Source: a virus
Taxonomy: Duplodnaviria > Heunggongvirae > Uroviricota > Caudoviricetes
DNA: 64,000 bases
Reading direction: 5' to 3' (one strand)
Virus record (IMG/VR): IMGVR_UViG_3300037312_000757
Part shown: piece after piece, positions 1 through 64,000 of the stretch
Layout of the letters: every line of letters begins with the position of its first letter
Position numbering within the stretch: the stretch's first letter is position 1
Translations under genes and position numbers: made by a program
The notes under the pieces: generated by a model
The model's input: the letters and a program-made list of their open reading frames with translations, nothing else
Told to the model about the DNA's origin: nothing
Databases searched by the model: none

Positions 1-107
1 AACAGATACCGGCGCATTAATGTAAATGCGGCATCACGTTCAGCAAACCACGAGACAATAGCCTCGTAGTCTGCTTCTGAAATGCCTTCAATGTGAAAGC
101 GTTCCAT
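1..107 (-). CDS. 5' part of a small hypothetical protein running off the window (MERFHIEGISEADYEAIVSWFAERD...), possibly an FKLxW-family member
   Basis: ATG at 107 directly after the dpdA stop; frame open to the window edge. Confidence 0.45.
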   Translation of the reverse strand, partial: MERFHIEGISEADYEAIVSWFAERDAAFTLMRRYL

Positions 108-108
108 G

Positions 109-1701
109 TTATAGGCTGAACAGATCGTTATTTGCGATTGGAGGATTAGCGTGACGCTTCTTCGCTTCCTTCTCTGCCTTCTTTTCTGCCTTAGTCTGCT
201 TGGTTTTTACAACCACTTCTTCACCTTCTACAGGAGCAGCTGGTGTTGCAACCGGGAACAGTGTGCGGTTTTCCAGTGCGCTAACGCCGGGACGCTCACC
301 AGAGATCAGATCTGAGAACTTGTTGCCTTGTTTTGCAATCAGTTCGAATGGCTTTTCAGTCACGAACAGTTCTTGCACAAACTCATCGAATTCAATGAAG
401 ATGTTTGGCAAGTGCTTGTCAGCGTCAGCACTCAACATCTTGTCTGACACGTCTTCAACCGCCTTTGCTTGCATTTGAACGTTGTGTGCCATGATGTAGA
501 AATAGCTTGCGGTATCCATGCAATAACCCTTCTCCGAAGACGGATCGGCCTGCAGAATAAAGTCACCCATCTTCAAGCGACTGCTGACTGGACTCTTGTA
601 GTGATCTGGCGACGCCAGCCGTTCTGGAGACACACCGTTGTAAATGAACCCCTCATTGCTACCAACATATTTCTTGTGCATTGGGAATTCATTGCTGATC
701 AGGTTCAAGTTCTTCTTGTTCACTGCCCAATCAACCACATAGTTACCGTTCACCGCGTACAAGAATGCCGATGCCGCGTCGTAACTGATCTGGCAGTTTG
801 GATTCACGTGTTCTGTCAACGCACGATTAACTGATGTCAAATATGCGGCTGTTGTCAAGCGGGAACGGCCAAGGACGTGAATCCAGCGATCATCACCATC
901 AAGCAAACCATCGTCACGTAGACGCACAAGCAGACGCATGGTGACTGCAGGATCACCGCCCGTTGAGCCCCCAAGTGCCCAACCTTCGAATGCACGATCG
1001 CCCCACTTCTTGGTATCGCTGAATGGTGTAACTGCATCATACCATTCATATGCTTCGTCGATACTTCGACCTTGCAACACATTCAAGAACTTTGTCTTAC
1101 CTGGTGTACGGTGCTTCATGAAGAAGTTGTTGTTCCAAACCGTACCATTCAAGCAGTTGTGGAATGGATCGTTTGTTGGCAAGCAACGTGGATTCTTTTC
1201 AGGATGGACTGGCAGATTTGGGTTGAAGTTTGGATTGACTTGTGTTGGGTCATTCATCATCAACTGTGTTGGCAAACGACCAGTGTTAATCGCCCATGCT
1301 GGCCAGTCAAGAACCATGCTGTAGTCAGCAGTGTGTTCCAACCACTTCATCAATTCGATACGTTGATCAATCGCCTTCGAACCCAGGGTGTCATCCCAGT
1401 CAAATTGCAGAACGCCAGTTGCAGCCTGGAATCCACCAGAGTCACCAATCATAACCGTCTTTGTACGGTCACGACCTTGAATCATTGGTTCACGTTCGTC
1501 ACTTGTAGCTGGATCCAAGTAAGCGTGACCGGCTGAATACAGTGCGAACTGGTAATAGAACTCATCCTTGTTCTTCTCGTCAAGGAAGTTTAATGGTGCA
1601 AATGGAATTGGTTGGCGGGCCCAATTCTTGGCATGCGCCAACACGTACATCTGACTAATAGATGGCGTGAAAATCGCATGTCCTTTTGGATGTTTAATCA
1701 T
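109..1701 (-). CDS. dpdA: TGT-family (DpdA-like) 7-deazaguanine transglycosylase
   Basis: GDSGGFQ motif, MVLDWP, NVLQG, GWALGG, WIHVLG, ISYDAAS match the TGT TIM-barrel motifs; queD in the same window; start placed at MIKHPK behind a TTGCGT..TATAAT promoter. Confidence 0.75.
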   Translation of the reverse strand: MIKHPKGHAIFTPSISQMYVLAHAKNWARQPIPFAPLNFLDEKNKDEFYYQFALYSAGHAYLDPATSDEREPMIQGRDRTKTVMIGDSGGFQAATGVLQFDWDDTLGSKAIDQRIELMKWLEHTADYSMVLDWPAWAINTGRLPTQLMMNDPTQVNPNFNPNLPVHPEKNPRCLPTNDPFHNCLNGTVWNNNFFMKHRTPGKTKFLNVLQGRSIDEAYEWYDAVTPFSDTKKWGDRAFEGWALGGSTGGDPAVTMRLLVRLRDDGLLDGDDRWIHVLGRSRLTTAAYLTSVNRALTEHVNPNCQISYDAASAFLYAVNGNYVVDWAVNKKNLNLISNEFPMHKKYVGSNEGFIYNGVSPERLASPDHYKSPVSSRLKMGDFILQADPSSEKGYCMDTASYFYIMAHNVQMQAKAVEDVSDKMLSADADKHLPNIFIEFDEFVQELFVTEKPFELIAKQGNKFSDLISGERPGVSALENRTLFPVATPAAPVEGEEVVVKTKQTKAEKKAEKEAKKRHANPPIANNDLFSL

Positions 1702-1767
1702 TGTTATTATGTTCCAAGTGGAATTTTTCATTATTATAGCCACATTCCACTCTGAAACGCAAAATAA

Positions 1768-1796
1768 AAGAGCGGAATAGTTAATATTCCGCTCTA
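1768..1796 (-). terminator. Intrinsic terminator after clpS
   Basis: AGAGCGGAATA-loop-TATTCCGCTCT followed by a T run on the minus strand. Confidence 0.55.
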
Positions 1797-1892
1797 TTTA
1801 GGCTCACTGTTTTACCAATCAGTCATATTTTGCATCAGGCGCCGATGGCTTTTTACGCGGCTTCTGGCACGCATCACCAAATGGTATATTCA

Positions 1893-2186
1893 TTATGCTT
1901 CTTGCGAAATCGCCACCAGCGGGTGACCGTGCGATTGAGCAGCACGCAGAGTTTCCGTGACCTTAGTCTCTGCTATCTCCTTCGTGTAAACGCCGGCTAC
2001 CCCCTTGCCATTGTTATGCACGTTCATGCAGATGGTATATGCTTCTTCTTCAGTCTTGTTGAAGAGCTGAACAAGAACAGCGATCACAAAATCCATGGGA
2101 GTGTAATCGTCGTTGAGCAGCAACACTTGATACATCTTCGCGAAGCGTGTGGTCGTTTTCGTTTGCGTCTGTGTGGTAGTCGACAT
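1893..2186 (-). CDS. clpS: Clp protease adaptor ClpS
   Basis: YQVLLLNDDYTPMDFV, VH..GKGVAGVY..EIAETKV, GHPL. Confidence 0.95.
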   Translation of the reverse strand: MSTTTQTQTKTTTRFAKMYQVLLLNDDYTPMDFVIAVLVQLFNKTEEEAYTICMNVHNNGKGVAGVYTKEIAETKVTETLRAAQSHGHPLVAISQEA

Positions 2187-2241
2187 TATCGGTACTCAGT
2201 GAAACCTTAAAATGCCAGTCTACAACAGACTGGCAACTGCA

Positions 2242-2568
2242 TCAAGCAGATTTGGCTTTGTACTTGAACTTCAGATAATTGTTAAGAATCATCTTCATGT
2301 TCGTTGCATCAACAACACTGCCACCGTGGATGAAGTATTCCAGATCTTGGGAGAGGATGTTGTGATTCAAGTCCAGTTGCACAAGCCAGCGTGCGATTTC
2401 TGCTCCGTATGGCTCGTTCTTGCCGAGATCATAGTTGATGCTGATTGCCTTTGGGGCGCCGAGCTGCTTCATGATTGCGGCAGCGGCGGTTGTTGAACGG
2501 GCAGTTTGCCATTTCTTGCCGTCGCGTTGCGGTTCTTTTACTGGATCGATAAAAAGGTTATATGACAT
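2242..2568 (-). CDS. Cyclic-phosphate-processing receiver-like protein (degenerate)
   Basis: LFIDP..P...W..ARS...A, ISINYDLG, G.EIARWL pattern of the phage stand-alone receiver family. Confidence 0.55.
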   Translation of the reverse strand: MSYNLFIDPVKEPQRDGKKWQTARSTTAAAAIMKQLGAPKAISINYDLGKNEPYGAEIARWLVQLDLNHNILSQDLEYFIHGGSVVDATNMKMILNNYLKFKYKAKSA

Positions 2569-2572
2569 GGTA

Positions 2573-3148
2573 TTACTTTATAATTTCGAGTACGGAGTTC
2601 AAACGATCATCTAGGGGACAATCGAGCGTGTGGATGTTGTCGAGCTTGTGATGCTTGGTGAATACCAGATCGAAGTGCGCTTCCAGTGCTAGGATTTCTT
2701 CTTCTGTTTGGTAGCGGGTGCCGTCTTTGAGAATCTGCGGGTTCTTGGCGTATGTTTCAGCCATCGGCAGATAGAAGACATGAGTGTATCGACGGTTGTA
2801 GATGTCTTCAAGCAGATACTCATGCATGTCATTCAGAACGAGACGTGAACGTGCGTCAGTCTTGTCAGCATACAAACATGCGTAAAAGTACGGAGTGAGA
2901 ATACCTGAATCAGTCACCAGATAATCGATAGTTGATGGTGCAGCGTCTTCCCATTCCTTCTGCTTGCTGCGGGTGCGATACTGTTCCCAGATACTGCGCA
3001 TTGGACCATTCTTTTGAATATCGAAACGGATCCATTCTGGAATGTGTTCGGCGTTTTTATGTTGTTTTTTCAGGGCAGTGAATACGTCAGCAGCCAACGT
3101 TGTCTTTCCCGACCCTGCATTGCCAATGAAACAAATACGGTTGGTCAT
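2573..3148 (-). CDS. NadR/Ttd14-like P-loop AAA kinase
   Basis: ICFIGNAGSGKTT Walker A, LVTDS, DGTRYQ. Confidence 0.75.
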   Translation of the reverse strand: MTNRICFIGNAGSGKTTLAADVFTALKKQHKNAEHIPEWIRFDIQKNGPMRSIWEQYRTRSKQKEWEDAAPSTIDYLVTDSGILTPYFYACLYADKTDARSRLVLNDMHEYLLEDIYNRRYTHVFYLPMAETYAKNPQILKDGTRYQTEEEILALEAHFDLVFTKHHKLDNIHTLDCPLDDRLNSVLEIIK

Positions 3149-3202
3149 AAGGTAAATCTCCTAATGCCAATTGTATAAGGCAACTTGCCATTTAGCAATA
3201 GA

Positions 3203-3228
3203 AAAAGGCCACATTTGTGGCCTTTTTC
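3203..3228. terminator. Intrinsic terminator after hsp20
   Basis: AAAAAGGCCAC-ATTT-GTGGCCTTTTT. Confidence 0.7.
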
Positions 3229-3246
3229 ATTTAAGCTACCGTGGGA

Positions 3247-3648
3247 TTACTTGATGTCAAACTTCTTGCGAGCTGACTCAGGAACGTTCTCTTGCAGCAC
3301 GACAACCAGCAGACCATCGTTCAGCGAAACGCTCGTAACTTCTACATTGCTGCCAAGCTTGAAGCTTCGCTTGAAGTCACGAAAAGACAGTCCACGGAAC
3401 AGGAACTCTGTGTCAGTGTCTTGTACTTGGCGATTGCCGTTGATGTGCAGATGGTCGTTTTCCACATACACTTCGATCTCATCGCGCTTGAAGCCGGCGA
3501 CAGCCATTGTCAGCGCGTAGATTGGCGCATCAATAGTTTTCTCGATGTTGTATGGAGGATAGTTCGACAGGTCGATGGAATCGACAAACTGACGGAGTGG
3601 TTCGTAACCGATAGTTGAACGGAAGAGTTGATCGAAAAGATCAGGCAT
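3247..3648 (-). CDS. ibpA: Small heat shock protein (IbpA/Hsp20)
   Basis: NYPPYNIEK, MAVAGF, FLFRGLSFRDFKRSF, L.DGLL. Confidence 0.93.
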   Translation of the reverse strand: MPDLFDQLFRSTIGYEPLRQFVDSIDLSNYPPYNIEKTIDAPIYALTMAVAGFKRDEIEVYVENDHLHINGNRQVQDTDTEFLFRGLSFRDFKRSFKLGSNVEVTSVSLNDGLLVVVLQENVPESARKKFDIK

Positions 3649-3733
3649 GATGTCTCCTTGATATAAGCGAGTTATAGTTATGTGGCACCGCTAGGGCTGC
3701 CATGCTGTAGGCCTCACCATGAGCACCTACAGC
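3649..3733 (-). promoter_or_regulatory. ROSE-like RNA thermometer in the hsp20 5'UTR
   Basis: Two upstream hairpins plus CUCGCUU-AUAUC-AAGGAG pairing the U(U/C)GCU motif with the SD. Confidence 0.7.
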
Positions 3734-3735
3734 CA

Positions 3736-3743
3736 TATTTATA
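3736..3743 (-). promoter_or_regulatory. T4-type late promoter TATAAATA
   Basis: Exact TATAAATA just before the hsp20 leader; TAAATA also at 9738, 11212, 12013, 21229(+), 55333, 58975, 62207. Confidence 0.65.
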
Positions 3744-3770
3744 ACATCATACCTGACAGCTAGTCAAGCC

Positions 3771-4487
3771 TTACAGTCGTTGCAGATTACGGTCGTCTGC
3801 AAAACTCAGCCATTTGTCCAGTGCTGCTTGTGCTTCATCGCCTGTGATTCGACCTTCCTTTGCACACAAGTAGTCAAACAATGCTGAGTAATAATTCTCC
3901 CAGCCAATATGTGGGATGCTGCTACCAAATTCATAGCCATCACGGATGAAAGCGGACAGGGAAATCTCACGTTGAACACCATTACGGTCTTCGTTGTGAA
4001 CAATTTCCTTGACCTTCTCACCTGGGAGAATGAAACCAGAAATAAAGCAATTATGTTCCAAACTCATCAACACCAATGCCGTGTCTTTTGAGTGATGATC
4101 AGCATCTGTCCCTTTGTAAACGCGAAACTTGGCGGTAATCGTGCTACCAATACTTGAAGCACTAGGACCACTAACAATTGCACGGCCGGAAGCGCCAATA
4201 CGAAGATCACGAGCTTTAACGAAAGCCAACTTCAATTCGATTGCATTGCCATAGTGATCAATACAGTCATCACCGTGTTCTGCATACAAAGCAACCGAAT
4301 GCGCGTATGATGCAGCCATGATGTCGTTCCATCGACGATTCCAGTCTGCTGGGCAAACCATCTTACCGTACGTTGGATGGTACATCTTCACATAATCGTA
4401 ATTACGTGAGCGTTGCATGTCAGTCATGTACTTCACTTGCAGTGCTTCATGCTCGCCAATCATCTTGAGCTGTTGTGCGTTAGCCAT
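3771..4487 (-). CDS. Hypothetical protein, possible PD-(D/E)xK nuclease
   Basis: 238 aa ORF; DCIDHYGNAIELKL resembles D-x(n)-ExK. Confidence 0.5.
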   Translation of the reverse strand: MANAQQLKMIGEHEALQVKYMTDMQRSRNYDYVKMYHPTYGKMVCPADWNRRWNDIMAASYAHSVALYAEHGDDCIDHYGNAIELKLAFVKARDLRIGASGRAIVSGPSASSIGSTITAKFRVYKGTDADHHSKDTALVLMSLEHNCFISGFILPGEKVKEIVHNEDRNGVQREISLSAFIRDGYEFGSSIPHIGWENYYSALFDYLCAKEGRITGDEAQAALDKWLSFADDRNLQRL

Positions 4488-5101
4488 TACTTAACCACCT
4501 TCTGGCTAATCGTTGCGTAACCAACCCAGACTTGGGCGTACTCACCCTTGTCTTCCACCAGATTCAATTTTGTTGACGCAATAATCTCATCAGCAGGCAT
4601 AGCATACTTTCGCTTCATAGTAGCGATAATCTCGTGCTCGATCTTTTCATCCATCTCCATCTGAAGCTTCATGCCCCATGCTGAATCTGGTGCGAAACCT
4701 GCTGCCACCTTGTCTTCTAGACACTTGATCTTTCGTGTTTCAGCAAGCGTTGCACGTGGTTTGATGAATTCTTCCGTATCGAAGTCGAACTCAAGCATAC
4801 CATCATCATTCAGTTCGGCATCAATTGGGAAAGAGCTAACTGGTTCCGGATGAGTGAGCTTGAACAGTTCTGGAGCAAAGCCAACATACGCATAGCTGTC
4901 CTTAAAGGAGATCTTGCGCGAACGCGCAGTTTGTCGTGCCAGGAATTTAATCCGATACTTGTCTTCGCTGCGTGTTACTTCGACGTGGGGTTTGTCTTTG
5001 AGATTTAACTCTTCGACCAGATTTGGACGAATGTTAATGAAGAAGGTGCGCTTGCCGCTTGAATTGTCGCGAAGGCTCGCGGTGATGATTTTTGTTGTCA
5101 T
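4487..5101 (-). CDS. Hypothetical protein
   Basis: ORF coupled to the downstream gene; start placed at MTTKII. Confidence 0.65.
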   Translation of the reverse strand: MTTKIITASLRDNSSGKRTFFINIRPNLVEELNLKDKPHVEVTRSEDKYRIKFLARQTARSRKISFKDSYAYVGFAPELFKLTHPEPVSSFPIDAELNDDGMLEFDFDTEEFIKPRATLAETRKIKCLEDKVAAGFAPDSAWGMKLQMEMDEKIEHEIIATMKRKYAMPADEIIASTKLNLVEDKGEYAQVWVGYATISQKVVK

Positions 5102-5247
5102 AATTATTGTTCTGGTTAGATCTGTCTTCGGTTTCTGTCTCCTATGATGCTGGTGACGCGCCCTAAGCCTATACTGCCGGCTTACCATATTTGAGCTCCC
5201 TAACGACATGGTGCATAATACTGACACCACGTAAAAGGTACAAAATT

Positions 5248-5616
5248 ATGTCAACAGGAAATATAACAAACTCAACCACTTATACAGGTCAAGTAACCAA
5301 CCTACCGCATCCTCAGGGTTCCGCCGTAGGAGCAACTACTAACCATAACGGCAAGGTCTACGTAAACACCGGATCGAATTGGTATCCAGTCGCGAGTCCA
5401 ACATTTACTGCGTCTGGGTCCGTAATGCTGAACTCCAATGGAAAGAGTGTCTCAGTAGATGAGATCATTGACTTCATGGATGTCATGAAGCGACGGATGT
5501 GCATCCTTCTGCCAGACTTCGAGAAGCATGAACAATATCCTTCACTACGTGAAGCTTACGAGAATTATTTGCTGATTGAGAGACTTTGTACGGGCGACGA
5601 CAAAGACGCCAAATAA
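5248..5616 (+). CDS. Hypothetical protein
   Basis: ORF with AAGG SD; C-terminal PDFEKHEQYPSLREAYENY..IE motif common in phage proteins. Confidence 0.7.
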   Translation: MSTGNITNSTTYTGQVTNLPHPQGSAVGATTNHNGKVYVNTGSNWYPVASPTFTASGSVMLNSNGKSVSVDEIIDFMDVMKRRMCILLPDFEKHEQYPSLREAYENYLLIERLCTGDDKDAK

Positions 5617-5648
5617 GAAAAGAGCGAGGAACGTTCCTCGCTCTTTCT
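5617..5648. terminator. Bidirectional terminator
   Basis: AAGAGCGAGGAAC-GTTCCTCGCTCTT between convergent genes. Confidence 0.7.
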
Positions 5649-5656
5649 GTATCCGG

Positions 5657-6010
5657 TTATTTTGCTACATTCTGGCCCGTTACTGCGGCTATGCCTGCCA
5701 AGCAAATAACGACTGCCAAATCCCCTGCGTAACTTGGGACATATCTGCGCGTATCGTGCTTCACGAAGGCTGCCAGCCAGCCATTTTGCCCCTTTTCCGT
5801 CACGTTCTTGATGCTAAGGTTGAACTGCATTTTGTGCAGTTGCTCAGTAACTCGATAAGCGATTTCAACGTCTGAGCTGTATGCTGGCACGGGTATCTTG
5901 TCGTGCTCCTTACCCATCACGTATTGTTCACCAGTGTGAGTATCGATGACCACTGCATACCCGAATACGGTACGAGCGACCAAACTGTCCAATTGTGGTC
6001 CTGCTTCCAT
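5657..6010 (-). CDS. Phage ABA-sandwich-domain-like protein
   Basis: MEAGPQLDSLVA..VFG, VPAYSSD.E.A..V, AVVICLAGI. Confidence 0.65.
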   Translation of the reverse strand: MEAGPQLDSLVARTVFGYAVVIDTHTGEQYVMGKEHDKIPVPAYSSDVEIAYRVTEQLHKMQFNLSIKNVTEKGQNGWLAAFVKHDTRRYVPSYAGDLAVVICLAGIAAVTGQNVAK

Positions 6011-6124
6011 GACTCTGTCTCCCTCTGGAACTCTCCAGTCCACTATTTACCCGGAGTCATGAGGGACAAATATCAGTAGTTCTCTCTGGGTTCTGTATCG
6101 TCCATAAAGGCGCAGCCATCGATC

Positions 6125-6317
6125 ATAACCTCCATGAATACTCGTTGAAGTATTGGTCCATGAGGGGGAAACCAAGTAGATTGCCATCCTCCATGGAGGA
6201 GTAGAATAGTCTGTTAGAATGGCACCATAGGAAAATGATGACCTCTGCCTGGGTTTGACACAAGTATCTGATAGAGCCAGTGATACTGGCGACATACTTT
6301 GATAACCTCCATGAATA
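6125..6317 (+). repeat. 16-bp direct repeat ATAACCTCCATGAATA (6125-6140, 6302-6317) in a CCATG-rich intergenic stretch
   Basis: Exact repeat read from the sequence. Confidence 0.6.
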
Positions 6318-6706
6318 ATCGTGATGAATTATTGGCAGAGAGGATGAGGGGAGATAGAGGGAACATGGGTAGTTTGATTCATAGGGAGTACATACGGGAT
6401 TCTCATGGGTATCAGATTCGTATATGGGATAGGGCTCTACAATGGTTATCTGATTATTATGGTCATCGCCACTATGAGATATTCAGTGTTGATGATCAGT
6501 ATAAGTTGATGCGTCCGTATGCGGAAGAGGTCAAGTGTGTATTGGGTGTTGATGAATTTGATTTAAATCGATGTTCTATTATTTGGTCGTGTTCTGAGTT
6601 TAGTTTGATAGTTTACTTTCATGGATCGGTGTTCAATATGGACTCGGTTGATGTGTTTTTTGATGTTGACGAGTTGGTGTTGGTGCAGATGATATTGGAG
6701 ATATGA
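6299..6706 (+). CDS. Hypothetical protein, possibly a distant FKLxW-family member
   Basis: ALQWLSD; C-terminal VFFDVDELVLVQMIL; atypical G/T-rich coding strand. Confidence 0.5.
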   Translation: MITSMNNRDELLAERMRGDRGNMGSLIHREYIRDSHGYQIRIWDRALQWLSDYYGHRHYEIFSVDDQYKLMRPYAEEVKCVLGVDEFDLNRCSIIWSCSEFSLIVYFHGSVFNMDSVDVFFDVDELVLVQMILEI

Positions 6707-6786
6707 AAAAGAACCCACCAAGCTCTGATGAGGGAAACTTGATGGGTTAAACCAACCACAAGGAGAAAAGCAAACAGCAGAAACTT

Positions 6787-7182
6787 TTATTGCTGGCCCT
6801 TGCTCAGACGTTTTGCAACAAGACGATCGAATTCATCGATAACTTCATTCATTTCAGCCTGATGTTCGGGCGTTCTCATGAACGCAGTGCGACGCATGTA
6901 AGCTGCGTGAGCAGCAGCGCGTCTTTGCTGCGCGACCACTTGATTTTCCGGATGGTACGGGTGATTCGGATCATCCATCGGGTGATCATAAACTGGCGTC
7001 ATCACCACATCGATAGTGCGACGTTCTTGTGTGATCTTGTGCGGAGTGTACGGCACGGGTTCCGGCTTCTTGTGTTTCGACGAGAACAGCGAACTGACTC
7101 CACGACAAACACCATACAGCGCCAGGCCAGCGAGACCACCGATGGTTGCGCCAGCGACCGGGAAACTGTGATGTCTGCTCAT
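6787..7182 (-). CDS. Hypothetical membrane-anchored protein
   Basis: AGGAG SD; N-terminal glycine-rich hydrophobic helix. Confidence 0.7.
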   Translation of the reverse strand: MSRHHSFPVAGATIGGLAGLALYGVCRGVSSLFSSKHKKPEPVPYTPHKITQERRTIDVVMTPVYDHPMDDPNHPYHPENQVVAQQRRAAAHAAYMRRTAFMRTPEHQAEMNEVIDEFDRLVAKRLSKGQQ

Positions 7183-7192
7183 GTTATCTCCT

Positions 7193-7360
7193 TTACAGGT
7201 TGTCGAACGGGTTCTGCTTGTTCATCATATTCAATGCTGGTACATCCTGGTAGGTACCAAACATCATTGCGTTCAGATCAGCGCGGTCCAACGTTGCTGC
7301 ATCGCCGATGATTTCTTCTACATCATATTGCCCTTCAAACTCCATCTCTTGCTCATTCAT
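7193..7360 (-). CDS. Small acidic hypothetical protein (55 aa, MNEQEMEFEGQYDVEE...)
   Basis: Below the ORF-track cutoff; GAGG SD; fills the gap between genes. Confidence 0.5.
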   Translation of the reverse strand: MNEQEMEFEGQYDVEEIIGDAATLDRADLNAMMFGTYQDVPALNMMNKQNPFDNL

Positions 7361-7382
7361 GATTTCCTCTGCGTGTCACAAT

Positions 7383-7769
7383 TTATAATGGCAAGCTCAG
7401 TTGGGCTTGCCCAGCTTTCCGCCGCTCCTCACGTTTGGCTTGCTTTTGCCTAGCGACTTCAAGGAGTTGCTCGCTGTATTTACAAATTCTTACATTTCCG
7501 TGCTTGTCTGGAGCACGCCAGAATGCAAGATGACCCGCGGTAAGAAAACCCCTTTGCAGGAAGAACTCTGCGTTGCCAACTCCCGCACGTGCGTCAGCAG
7601 AGGAAAAACCGACCTTGTTGGCATACTTCGTTGTAAGCATCGTCACTTCATCGAGTGTTTGCCGGCCACGCAGAGCGACAAGTGCTCGACCTACCGCCTT
7701 CATGCCACGCGTAGATTCTTCGAGCAGCAATGCTTCGAAAGCTTCGCGGGTGAGGGGTACGTTGCTCAT
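7383..7769 (-). CDS. Hypothetical protein
   Basis: GGAG SD; QT.DE....T...N.VGFS.AD motif; sigma70 promoter upstream. Confidence 0.7.
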   Translation of the reverse strand: MSNVPLTREAFEALLLEESTRGMKAVGRALVALRGRQTLDEVTMLTTKYANKVGFSSADARAGVGNAEFFLQRGFLTAGHLAFWRAPDKHGNVRICKYSEQLLEVARQKQAKREERRKAGQAQLSLPL

Positions 7770-7922
7770 TTGTTACTCCGTTTTTGTTACCGTATTCATA
7801 TGGTATCTTCATATGAACACGGAGTCAAGCAGTAAATGAACAACGATGAAAAAACGCCTAGAGACACCTTACCAGTACGATAAGTTGCATCTAGGCGCTT
7901 TGTAAAGCGGGATTACAGCAGA

Positions 7923-8450
7923 TTACGCTGTCTTTCCGTCCTTCTTGACAGCTACAATCAATGCTGTTATCTGGTTGCCCTGCTCTGTGACAGGTTGTTC
8001 CATTCGAACTTCACCAAGTTCCTTGATGAATGTATCGATCACAGCATGTCCAACTTGCTTGTGAGTGATTTCACGACCACGGAAACGCATGACAACTTTC
8101 ACCTTATCCCCGTCATCAAGGAATTCACGTGCCTTGCGGGCCTTGATCTTGATGTCGTTGGTATCGGTTGCAGGTCGCAACTGTACTTCCTTGAGTTCTG
8201 AAGCACTTGCTCGTTGCTTCTTGGCCAATTCCTTCTTGGCCTTGTTCTGCTCATAAACGTACTTGCCAGCATCGACAATCTTGCAAACTGGTGGATTTGC
8301 TTCCGCAATCTTTACCAGATCCAAGTTTGCTTGACGCGCCTGCCAGAGGGCGTCACGTGTACTGACAACACCCTTCTGCACGCCATTGGCGTCAATCAGA
8401 CGAACGCGGGGACTAGTAATGCGTTCGTTGATCTCAATCTTAGATGTCAC
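7923..8450 (-). CDS. infC: Translation initiation factor IF-3
   Basis: INERI, VRLID, LDLV, PPVCKI.D.GKY.YE, GDKVKV.MRFRGRE; GTG start after GGAG. Confidence 0.95.
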   Translation of the reverse strand: MTSKIEINERITSPRVRLIDANGVQKGVVSTRDALWQARQANLDLVKIAEANPPVCKIVDAGKYVYEQNKAKKELAKKQRASASELKEVQLRPATDTNDIKIKARKAREFLDDGDKVKVVMRFRGREITHKQVGHAVIDTFIKELGEVRMEQPVTEQGNQITALIVAVKKDGKTA

Positions 8451-8465
8451 AAATTCTCCGTGTGA

Positions 8466-9713
8466 TTATACCGCAGCTGATTTGCCTTCGTAAAGTACCT
8501 GCGGTTCTTTGCCTTCACGAATGGTTTCTTCTGTAATTACAACCTTGTTGGCACCAGTAGCCACAAGGTCAGGAAGCTTGAATTGAATTTCCATCAGCGC
8601 ACGTTCAATCACGCCACGCAGACCGCGAGCGCCAGTTTTGCGCTTGATGGCCAGCTCAGCTACTGCTTTCAGTGCTTCTGGTGAGAACTCAAGTTCGACA
8701 CCTTCCAATTTAAACATATTTGTGAACTGTTTCACAATTGCGTTCTTTGGCTCGGTCAACACACGTACCAATTGTTCGCTGCTCAGTTCTTGCAATGGTG
8801 CAATAATTGGCAAACGACCAATCAGTTCAGGAATGATACCAAAGTTCATCAAATGTGATGGTTCAACTTTACGCAGCAATTCGTTCTGATCTGCTGACAC
8901 TGTCAAGTCTGCACCAAAACCAAGACCACGGTTTTTGTTCAGTGCCTTCTCAACCACCTTGTCAACGCCCACGAAAGCGCCACCAACGATGAACAGAATG
9001 TTCTTGGTGCTGATCTTTACGAGTTCTGCGTTTGGACCTTTCTTGCCAGCTGGTGACACCATGATATCGGATCCTTCGATTATCTTCAGCAATGCTTGCT
9101 GAACACCTTCGCCGGATACGTCACGTGAACCAGAAGCCGAATCCTTCTTACTCTTCTTGTCAATTTCGTCCAAGTAGATAATACCGCGCTGAGCTTTCTC
9201 AACATCGCCACCTGCATTTTGTAGCAAACGACCTACAATGCTTTCCACGTCATCACCGACATAACCGGCTTCAGTCAAGCCTGTTGCATCAGCGATAGCG
9301 AATGGAACGCTAAGGCAGCGTGCAATTGATTGAGCAATCAATGTTTTACCTGAGCCTGATGGGCCCAGGATCATGATGTTGCTCTTGTCAATTTCCACTT
9401 CGTTGATTATGGGATTGGCCAATCGCATGTAGTGATTGTGGACCGCTACTGCGATGACCATCTTCGCATAGTCCTGGCCAATAACGTATTGATCGAGGAA
9501 TTCCTTGATCTTGGACGGACTTGGAATGTCGCCCAAATCTGCCGCATTGCTGTTTGCTGACTTACCGTCACCATTTACGTTCAGGATGCTGTAGCAAAGA
9601 TCTACGCATTCATCACAAATATGGACGCTAGGACCAGCGATGAGCTTTTTAACTTCTTGGGCTCCTTTTGTACAAAAGGAGCAATGTAGATTTTGGTCGA
9701 CGTCAGACATCAA
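8466..9713 (-). CDS. clpX: ATP-dependent Clp protease ATPase ClpX
   Basis: CSFC..CDEC zinc domain, GPSGSGKT, EAGYVG, RDVSGEGVQQALLK, LGF loop, TGARGLR. Confidence 0.96.
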   Translation of the reverse strand: MMSDVDQNLHCSFCTKGAQEVKKLIAGPSVHICDECVDLCYSILNVNGDGKSANSNAADLGDIPSPSKIKEFLDQYVIGQDYAKMVIAVAVHNHYMRLANPIINEVEIDKSNIMILGPSGSGKTLIAQSIARCLSVPFAIADATGLTEAGYVGDDVESIVGRLLQNAGGDVEKAQRGIIYLDEIDKKSKKDSASGSRDVSGEGVQQALLKIIEGSDIMVSPAGKKGPNAELVKISTKNILFIVGGAFVGVDKVVEKALNKNRGLGFGADLTVSADQNELLRKVEPSHLMNFGIIPELIGRLPIIAPLQELSSEQLVRVLTEPKNAIVKQFTNMFKLEGVELEFSPEALKAVAELAIKRKTGARGLRGVIERALMEIQFKLPDLVATGANKVVITEETIREGKEPQVLYEGKSAAV

Positions 9714-9762
9714 AATTCCCTTTAAGTTTGGTAAAGGTATTTATGTAGTCCTAACGAAATGA

Positions 9763-11154
9763 TTACTTCAACCAAGGTGTATGACCTGGCTTTTGTGGCT
9801 CATCAACTTTGGCAACTTCGTCTTTAACTTCGTCGCTTTGCTTAATGTGCTCACCAATCACGTCAATCAGCTGTTGCAAGAATTCTGGACGGCTTTCCAG
9901 AATCTCGATAACACGCTGGTTGTCGTTAGGAGCACGTTGCGTACTTGGAGTCGAATCGTTTGTACCAGCCTCTTGTTGAGCCTCTGGTGCTGTCTGTGCA
10001 GCATTATTAGTATCAACCGTAACTTCTGGTGCGATTACATCTGCTTCGCGCAATACGGCGAGAATTTCTTCGTCGCTTTCTTGTTCTTTTGCCACTTCTT
10101 CTTGTACGAACGTTGGTTCCTGCTCGTCAACAACAGGCGCAGGAGCAGTGAACACTGGCTCAATGCGTCCATGCAAATCTGCTTGAGGTTGCAGGTTGTT
10201 TTGCTGCATAACCACTACTTCTGGTTGTGCAACTTGAGAAATTGCTTCATCAGCCACTTCATCAATCTTTACTGGCATACCACGTTCGTCACCCTTGTAA
10301 CCAGGCGCATATGCCATGCTAGGTGAAACCACACGCATTTCTTCATTTGTTTGAAGATCAGATGGTTTCGTGGCCAGCGCATCAAATGCAGCATTGACCT
10401 TTGCTTTTCTTTCTTCAGCCCATTCACCGAACGAGATTGTTGCGCTAATCAGCAGAATAACGGCTAGTGGGTCGAATGCAAACATAATGACAAGAATAAC
10501 TAGGCGTACTGCTTTGTCTGTGTCTTGCCAACCAAACAGCTGAGCAACATATTTCACTGGGCCAAGCTTTGCTTCGACTTCAACAGTCTGTTGCTTGAGT
10601 GGAAGAATATCAGCATTCAGCTTTTGAATTTGCGCATTGTTGTCATTCATCTGTTTCTGGATGCTTGCGCGTTCCTTGCCTTGACTTGAACGAACACGCA
10701 AACTCTGTGTCGTCTTGTTGTTCGCCATCAGTGCATCAACACTGGCGTCAAGTTGTTTGAGCTGAGTGGTCAGACGATTATTGTTGTCTGTCAGCATTTG
10801 AATTTGTTGCTGCTTTGCGTTGACTTGAAGTTCAACACCAGCAAGCGGTGCAGCCTGTTCCAAGTGACCCTTTGACAAGAAGCCGTAGATACCGATGGAT
10901 GTGATCAACATCAGTGCCAGAACAGCGGTTGTCAAGTATAACTTGTGAATAAGATTGACGTTCTTATTTTTCCAGTTAGCGTGTAGCCAACCAGCTGCCA
11001 CAAGCTTGGATGATTCGAGCACGATCCCCATAATCATGACTGGAATTGCGGTTGCTGCGAAAAGCGCAACCAGACCAGCGACGGAGAACCATGCTGCGGT
11101 TGCTGAGATTAGTAGAGCAAAAAGTATCGTTAAGATGCCAGAAAAGAGTTTCAT
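9763..11154 (-). CDS. Membrane protein with coiled coil and acidic tail
   Basis: Three N-terminal TM helices, TSIGIYGFLSK, GPVKYVA, FDPLAV; family typical of T4-like phages. Confidence 0.8.
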   Translation of the reverse strand: MKLFSGILTILFALLISATAAWFSVAGLVALFAATAIPVMIMGIVLESSKLVAAGWLHANWKNKNVNLIHKLYLTTAVLALMLITSIGIYGFLSKGHLEQAAPLAGVELQVNAKQQQIQMLTDNNNRLTTQLKQLDASVDALMANNKTTQSLRVRSSQGKERASIQKQMNDNNAQIQKLNADILPLKQQTVEVEAKLGPVKYVAQLFGWQDTDKAVRLVILVIMFAFDPLAVILLISATISFGEWAEERKAKVNAAFDALATKPSDLQTNEEMRVVSPSMAYAPGYKGDERGMPVKIDEVADEAISQVAQPEVVVMQQNNLQPQADLHGRIEPVFTAPAPVVDEQEPTFVQEEVAKEQESDEEILAVLREADVIAPEVTVDTNNAAQTAPEAQQEAGTNDSTPSTQRAPNDNQRVIEILESRPEFLQQLIDVIGEHIKQSDEVKDEVAKVDEPQKPGHTPWLK

Positions 11155-11261
11155 AATGTTGTTCTTGTGGTAGTGGTTTGTAATTATAGCGGTCTCACGA
11201 CCAGCCTAAAATATTTATAGGAACACAGAACTGATGAAAATCAAAAGTGGTTAACAGAATT

Positions 11262-11429
11262 TTACTTTCTGTCACGAAGAAGCTTGGCACATATGGCCTC
11301 AAGCTTCGCATCGGTGAGATGGTTTTGATACACGAGTTCGTAAAACTCGCGCAGTTTGTCACGATCTATGATACCAGCCTGGAATAGATCACAGGCCAGA
11401 TCATAGATGTCCTTCAGGATTGGTGTCAA
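11262..11429 (-). CDS. 55-aa protein resembling the N-terminal segment of XRE/COG2944 antitoxins, without HTH
   Basis: TTG start directly after the upstream TAA; MTPILKDIYDLACDLFQAGIIDRDKLREFYEL. Confidence 0.45.
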   Translation of the reverse strand: MTPILKDIYDLACDLFQAGIIDRDKLREFYELVYQNHLTDAKLEAICAKLLRDRK

Positions 11430-11987
11430 TTAAGCAACTACAGTTACGGTGATTTTCGACAGAGCTGTTGTCATATCAGCGGCGAGCGCACCTGCGGTGA
11501 CCTGACCAATACGTTGATCGCAATAGTCGGCTGTAACGGTAACACCGTTTTGCAGGCTGTTCGTCTTTGTTGGATCGTAATAGGAAACCTGAGCATTGTA
11601 TGTGGTTGCCATCACTTCAGCAACAACATATTGCACAGCGGCCGAGCCGGTCAGTACATTCCCGCTCGCATCAGTAGTTGTTACTGCTGCATCGCGTTCA
11701 AAATAAACGTCAAACGCAAAAGTGGTTGCATCAGTGTCCATAGCCGCACCAGTTGCAACAATGTTGCTGACGTATGGATTCGCCATCAATGCCATGGATT
11801 GGAGAATGAATTTCCAGCGCAAATTACCCTGAACCTTAGCCAGTGAGTGGCTCAGATCGAAGTCTGATGGTTGTGTGCCAGCAGCCAGATATTGGGCGGG
11901 AGTAGTGTTATCGACGAAGCCCAGGTTCTGTTGCTGGCTTGTGTCCACCGTGTAGGCGGCGATAGAAACGTTGTAAATGGTTGTCAT
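11430..11987 (-). CDS. Probable virion structural protein
   Basis: GGAG SD; AATAAATA late promoter; A/T/V-rich composition. Confidence 0.65.
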   Translation of the reverse strand: MTTIYNVSIAAYTVDTSQQQNLGFVDNTTPAQYLAAGTQPSDFDLSHSLAKVQGNLRWKFILQSMALMANPYVSNIVATGAAMDTDATTFAFDVYFERDAAVTTTDASGNVLTGSAAVQYVVAEVMATTYNAQVSYYDPTKTNSLQNGVTVTADYCDQRIGQVTAGALAADMTTALSKITVTVVA

Positions 11988-12123
11988 GGGAAGTTAGCTC
12001 CTCTAATTTCAGTATTTATTATGTGCCACTTTTTATAAATGGATTGGTGAAACCAGTTTTCACACAAATTGACACATCAACTAAATCAATGTTACAAATA
12101 CAACCCTAATTTGAGAAACAAAT

Positions 12124-14001
12124 ATGGCAAATGATAAAATCGTAAAACTCACTGAAGCCGGTCACGCTCGAGTTCGTACCGAGATGTACCTTGGCTCACG
12201 TGATCCACACACTCAAGTCGTTCTGCAGTATGAAAACGGCCAACCATATGCTGAAGAGCAAACATGGATTCCAGCCGTATTCACCGCATTCCGCGAAATC
12301 CTCGACAACTCACTGGACGAGGTAGCCGGTCACGGCCATGGTGACCGTATTGACATCACTTACGATCCAGCAACAATGGTGTTCAGTGTTGCTGATAACG
12401 GTCGTGGTATTCCAATCGACTACAACGAAGAGCACCAAGTACACGCCGCCACGCTGGCATTGAGCCATGCTCGTGCTGGTCGTAACTTCGGTGAACGTGG
12501 ACAGCTTCGCGGCACCAACGGTATTGGTGCGTCTGTGGTGAACTTCTGTTCAGAATGGTTCCATTTGGATATCGAACGTGATAATCAAAGTTTCCATCAA
12601 GAGTTCTCAGAAGGGCCAACTCTCGATTCTGACCTGGTTGTTCAACCGCCAGTCATCAAGAAAAAGAACACAGCAAAGGCAACCGGTACCCGCGTATCGT
12701 TCAAGCTGTCAAGCCAAGTGTTCAAGGACATGACTCTGCCAGAATCGTTCCTGCAAGCTCGTATCTACGAAGTTGCTTTGTGTAATCCGAAGATCAAGAT
12801 CTATTACAACGGCACTAAAGTAGCCGTTAAAGCAGGTCTGGAAAAGAACCTATTCCCGGGCTTGAAGCCAATCCATATCGGTGTACAGGAAGGCACGTTC
12901 ACTAGTGACTTCTGGCTTGTCCCTAACTTCTTCGAAGATGGTGAACATCAACACTCACTCGTCAACTCGATTCCTGCGTTCGACGGTGGTGTCCACATGG
13001 ACACATTCAAGCGTTACTTCTTCTCTGGTTTGCTTACTGCGCTGGAACGTGAAAGCAAGAAGCGCAAGCTGCAACCAAACAGGTCAGACTTGGCAGATGG
13101 TTTGCTGTTGTATAACATCACAACCATGGATGCGCCAAACTTCAACTCACAAGCTAAGACGCGTCTGAACAACGAAGAAACGTCACATCATGTCAAGAAG
13201 GCACTTGATGATCCTGACTTCTTCAAGAACATCATCAAGAAGTATGGTGACTGGATCGACGCAGTTTACCAACGTTGTGCAGAACGCACGATGAAGAAGG
13301 ATGCGGCTGAAGCAAGCAAACTGGCTAAGAAGGTTCTACGCAGCAAGGTTGCGGGTTTGATGGACGCAAGTGGTAGCGATCGAAGCAAGTGTATTCTGTT
13401 CCTTGCTGAGGGTCTGTCAGCTATCAGTGGTATGGCTTCTGTGCGAGATCCAAAGATCCACGGTGGTCTTGGTCTGAAGGGTAAAGTGATGAACGTTCAC
13501 GGCGCTACTATCAAGGAAGTGCTTGAAGATGGTGCTCTACAGGACATTATGAATGCGGTTGGCCTTATTCCAGGTCAGAAAGCAAAGCGTGAAAATATGC
13601 GCTTTGGTAAGATCTATGTCGCACACGACATGGATCCTGACGGTCTAAACATCGGTGCTTTGCTTACCAACTTCTTCTACACATATTGGCCTGAACTCTT
13701 CGATCCAAAGCAAGAGCCGGTTGTACATGTTTTCATGACGCCGTTCATCATTGCTGAGAAGGGCAAACAACGTCAGTACTGGTACAGTGATAACCATCAC
13801 GAATTCGATCCCGAACAATACAAGGGCTGGAGTATTACTCGCGCTAAGGGTCTTGGTACGCTGACAGAAGAAGATTGGTCATATAGTCTGCAGACTCCCA
13901 AGCTTTTCCCGATGGTCGATGACGGTCAAATGGAGCAAACGCTTGACTTGATCTTCAACGGTAAACGCGCTGACGATCGAAAGAACTGGATTGGACTGTA
14001 A
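12124..14001 (+). CDS. DNA topoisomerase II ATPase/TOPRIM subunit (gp39+60/GyrB-like)
   Basis: EILDNS.D, DNGRGIP, GTNGIGAS GHKL motifs; LAEG, DMDPDG TOPRIM; KGLG. Confidence 0.95.
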   Translation: MANDKIVKLTEAGHARVRTEMYLGSRDPHTQVVLQYENGQPYAEEQTWIPAVFTAFREILDNSLDEVAGHGHGDRIDITYDPATMVFSVADNGRGIPIDYNEEHQVHAATLALSHARAGRNFGERGQLRGTNGIGASVVNFCSEWFHLDIERDNQSFHQEFSEGPTLDSDLVVQPPVIKKKNTAKATGTRVSFKLSSQVFKDMTLPESFLQARIYEVALCNPKIKIYYNGTKVAVKAGLEKNLFPGLKPIHIGVQEGTFTSDFWLVPNFFEDGEHQHSLVNSIPAFDGGVHMDTFKRYFFSGLLTALERESKKRKLQPNRSDLADGLLLYNITTMDAPNFNSQAKTRLNNEETSHHVKKALDDPDFFKNIIKKYGDWIDAVYQRCAERTMKKDAAEASKLAKKVLRSKVAGLMDASGSDRSKCILFLAEGLSAISGMASVRDPKIHGGLGLKGKVMNVHGATIKEVLEDGALQDIMNAVGLIPGQKAKRENMRFGKIYVAHDMDPDGLNIGALLTNFFYTYWPELFDPKQEPVVHVFMTPFIIAEKGKQRQYWYSDNHHEFDPEQYKGWSITRAKGLGTLTEEDWSYSLQTPKLFPMVDDGQMEQTLDLIFNGKRADDRKNWIGL

Positions 14002-14012
14002 TGGTTTAAATA

Positions 14013-14372
14013 GTGGTAGTTAACTATCACTATTTGAATAACGTGATCATCGTACAGAACACAATAGCTGAATTGAGCCCAAAAGCTTCCGCACAGGACG
14101 TGGGCTCTGTAGTATGCGCAGTAGTACACAATTCACCAGTCATGATGATGCGGTCTTATCAAGACACCATCATTGCGCAACGGGAACGAATCATAAAGAA
14201 GATGTTCCCATTCGTGGAATGGGCTAGTGACAATTGTGAAAGTGGTTGGTGGTTTGAATGTGACATGGAACTGAAGTGGACACGCATCAAGTTACATTTC
14301 TCATCAAACGCAGATGCCGTGAAATACAAGTTGAGTGGTCCCGATGCTGTCAGTTTTAACATGACGGTGTGA
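14013..14372 (+). CDS. FKLxW-family small protein
   Basis: EWASDNC...FSSNADAVKYKL. Confidence 0.65.
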   Translation: MVVNYHYLNNVIIVQNTIAELSPKASAQDVGSVVCAVVHNSPVMMMRSYQDTIIAQRERIIKKMFPFVEWASDNCESGWWFECDMELKWTRIKLHFSSNADAVKYKLSGPDAVSFNMTV

Positions 14373-14734
14373 TAATGGACTTGCTTGCTAACATTCACTT
14401 GTTTGAGGACAAGAACTTCAAGAACAGATTGTCATCTCGTTACTGGATTGACACTTTGCTCGATGAAATATCATCAGAAGAGTTGGCTGAAGCTTTTCAC
14501 TCCACCTGTCCACATATTGTAGAAGTCAAGCATCATATGAAGATAGCTGACATATACAGTATCTGGAGTGAGCACCATGTTCACAAAGCCTGGTGTAAAG
14601 ACCACACTAGTGGCTTCTGGATGGATGCAAATTTCCCTGCTCGACTAGGCATTCATCCAATGCGCATCTTCAGCTATGTGTTTGGCTTTCAAGAGATAGC
14701 TGACGCAGTAATGTTTCGACTCGCTTTTTGCTAA
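14369..14734 (+). CDS. FKLxW-family small protein
   Basis: AWCKDH...FQEIADAVMFRLAF. Confidence 0.72.
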   Translation: MIMDLLANIHLFEDKNFKNRLSSRYWIDTLLDEISSEELAEAFHSTCPHIVEVKHHMKIADIYSIWSEHHVHKAWCKDHTSGFWMDANFPARLGIHPMRIFSYVFGFQEIADAVMFRLAFC

Positions 14735-14761
14735 TAATCACAAAAACAACAATAATACGAT

Positions 14762-16123
14762 ATGGCTACAAAACAAACACAACCATCAACTAGCGATTAT
14801 ATCAAGGACACATCACGTGAATACTCAATTTACGTGTGTGAATCACGAGCAATCCCTTCAGTAGCAGACGGTCTGAAAGATGGCCCTCGCAAAGCACTGT
14901 GGCTCATGCGCTCACGCAGCGACAAGATCAAAACGGTTTCACTTGCGGGTGAAATGATCAGTTCTGGCCTGTACGTTCACGGTGACATGTCAGCATCAGA
15001 CTCAATATCAAAGCTGGCGGCACCCTTCATCAATAACATTCCTATGCTGGAAGGTATTGGTGCATTTGGTACGCGTGTTGCCCCAATCGAAGGTATTGGT
15101 GCCCCACGTTACACCTACGTCAAGCGTGCAAAGGCAGCTGATATGCTGTTGTTCCGTGACTTGGATGTTGTTCCTCTCGAAGACAACTACGATGGCTCCG
15201 TAAAGCAGCCACAACACTTCCTTCCACTCGTTCCATTAGTTCTGTTGAACGGCGTTGAAGGTATTGCCGTGGGTTGGTCAACCAACATCCTGCCTCGCAA
15301 TCTGAAGAAGCTCATTGCAGCAACTCAGCAAGTGCTTGATGGCAAGGAGCCAAAAGGGCTTGAGCCACACTACGATTACCTAAACGTTAGCGTAGCAAAC
15401 CTTGATACCAATATTTGGGAATTCACAGGTCAAGTTGAGATCGTCAATACCTCAACAGTGAAAATTTCCGAGCTTCCTCCAGGTATGTCACTCGACAGCT
15501 TCCGCAAGCGTTTGGTGAAGATGGAAGAGGAAGACAAAATTGTCACGTTCGTCGATGACAGCACTAAAGTCATTGATATCCGCGTAACCTTTAAACGTGG
15601 TGAGCTCAAGGGTTGGACCGAAGAAGACGTGATCAATTTCTTCAAGCTGCGCCAGAAAGAAACTGAACGTATTGTAGTCGTTGACTGGAACGGTTCAAGC
15701 ATTCGTCAGTATGACAGTGCTGAAACACTAGTCAAGGAATTCGTGCAGTGGCGTTTGGGCTGGTATGTCAAGCGTTACGAGAAAATGCTTGACGACGATA
15801 GCTACGAACTTAAATACTGGCAGGGTGTGAAGGCGTGTTTTGATTCAAAGCTGCCAGAACGCCTCAGCAAGAAGACGGACAAGGCTGACATTGAAACAGA
15901 CGTTAGCACAGTCACAGCAAAGATTGGTCTAGATTCTTCGCAAATCGACAAAATCGTTAGTTTACCAACCTATCGATGGGCCAAGGATTTCCTTGAGACA
16001 GTGAAAGATCATATCACACGTCTCCAAGCAAACGTCAAGGACTACAAAGCAATTCTGAAGTCCCCAGATCGCATCAAGGAAATCTACAAGTCAGAACTTG
16101 AAGAACTTAAAAAGTTGAAATGA
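14762..16123 (+). CDS. DNA topoisomerase II breakage-reunion subunit (gp52/GyrA-like)
   Basis: RAIPSVADGLK, YVHGD, APRYT catalytic Tyr, LLNG.EGIAVGW. Confidence 0.95.
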   Translation: MATKQTQPSTSDYIKDTSREYSIYVCESRAIPSVADGLKDGPRKALWLMRSRSDKIKTVSLAGEMISSGLYVHGDMSASDSISKLAAPFINNIPMLEGIGAFGTRVAPIEGIGAPRYTYVKRAKAADMLLFRDLDVVPLEDNYDGSVKQPQHFLPLVPLVLLNGVEGIAVGWSTNILPRNLKKLIAATQQVLDGKEPKGLEPHYDYLNVSVANLDTNIWEFTGQVEIVNTSTVKISELPPGMSLDSFRKRLVKMEEEDKIVTFVDDSTKVIDIRVTFKRGELKGWTEEDVINFFKLRQKETERIVVVDWNGSSIRQYDSAETLVKEFVQWRLGWYVKRYEKMLDDDSYELKYWQGVKACFDSKLPERLSKKTDKADIETDVSTVTAKIGLDSSQIDKIVSLPTYRWAKDFLETVKDHITRLQANVKDYKAILKSPDRIKEIYKSELEELKKLK

Positions 16124-16371
16124 GTTACAATTTTGTTCTCGATCATATAACTGAAGACATATTCTTCAGTTTTTCTGAATTCCCTGATAACGGGGTTCAG
16201 TACTTGAAATGGTGTTTCCCTTCATTTCATGCATGGTTGACCGAGAACGAAATTGACTACAAAGTTCACTTCGAGTACAGAGCGCCATTCTCAACTGGCG
16301 GTGAAATTCGCGCACGATTAGAAGTCGAAAGCGAACAAGACGCCGTTCTTATCCGTTTGAAATGGAGCTGA
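16120..16371 (+). CDS. FKLxW-family small protein
   Basis: WLTEN...SEQDAVLIRLKWS; ATGA overlap. Confidence 0.75.
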   Translation: MSYNFVLDHITEDIFFSFSEFPDNGVQYLKWCFPSFHAWLTENEIDYKVHFEYRAPFSTGGEIRARLEVESEQDAVLIRLKWS

Positions 16372-16372
16372 C

Positions 16373-16702
16373 ATGATTCATCGTTTTCCGCAATATGGCC
16401 ACGCATTGTTGATCACTGGCGAAAACAAGCGTGAGCAAGGTAACTTCACTGAACGAGCACTTGCAGAGCTGGTATTGCATGAACGAGAATCTCATGTCAT
16501 CCGTCTACGTGTTTGGAAGTGCCGTTACATTACAGTCAAGGAAACTTTGCTGTATCAGCACTTTCAAACCGAATATCCGAGCATCTACGCTGTTTACGAG
16601 AAGCAGTATGACGGATATAACTTCAACGCATTCACAGCCGAATACGTCATCATTCCTGACGTCACTGAGGCGATCCACTTCAAGCTGAAATACTTGTGCT
16701 AG
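16373..16702 (+). CDS. FKLxW-family small protein
   Basis: EAIHFKLKY. Confidence 0.72.
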   Translation: MIHRFPQYGHALLITGENKREQGNFTERALAELVLHERESHVIRLRVWKCRYITVKETLLYQHFQTEYPSIYAVYEKQYDGYNFNAFTAEYVIIPDVTEAIHFKLKYLC

Positions 16703-16956
16703 ATTTTGATACACTCACCGGTCTCTATGTGGCCGAAGTCCCATATCCAAAGGATTACGATCATTTCGTTGATATCTGTGAGTGGCTCAAAGACAATGCA
16801 CCAGATGATTACTCATTGCCAGTTAATGTGGTAACTCGTGCTACTTTCATAGACGAAGTGTGTTACACTCATGCCAAACCTGTAGTAGAACCAAAATGGC
16901 ATGTCTTCTTCGCTGACATTCATATTGCCGTTTGGTTCAAACTGACCTGGCAATAA
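16696..16956 (+). CDS. FKLxW-family small protein
   Basis: EWLKDN...IAVWFKLTW. Confidence 0.75.
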   Translation: MLDFDTLTGLYVAEVPYPKDYDHFVDICEWLKDNAPDDYSLPVNVVTRATFIDEVCYTHAKPVVEPKWHVFFADIHIAVWFKLTWQ

Positions 16957-16958
16957 AA

Positions 16959-17627
16959 ATGACAACAAAGCTCCGGATCATACCAGCACCAATCACAATC
17001 TCAAATACGTTCATCTCAGCAGGTGATCAAACCATTCACATCCCGGTATCTCCGATTGGCCAATCAGCGGCCAACAACATCTCGCTCACCATCAACGGAG
17101 CAATGTATCCGTTGACTGATTACGGTAGCCATAATTACCACAACCCGTCATACTGTTTCTTCTATGACGGCCTTCAGGAATACCGAGCAGTGTACGGCGA
17201 TCTCTATATTGTCGATGGTGTCAACCTCGAAACAATCAAGATCTTCAATTTCTGGGGTAACGATGACTTCCTCAAGTGGTTCGAAGACAATTGTACCAAC
17301 GAAGTGTTCATTCAGAACTATGGCAGTCAACTATGGCGCTTCATCTTCCGAACGGTAGAAGAACATGATGCATTCAAAGCAAAGATTAGCAAGCAGCGTA
17401 ATCACAGTTTCAAGATTGAAGTCCCTGCTGATGTAAAGGTAGACTACTTTGTTAAGGAAGTAAGCGACTGGTGCATGGCTAACTTGCAAGATAAGTTCTT
17501 TGTTCGAGGCCATGATTGGTTTACCCACAACAACGCGCACATTACTGTCGAAGTCAAGGATGAAGCAGAAGCAGTTATGACCAAGATTGTGTGGGTTGAT
17601 GGAAATAAAGAAAAGGCGTTGCCATGA
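16959..17627 (+). CDS. FKLxW-family protein, tandem two-domain form
   Basis: KWFEDNC..EHDAFK and DWCMAN..EAVMTKIVW. Confidence 0.7.
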   Translation: MTTKLRIIPAPITISNTFISAGDQTIHIPVSPIGQSAANNISLTINGAMYPLTDYGSHNYHNPSYCFFYDGLQEYRAVYGDLYIVDGVNLETIKIFNFWGNDDFLKWFEDNCTNEVFIQNYGSQLWRFIFRTVEEHDAFKAKISKQRNHSFKIEVPADVKVDYFVKEVSDWCMANLQDKFFVRGHDWFTHNNAHITVEVKDEAEAVMTKIVWVDGNKEKALP

Positions 17628-17890
17628 ATTACAAAGACTGGGAAACCCCACGAAACACCGCCAAATCCGTTGCAAGTGTTCTAGTCGTACCGCAGTTCAG
17701 CTCAATGCCTGTGAATCGTACGGTGATACTCGGTAACAGCGACGACTTGAAATCTGCTCTGCAGTGGGCCAAGGATATGTATTACAAGATTCAAACGCAG
17801 AATCCCGTTGTCTATCAAGGCAAGGTTCGTGAAGCTGTGATTTTCAAGAAACAAAAAGACGCCGCGCTGTTCAAGATCGTGTGGGGTTGA
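17624..17890 (+). CDS. FKLxW-family small protein
   Basis: DAALFKIVWG. Confidence 0.75.
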   Translation: MNYKDWETPRNTAKSVASVLVVPQFSSMPVNRTVILGNSDDLKSALQWAKDMYYKIQTQNPVVYQGKVREAVIFKKQKDAALFKIVWG

Positions 17891-17891
17891 T

Positions 17892-18317
17892 GTGGATCTC
17901 TGGGTGGCAACTGACAGAGTGCTGGTGCGGAACGAAATTCTTGACGATGCCAAGGAATTCAGCCGACATATAGGACTGATCCCAGTGGCTTCGTATACCG
18001 TACGAAGCCTAGAATTCAAACATAGATGCATCACTTTCGAGAAGAACGGCGATGCTAATCTTTTCAAGAGTCAATGGATACCAATTATGACAGAAGTTGA
18101 ACAAAAGTTGCTGGAGAAGATGGAAAGCTTCCCGCACAAATTTTCCATTCCTTGGGTTGGAAAACGCTTGTACGAAATCAAGAGTCTGCTAGAATCGGAG
18201 CTAGGTGAACAAAACAAGGATTGGCAGTGGATAGCTAGTCCTGGCGAAGATTTCGCGATCACAATTGGTGCAAAGGACGCCACACAACTTGTAAAGGTAA
18301 GGCTTCTACTTTCATGA
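17892..18317 (+). CDS. FKLxW-family protein, two-domain form
   Basis: DANLFKSQW and QLVKVRL. Confidence 0.68.
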   Translation: MDLWVATDRVLVRNEILDDAKEFSRHIGLIPVASYTVRSLEFKHRCITFEKNGDANLFKSQWIPIMTEVEQKLLEKMESFPHKFSIPWVGKRLYEIKSLLESELGEQNKDWQWIASPGEDFAITIGAKDATQLVKVRLLLS

Positions 18318-18580
18318 AAACAGTCAAGGTTGATAGCTCGGCTCTGTACCTTCGTTTGAACGACGAAGAGAATATGGCCACGCTCGAGCCGGTTATCTCC
18401 GAGCCGTTGCAGCGTTGGTTGCAAGACAATGAAGTTGACGTGAAGGACATCACGCCACTGATTGGCACTGATGACGGACACATTGCGTTCTTCATCGAGT
18501 TTCACAACGATACAGATTCAGTAGCGTTCAAGCTTGGTTGGGACGGTGAATGCGAAACCGTTCCGAACAGAATAAAATGA
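18314..18580 (+). CDS. FKLxW-family small protein
   Basis: WLQDN...DSVAFKLGW. Confidence 0.75.
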   Translation: MKTVKVDSSALYLRLNDEENMATLEPVISEPLQRWLQDNEVDVKDITPLIGTDDGHIAFFIEFHNDTDSVAFKLGWDGECETVPNRIK

Positions 18581-18590
18581 AGACGCTATA

Positions 18591-18917
18591 ATGCGGAGAC
18601 TTTGTTCTGCAGTTGGTGCCATGATTCGCAAGTCATCGAGCAAAGTGAGCAGTTTCTTTGCTCGTTTGTATTTCCGGCACTCGGTTTCGATCAAGTACGA
18701 CAACGAGAGTTACACTGAAGTCTACGACTGGGTGCAGGAAAAAGTTGGTAAGCGGTCTGTCTGGGTGAACTACAACACTGAGACTTGCATTGATGCGAAT
18801 GGCGTAATCGTGCAAATGATTACTGACAATCGTCTGGAGTTCCGCTTCAGAAAGGTCACGGACGCGATTATGTTCAAGCTGACGTTCGTAGACATCCTGT
18901 TTACAAAAACACCGTAG
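18591..18917 (+). CDS. FKLxW-family small protein
   Basis: DWVQEKVG...DAIMFKLTF. Confidence 0.75.
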   Translation: MRRLCSAVGAMIRKSSSKVSSFFARLYFRHSVSIKYDNESYTEVYDWVQEKVGKRSVWVNYNTETCIDANGVIVQMITDNRLEFRFRKVTDAIMFKLTFVDILFTKTP

Positions 18918-18942
18918 AAGCTCTTTTCGCCAGCCTAATACA

Positions 18943-18969
18943 ATGAAGCCCCGCAATGCGGGGCTTCAT
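18943..18969. terminator. Bidirectional terminator
   Basis: ATGAAGCCCCGC-AAT-GCGGGGCTTCAT. Confidence 0.7.
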
Positions 18970-18986
18970 CTTTACAGCTTGTCGGC

Positions 18987-19286
18987 TTAGTGTGCCGTGG
19001 ACGACCAGAAGACCAGGCCCAGGTAGTTGTCGGACGAGATGCGGACGTTGAGGTCCTTGCTCGTATCCTTGACGACCAGTTCCTTAGTGAACTTGCGCAG
19101 CTTGCCTGCAAGTTCCTGATGCTGCTCGGGCGTGAGCTTGACTTGGGTGAGGGGTGCGCCGAAGTCTACAACTACCACAGCGGTTGGGTGCTCCTTACCG
19201 TTGACATGAATCGACGGCTTCACGTGAAGATCGAGGTTGGAGAGGAAAGTTTCCAGGTCTTTACGCGTCGAGAGTTTTGTTGCCAT
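18987..19286 (-). CDS. Hypothetical protein
   Basis: 99 aa ORF with strongly biased codon usage. Confidence 0.7.
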   Translation of the reverse strand: MATKLSTRKDLETFLSNLDLHVKPSIHVNGKEHPTAVVVVDFGAPLTQVKLTPEQHQELAGKLRKFTKELVVKDTSKDLNVRISSDNYLGLVFWSSTAH

Positions 19287-19620
19287 TTTTCTGATTTAAA
19301 TCAAGTACAGCGGACGTTCACTTTATAGGGAATGCATCTGTGCAGTGGAACGTTTTACTGCCAGTTGCTTTCGGTAATGCGTTTACCGTAAGTCGTATTT
19401 TACAGACATATGGCAACCTTGCAACATCTTTGCATAACAAATTCTTAACAATTTACCACAATAGGCAGCGTCACCAAAGAGCCACCATGGTCCTCGTAGA
19501 GTTTGTTCGACTCCAGGTATGTATATGGCAAACTGGCCCCTATAGGGGCCATATAGTTTATGGTAGCCACAAACAACGATGGCTGGGTTTCCCCCAGCCT
19601 TGCGTTTACTGCGTTAGTGC

Positions 19621-20310
19621 TTAGTCGTTCGACGGAGCACGCACACCGATGATCGACAGCAGGTTCACGAACAGGTTCATGAAGTCGAGATACAGGGACA
19701 GCGCACCATTGACTTGCTGGAAGTTGAGTTCGTCAACGTTGTCAGCGTAGTGCAGACCATCGCGGATCTTCTGCGCATCGTAGGCCGTGATCGCCAGGAA
19801 CAGCAGCACCGTGATGATCGAAACGATCAGCGTGAGCGTGGAGCTTTGCACCAAGAAAATGTTCACCAGGCTGACGATGATGATCGCGATCAGACCAACA
19901 AACAAGTATTGACTGAGGCCCGTGATATCACGTTTCGTGAAGTAGCCGTATGCCGACATCGTCAGGAACAGTACAGCCGCCGAGAAGAACGCGAGGAAGA
20001 TCGATGCCGTTGTGTATGCCGCGAATACCCCTGCGAGCAACACGCCCCAGACCGTTGCAAACGCGCCGAACAGTCCGAGCAAGTAGCCCTTCGATGCGCC
20101 CTTTCGCGCCGTCGAGATTGCCGCTGTCAGGCACAGGCTGATGACGAACAGAACGATGAATGCAACGACGTTCGTTGCCATAGCCAGCAGCGGCTTGCTG
20201 CCTTGAACCAGGAACGCGATCAGGCCAGTGTACAACAGTGCGCCGAAGACGTAGTTGTACACCTTGACCATCGCCGAGTTCAGCGACGAAGCCGAGAGAC
20301 TGATACCCAT
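19621..20310 (-). CDS. yccA: Bax inhibitor-1/YccA family membrane protein
   Basis: Seven TM helices, YGY.TKRD, AYDAQKI, ALSLYLDF.NLF; AAGGAG SD. Confidence 0.9.
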   Translation of the reverse strand: MGISLSASSLNSAMVKVYNYVFGALLYTGLIAFLVQGSKPLLAMATNVVAFIVLFVISLCLTAAISTARKGASKGYLLGLFGAFATVWGVLLAGVFAAYTTASIFLAFFSAAVLFLTMSAYGYFTKRDITGLSQYLFVGLIAIIIVSLVNIFLVQSSTLTLIVSIITVLLFLAITAYDAQKIRDGLHYADNVDELNFQQVNGALSLYLDFMNLFVNLLSIIGVRAPSND

Positions 20311-20351
20311 TAGTTTGTTTCTCCTTAAATGGTTTAAAGTAACAACACTGC

Positions 20352-20382
20352 CAATTCTGTGTTCACTTGAACTGGCAGTCAA
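20352..20382 (-). promoter_or_regulatory. Sigma70-type promoter TTGACT-17-CAGAAT with a GTTCAAGTGAAC palindrome in the spacer
   Basis: Near-identical spacer at 47901-47912; variants at 7807 and 41315. Confidence 0.6.
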
Positions 20383-20393
20383 GCACTTTTTAC

Positions 20394-21143
20394 TTAGGAA
20401 CGTTCGCAAATAGCAGAATTTGCACCATGTTCGAAAACTTCAACTGATTTCAGTCGTACCGTCGGGTTCAGTTGCTGGTCACGCGTGTCATCAAGCAGCT
20501 TAGTCACGTAGTCAAACACAAGCTCAGCAAAACGTTCGCAACCCACGCCTGGCACGACGCGCAAGTCAATGGAATGCGCTGTATCAGGATTTTCGGCCAT
20601 AGCCTGCCAGAATGAAAGCATCGGGTCGTCTTCTGCGATTACCATTGTGTGGTCGAACATGTATTCGAGCCATTGCTTGACTGGCTTCAGCCCACCAAAA
20701 TCCATGACCCAGTTACGTTCATCAAGTGTGTCACATTCAAAGATAAACTTCACACCGATTGAATAGCCATGCACCTTGGAGCAGTGTGAGTGAGTCGAAC
20801 GCCATTGACGGAAACAGCAGCTCAGGCCCCTATCGTTACCGAACGTCTTGGTTGACAGGAACTTCTTGGATGGCTTTTCGATGAAATAGCCTTCATTAAT
20901 GAGCGAGCCTACATGTTGTTTGGCTTCATCATCATTCATACCGCTTACGTCTACGTAGAATACACGCCGGTCGTCTTTGTTGACAGCTTTTGCCATTTGA
21001 TCTCGCATTTCGGCGACGTCTTTGTTCAAGGCTGCCTTAATTTCTTCAGCCGCATCAATACCCAGCGATGCTGCCAATTTCACTGATTCGTCGTCAATGC
21101 CAACAGTGAAAGAACCATGCTCAGTGTTATGTTTGATATCCAA
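20394..21143 (-). CDS. queD: 6-carboxy-5,6,7,8-tetrahydropterin synthase QueD with ~90-aa N-terminal extension
   Basis: SHC..VHGYS, NWVMDFGGLK, FDHT, GCERFAE, VEVFEH. Confidence 0.88.
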   Translation of the reverse strand: MDIKHNTEHGSFTVGIDDESVKLAASLGIDAAEEIKAALNKDVAEMRDQMAKAVNKDDRRVFYVDVSGMNDDEAKQHVGSLINEGYFIEKPSKKFLSTKTFGNDRGLSCCFRQWRSTHSHCSKVHGYSIGVKFIFECDTLDERNWVMDFGGLKPVKQWLEYMFDHTMVIAEDDPMLSFWQAMAENPDTAHSIDLRVVPGVGCERFAELVFDYVTKLLDDTRDQQLNPTVRLKSVEVFEHGANSAICERS

Positions 21144-21169
21144 TTTATTACCTTCTTGTTATGGTTGAA

Positions 21170-21212
21170 GGCCCCAGAATTTTTATAGAGGGATGACGCC
21201 ACCTGTCCTCTT
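21170..21212 (-). promoter_or_regulatory. preQ1-I-like riboswitch candidate in the queD leader
   Basis: AGAGG-loop15-CCUCU-AUAAAAA-UUCUG; loop CAGG can pair with UCUG. Confidence 0.55.
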
Positions 21213-21295
21213 TGCGTTTCCGCGACTTACTAAATAACAGTGATTATACTTATGTCGCGTTTGGCAACCAATAATCATATTTACGGAGACAAAGA

Positions 21296-21805
21296 ATGAG
21301 TACAGGTATTTTTAAGACAACAGCGCTGCGCGTGATGGGTTCAGCAGATGTATGGACAGCACAGAATCCAATCCTCGAAAACGGCCAGATTGGCGTCGAG
21401 ATCGATTCAAACAAGGCTAAGATCGGTGACGGTCAAACAGCATGGAACGCGCTTGCATATATCGGTGCTTCAACAAGTGCAGTCACATCTGTTGCTGGTA
21501 AAACAGGCGCCGTTGCTCTGTCAGTCGTAGACATTTTGGGTGCCGCCCCAATCGCAAGCCCAGTATTCACTGGCACCGTTTCAGTTCCAACAGCGCCAGC
21601 TGGTGATAATTCAACAAAGGCAGCATCAACAGCGTTTGTTGCATCAGCTATCGCTGGTATTCCTGGCTATGTTTTGCCAGCAGCAACAACAGGTACAATC
21701 GGTGGTGTTAAGAAGCTTGCCGCAATCGCTGACCTGACAGCAGCACCAACACAAGATGACTTCAACAAGCTGCTGGCAGCAATGCGCGCCGCTGGTCTGA
21801 TGTAA
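21296..21805 (+). CDS. Head/tail fibre or decoration protein
   Basis: NPIL..GQIGVE.D..K.KIGDG..W..L, VTSVAGKTGAV, APTQDDFNKLLAAMR head-fibre tail; TAAATA late promoter. Confidence 0.8.
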   Translation: MSTGIFKTTALRVMGSADVWTAQNPILENGQIGVEIDSNKAKIGDGQTAWNALAYIGASTSAVTSVAGKTGAVALSVVDILGAAPIASPVFTGTVSVPTAPAGDNSTKAASTAFVASAIAGIPGYVLPAATTGTIGGVKKLAAIADLTAAPTQDDFNKLLAAMRAAGLM

Positions 21806-21865
21806 TCAATTTTGTAATTGATGAAGAAAGCCCTATATACTAGGGCTTTCTTTTTGAGTAAAATT

Positions 21866-22222
21866 ATGGAAGACAATGACAAAGAAGAATGGATGCGTGC
21901 CATCAACGGAGTGCAACCACTAGATCAAAAGCAAACTATCTCTATGAAGAATGTGCCGGTCTTTACGGGCCCGACAAAGGAAGTTCTAACATATGACCTA
22001 CACGGTATGACTGTTCAGCAAGCATTCGACCACACCATCAAGCTTTGTGCTCGTGGCTATGAATGCAATATGAGTCAGATCACGATTGTCACAGGAAAGA
22101 GCGGGCAAATTCGGCGCGAATTCGAAGCGTGGCTGGAAAATCCAAGTATCAGCCGATATGTTCGTGGATTCCGTCCGTTACCTAACGGTGGGAGCTTCTA
22201 CGTGTACCTTCGCAAACGCTGA
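21866..22222 (+). CDS. Smr-domain protein
   Basis: DLHGMT..QA, IVTGKSG, WL, NGGSFYV; W.RA..GV.PL N-terminus as in SmrA/B. Confidence 0.85.
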   Translation: MEDNDKEEWMRAINGVQPLDQKQTISMKNVPVFTGPTKEVLTYDLHGMTVQQAFDHTIKLCARGYECNMSQITIVTGKSGQIRREFEAWLENPSISRYVRGFRPLPNGGSFYVYLRKR

Positions 22223-22840
22223 TCGCAAGAAAGCCAGGTTCTTATACAGCTTCTTATTCATTCTGCGATACTCTTCAGTATCAGAACCAAAGCGTTCATA
22301 GAACACAGCCAAATGCAAACACTCGTCAAGACTGACTGCGCTGCCTTTTGACAGCAAGTCAGTCTTCTTCTTCACGAACAGCTCATATGCAACATCATTT
22401 GCATATGCATCAATCTCATGCTTGTTAGCCAGGTATTCTTTCGAGTATATGAGCCCGCGAGCATGCTTACCACTTTTACGAATGCTCTTGTGCTGCTCAC
22501 GGTGCGTAAGTTCATGGACCATCGCCTGTACGATCTTCATGCAAAGATCAGCGATGAATGGTTTTGACATCACGTGTTTGTCTTCATCATAGAAGAACGT
22601 GATGTCAATTGAGGTAGGATGATGGGAATCAGTGTATTCGAACATTCCTTGAACGGCCAGCCCACCGGCATCGTGTACTGAAAACTGGCGGAATGTTACA
22701 CCATGTTGACGACCCAATTTCTTATTGAGTGCAACGCGTATCGTGCTTGTCTTTACGGTCTTACCAGAGTAAGCAGCCAAAATGGCGCTTACCTGCTTAT
22801 GGAGTGTTGCTGCTCGTTTGAGAATCCGCTGAGATATCAT
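22178..22840 (-). CDS. Zincin-like HExxH metallopeptidase-fold protein
   Basis: VHELTH..Q, YL....EIDAYA. Confidence 0.65.
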   Translation of the reverse strand: MISQRILKRAATLHKQVSAILAAYSGKTVKTSTIRVALNKKLGRQHGVTFRQFSVHDAGGLAVQGMFEYTDSHHPTSIDITFFYDEDKHVMSKPFIADLCMKIVQAMVHELTHREQHKSIRKSGKHARGLIYSKEYLANKHEIDAYANDVAYELFVKKKTDLLSKGSAVSLDECLHLAVFYERFGSDTEEYRRMNKKLYKNLAFLRSAFAKVHVEAPTVR

Positions 22841-23291
22841 TTGATGAAGCTTTGTTGAGGGCGTCCTCTAACAATTTATCAAATGAGATTCCCGCCGCCA
22901 ACAAAGCATTGAGCTTGTCGAGAGCTTCATCTGAAAGATTCAGCTCTATGTATTCGTCCTGAGTGAGGTCAACTTCGTGGTTCTTGAAGCTCTCTTCCGC
23001 CCACAGGATAGCCACACTGTAGCTATCGAGACGATTGAATCGTGCTCCACGCGTAGTCACTTCACGATAGAAATCTACTTCTTTCGCTTCAATCACCCAA
23101 ACATACTGCTCGCCAGGTGCATTGACTGGGGTGATTAACAAGCCAAATACGCATTTTGATCGTTCGTTGAAGATGACAGACACGTTGTTGAAGTCCATCA
23201 AGCGAGTGCCTTTCGGAAAACAGTCCCACGCAAACGAACATCCACCTTCAATTTGGTACTTGAATTTTTCGATCAAATAGTCAATGTGCAT
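22797..23291 (-). CDS. Hypothetical protein (paralog of 23410-23892)
   Basis: Shared F.Y.I, V.F, W, and C-terminal L.D....L..AL layout. Confidence 0.65.
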   Translation of the reverse strand: MHIDYLIEKFKYQIEGGCSFAWDCFPKGTRLMDFNNVSVIFNERSKCVFGLLITPVNAPGEQYVWVIEAKEVDFYREVTTRGARFNRLDSYSVAILWAEESFKNHEVDLTQDEYIELNLSDEALDKLNALLAAGISFDKLLEDALNKASSNDISADSQTSSNTP

Positions 23292-23409
23292 TTTATAGCT
23301 TAACACTTTTTAGGAAATGTACCAAGTCGAAGACACGCACAGGGCGAACAGTACGGTCTGATACTCTGCCTCGCAGAACAGCACGTAATCATAAATGTCG
23401 ATCAGCGCG

Positions 23410-23892
23410 TTATGAAGTTTTTGTATCATTTGGTATATTTGTGATATAGTCTCGAAGCGCAAGATTCACCAGTTCATCTATGGTAACATCATGGTGAGCG
23501 GCAGCAATCTCAAGTCGCTCACGCTCATCGTCTTCAAGATCGAATGTGACATAATTGAGCAAGCCCACATCAACGTCCTTACCATCGCGCCGTTGCTGCA
23601 CCATTTGCAGAGCACGATCAAGCGTCGGGATGATATCATGCCAGTCGATGGCCCGATTTCCGTCCTTCAACACTTCTTCGATAAAGTCTGTGTGAATCCA
23701 GTACAGCACATCATCATAGAAATCACTCCAGACTGAGATCTGCCGTATATCACCAGATTTGCTATCAAACACAAGTTCAACGTTTGGTGTTATTTCAACT
23801 TCATGCGAGAACTGTCCGTATTTCACGTTGTAACACGGACGAATCTCGAAGATGTCATATCCAAACCTAGCCAAGAACTCGTGAAACTTCAT
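23410..23892 (-). CDS. Hypothetical protein (paralog of 22797-23291)
   Basis: C-terminal RHH-like AAAHHDVTIDELVNLAL. Confidence 0.65.
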   Translation of the reverse strand: MKFHEFLARFGYDIFEIRPCYNVKYGQFSHEVEITPNVELVFDSKSGDIRQISVWSDFYDDVLYWIHTDFIEEVLKDGNRAIDWHDIIPTLDRALQMVQQRRDGKDVDVGLLNYVTFDLEDDERERLEIAAAHHDVTIDELVNLALRDYITNIPNDTKTS

Positions 23893-24926
23893 TATGACTT
23901 CCCGAAGACTTCATTGATTTGCTGGGTGACGCGGACAAATGTAGTTCGCTTGCTTAGTTCTTTCAAAGTTGGAGCACCCGTGTACGTGCAAGCGCTTCTG
24001 ATACCGCCTAGAATGCCCTGGACGGTGCTTGCAACAGGACCCCGATATGGGACTTGAACTGTCTTGCCTTCGCTGGCACGGTACTCCGCAACACCACCAG
24101 CATACTTGTTCATTGCGGTGTCAGAGCTCATGCCATAAAACTGCTTGAACATCTCACCGTTCTTCATGACAATATCACCAGCTGATTCGTCATGGCCGGC
24201 CAACATACCACCAAGCATTACATAATCAGCACCAGCACCGAATGCCTTTGCGAGATCACCAGGTACTGTGCAGCCACCGTCAGCACAGATCAGGCCCTTC
24301 ACTCCGTGCGCTGCGTCTGCGCATTCGATGATTGCTGACAGTTGTGGATAGCCGACACCAGTCATCTTGCGTGTCGTGCAAACAGAACCAGGACCAATAC
24401 CAACCTTGACAATATCAGCGCCGGAGAGGATTAGTTGTTCGGCCATTTCACCAGTTACAACGTTACCAGCCATGATCAGTAGATCCGGGTAGAACTTGCG
24501 AAGTTTTTCAATGAATTGAACGAAAGTTTCTGAGTAGCCGTTCGCCACATCGACACAGACTTTCGATATGGGTTGCTGATGGTACACATCAACAAACTTC
24601 TTATAGTCAGCATCACCAATCCCCATGCTATAGAAGCTGAAGTTTTGTGCTGACGTTTGAGAAAAGTGATGAATGAGATCTGCTTCAGAGAAATGCTTCT
24701 GCAGAGCAGTCATCATTTGATGATCCTTCAGAGCTTCGAACATCTCGAAGGTGCCAGTCGTGTCCATATTCGCAGCAATGATTGGCACGCCGTTCCACGT
24801 TTGCTTTGCGTGAGGGAATTTAAATGAACGAGTGATGTCGACTTCTTTTCGTGAGGAAAGAGTTGATCGTTTTGGACGGATTAAGACGTCCTTGAAATCA
24901 AGTTTTACTTCTGTCTCGATGCGCAT
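23892..24926 (-). CDS. guaC: GMP reductase
   Basis: [45 protein letters not shown]. Confidence 0.96.
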
Positions 24927-25039
24927 GTATAACTCCTTAACATGAGCATTCTAAGGAATGGCTACCGTGCTTGCAACATATTTTTGCCATTCATAATGAA
25001 GGGGAGCATTGCTCCCCTTCATCTAGCCTACGCTTTTGT

Positions 25040-25558
25040 TTACGCAGCCTTGATCGGTTCATCTACGATCACCTTGTTGAAGATATAGATCGCTTGATGC
25101 GCGTTCTTGAAGTAGATGCCTTTGCCACCTGCCTTCTCCCACGGCTTCAAGTTGTAGATCATGTCGTCAAAAAGGATGTCACCCGGTGCCGTCATGTGAA
25201 GCGGCTTTTCCTTGCTCAAACACGTGATCACCTGGAGCTCCTCGCCGTGCATTTCACGGTAAGAAGGTCCAAGATGTTTCATGTAATAAGCGTGCTTGGC
25301 TTCAGCAGCCAAGTCGTAGCCGATACGCGGGCATCCAGTCAAGATCCGTGGTTTGTACGGAAGAATGGAACCCCAGTAATATTCCCAATCGGGCATAAGT
25401 GGCAGCTCTTCAAAGAACTGACCTTGGGTATCAGCGATCATCTGTTGCCAGACTTCGACTTTCAGGCCCTTGATGTTGACACCGAAGCGTTCCTCGAAGC
25501 CAAGATCGAAGTTAGCCACAACACCGTCACCGTCTGAAAACACACAACCACTGAACAT
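25040..25558 (-). CDS. HAD-family 5'(3')-deoxyribonucleotidase
   Basis: DGDGVVANF, ILTG.P, K, DILFDD, W..AGG.GI. Confidence 0.8.
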   Translation of the reverse strand: MFSGCVFSDGDGVVANFDLGFEERFGVNIKGLKVEVWQQMIADTQGQFFEELPLMPDWEYYWGSILPYKPRILTGCPRIGYDLAAEAKHAYYMKHLGPSYREMHGEELQVITCLSKEKPLHMTAPGDILFDDMIYNLKPWEKAGGKGIYFKNAHQAIYIFNKVIVDEPIKAA

Positions 25559-25683
25559 TCTTACTTCCCCTTGTTAGTTAGACAAAGCAATCTGTAAGTA
25601 TCCCAAGCCCATCGTAAACTGATCGTAAAAGCAGATCATCATGTAGATGATCAACACACAAATTAATGTGTCACGAACAGCTT

Positions 25684-25875
25684 TCATACGATTATGCCAT
25701 TGCTCTCGAAGGCCAGGCCGGCAGCTCGACCTTCAAACACTTTACCCTGCCGGTGTAACTGAAGCACAAGGTTTGTGCCGACTACAGCCGCTTTTATGGT
25801 GTTTGCCGTCATTGACAGCACGTCTGCAAGAACTGTTTTACCAGTCTGTTCACACGTCACTTTAATTTGGTCCAT
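25684..25875 (-). CDS. Hypothetical protein
   Basis: GAGG SD; TTGACT-17-TATAGT promoter. Confidence 0.65.
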   Translation of the reverse strand: MDQIKVTCEQTGKTVLADVLSMTANTIKAAVVGTNLVLQLHRQGKVFEGRAAGLAFESNGIIV

Positions 25876-25930
25876 AGTCGTCCTCGCGCCATTTTTCTAC
25901 TATAAAGACTGGCAACAACCAAGTCAACTG

Positions 25931-26161
25931 TTATTTATCAGTAGGTGGTTTGCGTTCGACTACTTTAGTGACCATTTCGTTAGCACTGGCCGGATCGTTG
26001 ACATAACGAGTGATGACGACACGCCCTTCGTCGTCAATGGACCATTGCAGGAGGTCGTCAACTTCAAGACCAAGTTCGGTGATGATTTCTTGTGGCAGAT
26101 CGAGCATCATTTCACCACTTTCTTCATCAAAATATGTTTGTGCTGTTTGGGCTTGTCCCAT
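25931..26161 (-). CDS. AbrB/MazE-like DNA-binding protein
   Basis: GEMMLDLPQEI..ELG..VDD.L.W..D..G.V.I. Confidence 0.7.
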   Translation of the reverse strand: MGQAQTAQTYFDEESGEMMLDLPQEIITELGLEVDDLLQWSIDDEGRVVITRYVNDPASANEMVTKVVERKPPTDK

Positions 26162-26162
26162 T

Positions 26163-26474
26163 TTATTTTTCTTCCACTGCTGTAATTTGTTCGTAAAACA
26201 TCAACATGAACATAAAGGCTTCGCTCTCCGTTTCGAAGCCAATACCGTCACTTTTCAACTCTGGGTGATACGTGATTCTCGACGTCACCACATTTGACGT
26301 TGCTCGCCATTCCCTAACGGAATCATACAAACACCTTTTCTTTGGCAAGTAATTGACGAAATAATCCCGGTACCCTTCCACACGTCCCGGCTGGTGTCGT
26401 TCATCCCATGTCACCCACCAACTGAAACGACTATTCTTCGTCCCAGATGGCATTTGGTATTGCCTCAGCTTCAC
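26163..26474 (-). CDS. FKLxW-family small protein
   Basis: GFETESEAFMFMLMF. Confidence 0.7.
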   Translation of the reverse strand: MKLRQYQMPSGTKNSRFSWWVTWDERHQPGRVEGYRDYFVNYLPKKRCLYDSVREWRATSNVVTSRITYHPELKSDGIGFETESEAFMFMLMFYEQITAVEEK

Positions 26475-26731
26475 TGGAACACCTCGTGATGACAGAAAGT
26501 CATGTAGAAGTGAATTGCTTCTATCTCTTCTCGGAAGCCAAAACCAGATAGCCCACCAACTCTAGACTTCAGCAGACAATTATAGGAATGAACTCTGATG
26601 AACTCCTGCATTTCGTTAATGGCTTTAGAGACACGTTTGTCCTTAGCGCCAAGTTCCGAAATGAAGTTGTTTGTTTCCCAAGTGACCCACCACTTGAAAA
26701 ACATTTCGTGTTCATCCTTTGTTATTTTCAT
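26471..26731 (-). CDS. FKLxW-family small protein
   Basis: GFREEIEAIHFYMTF; shares WWVTW with the previous gene. Confidence 0.7.
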   Translation of the reverse strand: MKITKDEHEMFFKWWVTWETNNFISELGAKDKRVSKAINEMQEFIRVHSYNCLLKSRVGGLSGFGFREEIEAIHFYMTFCHHEVFQ

Positions 26732-27033
26732 TTTGCTAACGGTATATCGAGATGAGTCAATCTGAACAGAACCGCATCTGTTTCATTGTCAAACCGCAAT
26801 ACAGCATGGTGTCCAGTTTCTTTGCTGAAATCAACAGTCCAACCCATTATACCAACATGTTCAGTAATCCAAGCTTTGATTTCAGCTTCAGCTCGAGCTT
26901 GATTATATTTTGCCCAATTGATCGAATGACGGCTAATGGCCAGTGTAGTTATTTCACCCCGAAGATGAGCAGTAGTGGGCCATTTTAATGGCTTGACATT
27001 AGAAATGTCGAATGCGTAAGTCACAGCATCCAC
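26728..27033 (-). CDS. FKLxW-family small protein
   Basis: WITEHVG...DAVLFRLT. Confidence 0.75.
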   Translation of the reverse strand: MDAVTYAFDISNVKPLKWPTTAHLRGEITTLAISRHSINWAKYNQARAEAEIKAWITEHVGIMGWTVDFSKETGHHAVLRFDNETDAVLFRLTHLDIPLAK

Positions 27034-27293
27034 TTCAATTTAAAATACGTCGCCAATTTATCATCTTTAATGAGCAAATATGCACACACTCGACTAAGAT
27101 GAGACCATTCAAAATGAACAAGCCAGGTATCATCGCCTTCTGATGTAGCAAGTTCTTCGGTCAACCACTTTCTGACCTTGCCTGCCCGCAAGATATTCTC
27201 AGCTGATTTTAGAGATTTGTATTGATTCCATTCAACATCAGGAACAATGTGTGAAATCTCAAACAACCAACCATCTTGTTCTTGTTCTACCAT
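27021..27293 (-). CDS. FKLxW-family small protein
   Basis: WLTEE...LATYFKLKW. Confidence 0.75.
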   Translation of the reverse strand: MVEQEQDGWLFEISHIVPDVEWNQYKSLKSAENILRAGKVRKWLTEELATSEGDDTWLVHFEWSHLSRVCAYLLIKDDKLATYFKLKWML

Positions 27294-27559
27294 GTCAACA
27301 TGAATTCGAACGCATCATTATAACTGGTAAATCCAATCCAAGTGCCATCCGCATAAACCCGAACTTCACCTTCCATGTTCGCCTGGACCCACAACCAGAA
27401 ATCGTGCTTGAAACTTTCGTGCTCCCATTCCAAGTCAGCATTCACGAAAAATTGACATTTGCATGGCCTGCCGAAGTCGACGAAACGTTCGGGAGCCAGC
27501 AACACATCTTTGGAAATCTCAGAATTTTTCGCAATAAAAGCTTGGCGTTCGTAAATCAT
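27287..27559 (-). CDS. FKLxW-family small protein
   Basis: GGAG SD at MIYERQ; WVQAN...DAFEFMLTW. Confidence 0.72.
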   Translation of the reverse strand: MIYERQAFIAKNSEISKDVLLAPERFVDFGRPCKCQFFVNADLEWEHESFKHDFWLWVQANMEGEVRVYADGTWIGFTSYNDAFEFMLTW

Positions 27560-27650
27560 GTTTTCTCCAGAGATCATCGTGAAGCAGAAATGGCACGAAT
27601 GCCAAATTGCTTCGTTAATTATAACAAATTTGTAAAATGGCAACTAGACG

Positions 27651-27923
27651 TCAGAACGAGTCTTTCACCAGGGCAAATTCAACTGCAATGGTGTCATCCT
27701 CGATTTCTATTTCGTAGATGAAGCACCAGTTTCTGAATTTACCAACATTCGTCTTAATCGTCATATTCCAACCGTCACCTTCTACGGTGTCGATATTTGG
27801 ACTAAACGAATAATCTGCTCTATTGGTTGTCCTTGCGACTAACCAATCAATTACTTTGGGCTTGAATGAAACGATATTGTCATCATCCATGCCCTTTGTG
27901 ATACAAAAAACATTCACAACCAA
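27651..27923 (-). CDS. FKLxW-family small protein
   Basis: IEDDTIAVEFAL. Confidence 0.72.
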   Translation of the reverse strand: MVVNVFCITKGMDDDNIVSFKPKVIDWLVARTTNRADYSFSPNIDTVEGDGWNMTIKTNVGKFRNWCFIYEIEIEDDTIAVEFALVKDSF

Positions 27924-28210
27924 TCCCGTATGATAAGTGCGAGCGCTACAGCTAACACTTCATCATCGATCTCGAATTCGAGATGCATCATGGTGTTTTC
28001 AAAGTCGAATCGGTAATACATGTTCCAGCCTTTACCTGGTAGCTTGTCCAAGTAAAATTCATCCTCAATACCCTTAGACTCCATTTCACCAACACATGGC
28101 CCAATGTTTTCGGTGAGCCAGCTGATTGACTTGTTGATGAATCGGTGGTGTCCTACAGGAACATCATTTACTTTGAACGTTGCCATTGGTGACTGTCCGC
28201 TTAATTTCAT
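27914..28210 (-). CDS. FKLxW-family small protein
   Basis: WLTENIG, GKGW, IDDEVLAVALAL. Confidence 0.75.
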   Translation of the reverse strand: MKLSGQSPMATFKVNDVPVGHHRFINKSISWLTENIGPCVGEMESKGIEDEFYLDKLPGKGWNMYYRFDFENTMMHLEFEIDDEVLAVALALIIRDWL

Positions 28211-28442
28211 CTAGCCAACGTAACTTGAAGGCTAATGCTTCTGTTTCATTCCACAGTTCGACTTTGATGTAGCGATCTTTCCAGTCGCCACTATACACTA
28301 AACCACTTTGCCAAGCGTACTTTTTAATTTTTGTTTTGGGATCAACTTCAATCACCGACGGGCCGATGTTCGCGTGGAGCCACCGCTCAACTTCGACGGG
28401 CAGGTCACGTACGGTGAAGGGGATGAAGAATGTTGTTGTCAT
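28164..28442 (-). CDS. FKLxW-family small protein
   Basis: WLHANIG...EALAFKLRW. Confidence 0.75.
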   Translation of the reverse strand: MTTTFFIPFTVRDLPVEVERWLHANIGPSVIEVDPKTKIKKYAWQSGLVYSGDWKDRYIKVELWNETEALAFKLRWLDEIKRTVTNGNVQSK

Positions 28443-28495
28443 GTGCAGTTGCCAAAGTGGGTTGCTATTCTACTAGCGAGAATTGGCAACCGCAA

Positions 28496-28753
28496 TTAAG
28501 GCATTGACAACTTAAACGCTACTGCTGATGTGGCGTCTTTAAAGAGGAAGATGTTGAAGAAGCTCAGATATTCTTCTGGATCTGACGTTTGCATTGCTAA
28601 GGATTCAAAGTCCACAGTATTGAAGACATCAACCAGAACTTTATGCTCAAACCCATGCTGCCGAGCGATCCTAACCATATCAGAAATCTTGAAGGGTGCA
28701 GGCAATAGTCTACGTCGTTCTGGATCAGCATCAATCCATTGTCTGAGCTTCAT
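28496..28753 (-). CDS. FKLxW-family small protein
   Basis: FKDATSAVAFKL. Confidence 0.72.
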   Translation of the reverse strand: MKLRQWIDADPERRRLLPAPFKISDMVRIARQHGFEHKVLVDVFNTVDFESLAMQTSDPEEYLSFFNIFLFKDATSAVAFKLSMP

Positions 28754-28754
28754 A

Positions 28755-29039
28755 TCAGTACCAACGCTTCTTCACGTGTTCCTTGAGTTTGTCAAGGTTA
28801 CACATCAGCTTGAACTTGACTGCTTGAACACTGTCGTCGAAGTAAACCATGTCTTGGCAGATGACGAAAGATTCATAGCCGAGGTTTTCTATGCACCAAG
28901 ATACCATACGAGCCACTTTCACACCTTCTGGCATCTTCATGCGTTCGTATTGCTCGCATTTGTCAAGCTCTGCTCGTACCTGGCGTACGGGCATTTTTTG
29001 CTCTTTAAACAGCTGGTTGAAATGTTCGCGCACGTTCAT
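28755..29039 (-). CDS. FKLxW-family small protein
   Basis: WCIENLG...FDDSVQAVKFKL. Confidence 0.75.
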   Translation of the reverse strand: MNVREHFNQLFKEQKMPVRQVRAELDKCEQYERMKMPEGVKVARMVSWCIENLGYESFVICQDMVYFDDSVQAVKFKLMCNLDKLKEHVKKRWY

Positions 29040-29082
29040 CTTATTATTCTTATTGGCGTTTTGAAGCGGATATTTTAGCGCT

Positions 29083-29322
29083 TTATCCGTCGGCAGCAAA
29101 GAGCTCGTTGCCAATTTCCACGACGGTGCAAGCAAAACCCTTGTCATGCTGGAAGTCGCGGAACACTACATCGTTCTGTTGATATTCACGAACTTGCACC
29201 CAATGCCGAGCCACCGTGAAAATGCACAGTTCACAGTAATGCTCGACGATGAACGCCTTGCAATCTTGCTTTGTCATGTCGAAGTAGTTGCTGTCTATTG
29301 CAAGGCAGTTTAACACCAACAT
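29083..29322 (-). CDS. Hypothetical protein within the array (no FKLxW motif)
   Basis: 79 aa ORF filling a gap in the array. Confidence 0.5.
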   Translation of the reverse strand: MLVLNCLAIDSNYFDMTKQDCKAFIVEHYCELCIFTVARHWVQVREYQQNDVVFRDFQHDKGFACTVVEIGNELFAADG

Positions 29323-29329
29323 GCAATCA

Positions 29330-29689
29330 TTATCCGTTTTTTCTGCGTTCTTCTAGATACTCAGGGAAGAACAGCTTCCACTGAACCGCAAGGGTTGTGT
29401 CTGTGAAAAGGATGTATGAACCACCTTCATGATCAGACGACGTTTCGATCACATAGTCGTAGGTGGAGACTTTTTGAGAATTCATCCAGTTGTATAGATA
29501 CTCAAGATCATCGTAGCTGTATTCTGGTACAGCGTCAGGAAGCACGTTTCCCGGCGCTCTGAAACGTGCCATGACATAACCTGCTTGCTCGGCAGCTTTT
29601 TGAAATTCAGGGCTGTAGGCGAGGCCAAATTGATCAATGGCGACCTGCCACCATCTGAGCGCATCTATTTTATTCATAACCATATGCAA
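29330..29689 (-). CDS. FKLxW-family small protein
   Basis: FTDTTLAVQWKLF. Confidence 0.72.
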   Translation of the reverse strand: MHMVMNKIDALRWWQVAIDQFGLAYSPEFQKAAEQAGYVMARFRAPGNVLPDAVPEYSYDDLEYLYNWMNSQKVSTYDYVIETSSDHEGGSYILFTDTTLAVQWKLFFPEYLEERRKNG

Positions 29690-29957
29690 GCTTAAACGTC
29701 ATTGCGTCATTTGAGTGGGTGAAGAAGATCCGCTTGTCGCCCTTGGCATTAGCGTACTCATCACTCTCCCAGTAATCATCTTCACCAACGTTGTCTTCGA
29801 GCCAGCACAGCATGTCGAAGTGCTTTTCGGGTGGCCAACCATCGAAGTTGATCATGACGAACGGATACTTCATCGACATCAACTCGCTATCAATTTCGTC
29901 CGAATTGATCATCAAGCCAACGGCGGCAAGGACTCCCACGATTGCTCCCAATGACAA
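29670..29957 (-). CDS. FKLxW-family protein with N-terminal hydrophobic helix
   Basis: WLEDNVG...DAMTFKLAY. Confidence 0.75.
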   Translation of the reverse strand: MSLGAIVGVLAAVGLMINSDEIDSELMSMKYPFVMINFDGWPPEKHFDMLCWLEDNVGEDDYWESDEYANAKGDKRIFFTHSNDAMTFKLAYGYE

Positions 29958-30011
29958 AAGCCATATGATAGCACCATATGGCTTTTCGATGATAGCTATT
30001 TCCTATTGCAA

Positions 30012-30257
30012 TCAGGAGAACATTAGCTTGAAGATCAATGCATCATTTTCATCTTCGAAGGCATAGAGCAGGCTAACATTCTCCCAGATCGAAATCGGTT
30101 CAATGAACACTAGCGTGAACTTGGTTCCAAATACCCAAGCGTATTGGTGCGTGTCAGTCTTGATGCTGTATTCTTTATACTGATCGATTAGCAGCATTGC
30201 AGCCAGCTCATCGCAGTAATCGACGAATTTGTTAGCCGTCATTTCTACAAAATACAT
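30012..30257 (-). CDS. FKLxW-family small protein
   Basis: FEDENDALIFKLMF. Confidence 0.75.
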   Translation of the reverse strand: MYFVEMTANKFVDYCDELAAMLLIDQYKEYSIKTDTHQYAWVFGTKFTLVFIEPISIWENVSLLYAFEDENDALIFKLMFS

Positions 30258-30258
30258 G

Positions 30259-30525
30259 TCAACTCCACATCAATCGTGCCATCACAACATAACTGTCATC
30301 ATTGATTAATAGAATGACCTTCTCTGAACCCCATTCACGTATGACTTTCCAGCCCTTTCCACGCACGACAATCTTGTCACTCTTGATTTGCACGATCTTT
30401 TGCGGGCCGATGTTTTTACGAAGCCAAACGGCAATCTCTGGTGCCTGTTTGGTGTCTTGATCGACCCATTGCCCCATCCAAAGGTAGATGAACGGCAAGT
30501 GCTTGGTGATGTCGATCGTGTGCAT
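30259..30525 (-). CDS. FKLxW-family small protein
   Basis: IDIT, WLRKNIG, GKGW, VMARLMW. Confidence 0.75.
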   Translation of the reverse strand: MHTIDITKHLPFIYLWMGQWVDQDTKQAPEIAVWLRKNIGPQKIVQIKSDKIVVRGKGWKVIREWGSEKVILLINDDSYVVMARLMWS

Positions 30526-30526
30526 A

Positions 30527-30853
30527 TTAGAAACTAAGTTTGAATAAAACTGCCAGTTCGTCGTCTTCGATGTGAACTCGTTTCGAGAAGAAAAAGAATT
30601 TGTCGTTGGTGGCCTGCTCTTTGAAATTGCGATTTGCGAAGTCTATTCGAACCTTTCTCGAACAACGATCTTTATAGCATTCGTATTGCATGTATTCATA
30701 CTTCCAACCTTTGCCATTTACCGTATAGGTATGGCGAGTATGATTACCATCAATTACCGGACCGACGTTTTCTGACAACCAAAGAATCATTTCATCAAAT
30801 GATTGTTCGAATAAGTAATCGTGAACGTCGATCTCGTTTTTCATCAAAGCCAC
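30527..30853 (-). CDS. FKLxW-family small protein
   Basis: WLSENVG, GKGW, IEDDELAVLFKL. Confidence 0.78.
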   Translation of the reverse strand: MALMKNEIDVHDYLFEQSFDEMILWLSENVGPVIDGNHTRHTYTVNGKGWKYEYMQYECYKDRCSRKVRIDFANRNFKEQATNDKFFFFSKRVHIEDDELAVLFKLSF

Positions 30854-31104
30854 CTAAGTTTAAACATGAGGACATCTCGTTCATCTTGTAACTCTAAAGC
30901 CCAGGAACGTAGACGAGCCTCTGGATGTGCCAAACGCAGCGTGTATGATACTATAAGAAGTTGCCATCCGCACCCAATACTGGCTGGCCACGGAATAGTG
31001 TAGCGGACAACTGGCCCAACTGATTCAGATAACCAGCTGACCAGATCGTGAGTTTGAGAGAGTGATGCGGAAGTGACGAGATCCGATATGTCTATAATTC
31101 CCAT
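30844..31104 (-). CDS. FKLxW-family small protein
   Basis: WLSESVG, GCGW, DVLMFKLRW. Confidence 0.78.
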   Translation of the reverse strand: MGIIDISDLVTSASLSQTHDLVSWLSESVGPVVRYTIPWPASIGCGWQLLIVSYTLRLAHPEARLRSWALELQDERDVLMFKLRWL

Positions 31105-31355
31105 GATAGCTTGAACTGAATCATATGAACGTCATGATCAAATTCAAGGTAGAACTGGGTTTGTATGGAGCCATCGCCAATTTTCTGATACAGCTTGACA
31201 ATACGCCAGCCGTCACCAACAGCGGGAACATCGTTGTCGAACCACCAGGCATTTGCGTAATGAATGGTGCCAACGTTTTCGTCTAGCCATTCAAGCAATG
31301 CTTTTGGGAAGAAAATTAGTTCGTTTTTAGTGATTGAAATTGCGCTCACAGACAA
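31092..31355 (-). CDS. FKLxW-family small protein
   Basis: WLDENVG, GDGW, IQFKLSW. Confidence 0.78.
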   Translation of the reverse strand: MSVSAISITKNELIFFPKALLEWLDENVGTIHYANAWWFDNDVPAVGDGWRIVKLYQKIGDGSIQTQFYLEFDHDVHMIQFKLSWEL

Positions 31356-31558
31356 GCCAGCTTGAACATGATCTCAAGTGCTGGCTCATCAATGTAAACT
31401 TTCAATTCGTCGATAGTGACAATCATCAACCAACCGTCACCCTGATACATGCCGTGCTTGCAGCGAAACAATTTACCGACATTGGTAACTAACCATTCGG
31501 TAAATTTTTGCAGTTCGACACTAGAGGTAGATCGGTTTGTTAAATGAATCATGACCAA
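31346..31558 (-). CDS. FKLxW-family small protein
   Basis: WLVTNVG, GDGW, IMFKL. Confidence 0.78.
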   Translation of the reverse strand: MVMIHLTNRSTSSVELQKFTEWLVTNVGKLFRCKHGMYQGDGWLMIVTIDELKVYIDEPALEIMFKLACL

Positions 31559-31797
31559 ATCAGCTTAAACATAACTGCCAGCGAATCGTCTTCGATTTCC
31601 ACGAAGTACGATGTGCGGATGTCGCCAGCAGCATTGCGTACATCATAACGTTTGACCGTCCACCCATCACCATAAGCAGTCTGGATGTGAATAGTCTTTA
31701 GTCGTCCGATGTTATCAATAAGCCAATGCTTGATTGGTTGCCAATGTTCTGTCTTAGCGTCACCTACCATGTATTTAGATATATCGATAGGTGTCAT
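31549..31797 (-). CDS. FKLxW-family small protein
   Basis: WLIDNIG, GDGW, LAVMFKLIW. Confidence 0.78.
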   Translation of the reverse strand: MTPIDISKYMVGDAKTEHWQPIKHWLIDNIGRLKTIHIQTAYGDGWTVKRYDVRNAAGDIRTSYFVEIEDDSLAVMFKLIWS

Positions 31798-32045
31798 GCG
31801 AAACTCAATTTGAATGCTACGGCAAGCGTGTCGTCATCGAACTCAACACACCATTGAATTCCCTTCTTGCGTGAAGGGTCTTGATTGAGTCGAGGAAACA
31901 TGCGCCATCCTTCGCCGATACGATCAGCGATATCCAAGGACGGACCCACGTGTTCCTTTAGCCATGAACGCATTTCACGTCTCTTACTGGCGTGTTCCGA
32001 AATGAAATATCGTTCGAGAATGAAATCAATAACGACTAATGCCAT
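31794..32045 (-). CDS. FKLxW-family small protein
   Basis: WLKEHVG, GEGW, DDDTLAVAFKL. Confidence 0.78.
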   Translation of the reverse strand: MALVVIDFILERYFISEHASKRREMRSWLKEHVGPSLDIADRIGEGWRMFPRLNQDPSRKKGIQWCVEFDDDTLAVAFKLSFA

Positions 32046-32396
32046 TTATAGCCACCGCAGCTTAAACATCACTGCCAGTTTAGCATCTAAAATATGAAGG
32101 TAATACCGAGATTCTGATATCGTTTTTGAGTATGGCAAAGCTGCCCAAGGTTGACCAGGCTTGCCACCCCATTCATGCTCAGGTATCGGGTTTTGCATAT
32201 AGACGGTTTCGTATGTAATCGCCCAGTGTTCGCCACGATTTCTGATTTGTTGAGCATGCCCAGTCTCGATCAACTCAAAACTAGGAAGTCCAAGAATTTC
32301 TGGTCCTATGTTTTCGTGCAACCAAGCGAATACTTCGTTATCTGAGTCCTTGACTAGCAGATATTTCCACATCAAGTCCGTGATGTTTATAACCAT
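32046..32396 (-). CDS. FKLxW-family small protein
   Basis: WLHENIG, GEHW, LAVMFKLRW. Confidence 0.78.
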   Translation of the reverse strand: MVINITDLMWKYLLVKDSDNEVFAWLHENIGPEILGLPSFELIETGHAQQIRNRGEHWAITYETVYMQNPIPEHEWGGKPGQPWAALPYSKTISESRYYLHILDAKLAVMFKLRWL

Positions 32397-32623
32397 ATAA
32401 GCGAAAATCTCCGTTCGCTTTGTTCTTCAACGCATTCAAGGAAGAATCGTTCTTCACGTTCGTGAATGACCCACCCACGACCACACCAACGACCTTCGAC
32501 TGGTGCTTCAGGTTTGCGTTTTCCACCGATTTGTTCGTAAAGCCAATTCACGCACATTGGAATTGACTGTGAGTTGCGACCATTAAGGTGCTTGGTGATA
32601 ATTCTTGTAATTTCTATAGCCAT
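32387..32623 (-). CDS. FKLxW-family small protein
   Basis: WLYEQIG, GRGW, FSLIW. Confidence 0.75.
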   Translation of the reverse strand: MAIEITRIITKHLNGRNSQSIPMCVNWLYEQIGGKRKPEAPVEGRWCGRGWVIHEREERFFLECVEEQSERRFSLIWL

Positions 32624-32853
32624 TTCAATTTGAATGCCACTGCTAGTGTGTCATCATCAATATTTACATACCATGTATGACCACCTTGGGTGAATTCAAC
32701 CTCGATAGTCCAACCCACACCAGAGTACGAAAACAGCATCTGGCCTGAGTCGTGTTGAGGACCAATATCCATCTTCAATGCAGTCAACAAAGCTTGCAGA
32801 TCGCCTGCTGGATTTTCTGGTCCGATGTGAGACGTTACGTCAATCAGGGCCAT
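32614..32853 (-). CDS. FKLxW-family small protein
   Basis: GVGW, DDDTLAVAFKLKW. Confidence 0.78.
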   Translation of the reverse strand: MALIDVTSHIGPENPAGDLQALLTALKMDIGPQHDSGQMLFSYSGVGWTIEVEFTQGGHTWYVNIDDDTLAVAFKLKWL

Positions 32854-33158
32854 GTCAGCTTAAACATCACGGCCAATTCAGGGTCATCAATAGTGACGCA
32901 CCACTGATAACTCGTTTCCATAGGCTTGTCTGACTCATTTGAGATCGCCATTTTGTTCAATGACCATCCTTCACCACAACGACCAATACCAACACCGTCA
33001 TAAATTGGATCGTAACCCTGCATCGCTCTGCTAACATTCGTTTCCAACCACTCAACCATCTCGTAATAGTTGTCGAACAGAATGTCGCTGAATGCAGGGT
33101 ATAAGTCAGGAGTATTTTTCTTGCTCAGATATTTCTGAACATTAATATAGTTCTTCAT
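32844..33158 (-). CDS. FKLxW-family small protein
   Basis: WLETNV, GEGW, LAVMFKLTW. Confidence 0.78.
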   Translation of the reverse strand: MKNYINVQKYLSKKNTPDLYPAFSDILFDNYYEMVEWLETNVSRAMQGYDPIYDGVGIGRCGEGWSLNKMAISNESDKPMETSYQWCVTIDDPELAVMFKLTWP

Positions 33159-33439
33159 CCGCAGTGATCGCCATACTTGAGTTTATACATAACAGCATGG
33201 CTATCGTCATCGATCGTCAATGCGATACCGCTTCGATTTTCATCGTTAGACCGATTGATGTCAATACGCCAGCCATAACCATAATATGGCAAATAGCGGT
33301 TATTGTCAGATATTGTCCAACCAACATTATCGTCGAGCCAATCAATTACTTCGACGTAGATTGATGGCTGCGGAGCTTTGTTTATGATTGAGACGCTGTG
33401 GTAGTGCTCATACCACATTCTGGTGATGTTGAAGTCCAC
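33155..33439 (-). CDS. FKLxW-family small protein
   Basis: WLDDNVG, GYGW, HAVMYKLKY. Confidence 0.78.
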   Translation of the reverse strand: MDFNITRMWYEHYHSVSIINKAPQPSIYVEVIDWLDDNVGWTISDNNRYLPYYGYGWRIDINRSNDENRSGIALTIDDDSHAVMYKLKYGDHCG

Positions 33440-33440
33440 G

Positions 33441-33728
33441 TCATTGTTCTTTTATTGGGACGTCCGGCACAATCATTCTAAAGTGAACGGCATCTGCATC
33501 ATTCTCTAGATGCAAATAGCGTTTCATTGTTACATATCCATGTGAATCGGGTGGTGACATCACCCATTCAATCTCCCATCCATCCCCTTTTGCTGGAGAT
33601 GCCGGCCGTCCGCTTGGCAAGCGGCGTGTTGCTTGCGCTCCGGTTGTCGGATATGCTGGGCTTATGTGTGCTTGACACCATTCGCTGACAACTCTTGCGC
33701 TGATATTTGAGACGTCGAAAGTGACCAT
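33441..33728 (-). CDS. FKLxW-family small protein
   Basis: WCQAHI, GDGW, DAVHFRM. Confidence 0.75.
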   Translation of the reverse strand: MVTFDVSNISARVVSEWCQAHISPAYPTTGAQATRRLPSGRPASPAKGDGWEIEWVMSPPDSHGYVTMKRYLHLENDADAVHFRMIVPDVPIKEQ

Positions 33729-33961
33729 ACTATTTTGAATTGTAGTTCGTCAAGTTCATTTTCGAACTCGAAGCAGAAGCGCAGACCACCACGGCCACGA
33801 ACGCGCTTCAGGCTGGCTAGCCAACCGTCACCGATATGAATTCCTCCGGCCATTTGCTTGATTGCGCCGATGTTCGACGCACACCAGTCAATCATCTGGT
33901 CGAAACGCAGCGGATCGGTCCCGTTTGCGTTGTCCATCACAAAGTCAGTCACATCGATCAT
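33662..33961 (-). CDS. FKLxW-family small protein
   Basis: GGAGG SD; WCASNIG, GDGW, LQFKIVW. Confidence 0.75.
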   Translation of the reverse strand: MIDVTDFVMDNANGTDPLRFDQMIDWCASNIGAIKQMAGGIHIGDGWLASLKRVRGRGGLRFCFEFENELDELQFKIVWSLSTSQISAQELSANGVKHT

Positions 33962-34016
33962 AATACCTCCGAAGATCATTCATTATAGCACAAATGAAGG
34001 ATCATTTGTAGGAGAA

Positions 34017-34421
34017 TTACAGCCAGCGCAGCTTGAACATTGCGATGCCTTCCTTGTCGCGGAACTTGAGTGTCAAGGTATCGCGCATCAACGAATTATT
34101 GTTGAAATACGTGAGGTCGAGCCACTTTGCATGCCAGCGATATTTACCCGATGCGCCGCCTTCACCAAGTGTCTCACGGCACCATTCGACCTTCTCTGCA
34201 AAGTTTTCGACAATCACGTGCCATTCATTTCCAACTTGCCTGATTTTCATCAGTTGTTCTTCCCGAGCTTGTAGATCCAATTGGTGACGATATTGCTGAA
34301 GCCACGCCGAGGTCATCAAAGTAGACTTACCAGTATTTCTCGCTCCCCAAATGACAGCCTGTCCAGCAGGAATACCATTTTGCCAATTTGGTGGAATCCA
34401 TGCACCTGGGTTGTGACTCAT
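34017..34421 (-). CDS. FKLxW-family protein with an N-terminal Walker-A-like segment
   Basis: GARNTGKST; WCRETLG...IAMFKLRW. Confidence 0.72.
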   Translation of the reverse strand: MSHNPGAWIPPNWQNGIPAGQAVIWGARNTGKSTLMTSAWLQQYRHQLDLQAREEQLMKIRQVGNEWHVIVENFAEKVEWCRETLGEGGASGKYRWHAKWLDLTYFNNNSLMRDTLTLKFRDKEGIAMFKLRWL

Positions 34422-34672
34422 AAAATGCTCATCTTGAATTGTACGGCTTCGTTGTCATCTGGTACCGACACGAAAAGTTGATACGTTCTGGATGATGACT
34501 TCACCACATGCAATACTCGGGCGGAGCTAATCGTTTGGAGGAATTCATCAAATTCTTCACGCTCACTGCTATCAACTTCTAGCAGAAAGTTGTAGCCGAT
34601 CCTGAAACCATGCCGCATCCAGAATTCACCCTGGTCGACATGTTTACTCCATTGTAATTTAATACCTTTCAT
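34418..34672 (-). CDS. FKLxW-family small protein (first gene of the array)
   Basis: DDNEAVQFKM. Confidence 0.7.
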   Translation of the reverse strand: MKGIKLQWSKHVDQGEFWMRHGFRIGYNFLLEVDSSEREEFDEFLQTISSARVLHVVKSSSRTYQLFVSVPDDNEAVQFKMSIL

Positions 34673-34742
34673 GATTCTTATGGTGAAATGGCAAGGGGTT
34701 TACCTTGCCATTTTACTACGACTATGATCTCACACAACGATA

Positions 34743-34934
34743 TTATGGCTTTTTCTTGCCATACATGTTGTTCATCAAACGCTTCGCCCAGGCTTCTGGG
34801 TCTTCATCCGTGCTCTTCTCGCGCGCTTCCAGTGCTTCCTTAGCAAGACGTCGCGTTTCCTCGCTCATCGGTACAGGTTTCCCTGACCTGAAACGCTCTA
34901 ATGCTTCGCCAAACTTCAACTTCGTTGGTTTCAT
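34743..34934 (-). CDS. Hypothetical protein
   Basis: ATGA overlap with the upstream gene. Confidence 0.55.
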   Translation of the reverse strand: MKPTKLKFGEALERFRSGKPVPMSEETRRLAKEALEAREKSTDEDPEAWAKRLMNNMYGKKKP

Positions 34935-35224
34935 TTGGCCAAAGCTTCGGATGCGATCTCGACAATTTCATCGGCATCACCCAGGGCAGTCTTTTCTGTT
35001 GATGCGGATGAGATGCGCAGGATGTCAACCAGTGCCTTCTTGAGGCCTGGTACTTGACGCTCGAGGAACTCTTTGCCAGCTGCACCTTCGATCGCATGAG
35101 CGATCAGTTCGACGAAATCATTGTACTTGATGTAGTCGCCGTTCTCATCCATGTACAGGCCCTTGTTGCCATCATCGTCGACCTGACCGAGGGTGTATCG
35201 TTGCGGAGTAATCATGTAAGCCAT
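34931..35224 (-). CDS. Hypothetical protein
   Basis: RY.......M.E.GDYI.Y.D motif seen in small phage proteins. Confidence 0.65.
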   Translation of the reverse strand: MAYMITPQRYTLGQVDDDGNKGLYMDENGDYIKYNDFVELIAHAIEGAAGKEFLERQVPGLKKALVDILRISSASTEKTALGDADEIVEIASEALAK

Positions 35225-35802
35225 CCTGGTTTTCTAAATTCAGTGGGTTCTGCCTGGGTTTCATCGCGCTCCTCTAGAGTCCACGAGCTATCAGAAAGCG
35301 TCTCAACCTCATTGAATTCTTCGTGAGGAATTGGCTCTATGACTGGAGTCGAGTTGATGCCAATTGTAGCATCGTCTTTATGATTGGCGTTCATATTAGT
35401 AACCATATCTTTCAATACTTGGTTTTCTTCTCTGATAAGGGAGATTTCGTATTGTAGTTTGGCTACTTGTTCTTCGAGGGGATCGATTTCCTCTTCGATG
35501 TTCATCATGAAGCCGTGTTCGAGCAGGAGGATGTTGGCGAATACGTACAGTCTTGTGGTGAAGAGTTCTTTGGTGACGTTATTGTGATCGATGTGTTGTC
35601 CATCGTGTGTGGTGCCACCGAATACTTTGGCAGCTAGATCCAGGACATTGTCTTTTGCGATGGGTGGGAGGACTAGGCCGCTTTTCTTTACTTGGTTTTC
35701 GAGCATATTGATGAGGAACTTGGTGATCTTCTCCTCATAATTTTCATCGCTCGCGTCGCGGTTACCAAGCACCCGCATTAGGGTGTTGATTATTGATTTC
35801 AT
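35212..35802 (-). CDS. Hypothetical coiled-coil protein
   Basis: GGAG SD; 196 aa. Confidence 0.65.
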   Translation of the reverse strand: MKSIINTLMRVLGNRDASDENYEEKITKFLINMLENQVKKSGLVLPPIAKDNVLDLAAKVFGGTTHDGQHIDHNNVTKELFTTRLYVFANILLLEHGFMMNIEEEIDPLEEQVAKLQYEISLIREENQVLKDMVTNMNANHKDDATIGINSTPVIEPIPHEEFNEVETLSDSSWTLEERDETQAEPTEFRKPGWLT

Positions 35803-35985
35803 TGATCTTTCTCCGGGATGGATTTCTTTTTGATGCCGCGGATACTTGATCTGTAATCATGTGATAGCAGCGATCACATGAATTTATCATCAAAGTGGTG
35901 AATGATACCTTGCTTTGCTGAGGAAGCGACGTTTGTCACAGAAGCTTGGTGTGCCTGTGTCTGCCATCAAGATCACAATCGAGGC

Positions 35986-36171
35986 TCAAAGCAGCCCGAA
36001 TCCGTGAGTAGCTAGTATGCAGAAAATCAGGATCAAGAGGCCGATGTTGAAGGGGACGGCTGGTACATATCGTGTCGTGTAATAGATTAGCGCCGAACAC
36101 GTGATAATGCCAGCCGCAAAGCATGCAAGGCCGAAGAGAAGAGTTGTTTGCAGATATGGGGAGACGAACAT
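35986..36171 (-). CDS. Small two-TM membrane protein
   Basis: Two hydrophobic segments. Confidence 0.55.
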   Translation of the reverse strand: MFVSPYLQTTLLFGLACFAAGIITCSALIYYTTRYVPAVPFNIGLLILIFCILATHGFGLL

Positions 36172-36172
36172 C

Positions 36173-36406
36173 TTACATCACCGTATGTGTACGTGCTCGC
36201 CAGCAATCACCATTATCTGGATTCATGAGTGCGTTGAAGTAGCAGTCTGGATCGTAGTACCACAATTCGTCCCAATAAAGTCTTGACACTTCTGGTATAA
36301 ACGGTTCACCGTCTTCCGTGAACCGTTTCACATCGTACCAACCTGGTATTGCGGGATCGTAAGTGCAGGCAAACCACTCGGTCAAGCTTTCACCCAACCC
36401 TAGCAT
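36173..36406 (-). CDS. Hypothetical protein
   Basis: AGGAG SD; TEWF....P..PG.Y motif. Confidence 0.65.
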   Translation of the reverse strand: MLGLGESLTEWFACTYDPAIPGWYDVKRFTEDGEPFIPEVSRLYWDELWYYDPDCYFNALMNPDNGDCWRARTHTVM

Positions 36407-36467
36407 TCGGGGCTCCTTACTATCTAACGAGCCTACCTATTATAGCGGAACGCTAAGGTGAATGCGG

Positions 36468-36788
36468 TTAGGGTCGATTTAGATAAGTCACGATCGCCAC
36501 AAGAACGTCTTCAGCTTTCGGATCTTTGAGTGTGCTGAGTATGCGACAGGAAGCTGTTAAAAGAGCCTTGGCGCTGTTTACGTGCTCTTTTAGATGCGGG
36601 TAGTCAGTTGCCCCTGCCAGGTGCAGGAAGGCGCTCTGATCAAGTTTGGCAGGCATTCCTCGAAGTAGGTTAGCATGCAAGTTAGTTGGATCTTCGAGTT
36701 TACGCCATTCATATAGCTCTTTGTCTCTTGCTACGAGAAGCATGCACAGTTCTTCTTTTGACAACTCGGGGTAATCAATATCAGACAT
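36468..36788 (-). CDS. Hypothetical protein
   Basis: LHANLLRG.PAKL; coupled to the upstream gene. Confidence 0.65.
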   Translation of the reverse strand: MSDIDYPELSKEELCMLLVARDKELYEWRKLEDPTNLHANLLRGMPAKLDQSAFLHLAGATDYPHLKEHVNSAKALLTASCRILSTLKDPKAEDVLVAIVTYLNRP

Positions 36789-37269
36789 GAACGGCCTCTA
36801 CGATAGGAGTCACTTCTGTATTCGTTACGTTGATTGTACACGTAAACGTCTCTGCGAGCTCATCTTCTTCAATAGGCAACCATGGTCTGCGATGACACAG
36901 CGTGAGTGTACTGGTGCCCGGTTGACCGGCCCAGAAACGCCACAGAACATGACCTCCGCCACCGACAAGCAATTCGCCCTTGTCAGTGTGCGTCCTGATT
37001 GGAGTGTGTTCGGGATCTTTCATCTGCATCAGAATTGATGCATTGTTTTCAGCTAGTTCCCACAAAAAGCCCGTGCTAGGGTTGTCTGGGAGAGTGAGAA
37101 GAATACCGGAGTCGACCGGTACGGTGATCGTCATGTTGTTCTGCTCTGCACCCAGCATGAAGTGCGTGCAGTCTTTGTGCAAACAGCGTCTTACTTTCTT
37201 CTTCTTCATACAGCCTAGAAAGTAACAAAGAATGGTAAATGCAATCACATAAAGTGGTAGGAATGACAT
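36781..37269 (-). CDS. Chagasin-family (I42) cysteine protease inhibitor, membrane-anchored
   Basis: NPSTGFLW, VGGGG, RRPW loops; N-terminal TM. Confidence 0.8.
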   Translation of the reverse strand: MSFLPLYVIAFTILCYFLGCMKKKKVRRCLHKDCTHFMLGAEQNNMTITVPVDSGILLTLPDNPSTGFLWELAENNASILMQMKDPEHTPIRTHTDKGELLVGGGGHVLWRFWAGQPGTSTLTLCHRRPWLPIEEDELAETFTCTINVTNTEVTPIVEAVHV

Positions 37270-37312
37270 TTTAGTCTCATGAATGATAGCCGCATAAAGC
37301 AGCTATCATTAT

Positions 37313-37573
37313 TTACGACTTGACGATCTGCTCAATTGGCTTCCGCCAGATTAGCACCATGGCGGTAGCGAACCAAATAAACATAATCGCAGCAACTACC
37401 ATCTTGTGATCGACAATGAATTCTGCTACCGGAGATCCATACTGCAGACGTACATGAACGGCTAGACTCAGCAGAACCGTCATGCAACCGACACCTGCAA
37501 TTGCCAGTAAAGTTGCTGCCACACAACGAACTTCCTTGCAAGCAGCCAGTAATGTTGTTTTGAACTTGGCCAT
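37313..37573 (-). CDS. Small two-TM membrane protein
   Basis: GGAGG SD before MAKFK. Confidence 0.6.
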   Translation of the reverse strand: MAKFKTTLLAACKEVRCVAATLLAIAGVGCMTVLLSLAVHVRLQYGSPVAEFIVDHKMVVAAIMFIWFATAMVLIWRKPIEQIVKS

Positions 37574-37631
37574 CCACGCCTCCTGTGTTAGGTGTGCAAT
37601 TATAGCAAGAAGGATGGCAAAAAAGTAAGAG

Positions 37632-37907
37632 TTACGCGAACGTAAGGTGGAACTCGATGGCGGCTGCGTGGGACTTGAAGCAGAATTCGACGATCGCATC
37701 AAAACTTGGATCATCAAAACAGGTCAAGCGAACAAAAGCTTCGTTTTTCCCCATGAAAATGATGCCTCGCTGGTGATATACGTCGTTGTCATATCGTTCT
37801 TCTAGCCAGCGGATCTCATCGTCAAACATCATGAAGGAATTGAACGGTGAAGTCGTTTGGACCACGTACCATTCACCGTCCCGATCGAAGTGAAAAGCGT
37901 TACTCAT
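37632..37907 (-). CDS. FKLxW-family small protein (dispersed copy)
   Basis: WLEE...FKSHAAAIEFHLTF. Confidence 0.68.
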   Translation of the reverse strand: MSNAFHFDRDGEWYVVQTTSPFNSFMMFDDEIRWLEERYDNDVYHQRGIIFMGKNEAFVRLTCFDDPSFDAIVEFCFKSHAAAIEFHLTFA

Positions 37908-38188
37908 GCAGTCTGCTGGTTATACCATTCAATGAACTTCGCAGCATGCCCGCCCATTGTCCGCGCGTTTCCGCTGACGACGCGCCACCGACCAGTTGAA
38001 GGGAAGAAGTCGACCTTTGGCTTGCCCTTCTCACGGAAGAGAATGCTTTCGCCGTTATTCGTGAACGTGTGCGGGATGCCTGATGCCTTGATCACGTTCA
38101 CGTTGTCGTTCCACCATTCCTGGTGTCGTTCCTTCTTGAGTTCCTTCATGAATCCCAAGTTGGTGGAATCATCGTCAGGGTAGCTCAC
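37904..38188 (-). CDS. Hypothetical protein
   Basis: VDFFPSTGRW motif. Confidence 0.7.
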   Translation of the reverse strand: MSYPDDDSTNLGFMKELKKERHQEWWNDNVNVIKASGIPHTFTNNGESILFREKGKPKVDFFPSTGRWRVVSGNARTMGGHAAKFIEWYNQQTA

Positions 38189-38649
38189 GGTTTGTTATCC
38201 CTCACTCGAACGCGATAGTAACCACTTGGCAACTCTCGCCGATTAATCAAATCATGTATCAACGCGCACACATCTTCAATGAAACACGCTGCTTCTTTCT
38301 TACAGTCGATTTCAACTATGGTCTGCTCGCCTGGATCCAAAGGTCCAGGCCCCAATGAACCTATTTCGTGAATGCTGTCTTGCTTACCACCGTACACGTC
38401 AAACGATTTATACGTGCCATAGACCTTCTGCGCTAACTCCTCCAGATGATCCGTGTACACAAGATGCGTATCGGCGATACCTCTCGTCTTAGACTTGGTA
38501 GTCGAAACGAAAATACGATATTCCCTCGTATCATTCAGCATTGCACGCTCCATGAACTGCGTTGCGGAACGCCTTATTTTACGCTCGTATGGTGAAAAGC
38601 GCAAGCCGTATTCACTTGCGCTTTCTTTTACTCTTTGTATCTGACCCAA
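38185..38649 (-). CDS. Hypothetical protein
   Basis: Overlap-coupled ORF. Confidence 0.6.
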   Translation of the reverse strand: MGQIQRVKESASEYGLRFSPYERKIRRSATQFMERAMLNDTREYRIFVSTTKSKTRGIADTHLVYTDHLEELAQKVYGTYKSFDVYGGKQDSIHEIGSLGPGPLDPGEQTIVEIDCKKEAACFIEDVCALIHDLINRRELPSGYYRVRVRDNKP

Positions 38650-39170
38650 CCAGGTTCACGGAGTGCTATATCAGGACTAATGGTCTGAACCCGTCGTCCG
38701 TCTTTGACGTACATAGCACCAGGCGCTCCTGTAATTTCACACGTTCGTGCTGACATGCTTGCTGCCATGTTAATAGCACCTATGCAAAATTCATCTACAG
38801 AAAATGTTGGATAGACTGTCAATGTGCCGAACTTTTCTTTGATAGTACCGAACTCAGGATACCTTGGCTCAGTCCTCATTTCCTTGAAATTCTTGAAATC
38901 ATTAAATTCAAGGACACGACGTTCAAGCACATTTGACACATTTGAAAAATCAAGTGTCACACAAGCATTGCGACCAGCTAACCAATACTCGTAACTGCTT
39001 TGCACGTAATCAGCATGGCGTTGGATGGCTTCACACATTGAATCAATGATGTTATACCATCCGTCACCGCATGCGATACCCGAATAGAACAAACTAGAAT
39101 TCCGATTGTCCTTCTGCACGAACAGCTTTGGATATCGTGCGTACAGCTGATTCTCCAGATATTCTTTCAT
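38628..39170 (-). CDS. Conserved phage hypothetical protein
   Basis: CGDGWY.II, IKEKFGTL, S..TCE.TG.PG. Confidence 0.75.
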   Translation of the reverse strand: MKEYLENQLYARYPKLFVQKDNRNSSLFYSGIACGDGWYNIIDSMCEAIQRHADYVQSSYEYWLAGRNACVTLDFSNVSNVLERRVLEFNDFKNFKEMRTEPRYPEFGTIKEKFGTLTVYPTFSVDEFCIGAINMAASMSARTCEITGAPGAMYVKDGRRVQTISPDIALREPGWVRYKE

Positions 39171-40063
39171 CGGTACTTCGTCACGAGTCGTTCCAGTTCA
39201 GCAACCAACTTGTCAGCCTTATTGGGCTCAGCTACTGCATTACTGAGGTTGCCGTAATGCTCTTCCAAGCAATTGACAAGCAAGTTCTTCAATGCGTCTT
39301 CGTCTGGGGTGTGGCGCAAAGTGCTTGACACATACAGTCCTTCAAGCTGTCGATGCTTGTCTTCAGCCCACTGATCTAGCTGCGCAAGTGTCCACTCACC
39401 ACGACGAATAGCCTTCAGCTGTTCGCGATTCTGTTCGATGTTGAGGTCACCAGTCATCAAGATCTGTTCGCACTCATCAAGCAGACGCACAACGTGGTAA
39501 GCAAATTTCACGTCAAAGCCGTATGCTTCAATAGAAGCGGCCCGCTTCTCATTCTGAGCATTGGTCTTGTTCTTGATCTTGCTCATCTGAGCATATGCGT
39601 AACCCTTAAACTTGTGCCAGCAACCTTTGTGCAAGAATTCCTTACGTGCATCACGCACCATTTCGCCGATCTTGGTCGAATGCACAACGCAACGACGTGG
39701 TGTGAAGATGCTGTCGATCATGTTCGGGTTGTTTTCCATCAGCAACTGGAAATACTTCACAATGTTGTAGATCGTGATGTCGTATTCTCGACTTGTTTCC
39801 TTGTCGATGATGTGGTGATGCTGATATTGTTCGAATCCTGGTGGCAAATTCTTACCGAAGCCTGGCACATAACCAGCCAAATGCGGGAAGATCATTGTCT
39901 TCGGTGGGATGCAGAAGCCATAAACGTCACGATCGCTGTCGTCATTGCTAACACCATACGATTCCGATCCCATGATCGTTTCATACATGGTGTTGCTGAC
40001 TACAAATTGCGGGGCGTCGCTCAGAAGGTCTTTCTTGCGGAGGGTTTGTACGATGCTTGACAT
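39167..40063 (-). CDS. Pol-beta-superfamily nucleotidyltransferase (YcgL/RlaP-like)
   Basis: GSESYG....SDRD, NPN.I, FKGYA..Q, K.AYH..RL. Confidence 0.85.
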   Translation of the reverse strand: MSSIVQTLRKKDLLSDAPQFVVSNTMYETIMGSESYGVSNDDSDRDVYGFCIPPKTMIFPHLAGYVPGFGKNLPPGFEQYQHHHIIDKETSREYDITIYNIVKYFQLLMENNPNMIDSIFTPRRCVVHSTKIGEMVRDARKEFLHKGCWHKFKGYAYAQMSKIKNKTNAQNEKRAASIEAYGFDVKFAYHVVRLLDECEQILMTGDLNIEQNREQLKAIRRGEWTLAQLDQWAEDKHRQLEGLYVSSTLRHTPDEDALKNLLVNCLEEHYGNLSNAVAEPNKADKLVAELERLVTKYR

Positions 40064-40104
40064 GATGCCTTTCTTATTCTAATTATGTGGCAATTGTATT
40101 ACGA

Positions 40105-40443
40105 TTATCGCTGCGGCACAAGCACCAAATTCAAGCCTTCAACCAGATGCTCGAAGAACTCGTCGTTGATAAGTTTGGTGGTGGCAAACTTGTGCATTTC
40201 GACAATAACTTCTGTGTATTTGTCGATCACTTGGTCCATGAATGCTCGGTCTGCATAGATGTCATCGTGAACAACTATCTGTGCTTTTGTCACAATGTGT
40301 TCAGCCATCTTTGCGTCAAGCCCTTTCGCAATGAGCTTGTCGCGCACCATCAGCATCACAGTGTAATTGGTGCTGTGCATGATGCCGCTCTGCAGCATGT
40401 CATCAAGTTGGTCTAGAATTGCTTTCTTGTAATCGTCGTGCAT
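40105..40443 (-). CDS. Hypothetical protein
   Basis: ORF starting MHDDYK. Confidence 0.6.
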   Translation of the reverse strand: MHDDYKKAILDQLDDMLQSGIMHSTNYTVMLMVRDKLIAKGLDAKMAEHIVTKAQIVVHDDIYADRAFMDQVIDKYTEVIVEMHKFATTKLINDEFFEHLVEGLNLVLVPQR

Positions 40444-40624
40444 GTTTTTTTCCAATGAAAAGAGCTGCCGCCATTTTACAGCGACAGCCCGCACGACGCG
40501 AAATGTTAGTGGAAGATCAACCAGATCACCAACAGCACGATGATCAATGCTCCCGCCATTTCACTTGGTGTCATGAGCGGAGGAGTGCCTTTGTCAACAC
40601 CATATTCGTCTTTGTTGTCCCAGC

Positions 40625-41281
40625 TCATTCTGCTGCCTCGTAAGGATAATTTTCACAAACGCACGTCATCACTTCTTTGGCCGTATCGAACGGGCCTTGG
40701 TCCCAGGTCGTGGCAAATTCTTCGGGCTGCTTGTAGCGATTGTAGCTGCGCCACCTACCACAATACCACTTCTTAGTTCCCGGGTTGTACGCGAACTTGT
40801 ACGAACCCCATTCACTCAGAGTCGATTCGAAGATGCTGAAGATCAACCAACCGTGATAGTCAGGCAGCGGTTTATATAGCGGAACAAGCGTTTCCAGTAC
40901 CTTTGCCGCTTCTTCCACTTGCTGTTCGTTACCACGCGTGAACTTCACACGAAGAGCGTGCTGCTGCGTCTCCGGGAAATATCCCGAGAATTCAATTCCA
41001 TTGCTCGGCGCAACCTGACGCATCGCCAGTATGACTTCTCGATAATGACGATCACCACTTGGACCGGCATCTAGAAGCAATGCCCAGTCAACTTGATCTG
41101 ACGCTTGCATTGCTTCGTACTGCATTTTCCCTTTGCGCTCTTCGACCTTCTTCTGGGTTTCACGGAGAGCGATAATTTGCTTGTTGATCGTTGCCTGCTG
41201 CTCGAATAGCGGCCCCAGCTTTGCCTCGATACTATCGTACTCCGCTTGCAACTGCTCAACCGTCATATCTTCGATCTTCAT
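40625..41281 (-). CDS. Hypothetical protein with N-terminal coiled coil
   Basis: AGGAG SD; promoter TTGATT-17-AATAAT. Confidence 0.7.
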   Translation of the reverse strand: MKIEDMTVEQLQAEYDSIEAKLGPLFEQQATINKQIIALRETQKKVEERKGKMQYEAMQASDQVDWALLLDAGPSGDRHYREVILAMRQVAPSNGIEFSGYFPETQQHALRVKFTRGNEQQVEEAAKVLETLVPLYKPLPDYHGWLIFSIFESTLSEWGSYKFAYNPGTKKWYCGRWRSYNRYKQPEEFATTWDQGPFDTAKEVMTCVCENYPYEAAE

Positions 41282-41393
41282 CAGTCTCTCCTGTTCAATA
41301 TGTAGCCATTATTGGCTCATTTGAACGAATAATCAAGCGAAGAAAAAGCCCCTCGTTGAAGGGGCTTGTATTAGTATATCAGCTACCTACTGC

Positions 41394-41906
41394 TTAAACG
41401 TTGCCTTGAGACTTTGCAGCCAAGTAACGTTGTACTGCTTCGTTGTGGAGCGGGAACGCAAGGTCGTCAGCAAACGAAAGCTTCACCACCTCCAGTGTTT
41501 CGGGGCATGCAACGGCGGTTGCCAGCAATGCTTCATCCAGCGTTTCTGTGTAAATGCAGAACGACAGGATCTGGCCACCAGGTGTAGGTGCCGAATAGAA
41601 CTGATAGAACTTGTTTGCGTCAAGCTTGATGCCGCTTTCTTCGAGAATCTCACGGGCGACCGTTTCTTCGATGCTTTCGCCCTTCTCGCTAAAACCACCC
41701 ATCAGCGCTCGTTTGCCATAGCCGTAACCCTTGATGCCACGAACGCCGCCAAGCAAGCCATCGCCCATCGGGACAATACCAACACCAACTACATTCGGCG
41801 AATCGTAGACTTCACGCTTGCATGCTTCGTTGACACAAACACGGGGGAATGTTTCGACTTGGGTGTACTTTGTACCGCAGTGATGGCAAAAATTGAAAGC
41901 TGGCAT
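41394..41906 (-). CDS. NUDIX hydrolase with N-terminal zinc ribbon
   Basis: FCHHCG..C....C; GGFSEKGES..E.VAREILEESG Nudix box. Confidence 0.88.
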   Translation of the reverse strand: MPAFNFCHHCGTKYTQVETFPRVCVNEACKREVYDSPNVVGVGIVPMGDGLLGGVRGIKGYGYGKRALMGGFSEKGESIEETVAREILEESGIKLDANKFYQFYSAPTPGGQILSFCIYTETLDEALLATAVACPETLEVVKLSFADDLAFPLHNEAVQRYLAAKSQGNV

Positions 41907-41926
41907 GTTTTCTTCTTGTAGGAATT

Positions 41927-42003
41927 TGGCGGTCCCTGTGGGATTCGAACCCACGACCCTTGGTTTTGAAGACCAGTGCTCTGACCGCTGGAGCTAAGGG
42001 ACC
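41927..42003 (-). tRNA. tRNA with anticodon UCA (opal suppressor, tRNA-Trp-like)
   Basis: GGTCCCT/AGGGACC acceptor, G73, encoded CCA, GCTC/GAGC D stem, loop CTTCAAA, TTCGAAT T loop, short variable loop. Confidence 0.9.
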
Positions 42004-42024
42004 GTTGCGTGTTGCTATAGTTCG

Positions 42025-42053
42025 TATTCTACTGCCATATGGCAGCAAGTCAA
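42025..42053 (-). promoter_or_regulatory. Promoter TTGACT-16-TAGAAT with a CTGCCATATGGCAG palindrome
   Basis: Read directly upstream of the tRNA. Confidence 0.65.
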
Positions 42054-42083
42054 CACTTTTACGAACTACAGCAACCGTATTGC

Positions 42084-42554
42084 TTACTCGTGATCGTAAT
42101 CGTCAACTGTGACGCCTGATGCAGTCACGCGAATGCTGACGTGGTCGCCGAATGCAAACTGAAGCACTTCTTCGCCGAGCGGACTATCCATGAAGTGGAC
42201 CAGATCGTCGAGATCTTGAATGCGACTATGACGGCGGTAACCAGTAAACGTCTGGAGGTCAGCCGGTTCATCATCTTCGCTGTCCCATTCGCCATAGTGG
42301 TTGATGTCTTCATAGTTCGCAGCATAGACATCACTGACACGGAACACACATTCGTCACCATCGTTGAAATATGGTGTGTACTGAACCCACGTGATCACCT
42401 TGATTTCGGGGTGACGAGCGAAAATGCCCTTCAGCTCACTGAGGAAAGCTTGCTTGGCTTCGTTGCGGGCGTTGTCCATCGTCTGTTGCAGACGCATGAC
42501 TGTGTCTTGAAAAGTTGCCTGTTGAATTTGTGTCATTTTAGTCTTCGGCGCCAA
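42084..42554 (-). CDS. Conserved phage hypothetical protein
   Basis: W.QYTPYFNDGD.C.F, FGDH. Confidence 0.75.
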   Translation of the reverse strand: MAPKTKMTQIQQATFQDTVMRLQQTMDNARNEAKQAFLSELKGIFARHPEIKVITWVQYTPYFNDGDECVFRVSDVYAANYEDINHYGEWDSEDDEPADLQTFTGYRRHSRIQDLDDLVHFMDSPLGEEVLQFAFGDHVSIRVTASGVTVDDYDHE

Positions 42555-42909
42555 ATGGGATATGTTTGCGGTTTGTGCTAGGGTTCGACTTTTGTGTGCC
42601 TGACATCCATGGCTGAATAGTCATGTTGTTCAGGTATTGTTCGACGGTCGGAATAAAACCCAAGTCTTCCTTGATGTGCTCTTCAGCAACATCACGCGGA
42701 CTGTATTCCTTTCCGTCAGAATTGGTACGCACCACGCCGTACATTTGTTCCACCAGAAAGCAGCCAAATGCACTGTGAAGGATTGCACGATGACGAATAT
42801 CAGGCATGCAAGCCTTGCTTGAGTCGATAAAGTTGTGGATATCCATGTAGTCTTCAGCTACACCACCAAACTTCTTTACCGAGATCTTGGCGTGGAGATA
42901 GGGTTTCAT
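42538..42909 (-). CDS. DUF6915-like protein
   Basis: H...S.KKFGG..EDY..IH.F.D.SK, RHRA.LH..FG, AE.H..EDLG. Confidence 0.75.
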   Translation of the reverse strand: MKPYLHAKISVKKFGGVAEDYMDIHNFIDSSKACMPDIRHRAILHSAFGCFLVEQMYGVVRTNSDGKEYSPRDVAEEHIKEDLGFIPTVEQYLNNMTIQPWMSGTQKSNPSTNRKHIPFGAED

Positions 42910-42913
42910 TTTA

Positions 42914-43201
42914 TTAGAGCTTGATCAGAACGTTCGTGATAACCGAGTCCGTATCCTTGAACAAGGGATCGACAACAGCATGCGATTCGAGAATGACCAC
43001 ATCGGTGATCTTCGATTCGTCGAACAGCTTCCAGTCAGCTGCGTGAGCGACACCATTCGATTCTTGCTGCGTGCCACGCAGACGGTATTGGTTGTTCTTG
43101 TCTGTGCCGTAGACATGCGGGTTGATCACACGGACTGCGCCGTTGTACGTGAACTTGACTTGCTTGCGTTGCGAGATGGCTGCGAAAATTTCTGCGTTCA
43201 T
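42914..43201 (-). CDS. Stand-alone WYL-domain protein
   Basis: AI..RK.V.F.Y.G..R...PH.YG, WKLF...KI. Confidence 0.75.
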   Translation of the reverse strand: MNAEIFAAISQRKQVKFTYNGAVRVINPHVYGTDKNNQYRLRGTQQESNGVAHAADWKLFDESKITDVVILESHAVVDPLFKDTDSVITNVLIKL

Positions 43202-43497
43202 TATTTTAGTTCTGCGTAAGAGATTGAGCATTCGACAATGAATTGATTGTCGAGGAATTTCACCGGTACCACGTTGTACAGCTTTGCATCTTCAACTTCC
43301 AGCACCGGCATATGCATACCAATTGCGACAGGCTGATAGCTGAAGTCGATCACGACGTTTTCCCATTTCTGGCCTACTACGCCTTGGGCTTTGGTCGTGC
43401 GCTCTTGATTGAGCGAGAAAATACGACGAAGCAGTGAAGTCTTGACTTCGATTTCACCAGTTTCGACCGTCAATGTTGGTCGTTTTACGAATTTCAT
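43201..43497 (-). CDS. Hypothetical protein (paralog of 44289-44609)
   Basis: MKFV.RP, W...VIDF, Y.V.P..F.D, VEC.I. Confidence 0.7.
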   Translation of the reverse strand: MKFVKRPTLTVETGEIEVKTSLLRRIFSLNQERTTKAQGVVGQKWENVVIDFSYQPVAIGMHMPVLEVEDAKLYNVVPVKFLDNQFIVECSISYAELK

Positions 43498-43498
43498 G

Positions 43499-44062
43499 TT
43501 AGTCCCAAAGTGATTGATAGTGTTTGCCGAAGAGCTCGAAGCCTTCTTGCACACGAGCAGCATATTCTTCGTGACCCTTCTTGTCATAAGTGTCGTTTTC
43601 AAAGAACTTGTTGTCAGCATCTTCATCAAGCATTTGCTCGAACGACCAAATCATCTTGTCCATGATCTCGTCCCACTCAGCAAAACCCGCTTTGTCTGCT
43701 TCGTCATCACCTTCTTCGTAGAAGTCGAAGCAAAGTTGCGGCCATTGATGATTCGAACGATCCTCAAAGCCTTTCATGCTGATAGGCGCTCCATGCTTAG
43801 TTTCCTTGAGGATCTTCAACATAGGGAGCACGATGTGCGCAAGTGTGTAGTCCATACTCCAAGTGTCATACTTATCGATCTGAATATCGATCTGACGTTG
43901 ACGCTTTCTGTGGATCCACTCACAGAAGTCTGCAAACTTCGTGGCTGCGAGCTTTTCGCCGATTTTCTCGTGCGTTTCTTCCTTGAAGCCGACATACTTC
44001 AGCAGCTCAGCGATTTGGTAAGGCCCCCACCAATTCAAATATGGTCCGATCTTTACTTTCAT
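43499..44062 (-). CDS. Conserved phage hypothetical protein
   Basis: DTWSMD.TLA.I.LP.L..LK..KHG.P, G.ELFGK.Y..LWD. Confidence 0.78.
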   Translation of the reverse strand: MKVKIGPYLNWWGPYQIAELLKYVGFKEETHEKIGEKLAATKFADFCEWIHRKRQRQIDIQIDKYDTWSMDYTLAHIVLPMLKILKETKHGAPISMKGFEDRSNHQWPQLCFDFYEEGDDEADKAGFAEWDEIMDKMIWSFEQMLDEDADNKFFENDTYDKKGHEEYAARVQEGFELFGKHYQSLWD

Positions 44063-44289
44063 TGTTGTTCGAAAATAGGAATAACTTCGCTTTCAGTCTC
44101 GATCCACACCTTTGCACCACATGACAGAGGTTTGTCAGGTGAATACACAACACGGCAAGGCCCTGTGATCTCAGCAGCGTAAGCGTAGGTGTTAGACTTG
44201 TAAGTCTTGATCGTTAGCACGGGCTCACGTTCATCGTTCTTTGCGTTCGACTTGATAATGTGCTGATTGACGTGGACAACGGTTTTCAT
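44059..44289 (-). CDS. Conserved phage hypothetical protein
   Basis: HVNQH.I..N, YSPDKPLSCGAKVWIET. Confidence 0.75.
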   Translation of the reverse strand: MKTVVHVNQHIIKSNAKNDEREPVLTIKTYKSNTYAYAAEITGPCRVVYSPDKPLSCGAKVWIETESEVIPIFEQQ

Positions 44290-44609
44290 TATTGTTCTTT
44301 TGCGTGGTCGATACCGCATTCAACGACAGTCAAGCTGTCGTCTACAAAATTTAGTGGGATAACACCATACATTGTCAGCCCGTCAATCGTCAGTTGATCG
44401 ATCTTGGTATACAGTTGTACTTGATGTTGCTCAAAGTCGATGACTGCTTTCGACCACGTGATTCTTCCATGAAAGTAATGTGTCATGACTGGTGGCTTCA
44501 CCAGCATACGCACATGCCACGGAAGGCTGCGATATTCGGGATCGTCCTTATTGGGACGGTCAATGCCGATTACATCGACAGATTTGACGGGTCTTGAAAC
44601 AAACTTCAT
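44289..44609 (-). CDS. Hypothetical protein (paralog of 43201-43497)
   Basis: Same motifs as its paralog. Confidence 0.7.
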   Translation of the reverse strand: MKFVSRPVKSVDVIGIDRPNKDDPEYRSLPWHVRMLVKPPVMTHYFHGRITWSKAVIDFEQHQVQLYTKIDQLTIDGLTMYGVIPLNFVDDSLTVVECGIDHAKEQ

Positions 44610-44716
44610 GTGCTTTGTTATTATTGTGCATCACAGACAACATTATACATATGGCAACTGAAGCCACAAGGCAAAGATGGCACCATTGTGGTGCCATCCT
44701 TAAAGTTGATTCTGTC

Positions 44717-45340
44717 TTACACTGCAACCGACTCAACTGCCTTGAGTGTTGCAACGCCGTCAGCGTCAATCTCAAGCGAACAATCTCGAAGACGAATTGA
44801 ACCCTTCGTACTGTCATGATCCGGTGTTTCTCGCGTCGACCATGGACACAATGCATTGACGTGATGCACGTAGAACGTTTTGCCCTTCGTTTTCAGTACC
44901 CACATGGGAATCCAGGGGAACTCGAGGTGCTTCTTGTTGAAGTGAAAGTCGACACGATCACAGTGCTCAATGCTGATCGGGAACGACGCCAGGTGTTCCT
45001 TCATCGCTTTACGCATGTTCGTGATGTTACCCATGCGAATCTTTGCCTCGTCCAGCACCGTACAGAGCTTATGGGCGGCTACTGACATACCCTTGAGCTT
45101 CTCCCTTGCTCGCGTGTAGGCAACAAAGTGTGGATTGGGCTTGTACTTTGCGTTAGGTGTACCGCGCACAGCTTCCCATTCACGTTCGTGCTCGTTCGTG
45201 AGCTTCTCGTAACGCTGCACAGTTTTCTTTTGCGCCTTGATGCGTGAGCTGACTTGCTTATAAACATCGGCCCACTGTTTGCGCCATTCTTGATAACCTG
45301 CGTAGGTGGTAAATTGGGGTTTCAGTCCGTAAATGCTCAT
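44717..45340 (-). CDS. Hypothetical protein
   Basis: FHFNKKH, W..K.KG.T.YV.H, TRETPD...TKG. Confidence 0.72.
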   Translation of the reverse strand: MSIYGLKPQFTTYAGYQEWRKQWADVYKQVSSRIKAQKKTVQRYEKLTNEHEREWEAVRGTPNAKYKPNPHFVAYTRAREKLKGMSVAAHKLCTVLDEAKIRMGNITNMRKAMKEHLASFPISIEHCDRVDFHFNKKHLEFPWIPMWVLKTKGKTFYVHHVNALCPWSTRETPDHDSTKGSIRLRDCSLEIDADGVATLKAVESVAV

Positions 45341-45342
45341 GA

Positions 45343-45693
45343 TTAAATTCCGTTCCAAGTAAGTTTAAAGAGTACCGCATCGACATGTGATTCGAAAATC
45401 ACACCAACTGTATAAGAGCAACCAGATTCCCACCCTACGTGGTCGTATTTGCTCGTACAGTTGTCAATACACCATTGTTTCATATCAGCCATTGATCCAT
45501 ATGTGAAATCATAACACTTCACCAGAAACCAATTAGCTGGATATTTCTTACGCACTTCTGCGATGGCGTATGAGTCTTCCCATTCATCTTCACCAACGAA
45601 GTCGTCGAAATCAAGTTCGTCGTTCTTCGTTTCCACTTCTACTTCTTTCTTTCCCAACAAATTTTTCAATGCTTGAAACATTGGTGTCTCCAT
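45343..45693 (-). CDS. FKLxW-family small protein (dispersed copy)
   Basis: WCIDNC...FESHVDAVLFKLTW. Confidence 0.78.
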   Translation of the reverse strand: METPMFQALKNLLGKKEVEVETKNDELDFDDFVGEDEWEDSYAIAEVRKKYPANWFLVKCYDFTYGSMADMKQWCIDNCTSKYDHVGWESGCSYTVGVIFESHVDAVLFKLTWNGI

Positions 45694-45925
45694 TTTCTTG
45701 TTTTTCTGTTATTTGGTCACCAAATGCGAACAAGAACGCCATTGCTTCTAGTCGATCCTCTATTCTCCAAAAGTGGAATCGACCTGACTTCTTGTCGCGA
45801 CCTCTAAGCCATGTGGGTCTAATGGATAACTGTTCCACCGACTCACGTTTGATACGAGCCATTGCCTTGTGGAAGCTTTCACCGTCGCCGCCAAAAGGAG
45901 TCCGAACCTCGTATGTTATTGACAT
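45611..45925 (-). CDS. FKLxW-family small protein (dispersed copy)
   Basis: IEDRLEAMAFLFAF. Confidence 0.6.
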   Translation of the reverse strand: MSITYEVRTPFGGDGESFHKAMARIKRESVEQLSIRPTWLRGRDKKSGRFHFWRIEDRLEAMAFLFAFGDQITEKQENGDTNVSSIEKFVGKERSRSGNEERRT

Positions 45926-46356
45926 AGCGAGAACCTCTTGGTGATGTGATGAATTTCTGCTTTGCGAGCAGGACCGATACCCAGCGCAGTGATGATGGGT
46001 TCGCCTGTAAAAGCAGTGCCAGGGATGATGTGATGCTGATCGATAATCAGTTCACAGGGAATGCCAGCTTCCTTTGCGGCGTCGTACGCCTTCAGAATCG
46101 CGTCTTGGTTCTTGGCCTTCAGGCAGATTTTCGTGCCGATGCCGTCTCGCTGGTAAAAATCAGCGATATCAGGACGCTCTTTGAGAGCTTTGAGGTATGC
46201 ATTGAGATACGCGTGTCCGGCTTGTGCGGCAAGTTTGCCGGCAGACATGTTGAGATCGCCTCGCGTAATGGCGTAAAGACGATATGGGTCCTCTTCAGCT
46301 TCCGTTGCGGAATTCTGGAGGAACTCTTGCACTCAGCGATGGTCGAGATGATTCAT
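45916..46356 (-). CDS. pth2: Peptidyl-tRNA hydrolase Pth2 family; in-frame UGA at 46333-46335 (or GTG start at 46332)
   Basis: R.DL.MS.GKLAAQAGHA, K.CLK, IID, TALGIGP; best SD precedes ATG 46356. Confidence 0.85.
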
Positions 46357-46453
46357 TTCATTTGCTCCTTTTAGGGTTTCAGTTAGCTAGTGAAGATGTT
46401 TCACTAGAGATCATACTCTAGCATCGTACATCTTCACCGTGCAAATATTTATT

Positions 46454-47392
46454 TCACTTTGTTGCGTCGAGGTAACGAACGGCATCCAATGCAGCTTGAC
46501 AACCTGATCCAGCACTTGTGATGGCTTGACTATACACTGGGTCGGCAACGTCACCGCAAGCAAACACACCAGCTTTGCCGGTTCCTGTTTGGAACGTCAG
46601 ACCCTTTGTAGTCTTGATGAAGCCATAGTCATCAAGCATCAGCTGATCTTTGAACAGATCAGTATTTGGCTTGTGACCGATTGCAATAAACACGCCCGGT
46701 AGCCGGATTGATGTCAATGCTTGGCCGTTTGTGATGCTGATGGAATGCACACCGTTGTCATCACCATGTACTTCACGTAATGTAGAGTTCAGATGCAGCA
46801 CAATCTTGCCTTCATTGACCTTTTCCATCAAGTGATCGATCATGACTTGCTCAGCCTTGAATGTGTCACGACGATGGATCAAATGCACCTTGCTTGCGAT
46901 GTTGGACAGATACAGAGCTTCTTCAACCGCAGTGTTACCGCCACCAACTACCGCAACTTCCTGACCTTCATAGAAAAAGCCGTCACATGTTGCACAGCCT
47001 GATACACCACGTCCAAGGAATTCTTGCTCTGATGGCAGACCCAAATACTTAGCTGAAGCACCAGTCGCGATGATCAGCGAATCGCAAGTGTATGTGTCAC
47101 CAGTTTCTGTTGTCAGGGTGTATGGCTTGGTGTTGAGGTCAACGTTATTGACATAATCAATCACTACATTTGCACCAAAGCGAGTAGCGTGATCCTCGAG
47201 ACGTTGCATGAGGTCTGGGCCCATGATGCCTGTGACGTCGCCTGGCCAATTGTCAACTGTGGTGGTGGTCATCAGCTGGCCACCTTTGTCGAAGCCAGTG
47301 ATAACCGTTGGCTTCAAGCCTGCTCGTGCAGCGTAAAGGGCAGCGGTCCAACCAGCCGGGCCACTACCGAGAATAATGAGTTTTGAATGCAT
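46454..47392 (-). CDS. trxB: Thioredoxin reductase
   Basis: [42 protein letters not shown]. Confidence 0.96.
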
Positions 47393-47404
47393 ATTTTTCC
47401 AATG

Positions 47405-47440
47405 AAAAAGCCCCAGTAGGGTTTCTACTGGGGCTTATTT
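47405..47440 (-). terminator. Intrinsic terminator
   Basis: AAGCCCCAGTAG-loop-CTACTGGGGCTT with T run. Confidence 0.65.
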
Positions 47441-47466
47441 TACTGGAAAGCTGGCTACTGGCCGAA

Positions 47467-47859
47467 TTACTTGATGTACGGCTTGACGTGCTCGACTGCC
47501 ATCTTGTAGCGCTTGCCATCGGCAGCTTCGACCTGCACCGGGTATTCGCGCGCCTTCGTGTTCCAGCCGATGATCTTGAACGTACCGAGCCGCGGATGGC
47601 TGTAGCTCTTCTCGAGGTCGATACCCGGGAGATACAGCTTCGCGTACACCTCCAGAGCACTGGCCTTGCGTTCTTGCTTGCGACCTTCACTACCTTGCGT
47701 CATGAACTCGACCTTCACGAGACTCGACGTCGGCGAGAACGACGCTCCGCGCACTGCCACGTTCAGGCCGTACTTCTTGGCAAACTCCTGCAGGTGAGCG
47801 TTGAGTGCAGCGTTGAGGTCACGTGCAACTGCGCGGTCGAACTGTTGAACTTTTTCCAT
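47467..47859 (-). CDS. Hypothetical protein
   Basis: AAGGAG SD; TTGACT-17-TATCAT promoter; biased codons. Confidence 0.75.
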   Translation of the reverse strand: MEKVQQFDRAVARDLNAALNAHLQEFAKKYGLNVAVRGASFSPTSSLVKVEFMTQGSEGRKQERKASALEVYAKLYLPGIDLEKSYSHPRLGTFKIIGWNTKAREYPVQVEAADGKRYKMAVEHVKPYIK

Positions 47860-47925
47860 TTGTTGCTCTCCTTTGTTGTTTACCATGCATCAAATGATAA
47901 GTTCACTTGAACCGCCAGTCAACAC

Positions 47926-48249
47926 TTATTTGACTATCACTCTCATTCTGTTGGCTGTGAACACAACCTCCAAGTATTCCGATACATAGTTCGGAGCCCA
48001 CCACTCGAATACTTTGAAACCATCAGCGATGGGGATTGACGTCGTTTCGACTAACCCGTTGCGCTTGACTGCTGCTTTGATAACGTCATCGCTGATGCTG
48101 GCGTAATGCGCCTCCAACAGGGTGTCACTGTTGTTCACCAGCATGAGCTGCGGTACGTTCACTTCACGCAGCGACAGCATAATATCGCTTGCTTTTCGTT
48201 CGAAAGCTTTGAAGGCAGTGTCGTAGGCCGCCTGCTTGATTCTGCTCAT
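47926..48249 (-). CDS. Hypothetical protein
   Basis: 107 aa ORF. Confidence 0.65.
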   Translation of the reverse strand: MSRIKQAAYDTAFKAFERKASDIMLSLREVNVPQLMLVNNSDTLLEAHYASISDDVIKAAVKRNGLVETTSIPIADGFKVFEWWAPNYVSEYLEVVFTANRMRVIVK

Positions 48250-48332
48250 TTACCGTCCCAAATATATCAGTTAACTCAAAAAGAATGAGCTGCCATTTTA
48301 GCAGCTCATTCGGTCGTCAACAAGCGAAGTGA

Positions 48333-48785
48333 TTAGGATGGTTCGTGGTCCCTGATGCGCTCGCGTTGTTGTGCATCGTATTTGTGGGCAGACTTAGCAC
48401 CAGTTCCCGACATGGGCCAGAAACGGTCATCGTCTATGATGCTACGCCGAGAGTTCTGTGATGCTTCCCTGAGGTTGGCATATTGATCGGTGTGAGTGCC
48501 AGAAGGATATTCGACAGGCCGATCAGTTTGAGGCGATGCTGTTTGCATTTTCTCAACCACGTTCACAAATTGAATTACCGGGAAACTGTTCAACCAACCA
48601 GCTTCGGCACGCTTGCAGTTCTCCATATAAAAGTCGCAGCAAGCGCCCGATACTTCGACAAGCGGTGCGAATATTCCCCATGAAAGCAGATTTGCGTAAT
48701 TGGTTACGGCTTTTACCGTTGATACTTGGGCTTCAGCAACCAGTGTTGTGAGCCCGTTAATCCGCTTAAACGTTTCTGCCAACAT
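48333..48785 (-). CDS. Hypothetical protein
   Basis: 150 aa ORF with AAGGGA SD. Confidence 0.6.
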   Translation of the reverse strand: MLAETFKRINGLTTLVAEAQVSTVKAVTNYANLLSWGIFAPLVEVSGACCDFYMENCKRAEAGWLNSFPVIQFVNVVEKMQTASPQTDRPVEYPSGTHTDQYANLREASQNSRRSIIDDDRFWPMSGTGAKSAHKYDAQQRERIRDHEPS

Positions 48786-48814
48786 AGCGATCCCTTAATA
48801 AGCTAATATGTCAA

Positions 48815-48970
48815 TTACATGCCCTTTCGTTGTTGATCGGACTGCTGATTGGGATGCTTTTGCTGGCCCTGGTCTCTCCGTTGTTCCTGCTGGTTCGGTT
48901 TCTGATTCTGCTGGCCCTGGCCTTGATTCTGGCTCTGCGACTGATCCGACTGCTGATTGGATTGGCTCAT
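48815..48970 (-). CDS. Small Gln/Asn-rich disordered protein (51 aa)
   Basis: GGAG SD before MSQSNQQ. Confidence 0.6.
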   Translation of the reverse strand: MSQSNQQSDQSQSQNQGQGQQNQKPNQQEQRRDQGQQKHPNQQSDQQRKGM

Positions 48971-49065
48971 GAACTTCTCCAGAGAGTTGAGATCCCCGTT
49001 ACCGGGACAAACAATTGTACAGAGCTGATCTGAAAGCGCAATACATGATTCATAGCCATCAATAC

Positions 49066-49092
49066 AAAAGGGCCACTTGCGTGGCCCTTTTG
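49066..49092 (-). terminator. Terminator after tmRNA
   Basis: AAAAGGGCCAC-GCAA-GTGGCCCTTTT. Confidence 0.75.
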
Positions 49093-49094
49093 GG

Positions 49095-49531
49095 TGTTTT
49101 CTGTTGCTAGGCATTTCCTGCCCCGGCATCGCTTAATCCCGAAGGATTAAGCAGCCATCGCAAAAACGTTGTCGTTTGCGGTTACTTCTTTTGTGCGCTT
49201 TACGAGCGTCACCTCAACGGATACCTCGTCTAATCTTTATTACCGCCCGTCGAAACCAGGTCGGGCCCATCAGGACAGTCCTCAGAGTACCAACGGGGTA
49301 AGCACTTTACGCCTTATCAGTGCGTCGCTTTGCCCAATTACCCCCAGTGTGAACCAGGGCGCTTGTGAGAGCTACAGCCTGCTTAGTTAGCAAGTGCTCT
49401 ACTAAAACTCTGTCATTCTGCACGCTTATCGCGAATCTGCTTGCATTCAGACCACAAAGACTGTTTTGGTGGACCCGGCGGGAATCGAACCCGCGTCCGA
49501 ACCGTCTATTCCATTAGATGTCAACAGCATC
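49095..49531 (-). ncRNA. ssrA: Circularly permuted (two-piece) tmRNA: acceptor piece ~49531-49467, intervening segment 49466-49269, coding piece from 49268; tag (A)ANDNVFAMAA at 49179-49147
   Basis: GGGCCCG/CGGGUCC-A-CCA stem with G3.U70, GGTTCGATTCC T arm, GGTTTCGACGGG 5' motif, ANDN..AA tag; the CCA end lies upstream of the 5' end. Confidence 0.92.
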
Positions 49532-49538
49532 AAAACAA

Positions 49539-49567
49539 ATGATAACGCAATTAGTTCACCGCGTCAA
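49539..49567 (-). promoter_or_regulatory. tmRNA promoter TTGACG-17-TATCAT
   Basis: Read from the sequence. Confidence 0.7.
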
Positions 49568-49800
49568 GCGCTGTTTGCACCCAGGTGGCTGTTATTCACA
49601 ACACTCCGAGGAAGCGCTTTGAAGACGGCATGGCGATCGTTCTTGACGGCAATGCCTTGAGGTTTGAAGAAGGGAGCCATTGGGTCCTGTCTTGCGTAGG
49701 TGTCTTCCATAGCGTCGACCCATTCGAAGAAACGCTTGCGGTCGTATTCTTCGGGCGTTGTGCAGCCGTGCGCTGCGAGGAAATCTTGCTCATCGTGCAT
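49564..49800 (-). CDS. Hypothetical protein
   Basis: AGGAG SD before MHDEQ. Confidence 0.6.
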   Translation of the reverse strand: MHDEQDFLAAHGCTTPEEYDRKRFFEWVDAMEDTYARQDPMAPFFKPQGIAVKNDRHAVFKALPRSVVNNSHLGANSA

Positions 49801-49894
49801 GGTCTCTCCTAGTTGCCATGTGCCATATTGTAGCAGTATGATGGCAACCGTCAAGGACCAAAATAGAAATGGTACCAACGTGGTACCATTTGCT

Positions 49895-50362
49895 TTACTT
49901 CTGTGCGTTGTTGTCTAGAATGCGGTTGATCATTCCACTTTCCCACGCTTGTCGATATCGACAGTCCTCGGCGTGATACGAAACGTCCGGTGTTTTCGTC
50001 ATACACGAACACAGCGGAAAGTCTTGTAAGGCAGCTTGCATTTCTGCAAGCTTATTGGCCTCAATCTCTTCATGAATCTGTGCAGCATGTGCAGCACGCG
50101 CAGCAAGAGACCGTTCACAAACTTCGCGGAGTCGTTCAGTGTCATTTTTGCTGAGCATAACCGTATCCCAGTGACCGTACTTTGAAGTATATCCAAATAC
50201 GTACTTGACTGCAACCCAGATTCGCTTAAACACATTGTGATACTGGTTGAGATACGCGCTCAGGTACAATTCACCTTCTTCTGTATCGAACGTAAACTTG
50301 AACGTATGTTCATCACTACCACAATCGCAGTCGAAGTGATGTTTTTCAAATCCTTCCCACAT
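49895..50362 (-). CDS. Hypothetical protein
   Basis: CDCGS.EH; FKRIW.A.KYVFG. Confidence 0.7.
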   Translation of the reverse strand: MWEGFEKHHFDCDCGSDEHTFKFTFDTEEGELYLSAYLNQYHNVFKRIWVAVKYVFGYTSKYGHWDTVMLSKNDTERLREVCERSLAARAAHAAQIHEEIEANKLAEMQAALQDFPLCSCMTKTPDVSYHAEDCRYRQAWESGMINRILDNNAQK

Positions 50363-50373
50363 ATTATCCCCTT

Positions 50374-50634
50374 TTACAGCCAACGCAACTTGAACACCAT
50401 TGCGTCAGCTTCTTCTTTTATATGAACAGTGACAATTGGGTCGCCACCATTGAAGCGGTTGATTGCTTCGTATTCACCTGTCATCGTCTCTTTCATCCAC
50501 TCGATAACAGCATAACGTTCGTCGTGAGTGCCATACACCCAGCAATGCCAACCTACGATGTCTTCTTCGAATCGTTTTTCAGATCCGAACGGGAAGGACC
50601 ACCCGTCATGATATTGCCAATAATCAACTCGCAT
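50374..50634 (-). CDS. FKLxW-family small protein (dispersed copy)
   Basis: EWMKE...EADAMVFKLRW. Confidence 0.75.
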   Translation of the reverse strand: MRVDYWQYHDGWSFPFGSEKRFEEDIVGWHCWVYGTHDERYAVIEWMKETMTGEYEAINRFNGGDPIVTVHIKEEADAMVFKLRWL

Positions 50635-51556
50635 TTGCTGCCTCAAACAATTCAACATAGTCTACATCTGGTGTTTGGATCTCACCCCAGTGGTCGATTG
50701 CAAATTCACGGAACCATCCTGACGTCAAGTTCGTGCAAATACGCATCAATGCGCGACCATATGCTTTTAACGGATCAGTTTCCTTACCAGGAATCACGTA
50801 GCGCTCAAGTGCGATAACCATCGCTTCTTCACGAACAGTTCTCAGCTTGTTTTCGTGAGACTGTCGTTCAAACAGTTGCTTGTCGATCCACGCTTTTGAT
50901 GGATCGTTCTTCAGAACCTGGTACATTGGCGTATCGTGATACTTCACGATATCATGCAAGTCATCGTGTTCGTAGACTCGTTTCAATGCACGCTCACTCT
51001 TTGCGAAAAACTGTGCATTAGACTGATTTAAGCGTGCCTCGAATCGTTTGCCAAACTTTGCTTCATTCTCTGCTAGGCGGGCGTTGAAGAAGTCGACATG
51101 TTCACGAAGAAAATTTCCACAATACGGCTTCATGTACGTCAAGTCAGAAATCGTCTTTTGCCAGTGAACTTGCCAATAGACATGGCTACGTTTCATCAAG
51201 TACAGGTACTCAATTGGCGGAACATGGCCAGTCGTGTCGACTGGCACGCCGTCGTCAATGCACAGCGTGATATGCATCGGTGTGAATGTATCGCGCATAT
51301 CCCACAACATCTGAGAACTTGGGTTCACTTCGGCAATTTCAAGCTCAACCCGACGCCCACACTTCAACAGACACTTGAACTTCCACGGTGACGTGGGAAT
51401 CATGTACTCGATGTACTTTTGGTTTCTTGTGGCCCAGTCATGTATCTGAGTCAACGAACCAATCATGTCGAGATCATTAGCAGTTCTTAATGCTTGCCGT
51501 CCCTGAAGTCTATTCAAATGATTCAAGCCATATGAGCCAACCACAATCATTGTCAT
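50624..51556 (-). CDS. Conserved jumbo-phage protein with a nucleotidyltransferase-like N-terminus
   Basis: VGS....DLD; KRSH; HDDLH; EEA.VIALER; TSGWFREFA. Confidence 0.7.
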   Translation of the reverse strand: MTMIVVGSYGLNHLNRLQGRQALRTANDLDMIGSLTQIHDWATRNQKYIEYMIPTSPWKFKCLLKCGRRVELEIAEVNPSSQMLWDMRDTFTPMHITLCIDDGVPVDTTGHVPPIEYLYLMKRSHVYWQVHWQKTISDLTYMKPYCGNFLREHVDFFNARLAENEAKFGKRFEARLNQSNAQFFAKSERALKRVYEHDDLHDIVKYHDTPMYQVLKNDPSKAWIDKQLFERQSHENKLRTVREEAMVIALERYVIPGKETDPLKAYGRALMRICTNLTSGWFREFAIDHWGEIQTPDVDYVELFEAANAS

Positions 51557-51828
51557 TAGTCCGATGATTCGTCTTCGCTGCTATCGTAATCGCCGTCGTC
51601 GTATGAACTACCAGGTACCACCGCCATCTCTTTTTCCGCCGTGTCGAGGATAGCTTTCACACCCATCAAAGGAATTTGTCCACTACTCTCTTTGGTGAAT
51701 CGAGTCTGGCGCACTGTGAGCTCAGCCTCGGCTTCGGCACGAGTCAGTTCAGCTGCTTTGTACCGGTTGACGACGCTTTGGATAGCGTCGACCGTTTTAC
51801 GGAGGATAGCGAGGGCGTTCGTGGACAT
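51556..51828 (-). CDS. Hypothetical protein with acidic tail
   Basis: Coupled ORF. Confidence 0.65.
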   Translation of the reverse strand: MSTNALAILRKTVDAIQSVVNRYKAAELTRAEAEAELTVRQTRFTKESSGQIPLMGVKAILDTAEKEMAVVPGSSYDDGDYDSSEDESSD

Positions 51829-51887
51829 ATTCAGTTAGTACAGTAATGGCAACCAATGATAGTACACTTTTGTTGCCATTACTACAA

Positions 51888-52799
51888 TCAAATAACCGAC
51901 TTTAGGACCGAAGACAACGCAGGTGACGTCATCTTCGATGCAATGTCCTTGAAGCAAGGGTCAGATTGAATCGCGCTCATCGCGTTTGCAATACCAATCT
52001 TCATTTGGTTTTCGATAGCGATCGCTGCTGAGTCTACTACATTAACGACAGTAGAGATCGCCGACTTGACACTAGCGGTTGCTGAACTGATTGCTGAATG
52101 AATGTCGTTAAAGACTTCACTCGCAATGGGAACACCAGGAATCGATGTTGGCAACCCAGTAATCGGATCGATTGGACCAACTTGAGGTAGTGCATTCTTC
52201 ACAGCATTTGCAAAGTTTGATACCGCACTACCAATTGATGACTCAAGTGCGTTGATCTCTGATCCGATTGAACCGTAGAGCTGACCTAAAGACGATTGGA
52301 CAGCATGGATTCCATCCGAGATGCCCTGAATTGCAGCACATGCAGAAGGTGCTGAGCCGGGGTTTACCGCGTTCAGACGTGCATTCAATGCGTTCTGGCT
52401 TTGCGCAGTTGACAACATTGACATCGCATTCGGTACACCAATCGATTGGGTAATCGTTGATGTCTGAGTACCATAACTGAACAGTTGACTTGGAATTGAA
52501 GTCACACCGTTCAATGTTGGCATCACTTGACTAGTCATCTGGGCTGTGATCTGATCCATCGACTGCAATCCACCGCCACTATGAATGTCGAGCATGTCAG
52601 ATAAGTGACCACGCAATGCAGCAATATCAGCAGCAGCAACGCCTGAGGCGTTGGTCATGGCTGTATCAAAATCAGCGAGCGATGGAAGATTACCCATCGC
52701 ACTATGAATAGCACCAAATGCAGAACCACTGAAAGGATTTTGAATAAACTGGCTAGGGTTCAGAGCCAGAACACCACTTAGTTGACTTTCGCCAATCAT
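51888..52799 (-). CDS. Probable baseplate/virion protein
   Basis: Follows the PAAR gene; A/S/G-rich, C-terminal DPC. Confidence 0.65.
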   Translation of the reverse strand: MIGESQLSGVLALNPSQFIQNPFSGSAFGAIHSAMGNLPSLADFDTAMTNASGVAAADIAALRGHLSDMLDIHSGGGLQSMDQITAQMTSQVMPTLNGVTSIPSQLFSYGTQTSTITQSIGVPNAMSMLSTAQSQNALNARLNAVNPGSAPSACAAIQGISDGIHAVQSSLGQLYGSIGSEINALESSIGSAVSNFANAVKNALPQVGPIDPITGLPTSIPGVPIASEVFNDIHSAISSATASVKSAISTVVNVVDSAAIAIENQMKIGIANAMSAIQSDPCFKDIASKMTSPALSSVLKSVI

Positions 52800-52809
52800 A
52801 TTATTTTCC

Positions 52810-53067
52810 TTAACCGCAATCGCTTGTTGGGGAACCACCAGTAATGATAGCTCCGCAACTTAGCTGATCACCAATTCGCGCTGTCCCGAGTGAGTCGGTT
52901 TGTACTGTTGTAGAACCACCAACAATAGTGACGGTGCCATGCTCGTGACAATAAGCAGTATCACCCACTCGAGCAGCACCAAGACCGTCAACGGTCACGT
53001 CGCCACTAGCTGACGTAATATATCCACCATGGGTGTGACTATCACCCAGTCTTGCAACGCCACCCAT
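52810..53067 (-). CDS. PAAR spike-tip protein
   Basis: VARLGD..HGG.I, AARVGD...C..HG, ARIGD..CGA.I..GSP. Confidence 0.92.
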   Translation of the reverse strand: MGGVARLGDSHTHGGYITSASGDVTVDGLGAARVGDTAYCHEHGTVTIVGGSTTVQTDSLGTARIGDQLSCGAIITGGSPTSDCG

Positions 53068-53399
53068 TACAGCTTGATGTTTGAATCAACGAGTTCAATA
53101 GACGAAGTAGCCTTGCGATACTGTGAAGCAGCATCTGAACGTGCAAGTGCTGGTTCGACCATCAGACGGCTTTCGTGAATCACATAGTCGTCTGAGTCAT
53201 CACGACCAAGCATGAAAGGGGCGAACTGAACAGCACCTTGACCATTGCCAACTGGCACCAGCTGCATGATAACTGGTTTTGTAACAGTGTATTTGCCGTT
53301 ATCAAAGCTTGAGAATGTTGCGAGGATTTCCTCACCGTTCATGAACTTGAGAACGATGACGTCGCGTGCGTCGAAAGGTTGAGAGTTATTAACAAGCAT
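53067..53399 (-). CDS. Sm-like-fold phage protein
   Basis: LK..NGEE..A, KP, PF, Y...TS.I. Confidence 0.65.
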   Translation of the reverse strand: MLVNNSQPFDARDVIVLKFMNGEEILATFSSFDNGKYTVTKPVIMQLVPVGNGQGAVQFAPFMLGRDDSDDYVIHESRLMVEPALARSDAASQYRKATSSIELVDSNIKL

Positions 53400-53488
53400 T
53401 ATTGCTTCCTTTTGTAATTGTGGTATGATTATAAAAGAAGATGGCTAGGTATTCAAAATACCTAGCCATCTTGCTGAATAATTACTAA

Positions 53489-54496
53489 TTAGAAATCGAG
53501 TTCGTCGTCGAAGTTGACGTCACCACCAATACCAACTGTGTAGTCAGCAACGGTACGCTCGAAGAAGTTTGTATGGCTGCTCAAATCTTGCAGTTCCATG
53601 AATGGGAATGGGTTCTGTGACTTGTACTTTGGCAGCATACCAAGACGAACACGACGTGCATCACCAATGTATTGGAGATATTCGCGCATCTGTTCCTTGG
53701 TCATACCAGCAACGCCGAGTGACAGTGCTTCTTCAGCAAACTGCATTTCACATTCGATCGCTTCATCGATCATGTCGCTGACTTGTTGTGCGAAGTCATC
53801 ATTCCAAAGCTCTGGATATTCTGAACGGATCAGGTCAACCAGTTCGAACGCAACTTCCATATGCTTGGACTCATCACGGAACACCCAGTTGGTGCCGCTA
53901 CCAAGACCATGCAGGTAACCCTTGCTACGCAGGTAGTAGACATATGAGAACGCGCCGAAGAAGAACAACCCTTCGATAGCTGCCGCAAATGTGATCAGGT
54001 TCAACAGGAACGTGCGACGATCTTCTTCAGTCTCGAGACGGTCAATCTTTGCTGATTGGTCGAGATACTTGAAGCAGAAGTCACCCTTGCGCTTGATACT
54101 TGGGATTTCATCCAGTGCAGCAAATGCTTTTGCGCGATCTTCTGGATCTGGCAAGTACTCGTCAAGCAGTGTCAAGTAGAACTGAACGTGCAGTGCTTCT
54201 TCGAAGATCTGACGTGAGTAATACAGACGTGCTTCTGGTGAATTCACGTGCTTGTACAGATTGAGAACTGCATTTTCACCAACGATGCTGTCGCCAGTGG
54301 CGAAAAATGCAACGATGTATTGCACAACTTGTTTTTCAGCAACCGTGAGCTTGTCACGCAAGTGTTCTTTGTCTGTGGAGAACGAGATTTCTTGCACTGT
54401 CCAGTTATTCTTCTGTGCATCAACAAAGTGATTAAACAGTTTTGGATAGCGCATTGGGCGCAGGGTGTGATTGAACCCCGGATCAAGAATTGGCAT
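53489..54496 (-). CDS. nrdB: Ribonucleotide reductase class Ia beta subunit
   Basis: FFATGD, EEALH..Y, EGLFF, RDESKH, NFFE..V..Y. Confidence 0.95.
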   Translation of the reverse strand: MPILDPGFNHTLRPMRYPKLFNHFVDAQKNNWTVQEISFSTDKEHLRDKLTVAEKQVVQYIVAFFATGDSIVGENAVLNLYKHVNSPEARLYYSRQIFEEALHVQFYLTLLDEYLPDPEDRAKAFAALDEIPSIKRKGDFCFKYLDQSAKIDRLETEEDRRTFLLNLITFAAAIEGLFFFGAFSYVYYLRSKGYLHGLGSGTNWVFRDESKHMEVAFELVDLIRSEYPELWNDDFAQQVSDMIDEAIECEMQFAEEALSLGVAGMTKEQMREYLQYIGDARRVRLGMLPKYKSQNPFPFMELQDLSSHTNFFERTVADYTVGIGGDVNFDDELDF

Positions 54497-54539
54497 TGTT
54501 ACCTCAATAATTTCTAATTTTTATTCAGCGATGGATGGC

Positions 54540-55016
54540 TTACTCGTCATCCAATTCTTCTACGAACTCGTGATCGAGCAGGATAGGGAAGTCTGGCTTA
54601 TTCAGTGCTTCAGTATCGAAGTCACCTACGTCATAGCTCAATGTGATATGGCATTTGTATTCTGGGAAGTCATACGTTGCTCCCTTTGCCATTGCTTCGT
54701 CGAAACGCTTATGTTGATATGAACTGTAATAGTGCCACACCAAGCAACGTTTGCCACCTCGAGTATCCCACGTCTCGAGTACGGAAGAGTCTGTATTTAC
54801 CTTCAAGTTTATGCGTTCTGCCGGAGTCCAATCAATATTGGTGCGTGAATATACGACGGTAGAATGCAGGTCTTCGGGTGATACAGGATCGGGGATATTG
54901 TTACGGCGTTGAAACTCGACGATTGCGTCGATGGTTTCTTGTTTGAATTTGACAGCGACGTAGATTCCGGGAGCCTCGCCCCCGGAAGTCACTGTATTGT
55001 CAGCGACATCAGCCAT
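54540..55016 (-). CDS. acb1: 2H phosphoesterase, anti-CBASS Acb1 (T4 gp57B-like)
   Basis: LHSTVVYSR and YDFPEYKCHITLSY HxT motifs. Confidence 0.8.
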   Translation of the reverse strand: MADVADNTVTSGGEAPGIYVAVKFKQETIDAIVEFQRRNNIPDPVSPEDLHSTVVYSRTNIDWTPAERINLKVNTDSSVLETWDTRGGKRCLVWHYYSSYQHKRFDEAMAKGATYDFPEYKCHITLSYDVGDFDTEALNKPDFPILLDHEFVEELDDE

Positions 55017-55289
55017 TTACTTACCTGTTGCTGGTGTAGTTGCTGATGTTGTTGCGGCGGTAGCTGTGTCAACAACTGCTGACACTTCTGTTGCAACTGT
55101 TGCTGTTGCATCAACCGCAGCTTCTGCTGCTGTTTCTACAACTGGCGCCTTCTTTGTGATCTTTGACCACAAAGCCTTTGCCCATGCTGGTTGTGGAATG
55201 TTCCAACCGATCAACATACCGATCAAGAGAACGATAAGTGATGTCTTGGAGATCAGGCCACCTGTGATGAAACTGAGAATTGTTTCCAT
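55017..55289 (-). CDS. Small membrane protein with A/T-rich tail
   Basis: TM + GWN.PQP.WAK; late promoter at 55333. Confidence 0.7.
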   Translation of the reverse strand: METILSFITGGLISKTSLIVLLIGMLIGWNIPQPAWAKALWSKITKKAPVVETAAEAAVDATATVATEVSAVVDTATAATTSATTPATGK

Positions 55290-55349
55290 AATGGTACCTC
55301 AATATTAAGCCCAACGTAATTATTGAGCTTAATATTTATGGCATCAATA

Positions 55350-57803
55350 TTATTGGCAACTTTCGCAGATTTCTGGCTCTGGTGGATTAGCATCACCACC
55401 CTTGCCTTCTGATTGCGTAGTTTGTGTGACTGTGGTCTTCGCAATCTTTGTCGCTGCCTTACCACGCAGGTAGTAGCTAGTCTTCAGACCGGATTCCCAC
55501 ACCATCATGTACATTGCTGACAGTGTTGCAATGCGCTTGTCTTCAGGAATCTTGTTCATGTCCAAGAACAAGTTCATTGATTGGCTTTGATCAATGAATG
55601 GACCACGTGCCGCAGCGTGTTCAATGATCTTCTTCTGTTTGATTTCCCATACTGTCTTGTACAGTGCGTACAAATCAGCTGGAAGACCAGGAATAGCTGC
55701 CAATGAACCATTGCTCTGCTTCAGCAGGTTAATGGTTTCCGTGTTCCAACGACCAAGCTTCTTGAGGTCTTCAACCATGTAGCGATTGACATCAACGAAT
55801 TCACCGCTGAGTGTTTCACGCTTGAACAGGTTTTCCTTTGTCGGCTCTGTACATTCTTGCGCACCAGTAATTGAAGCAATTGTCGCTGTTGGAGCGATAG
55901 CGATTGACAAGCTGTTACGAAGACCGTGCTTCTTGATCTCTTCCTTCAATGCATCCCAACGAGCTGTGTCCTTGGGGGTCACACCCCACAGGTCAAATTG
56001 CAGCTTGCCTTGTGCAGCATGTGTTTTGTCGAAGTCACGATGTGGACCAAATTGCTTTGCCAGTTCGCAGCTTGTCTTCAATGCCTGATAGTAAATCTCT
56101 TCCTGAATCTGAGCTGACATTGCAACAGCTTCATCGCTCTCGAATGGGAGACGCAGCTTGTAGAACAAGTCTTGAAGACCCATCAAACCCAGACCAACTG
56201 GACGCCAGTGGTTGTTTGAAGCCTTAGCTTCATGCACTGGGTAGAAGTTACGATCAATAACGCGATCCAGGAATCGCATAGCGATGTCCACGTTCCGGTG
56301 CAGCTTGGCTGTGTCAAGCTTGCCGTTCTTCACGTAGTTGCCTGCGTTGATTGAGCCGAGGTTACATACGGCCACTTCTGAACCAACGATTGCAACAAAG
56401 TCACCGTTCTGATCTGTGCCAATAACGTTGATATTCTGTTCGATCAGATCTTGCGCTGACAGCTTCATGAAGTCTTCACGCTTGATGATCTGTTCTTGAC
56501 CTGAGCTTGTGACTTCCAGAATTTCTGTACACAAGTTTGACAGGTGAACAACGTAACCATTTGTTGCTTGGTTGCACTTCTTGTTCGCTGCATCACGGAA
56601 GTTCATCCAACCGTTACCGGTTTCCGCCAATGTCTTCATCATACGTGCGAAAATCTTACGTGCTGGTAGTTGCAGTGAGGCCTTGCCTTGTGCTTCCAGT
56701 TCGAGATAACGTGCTTCGTACTCATCGCCAAACATGTCGTTCAGTTCTGGTGCAACTGCTGGGTCAAACATTGACCACATTTCGTCAGCCTTGACACGCT
56801 TCATGAACAAGTCAGGAACCCAGTTAGCTAGGTTCAGGTTGTATGCACGCTTTTCCTTTTCACCAGCATTGTCACGCAGTTCCAGGAACTCCATGATGTC
56901 TGGGTGGTGTGTATCCAGGTATGCAGCAAGAGCGCCCTTACGCTTACCACCTTGGTTAACCGCACCGACTGAACCACTCAGTGTGTGCAACCATGGTGTA
57001 ATGCCGTTCGACTTACCGTTGGTGCCCTTAATCAGTGAGCCGCTTGAGCGAACACGTGAGTAAGACATGCCAACACCGCCCGCAAACTTGGACAGCTTTG
57101 CAACATCCTTGTACTTCTTGTAGATATCACCCAGATCGTCGATTGGGGAATCGAGCAAGTAGCATGATGACATCTGGCTGTGTCGCGTTCCTGAGTTGAA
57201 CAGCGTTGGCGTTGATGTCATGTAGTCATGTGATGACAACAGGTTGTAGAATTCAATTGCTTCAGCAGCAGTGTTTGCAAGACCACAAGCAACACGCAGG
57301 AAGAAGTATTGTGGAGTTTCTATAACCAGACGTGAAGTTGGATGCTTCAACAGGTAACGATCGTACACCGTCTTGATACCGAAGTATTCAAATGCGTTGT
57401 CACGATCAACCTTGATTGCGGCATTCAGCTTGCGCTTATTCTCCATGACCAGCTTGTATGTTTCATCACCGATCAGGCCGTTGTCAAAACCAACTTGAAT
57501 TGATTGGCTGAAGCTGTGGATTTCTTGACCAGTAACTTCCTTGTCAATGAAATTTGCCATCAAGCGGGAAGCAACCTTCCCGTATGCTGGTTCTTCAACC
57601 ATAAAGCCCAGTGCTGTTTGGATACTGAGCAGATCCAGTTCACGTGTTGGAACGCCATCATACAGGCCACCAACAGTCTTAATAGCGACCTTCAAGAAGT
57701 CCAACTCACCAAGACCTTGACATACACGCTCGATTGAGCTAACGATCTTTTCGAGTTTTACTTCTTCAAACTCACCATTTCGTTTCTGTACCTTCTGTTG
57801 CAT
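55350..57803 (-). CDS. nrdA: Ribonucleotide reductase class Ia alpha subunit with ATP cone
   Basis: VQKRNG..E, TPTLFN, SSCYL, NLCTEI, CNLGS, APTAT, LKTSYY, CESCQ. Confidence 0.96.
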   Translation of the reverse strand: MQQKVQKRNGEFEEVKLEKIVSSIERVCQGLGELDFLKVAIKTVGGLYDGVPTRELDLLSIQTALGFMVEEPAYGKVASRLMANFIDKEVTGQEIHSFSQSIQVGFDNGLIGDETYKLVMENKRKLNAAIKVDRDNAFEYFGIKTVYDRYLLKHPTSRLVIETPQYFFLRVACGLANTAAEAIEFYNLLSSHDYMTSTPTLFNSGTRHSQMSSCYLLDSPIDDLGDIYKKYKDVAKLSKFAGGVGMSYSRVRSSGSLIKGTNGKSNGITPWLHTLSGSVGAVNQGGKRKGALAAYLDTHHPDIMEFLELRDNAGEKEKRAYNLNLANWVPDLFMKRVKADEMWSMFDPAVAPELNDMFGDEYEARYLELEAQGKASLQLPARKIFARMMKTLAETGNGWMNFRDAANKKCNQATNGYVVHLSNLCTEILEVTSSGQEQIIKREDFMKLSAQDLIEQNINVIGTDQNGDFVAIVGSEVAVCNLGSINAGNYVKNGKLDTAKLHRNVDIAMRFLDRVIDRNFYPVHEAKASNNHWRPVGLGLMGLQDLFYKLRLPFESDEAVAMSAQIQEEIYYQALKTSCELAKQFGPHRDFDKTHAAQGKLQFDLWGVTPKDTARWDALKEEIKKHGLRNSLSIAIAPTATIASITGAQECTEPTKENLFKRETLSGEFVDVNRYMVEDLKKLGRWNTETINLLKQSNGSLAAIPGLPADLYALYKTVWEIKQKKIIEHAAARGPFIDQSQSMNLFLDMNKIPEDKRIATLSAMYMMVWESGLKTSYYLRGKAATKIAKTTVTQTTQSEGKGGDANPPEPEICESCQ

Positions 57804-57836
57804 ATTCTTTTTATTCTTATTCTAGTGGAGGGAATT

Positions 57837-58286
57837 CTATTTAGCCTTATAGCTTCTTCCCGAGTACTGATATTCAAACTTAATATCGAGATCATCTTTG
57901 GCCTCTGATATAAGTGCAGGTGTGGCATAACTATAGTTGAGTAGAAACTCATCGTCAATTTTAACCACTAGAAATTCAGCACATTCTTCCGCAGAGTAAA
58001 CATACTGCAACGAAAGACGCTTAGGATCCCAACCTGAAAGACGCAACGTTGCTTCCATGGCGACTGCCAAAGCATTTTGGCAGAGATCACCCGAATACAA
58101 CATTTCCCAAACAGTCATCCATGACTTTGGTTCATAAGGATCAAGGCTACGCTTGTTTAGGGGAGCGAGACCCCACCAACGGCATACCTTTTCGAGTTGT
58201 TCTGATTCTGGGAGTGAAGGCAACCCATCACGAAAGGTTGTCCACTCGTTGAGCCGTTCAGAAGGCTCTAACATGAATGGATTCAT
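57837..58286 (-). CDS. Conserved jumbo-phage hypothetical protein
   Basis: RL..W..FR, WW..AP, W...WE. Confidence 0.7.
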   Translation of the reverse strand: MNPFMLEPSERLNEWTTFRDGLPSLPESEQLEKVCRWWGLAPLNKRSLDPYEPKSWMTVWEMLYSGDLCQNALAVAMEATLRLSGWDPKRLSLQYVYSAEECAEFLVVKIDDEFLLNYSYATPALISEAKDDLDIKFEYQYSGRSYKAK

Positions 58287-58288
58287 TT

Positions 58289-58951
58289 TTAGAACTGAGC
58301 GTTAAAAGTTACGACTGAATAATACAGTTTGGCATTGACATTGCTGTTATTAGTATATGTCAATGTTGCAACACCCGCATTAACGGATATAGCTACTTCA
58401 AAGACTGATAAGTTTTCGAATGCGATTGGATCAGTATAGCCAAAGTAATCCATACCAACGTCCACACGGTCGTCAAGTACATTACCGGCGCTCTGGTTCA
58501 TCACAATCGAGAACGTGCCTTTTCTGATAGCTGTTGGAACATTCTCAAAACATAGCATATACCGTACTTCGGCCACATTTATTTGTGCAGCATTCCATAC
58601 TAAATCAGTTGTGCCTGTTGGGCCCGATGAATTGGCTGGAAGAACAATGCTATTAAATTGAGTCTGCAATTGACTAGCCACATTCTTGATGAATGCTACT
58701 GACGAAGAAGTCTCAGTCAGCACACGAATGTTGGCATAGGGGAATTCTGCTTGACGCTCAAGGTCAAACAATTGGTAGTTTGGATCTGAACCAATGAACA
58801 GCTCACCCGTATCTTTGGCAAAGCCAAATTCACCAGGATCAAGACCCGGCGGATTCGATGACGTGTTCACCATAGGCTGACCTGGCAGCTCTACAGCAAG
58901 GCCCGTGCGAGCCATCATTTTTCCAGTGATTGTTATTGGTGTTGTTGACAT
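58289..58951 (-). CDS. Probable virion structural protein
   Basis: L..GEFGFA.DT.ELFIG, N...LTE; TAAATA late promoter. Confidence 0.7.
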   Translation of the reverse strand: MSTTPITITGKMMARTGLAVELPGQPMVNTSSNPPGLDPGEFGFAKDTGELFIGSDPNYQLFDLERQAEFPYANIRVLTETSSSVAFIKNVASQLQTQFNSIVLPANSSGPTGTTDLVWNAAQINVAEVRYMLCFENVPTAIRKGTFSIVMNQSAGNVLDDRVDVGMDYFGYTDPIAFENLSVFEVAISVNAGVATLTYTNNSNVNAKLYYSVVTFNAQF

Positions 58952-59056
58952 AATTAACTACCCTGTTATTCATGTATTTAGTATGAGTGAACTGTTGCTG
59001 GCATAGTATTGTTGCGTTAGTCTTGTAATACGGTTTACGTCACTGAGGACCCTCCA

Positions 59057-59455
59057 ATGAACAAAGCCGTCTCTGAGTTTCTCTCAAACGCAGCACCTGC
59101 AAACCCTTCTTCTGTAATAGTTACAGACAAAGTTCCTCGCATATATAAAGGAGGGCACATCATTACTGATGTCGAACTTGCCGATGAACTCGGCATCATT
59201 CAACAGCAGATTGAAGCGCTTGAAGCAGTGGCAGATAACATCAAGGAGCGAATGGCAAAGTGCGGGCCCGGTCTATACTTTGGCGATGAACACAAAGCTC
59301 GGGTATATTGGGATACTGTCACCAAACTAGACGTCGACCGTATCAGACGGGAGATGGGTGATGCGTGGATGTCAGACCGAATGGTTTCTGGTCCTTGCAT
59401 CATGTGTGAATCATCAGAGATTTCACTACAAGATATCGAGCGATACCGATTGTGA
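59057..59455 (+). CDS. Hypothetical protein
   Basis: GAGGA SD. Confidence 0.65.
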   Translation: MNKAVSEFLSNAAPANPSSVIVTDKVPRIYKGGHIITDVELADELGIIQQQIEALEAVADNIKERMAKCGPGLYFGDEHKARVYWDTVTKLDVDRIRREMGDAWMSDRMVSGPCIMCESSEISLQDIERYRL

Positions 59456-59796
59456 AGAAGATGTATGCATTGTACTCGCAGGACTGCTTCTTCGGCGGTT
59501 CTGCACAATGCAAAGTATTAGTTACTGACAACAGCGGGCAAATCACTAAGATTTACGACTTAGAGCCGTCGTTAACTGGTGCGCCTTTTGTTTGGGGATT
59601 GTTCACGCCTGGCTGTGTCCATCTTGCTCAGCGAATCCTCCTCGACTGCTTCGAAGAGATCTCCGTGGCCACACGCTTTGAGACGATTTTCAGTGATGAA
59701 GTCTTAGCAAACATCCCTATGGAATGCTCGCTAAGACTTATATCGAGCGAGGATATCAAACAGTACGTTACTTCTTTGCAGTTGCGTGGTATGTAG
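59452..59796 (+). CDS. Hypothetical protein
   Basis: F.WG...G...LA..IL.D motif; GTGA overlap. Confidence 0.65.
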   Translation: MKKMYALYSQDCFFGGSAQCKVLVTDNSGQITKIYDLEPSLTGAPFVWGLFTPGCVHLAQRILLDCFEEISVATRFETIFSDEVLANIPMECSLRLISSEDIKQYVTSLQLRGM

Positions 59797-60451
59797 CAAC
59801 GCGTTGGTTCCACTCGTCAAGATACTTGTAGAATTCATCACCTTCCACTACAAACTCTTCAAACTTCAGATCACGACTGACCATGAAAATAACGATGGTC
59901 GAAATATCTGTGCCGAACAGATGATTATGCGCCTTAGCATAGGCCGCACCCTGACAGAAGTAATCTGAAATCATTTCCTTCGTCTTCATCTTGTTGGTTG
60001 TCTTGTAGTCCATGATGCAAGGCTTGTCACACCATGTACCGAGCAAGTCAGCAGTACCTGCGTACTCACCAGGATAGTACAGTGGAATCTCAAAGCCCCA
60101 TGCTTCATCGACATGGATGAGACCACGTTGAATGATAGTATCGGCCATGTTTCGAGCCATTTGACGCACTAGGTTAGAACCACGTGGACGATCAATCTGC
60201 TGAATGTGACATTCCAAATGTTCATGCATCAGGGTACCCAGACCTGTTGCCTCATCTCTGATTTGGTTTGCCTTGGCTTCCCCTACAAACTGTCTCCAAG
60301 CGTCTAGTCCACTCTTGTCAGCAGTCGCGCTGAGGATGGTTGTTACGCTTGCCAGAGGGCCATCTGGCGTTAGATAGACGCGTTCTCCTGATGGAATAGT
60401 CTCGCGATCCATCGTGAAATATGGGTACTTCGTATTATTTAGAGTTGTCAT
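59768..60451 (-). CDS. PD-(D/E)xK (Cas4/RecB-like) exonuclease
   Basis: SVTTIL, GT.MH..LE, YAGTAD, IMDYKT, Q..AY. Confidence 0.88.
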   Translation of the reverse strand: MTTLNNTKYPYFTMDRETIPSGERVYLTPDGPLASVTTILSATADKSGLDAWRQFVGEAKANQIRDEATGLGTLMHEHLECHIQQIDRPRGSNLVRQMARNMADTIIQRGLIHVDEAWGFEIPLYYPGEYAGTADLLGTWCDKPCIMDYKTTNKMKTKEMISDYFCQGAAYAKAHNHLFGTDISTIVIFMVSRDLKFEEFVVEGDEFYKYLDEWNQRVATYHATAKK

Positions 60452-60601
60452 GGAATGAATTATATAAAGCTGGTCAAAAATAGCCAATAAAAAAGGTGGT
60501 ATTAAAATTTTCCGTAGAAAACCTTAATACCACCAATATTTAACTTCGCAAATTTAAGATGCCAGGACAGCCGGAGTCACTAGGAGCGGCTGACGGTTAT
60601 A

Positions 60602-60967
60602 TCACTCATCACCGATATTCTTCTTGGCTTGATTCGCTGCTGTAGTTTTGATCTTTTCTTCTTGCTTTTGCTTCTTCTCTGCGGGAACTGCCTGCTCAGA
60701 ACCGTTGTCACCGTTGCTGAGCTTGATACGGTCACCCTCAATACTTGCCACCAATTTGACTTGATCGGGATCTAAAATTTGCATCAACATTGAACGATCA
60801 ATGTCAACACCTGTGCCAGAATTTTTCAAATCGTCAAGAATTTGTTGAACGGTTACAAACTGTACACCGTTAGCTGCCAATGGAGTTAAGATGTCAACTA
60901 CAGCACCACGGACTTGGTCCATGATGCTGTCAGAGTCAAGTGATTCTATGATTTCGTGATAACGCAT
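60602..60967 (-). CDS. Probable head-assembly/late protein
   Basis: MRY.EI.E N-terminus. Confidence 0.65.
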   Translation of the reverse strand: MRYHEIIESLDSDSIMDQVRGAVVDILTPLAANGVQFVTVQQILDDLKNSGTGVDIDRSMLMQILDPDQVKLVASIEGDRIKLSNGDNGSEQAVPAEKKQKQEEKIKTTAANQAKKNIGDE

Positions 60968-61897
60968 TTAGATTTTTGCAAGCTTGACACACTGTGATTC
61001 AGTAATCTTACCTGATGCGAAAGCGTTTGCAGCATTGACGCGATCTGCTGTGACGTATGCTTCAGCAGCGCCAATATTCTTACCTTCCTTCATTGCAAGC
61101 TTGTGTGTCAGGACAGTCTTTGCCCATTGCTTTGTATTTTCACCCAAGAGCTTGTCAAGCTTCATCGCTTCGATGAAGTCGCGCATAGCAATGCCAACGT
61201 CTTCAACGTCTACACCATAAGCTTCAGCAACTTGCTTTGCTGCAACTGCTGCTGACAGCTTTGATTCACGAACAAGCTTCATTGTTGCCTTAGCCAGGAC
61301 TTCGTCTGGGTTTTCACTTTCGATAAGTTCGAGAGCTTGTTCGCTCAGAACAAAACCTGAGAATTCAGCTGATTCCTTCTTTGTACGGCCTTCTGGACCC
61401 TGATCAGCGTTTTCTTCTTCACCGCCGAGCAGTGAGTCGATTTCGCCAGCGAGGTCGTCAGCGCCTTGATCACCACCTTCAGCTGGAACTTCACCTACAC
61501 CAGCATCAGCCGTTGGAGCCACTGGAGCTTCTGGTGCCATTTCTGCATCAGTACCAGTGTTTGTGGCCATGTCGTTTGACCCTGTGCCAGTGACGATGCC
61601 TTGCATGTTCTGGATGGCTTGACCGATTTGGTCTTTTGACGTCTTGACTGCTTCAAGTGCTTGGCGCAGTGAGTCTGTAGCGGCATTGTTCAACTGTTCA
61701 GCAAACTGTGGACCAAACTGTGAACGGATACCGTCCAACAGTGGCAGCACGTCATCAGCTTCGATCTTAGCGATATCTTCAGCCATGTTTTGCAGCTTGT
61801 CGAGGATTGCCTTGGCTGCGAGCACCAGCTCCGCACGATCCATTTCGTCTTCCATCAGACTAACCAGGCTTTCGCTCAGTGTGATTTTCTTTGTCAT
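60968..61897 (-). CDS. Probable prohead core/scaffold-like protein
   Basis: Acidic and helical, with L/I-x-E sites. Confidence 0.6.
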   Translation of the reverse strand: MTKKITLSESLVSLMEDEMDRAELVLAAKAILDKLQNMAEDIAKIEADDVLPLLDGIRSQFGPQFAEQLNNAATDSLRQALEAVKTSKDQIGQAIQNMQGIVTGTGSNDMATNTGTDAEMAPEAPVAPTADAGVGEVPAEGGDQGADDLAGEIDSLLGGEEENADQGPEGRTKKESAEFSGFVLSEQALELIESENPDEVLAKATMKLVRESKLSAAVAAKQVAEAYGVDVEDVGIAMRDFIEAMKLDKLLGENTKQWAKTVLTHKLAMKEGKNIGAAEAYVTADRVNAANAFASGKITESQCVKLAKI

Positions 61898-62193
61898 GTT
61901 GTTCTCCGGGATTTCTTTTTGCGGCTAGGCGCTATTTCTCTGAGGTAAACGCGAATAGCTTCAGTAATCAATACGATTTTGCCCATTTCAGGACTTGTTG
62001 ACGTATGGGTGTTTTCCTTCAAGTACATCTTCTTGCGTTCCATGTAATGTTCATACACGAAGCGAAGATGGTCCTCAGGAGCATCCCAGTCAATCTTGAG
62101 CCCATACAGCTGGTCGAGCAACTGGTTAAATTGCTCGAGCTTCTCATGGGTCCGCGGTTTAAAATCCGAAACGTTCATACTGATACCATGCAA
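61894..62193 (-). CDS. Hypothetical late protein
   Basis: GATAAATA at 62207. Confidence 0.65.
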   Translation of the reverse strand: MHGISMNVSDFKPRTHEKLEQFNQLLDQLYGLKIDWDAPEDHLRFVYEHYMERKKMYLKENTHTSTSPEMGKIVLITEAIRVYLREIAPSRKKKSRRTT

Positions 62194-62237
62194 TAACTTA
62201 TTACTTTATTTATCTGTATGACGTTTTGCGTCGTTCA

Positions 62238-62897
62238 TTACAGAGACTTGCAGATGGCGATCAGCTTGGAACGCAGAGCAATCGCTTGCTGACGGCATTC
62301 TTCGTAGCGATCTTCTGCAACGTTGGCACGAAACTCATCGCCTTCCTTCAACATGCGGTTAATCTTGCGCTTGAAGTTGGCTGCGTCGGTGCGTTGACGT
62401 GTGAAATTTTCTTCGAGATCGAGAATCTCACGTACCTTTGGTGTATTGATACCAGAATTGCGATTGAGCAACTTTGTCAGTGCCAATGCGCTTTCATACA
62501 AGCTCAAGTCGTGAGCAATAGGTTCATCAGTATGAACGTTAACCACGTCATACGTCTTTGTACCAGGAACGTCTTCGTGAACACGAATCTCCCAGGAACC
62601 AACCTGTACACCGGCTTGAGTACGCTTTGTTTCAAGCGCTTCTTTGAGACGTGGACTTTGCTGTACCTTTTCTGCTACTCGCTCCGTTGCTTGATTGGCA
62701 CTTTCGTAGAAACGGCTCAGAATTTCCTTCATGTCGGCCGCACCAGGATGTGAAGAAATCGCTGGTGGCGCTACTGATGGACGATGCTGTGGTGCGGATT
62801 CTTGGATATATTCTGGTTCTGATTCAAGACCACTACCGTTCATAATATCCATCAGACGCTGCATGTCATCAACATCTTTTCTATTCACTGGACCCAT
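62238..62897 (-). CDS. Hypothetical late protein
   Basis: ORF coupled within the late cluster. Confidence 0.7.
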   Translation of the reverse strand: MGPVNRKDVDDMQRLMDIMNGSGLESEPEYIQESAPQHRPSVAPPAISSHPGAADMKEILSRFYESANQATERVAEKVQQSPRLKEALETKRTQAGVQVGSWEIRVHEDVPGTKTYDVVNVHTDEPIAHDLSLYESALALTKLLNRNSGINTPKVREILDLEENFTRQRTDAANFKRKINRMLKEGDEFRANVAEDRYEECRQQAIALRSKLIAICKSL

Positions 62898-63127
62898 TAT
62901 ATTCTCCAAATGTCTGGCAAACCGTTAGGTTCGTAGTATATTTTGCCATCTTTTTGAAGTCTATTTAATAGACCACGCGACACCATCTTCGTTGCTAGTT
63001 CAAGCTGGTACTCGTCAAGTTCTTCAGCCGTAATAAGATTCTCACTTTCTTTTAGAAGAGTGAGAATCTCTTGCTCATCAGAACTGACTGGCATACGAAA
63101 ACCACCAGCAATTTCAAAATAGCGCAT
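62897..63127 (-). CDS. Small winged-helix-like late protein
   Basis: LA..MV.RGLL.R...DG..YY. Confidence 0.65.
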   Translation of the reverse strand: MRYFEIAGGFRMPVSSDEQEILTLLKESENLITAEELDEYQLELATKMVSRGLLNRLQKDGKIYYEPNGLPDIWRI

Positions 63128-63999
63128 TAGTCGCCCAGATAGCTCTTACCAATTTGCTGCAATTGCACTTGCAGATCTTCAAGACGTTGAATCAATGTCT
63201 TGTATTCGCTGATCTTCACGTCTGGCAGGTTTGTCTGAATACTTGTCAGTGCATCATCAATCAGTGTGTATGCTGGTGAGCATGAAACTTCTGCTCCAAC
63301 CATATCACCGCCCATTGCTGAATCAACACCAGCGTCAAATTCAGCACCAAGATCATCACCACCCATACCGTCATCAATATGATCGGCTGTCAGTGGATCT
63401 GGATCCATACCAAGATCATCACCACCCATATCCATATCCATTGCATCATTAGCTGCATCTTGAGCTGGCAATGCTGGCACTTCTTCAGCATCAACTGGAA
63501 TTGCTGGATCAACAGCAACTTGTTCAACATCACCCATCGGCATACCAGCCAGTTCCATCATACGGCGGAGGCCTGGCAGGGCTGTCATGCCCATAACGCC
63601 TTCATTTACTTGTGTCTTTTTCATTTCTGTCACACCAAAATCTACACCGGAAAGGAAACCTTCGGCTGTAAGTGATTCTTGGATCTGTGTCCAAGTCGAT
63701 GAATCAGTATTCAACGCCTTACCATCAAATGTTACTGAATCACCAAAACTTTCGAGAACAACCGTGAACGCGTCGCCACCATTTGTCCAAAAAGAAACAG
63801 GGTCGAAACCCTCGTCGAAGGAACGACCCTTATGCTTGCTTGCGGCTTTCGCAACTGTTGTCTTCTTGTTAGGAGTAGACTTCGAACGGAAAATACCTGA
63901 CATCTCACCATGAGCCAAAGCTGACTTGGCAGTATCCAGTGGCTTTGATGCTGGAATCACGATCTTGCTATCCTTGGAAAACTTCTTGAACTTCTTATC
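63127..63999 (-). CDS. Acidic head-associated protein, 5' end outside the window
   Basis: Frame open to the window edge; RM.ELAG motif, MGGDDLG repeats. Confidence 0.65.
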   Translation of the reverse strand, partial: DKKFKKFSKDSKIVIPASKPLDTAKSALAHGEMSGIFRSKSTPNKKTTVAKAASKHKGRSFDEGFDPVSFWTNGGDAFTVVLESFGDSVTFDGKALNTDSSTWTQIQESLTAEGFLSGVDFGVTEMKKTQVNEGVMGMTALPGLRRMMELAGMPMGDVEQVAVDPAIPVDAEEVPALPAQDAANDAMDMDMGGDDLGMDPDPLTADHIDDGMGGDDLGAEFDAGVDSAMGGDMVGAEVSCSPAYTLIDDALTSIQTNLPDVKISEYKTLIQRLEDLQVQLQQIGKSYLGD

Positions 64000-64000
64000 C

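Follow-up and report, generated by a model that had tools for sequence, protein, structure and literature searches.

An early in-frame stop codon in a phage peptidyl-tRNA hydrolase gene and its probable readthrough by a matching phage suppressor tRNA

The gene for release factor 2 (RF2), prfB, contains an early in-frame UGA, which ribosomes pass by shifting into the +1 frame at CUU UGA with the help of an internal Shine-Dalgarno (SD) sequence, and the stop is one that the product of the gene itself reads. Viral readthrough, as in the A1 protein of Q-beta at UGA or gag-pol of MuLV at UAG, is performed by host tRNAs at a low and fixed rate and yields a minor product with a C-terminal extension. 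The bar minigenes of phage lambda are toxic when the host peptidyl-tRNA hydrolase (Pth) is limiting, and they gate nothing. In recoded phages (code 15 and code 4; crAss-like and Lak phages), in-frame stops are made readable by suppressor tRNAs of the phage itself, a device that has been suggested to determine when particular genes are expressed (bioRxiv 10.1101/2021.08.26.457843, PMC7886860, PMC9523058). Suppressor tRNAs were also described in the papers on Atu_ph07 (PMC6102473) and XacN1 (PMC5852040), two cultured jumbo phages of standard code, in which no target was reported for them. In full-text literature searches we found no paper that describes a Pth2 gated by a stop codon or that assigns a target to these suppressor tRNAs. 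Here we analyze a window of 64,000 nucleotides from a virus of the Caudoviricetes (IMG/VR record IMGVR_UViG_3300037312_000757), and we suggest, with a probability of roughly 80% judged from sequence comparisons, that one of the two Pth2 enzymes of this phage, Pth2-A, is translated only by readthrough of an early stop codon that depends on a suppressor tRNA.

The window is part of a complete virus record of 523,836 bp with terminal repeats; among cultured phages, Sinorhizobium phage Phosso and Agrobacterium phage Atu_ph07 are the closest to it. The pth2-A gene is placed between the genes of a tmRNA and of a tRNA(UCA), the latter being 4.3 kb away on the same strand (Table 1). The first-pass annotation of the window had claimed that the pth2 frame carries an in-frame UGA at codon 8, that the only good SD belongs to the ATG upstream of it and that a phage tRNA-UCA lies at this distance, and all of these were borne out. 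The leader ATG, the TGA and the GTG share one frame with the complete PTH2 domain, and the leader and the enzyme form a single frame of 146 residues when UGA is read as sense. The energy of the duplex with the anti-SD was -7.9 kcal/mol for the leader ATG, versus +0.4 for the GTG after the stop, and the tRNA was identified by both ARAGORN and Rfam. No matches were obtained in a megablast search of the pth2-A locus against the phage collection, and the folding of RNA in the leader region was no better than that of shuffled sequence (z = -1.4). A perfect 8-bp inverted repeat, CTAGTGAA-acatc-TTCACTAG, occupies 46385-46405 on the minus strand in the 5' UTR, about 15 nt before the SD, and a similar repeat is found in L060, the nearest relative.

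Table 1. Features of the pth2-A locus and related sites. Positions are those of the window, unless given as genome positions or preceded by the name of another locus (L numbers).
Feature	Position	Strand	Basis or remark
SD sequence AAGGAG	46370-46365	minus	8-nt spacer caaatgaa to leader ATG; read from sequence
Leader ATG AAT CAT CTC GAC CAT CGC (MNHLDHR), 7 sense codons	46336..46356, ATG 46356-46354	minus	Sequence; comparison with L060
In-frame UGA, codon 8 (proposed gate)	46335-46333	minus	Same position TGA in L060, TAG in sister L061
GTG directly 3' of UGA	46332-46330	minus	Without SD of its own
Pth2-A coding region, PTH2 fold	45916..46332	minus	Ends at TAA 45918-45916; Pfam PF01981, 89 bits
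tRNA(UCA), opal suppressor type, 77 nt, CCA encoded	41927-42003	minus	ARAGORN; Rfam tRNA 63.4 bits
Permuted alphaproteobacterial-type tmRNA, tag ANDNVFAMAA	49089-49571	minus	ARAGORN; Rfam RF01849 96 bits, RF04321 121 bits
Out-of-frame ATG AAA TGA mini-ORF	46353..46361	minus	Real sequence, judged to be chance
Three overlapping ORFs 3' of pth2-A	45611-45925, 45343-45693, 44717-45358	minus	ORF list
Thioredoxin-reductase-like flavoprotein, directly 5' of pth2-A	46454-47392	minus	Pyr_redox_2, E = 2e-49
ORF preceding the flavoprotein gene	47467-47886	minus	Weak HicB-like PHROG match
Pth2-B, ordinary start	genome 444896-445297		Second Pth2 paralogue
RF-1-domain ORF (ArfB-like, 187-aa open frame, L130)	genome 449777-450091		5 kb from Pth2-B
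Shifted-leader tRNA; leader site	L096:895-969; 1103-1115		
Shifted-leader tRNA; leader site	L106:9721-9802; ~9894-9910		
Shifted-leader tRNA; leader site	L116:559-638; 735-750		

The PTH2 profile (PF01981) matched residues 18-137 of the ORF counted from the GTG, covering profile positions 2-115 of 115 with a score of 89.3 bits against a cut-off of 23, and the matches in the PDB were 2zv3, 1wn2 and 1q7s. In an alignment of 12 clade members, D98 and T115 were invariant and K33 was nearly so, the sole change being an Arg in L069. In the alignment with the archaeal structure 2zv3, these three residues fall at its GK, D and T positions; the Lys of the GK motif, the Asp and the Thr are the catalytic residues of archaeal Pth2. 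With a profile match over the whole domain and the conserved Lys, Asp and Thr, Pth2-A is a putative hydrolase of the PTH2 family. Residue 3 of 2zv3 aligns with residue 19 of Pth2-A, and a start at an internal Met would therefore remove the first beta strand. Such starts are used in the GenBank models of pth2-A, which begin at the internal Met of a DLEM motif in Phosso (L001:2414-2908) and in Atu_ph07 (gp256; L002:2429-2878). These models would delete the first beta strand and hide both the leader and the stop, and the database entries can be corrected accordingly.

A lone in-frame stop is the usual mark of a pseudogene, and this phage has no tRNA-Trp(CCA) and a tRNA(UCA) that is Trp-like. It could thus be supposed that the gene is broken, that the assembly is in error or that TGA means Trp throughout the genome. 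However, L060, which comes from an independent metagenome, has the same stop, and 47 distinct sequences share the layout, with the catalytic-type residues conserved. As for the code, ORFs of at least 100 aa make up 85% of the genome under table 11, and 134 of the 459 long predicted genes (29%) end in TGA. No believable internal in-frame stops were found in conserved genes by cross-genome tblastn, which returned antisense shadow ORFs only. The phage uses the standard code; TGA is neither present inside many genes nor avoided as a terminator, as it would be in a recoded phage of code 4. We regard a broken, misassembled or recoded gene as the least probable of the alternatives weighed here.

The layout is also unique in this genome. 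We scanned all 523,836 bp for an ATG with a good SD whose leader is no longer than 10 codons and runs into a stop, with at least 70 codons of coding ORF behind it, and applied a filter on codon usage. There were three cases, all with TGA, and pth2-A was the only one without a nearby SD-start of its own. The two others, at genome positions 311251 and 439356, were rejected, one having a strong SD-ATG 15 codons downstream and the other being antisense-like. Because the layout of pth2-A is unique in the genome scan and recurrent across its clade, we consider that it is more than chance.

The recurrence was seen after scanning of IMG/VR and the JGI metagenomes, which gave 65 further loci and, after deduplication, 47 distinct clade proteins. 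An alignment of phage pth2 homologues had been proposed in the first-pass annotation as a way to find out whether the early stop is conserved, with homologues lacking the leader as evidence to the contrary. The homologues do have the leader: with the exception of the outgroup, all 47 distinct sequences of this clade (clade A) possess an SD-ATG, a short leader and a stop, and GTT, ATT, GAA, CAA and other codons stand at the position of the GTG. Among the distinct leaders that are short and in frame with the enzyme (31 in number, with 1-8 sense codons), the stop is TAG in 27, TGA in three and TAA in one, and a purine comes next after it in 29. In Phosso the gene opens with AGGAG, 8 nt, and ATG AAG TAT TAG GTT, and in Atu_ph07 with ATG ATT GGC GAA CAC TTT TGA ATT after a weak SD (-3.9 kcal/mol); both leaders are in frame with the enzyme, and in neither phage was a canonical start found before the fold. 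L060, with a protein identity of 92-93%, has the leader MKHLDHR in place of MNHLDHR, with synonymous changes at two codons (GAC/GAT and CGC/AGG). Another leader family, MLTNSFL, is kept through the synonymous codons TTG/CTT/CTC and ACC/ACG/ACT. Since these peptides are conserved by way of synonymous changes, the leaders appear to be translated in that frame.

The ordinary Pth2 genes provide a comparison. This phage, Phosso and Atu_ph07 each carry two Pth2 paralogues, and in each of them paralogue B starts in the ordinary way, at an SD-ATG. Normal starts were also found in more distant phage Pth2 genes, namely those of Xoo-sp13, RsoM2USA, two huge-phage assemblies, phiCbK, phiM12, Kikimora and Astolliot. 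Pseudomonas phage Astolliot appeared to be gated according to its annotation, but the gene is actually of the B type with a TTG start and was rejected as a candidate. Some carriers of a gated pth2-A (L083, L090 and L106) are on contigs of 1.86, 1.54 and 0.94 Mb, which are far above the size of known phages, and their sources may be prophages or cellular genomes. In another group, two in-frame TAG codons, 20 codons apart, precede the fold (L107:5880-5965, and likewise L111-L115, L126 and L127), with a tRNA(CUA) about 240 nt upstream; the second of these TAG codons is CAG in L109 and L110.

The arrangement might be explained by termination and reinitiation, in which the seven-codon leader would be a uORF that couples termination at the UGA to a restart at the GTG next to it, without any involvement of the tRNA. 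A start codon does adjoin the stop in this phage and L060 (GTG) and in L097, L124 and L128 (ATG), and the GTG is without an SD of its own, as a coupled start would be. However, the stop is followed by none of ATG, GTG and TTG in 26 of the 31 leaders, which have GTT, ATT, GAA, CAA, ACT or similar codons instead, and most loci have no canonical start ahead of the first beta strand, a part of the fold according to the 2zv3 alignment. The codon homologous to the GTG is GTT in the sister locus L061, as well as in Phosso and L065, and Val (GTN) is common at this position. This alignment with Val codons makes reinitiation unlikely, and the GTG most likely encodes Val rather than serving as a start. 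Reinitiation would also leave unexplained why TAA is nearly absent and why the stop follows the anticodon of the tRNA. We therefore consider it improbable as the general explanation, and some partial reinitiation at the GTG may take place in this phage and in L060, where the GTG adjoins the stop.

The correspondence between stop and anticodon is the evidence that ties the leader to the phage tRNA. A tRNA(UCA) is paired with the TGA leaders of this phage, L060 and Atu_ph07, and a tRNA(CUA) with the TAG leaders of Phosso, L061, L062, L063, L070, L071, L078, L085, L086, L100, L105, L107-L115, L118, L124 and L125. There was no mismatch in any locus or genome with a visible suppressor; the match was scored only in these, and for many loci the 20 kb retrieved contain no suppressor. 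Scans of the whole genomes gave two tRNA(CUA) genes in Phosso (TAG) and a tRNA(UCA) in Atu_ph07 (TGA). The maximum-likelihood tree shows at least two independent changes from TAG to TGA, both accompanied by a tRNA(UCA): once in this phage and L060, of which the sister L061 has TAG, and once in Atu_ph07, of which the sister L066 has TAG. In many lineages, the suppressor tRNA is located 90-250 nt upstream of the leader. The co-occurrence of early stop and suppressor tRNA, which the first-pass annotation had put forward as a check, was thus found wherever a suppressor was seen, and together with the conserved leader it lends comparative support to the link that it had drawn between the phage tRNA(UCA) and the UGA of pth2. 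An ochre version of the leader was observed in L082 (9914-9931), which reads ATG TTG TAA ATT where its kin have ATG TTG TAG ATT; this TAA leader predicts a tRNA(UUA) elsewhere on the 90-kb contig of L082. Next to two tRNA(CUA) genes, L062 has a tRNA with an 8-nt anticodon loop (1944-2020; anticodon GGAA by ARAGORN), which lies downstream of the pth2-A leader at a distance of 0.7 kb.

The same correspondence bears on the possibility that pth2-A senses release factor without any phage tRNA. By the logic of prfB, a near-cognate host tRNA-Trp would read the UGA when RF2 is scarce. UGA is the leakiest stop codon, and here, as in prfB, it stands early in the gene and in frame. But most of the relatives have UAG and one has UAA, and a matching dedicated tRNA is present wherever a suppressor was seen. 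The leader and the enzyme share their frame, so that no frameshift is needed, and there is no CUU-UGA slippery site or internal SD of the prfB type. A sensor of this kind seems to us even less probable than reinitiation.

The tRNA(UCA) is the only suppressor among the 59 tRNAs of the genome, which serve 19 amino acids and include none for Trp. It is isolated at genome positions 190515-190591, whereas the tRNA clusters are at 337-442 kb, and a promoter-like sequence, TTGACT-16-TAGAAT, lies by it at 42053-42026 of the window. It has a 7-nt loop, CUUCAAA, and the discriminator G73, and its anticodon and T arms resemble those of the tRNA-Trp(CCA) of Phosso. No TrpRS was found in this phage. It is plausible that Trp is the residue inserted at UGA, because the tRNA has G73 and Trp-like arms and is the sole candidate for a Trp tRNA in a phage whose remaining tRNAs cover 19 amino acids. 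Possibly it reads UGG as well as UGA.

The first-pass annotation had further pointed to a minigene, ATG AAA TGA, that overlaps the start out of frame, and had likened it to lambda bar as a sensor of Pth activity. The mini-ORF does exist in this phage, but L060 has only one ATG at this place and lacks the mini-ORF, as do all the other leaders, and the part of the proposal that made it a sensor found no support. It is only 3 nt from the SD, and a conserved ORF of 2-3 codons with a functional SD of its own, as in a minigene of the bar type, is not what we observed. It looks like chance, a by-product of a local duplication of ATGAA. In a wider form of the idea, tRNA would be trapped as peptidyl-tRNA by this mini-ORF or else by the leader, and Pth activity would be sensed in this way; drop-off is known for ORFs in the size range of the leaders of 1-8 codons. 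There is, however, no evident route from drop-off to an increased synthesis of Pth2, and we would rank this explanation a little below the release-factor sensor.

The readthrough of a stop by the phage tRNA remains our preferred reading, and in a subclade of the relatives it may take another form. In L091, L092/L094, L096, L106, L116/L117 and L120, the SD-ATG is followed by 1-4 codons and a TAG, and this leader is in the -1 frame relative to the enzyme, so a +1 shift at the TAG is needed to reach it. Where the site is UAG-C (L106, L116 and L117), a tRNA with the anticodon GCU followed by A37 is found directly upstream, and where it is UAG-A (L096), the tRNA in this place has UCU and then A, so that in both cases the tRNA fits the shifted reading. 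The anticodon arms of these tRNAs are enlarged or irregular, with 18-19 nt instead of 17 (19 nt in L106 and L116). For the tRNA of L096, ARAGORN gave a loop of 8 nt with four Watson-Crick pairs in the stem, versus a 7-nt loop and three pairs by Rfam. A relaxed Rfam scan for missed tRNAs in L091, L092 and L120 gave none.

Other elements of the neighborhood concern ribosome rescue. A tmRNA near pth2-A is present also in L060, L061, L067, L101 and L125, and the tmRNA, Pth2-B and the RF-1-domain ORF of this phage make up a large ribosome-rescue toolkit. The three overlapping ORFs after pth2-A are possibly coupled to it in translation. The 213-aa product of the last one (44717-45358), just downstream of pth2-A, was found by tblastn also in Phosso, Atu_ph07 and 10 metagenomic loci. 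Its predicted fold is a long coiled-coil hairpin with a small beta domain (pLDDT 88), for which there was no structural match in the PDB and no name in the Atlas, Pfam or PHROG.

We propose that the gate would work as follows. Ribosomes would load at AAGGAG and the ATG at 46356 and arrive at the UGA of codon 8. If RF2 acts there, a peptide of seven residues would be released and no enzyme made. If the phage tRNA(UCA) decodes the UGA instead, translation would continue into the PTH2 domain and produce Pth2-A of 146 residues. The tRNA(UCA) would then be an obligatory trans-acting activator of this one gene, and how much Pth2-A is made would depend on how far the suppressor prevails over the release factor. 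Our comparisons show the architecture, that it is conserved and that the stop varies together with the anticodon; the readthrough in infected cells, its efficiency and the residue inserted are inferred. Strong suppression should be costly to a phage in which 134 of 459 long genes end in TGA, and suppression may therefore be weak or limited in time.

Why a phage would keep such a gate is a more doubtful matter, and any specific purpose should be regarded as unlikely rather than likely. The gate may tie Pth2-A, and perhaps the overlapping genes downstream, to the time or degree at which the stop-reading tRNA is active. The enzyme could clear the by-products of stop-codon readthrough alongside the neighboring tmRNA, as a feed-forward guard; a timer of the infection stage could fit as well. 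In a broader and tentative interpretation, to which we would give somewhat less than even odds, the suppressor tRNA and the pth2-A leader are a dedicated lock and key that co-evolve. The main job of the tRNA in jumbo phages of standard code would be to switch on this one operon. The same lock would have been fitted to each of the stops UGA, UAG and UAA, and in some lineages a matching tRNA in the neighborhood would perform a +1 or four-base reading of UAGC or UAGA. If this is true, the dosage of Pth2-A would be a read-out of suppressor activity and, with the phage tmRNA, would serve as a feed-forward guard against readthrough damage.

With one Pth2 paralogue that seems to need the override of a stop, this locus and its relatives offer a conserved and testable target for orphan suppressor tRNAs. 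If confirmed, the gate would be a natural translational switch operated by a tRNA in a virus that otherwise relies on the standard code, and it would connect the suppression of stop codons with the recycling of peptidyl-tRNA and with tmRNA rescue. Direct testing is possible because two carriers, Atu_ph07 (UGA) and Phosso (UAG), are in culture.

Among the known systems, Atu_ph07 is a true relative and has both of the parts found here, a tRNA(UCA) and a Pth (gp256). The recoded phages resemble pth2-A in that a suppressor tRNA of the phage renders an in-frame stop readable. In those phages, however, many (late) genes contain many in-frame stops and the codon is largely dropped as a terminator, whereas here there is one stop behind a tiny leader in one gene, under the standard code. 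Lambda bar shares with pth2-A a very short ORF and the theme of peptidyl-tRNA hydrolysis, and the out-of-frame minigene of this phage is not conserved. As in Q-beta and MuLV, a tRNA would read the stop and the protein would be extended, but in pth2-A the stop precedes the entire enzyme, and the cognate tRNA is one that the virus supplies. As in prfB, the output would depend on the efficiency of termination at an early in-frame UGA; unlike prfB, pth2-A keeps its frame, and the decoder would be a dedicated tRNA.
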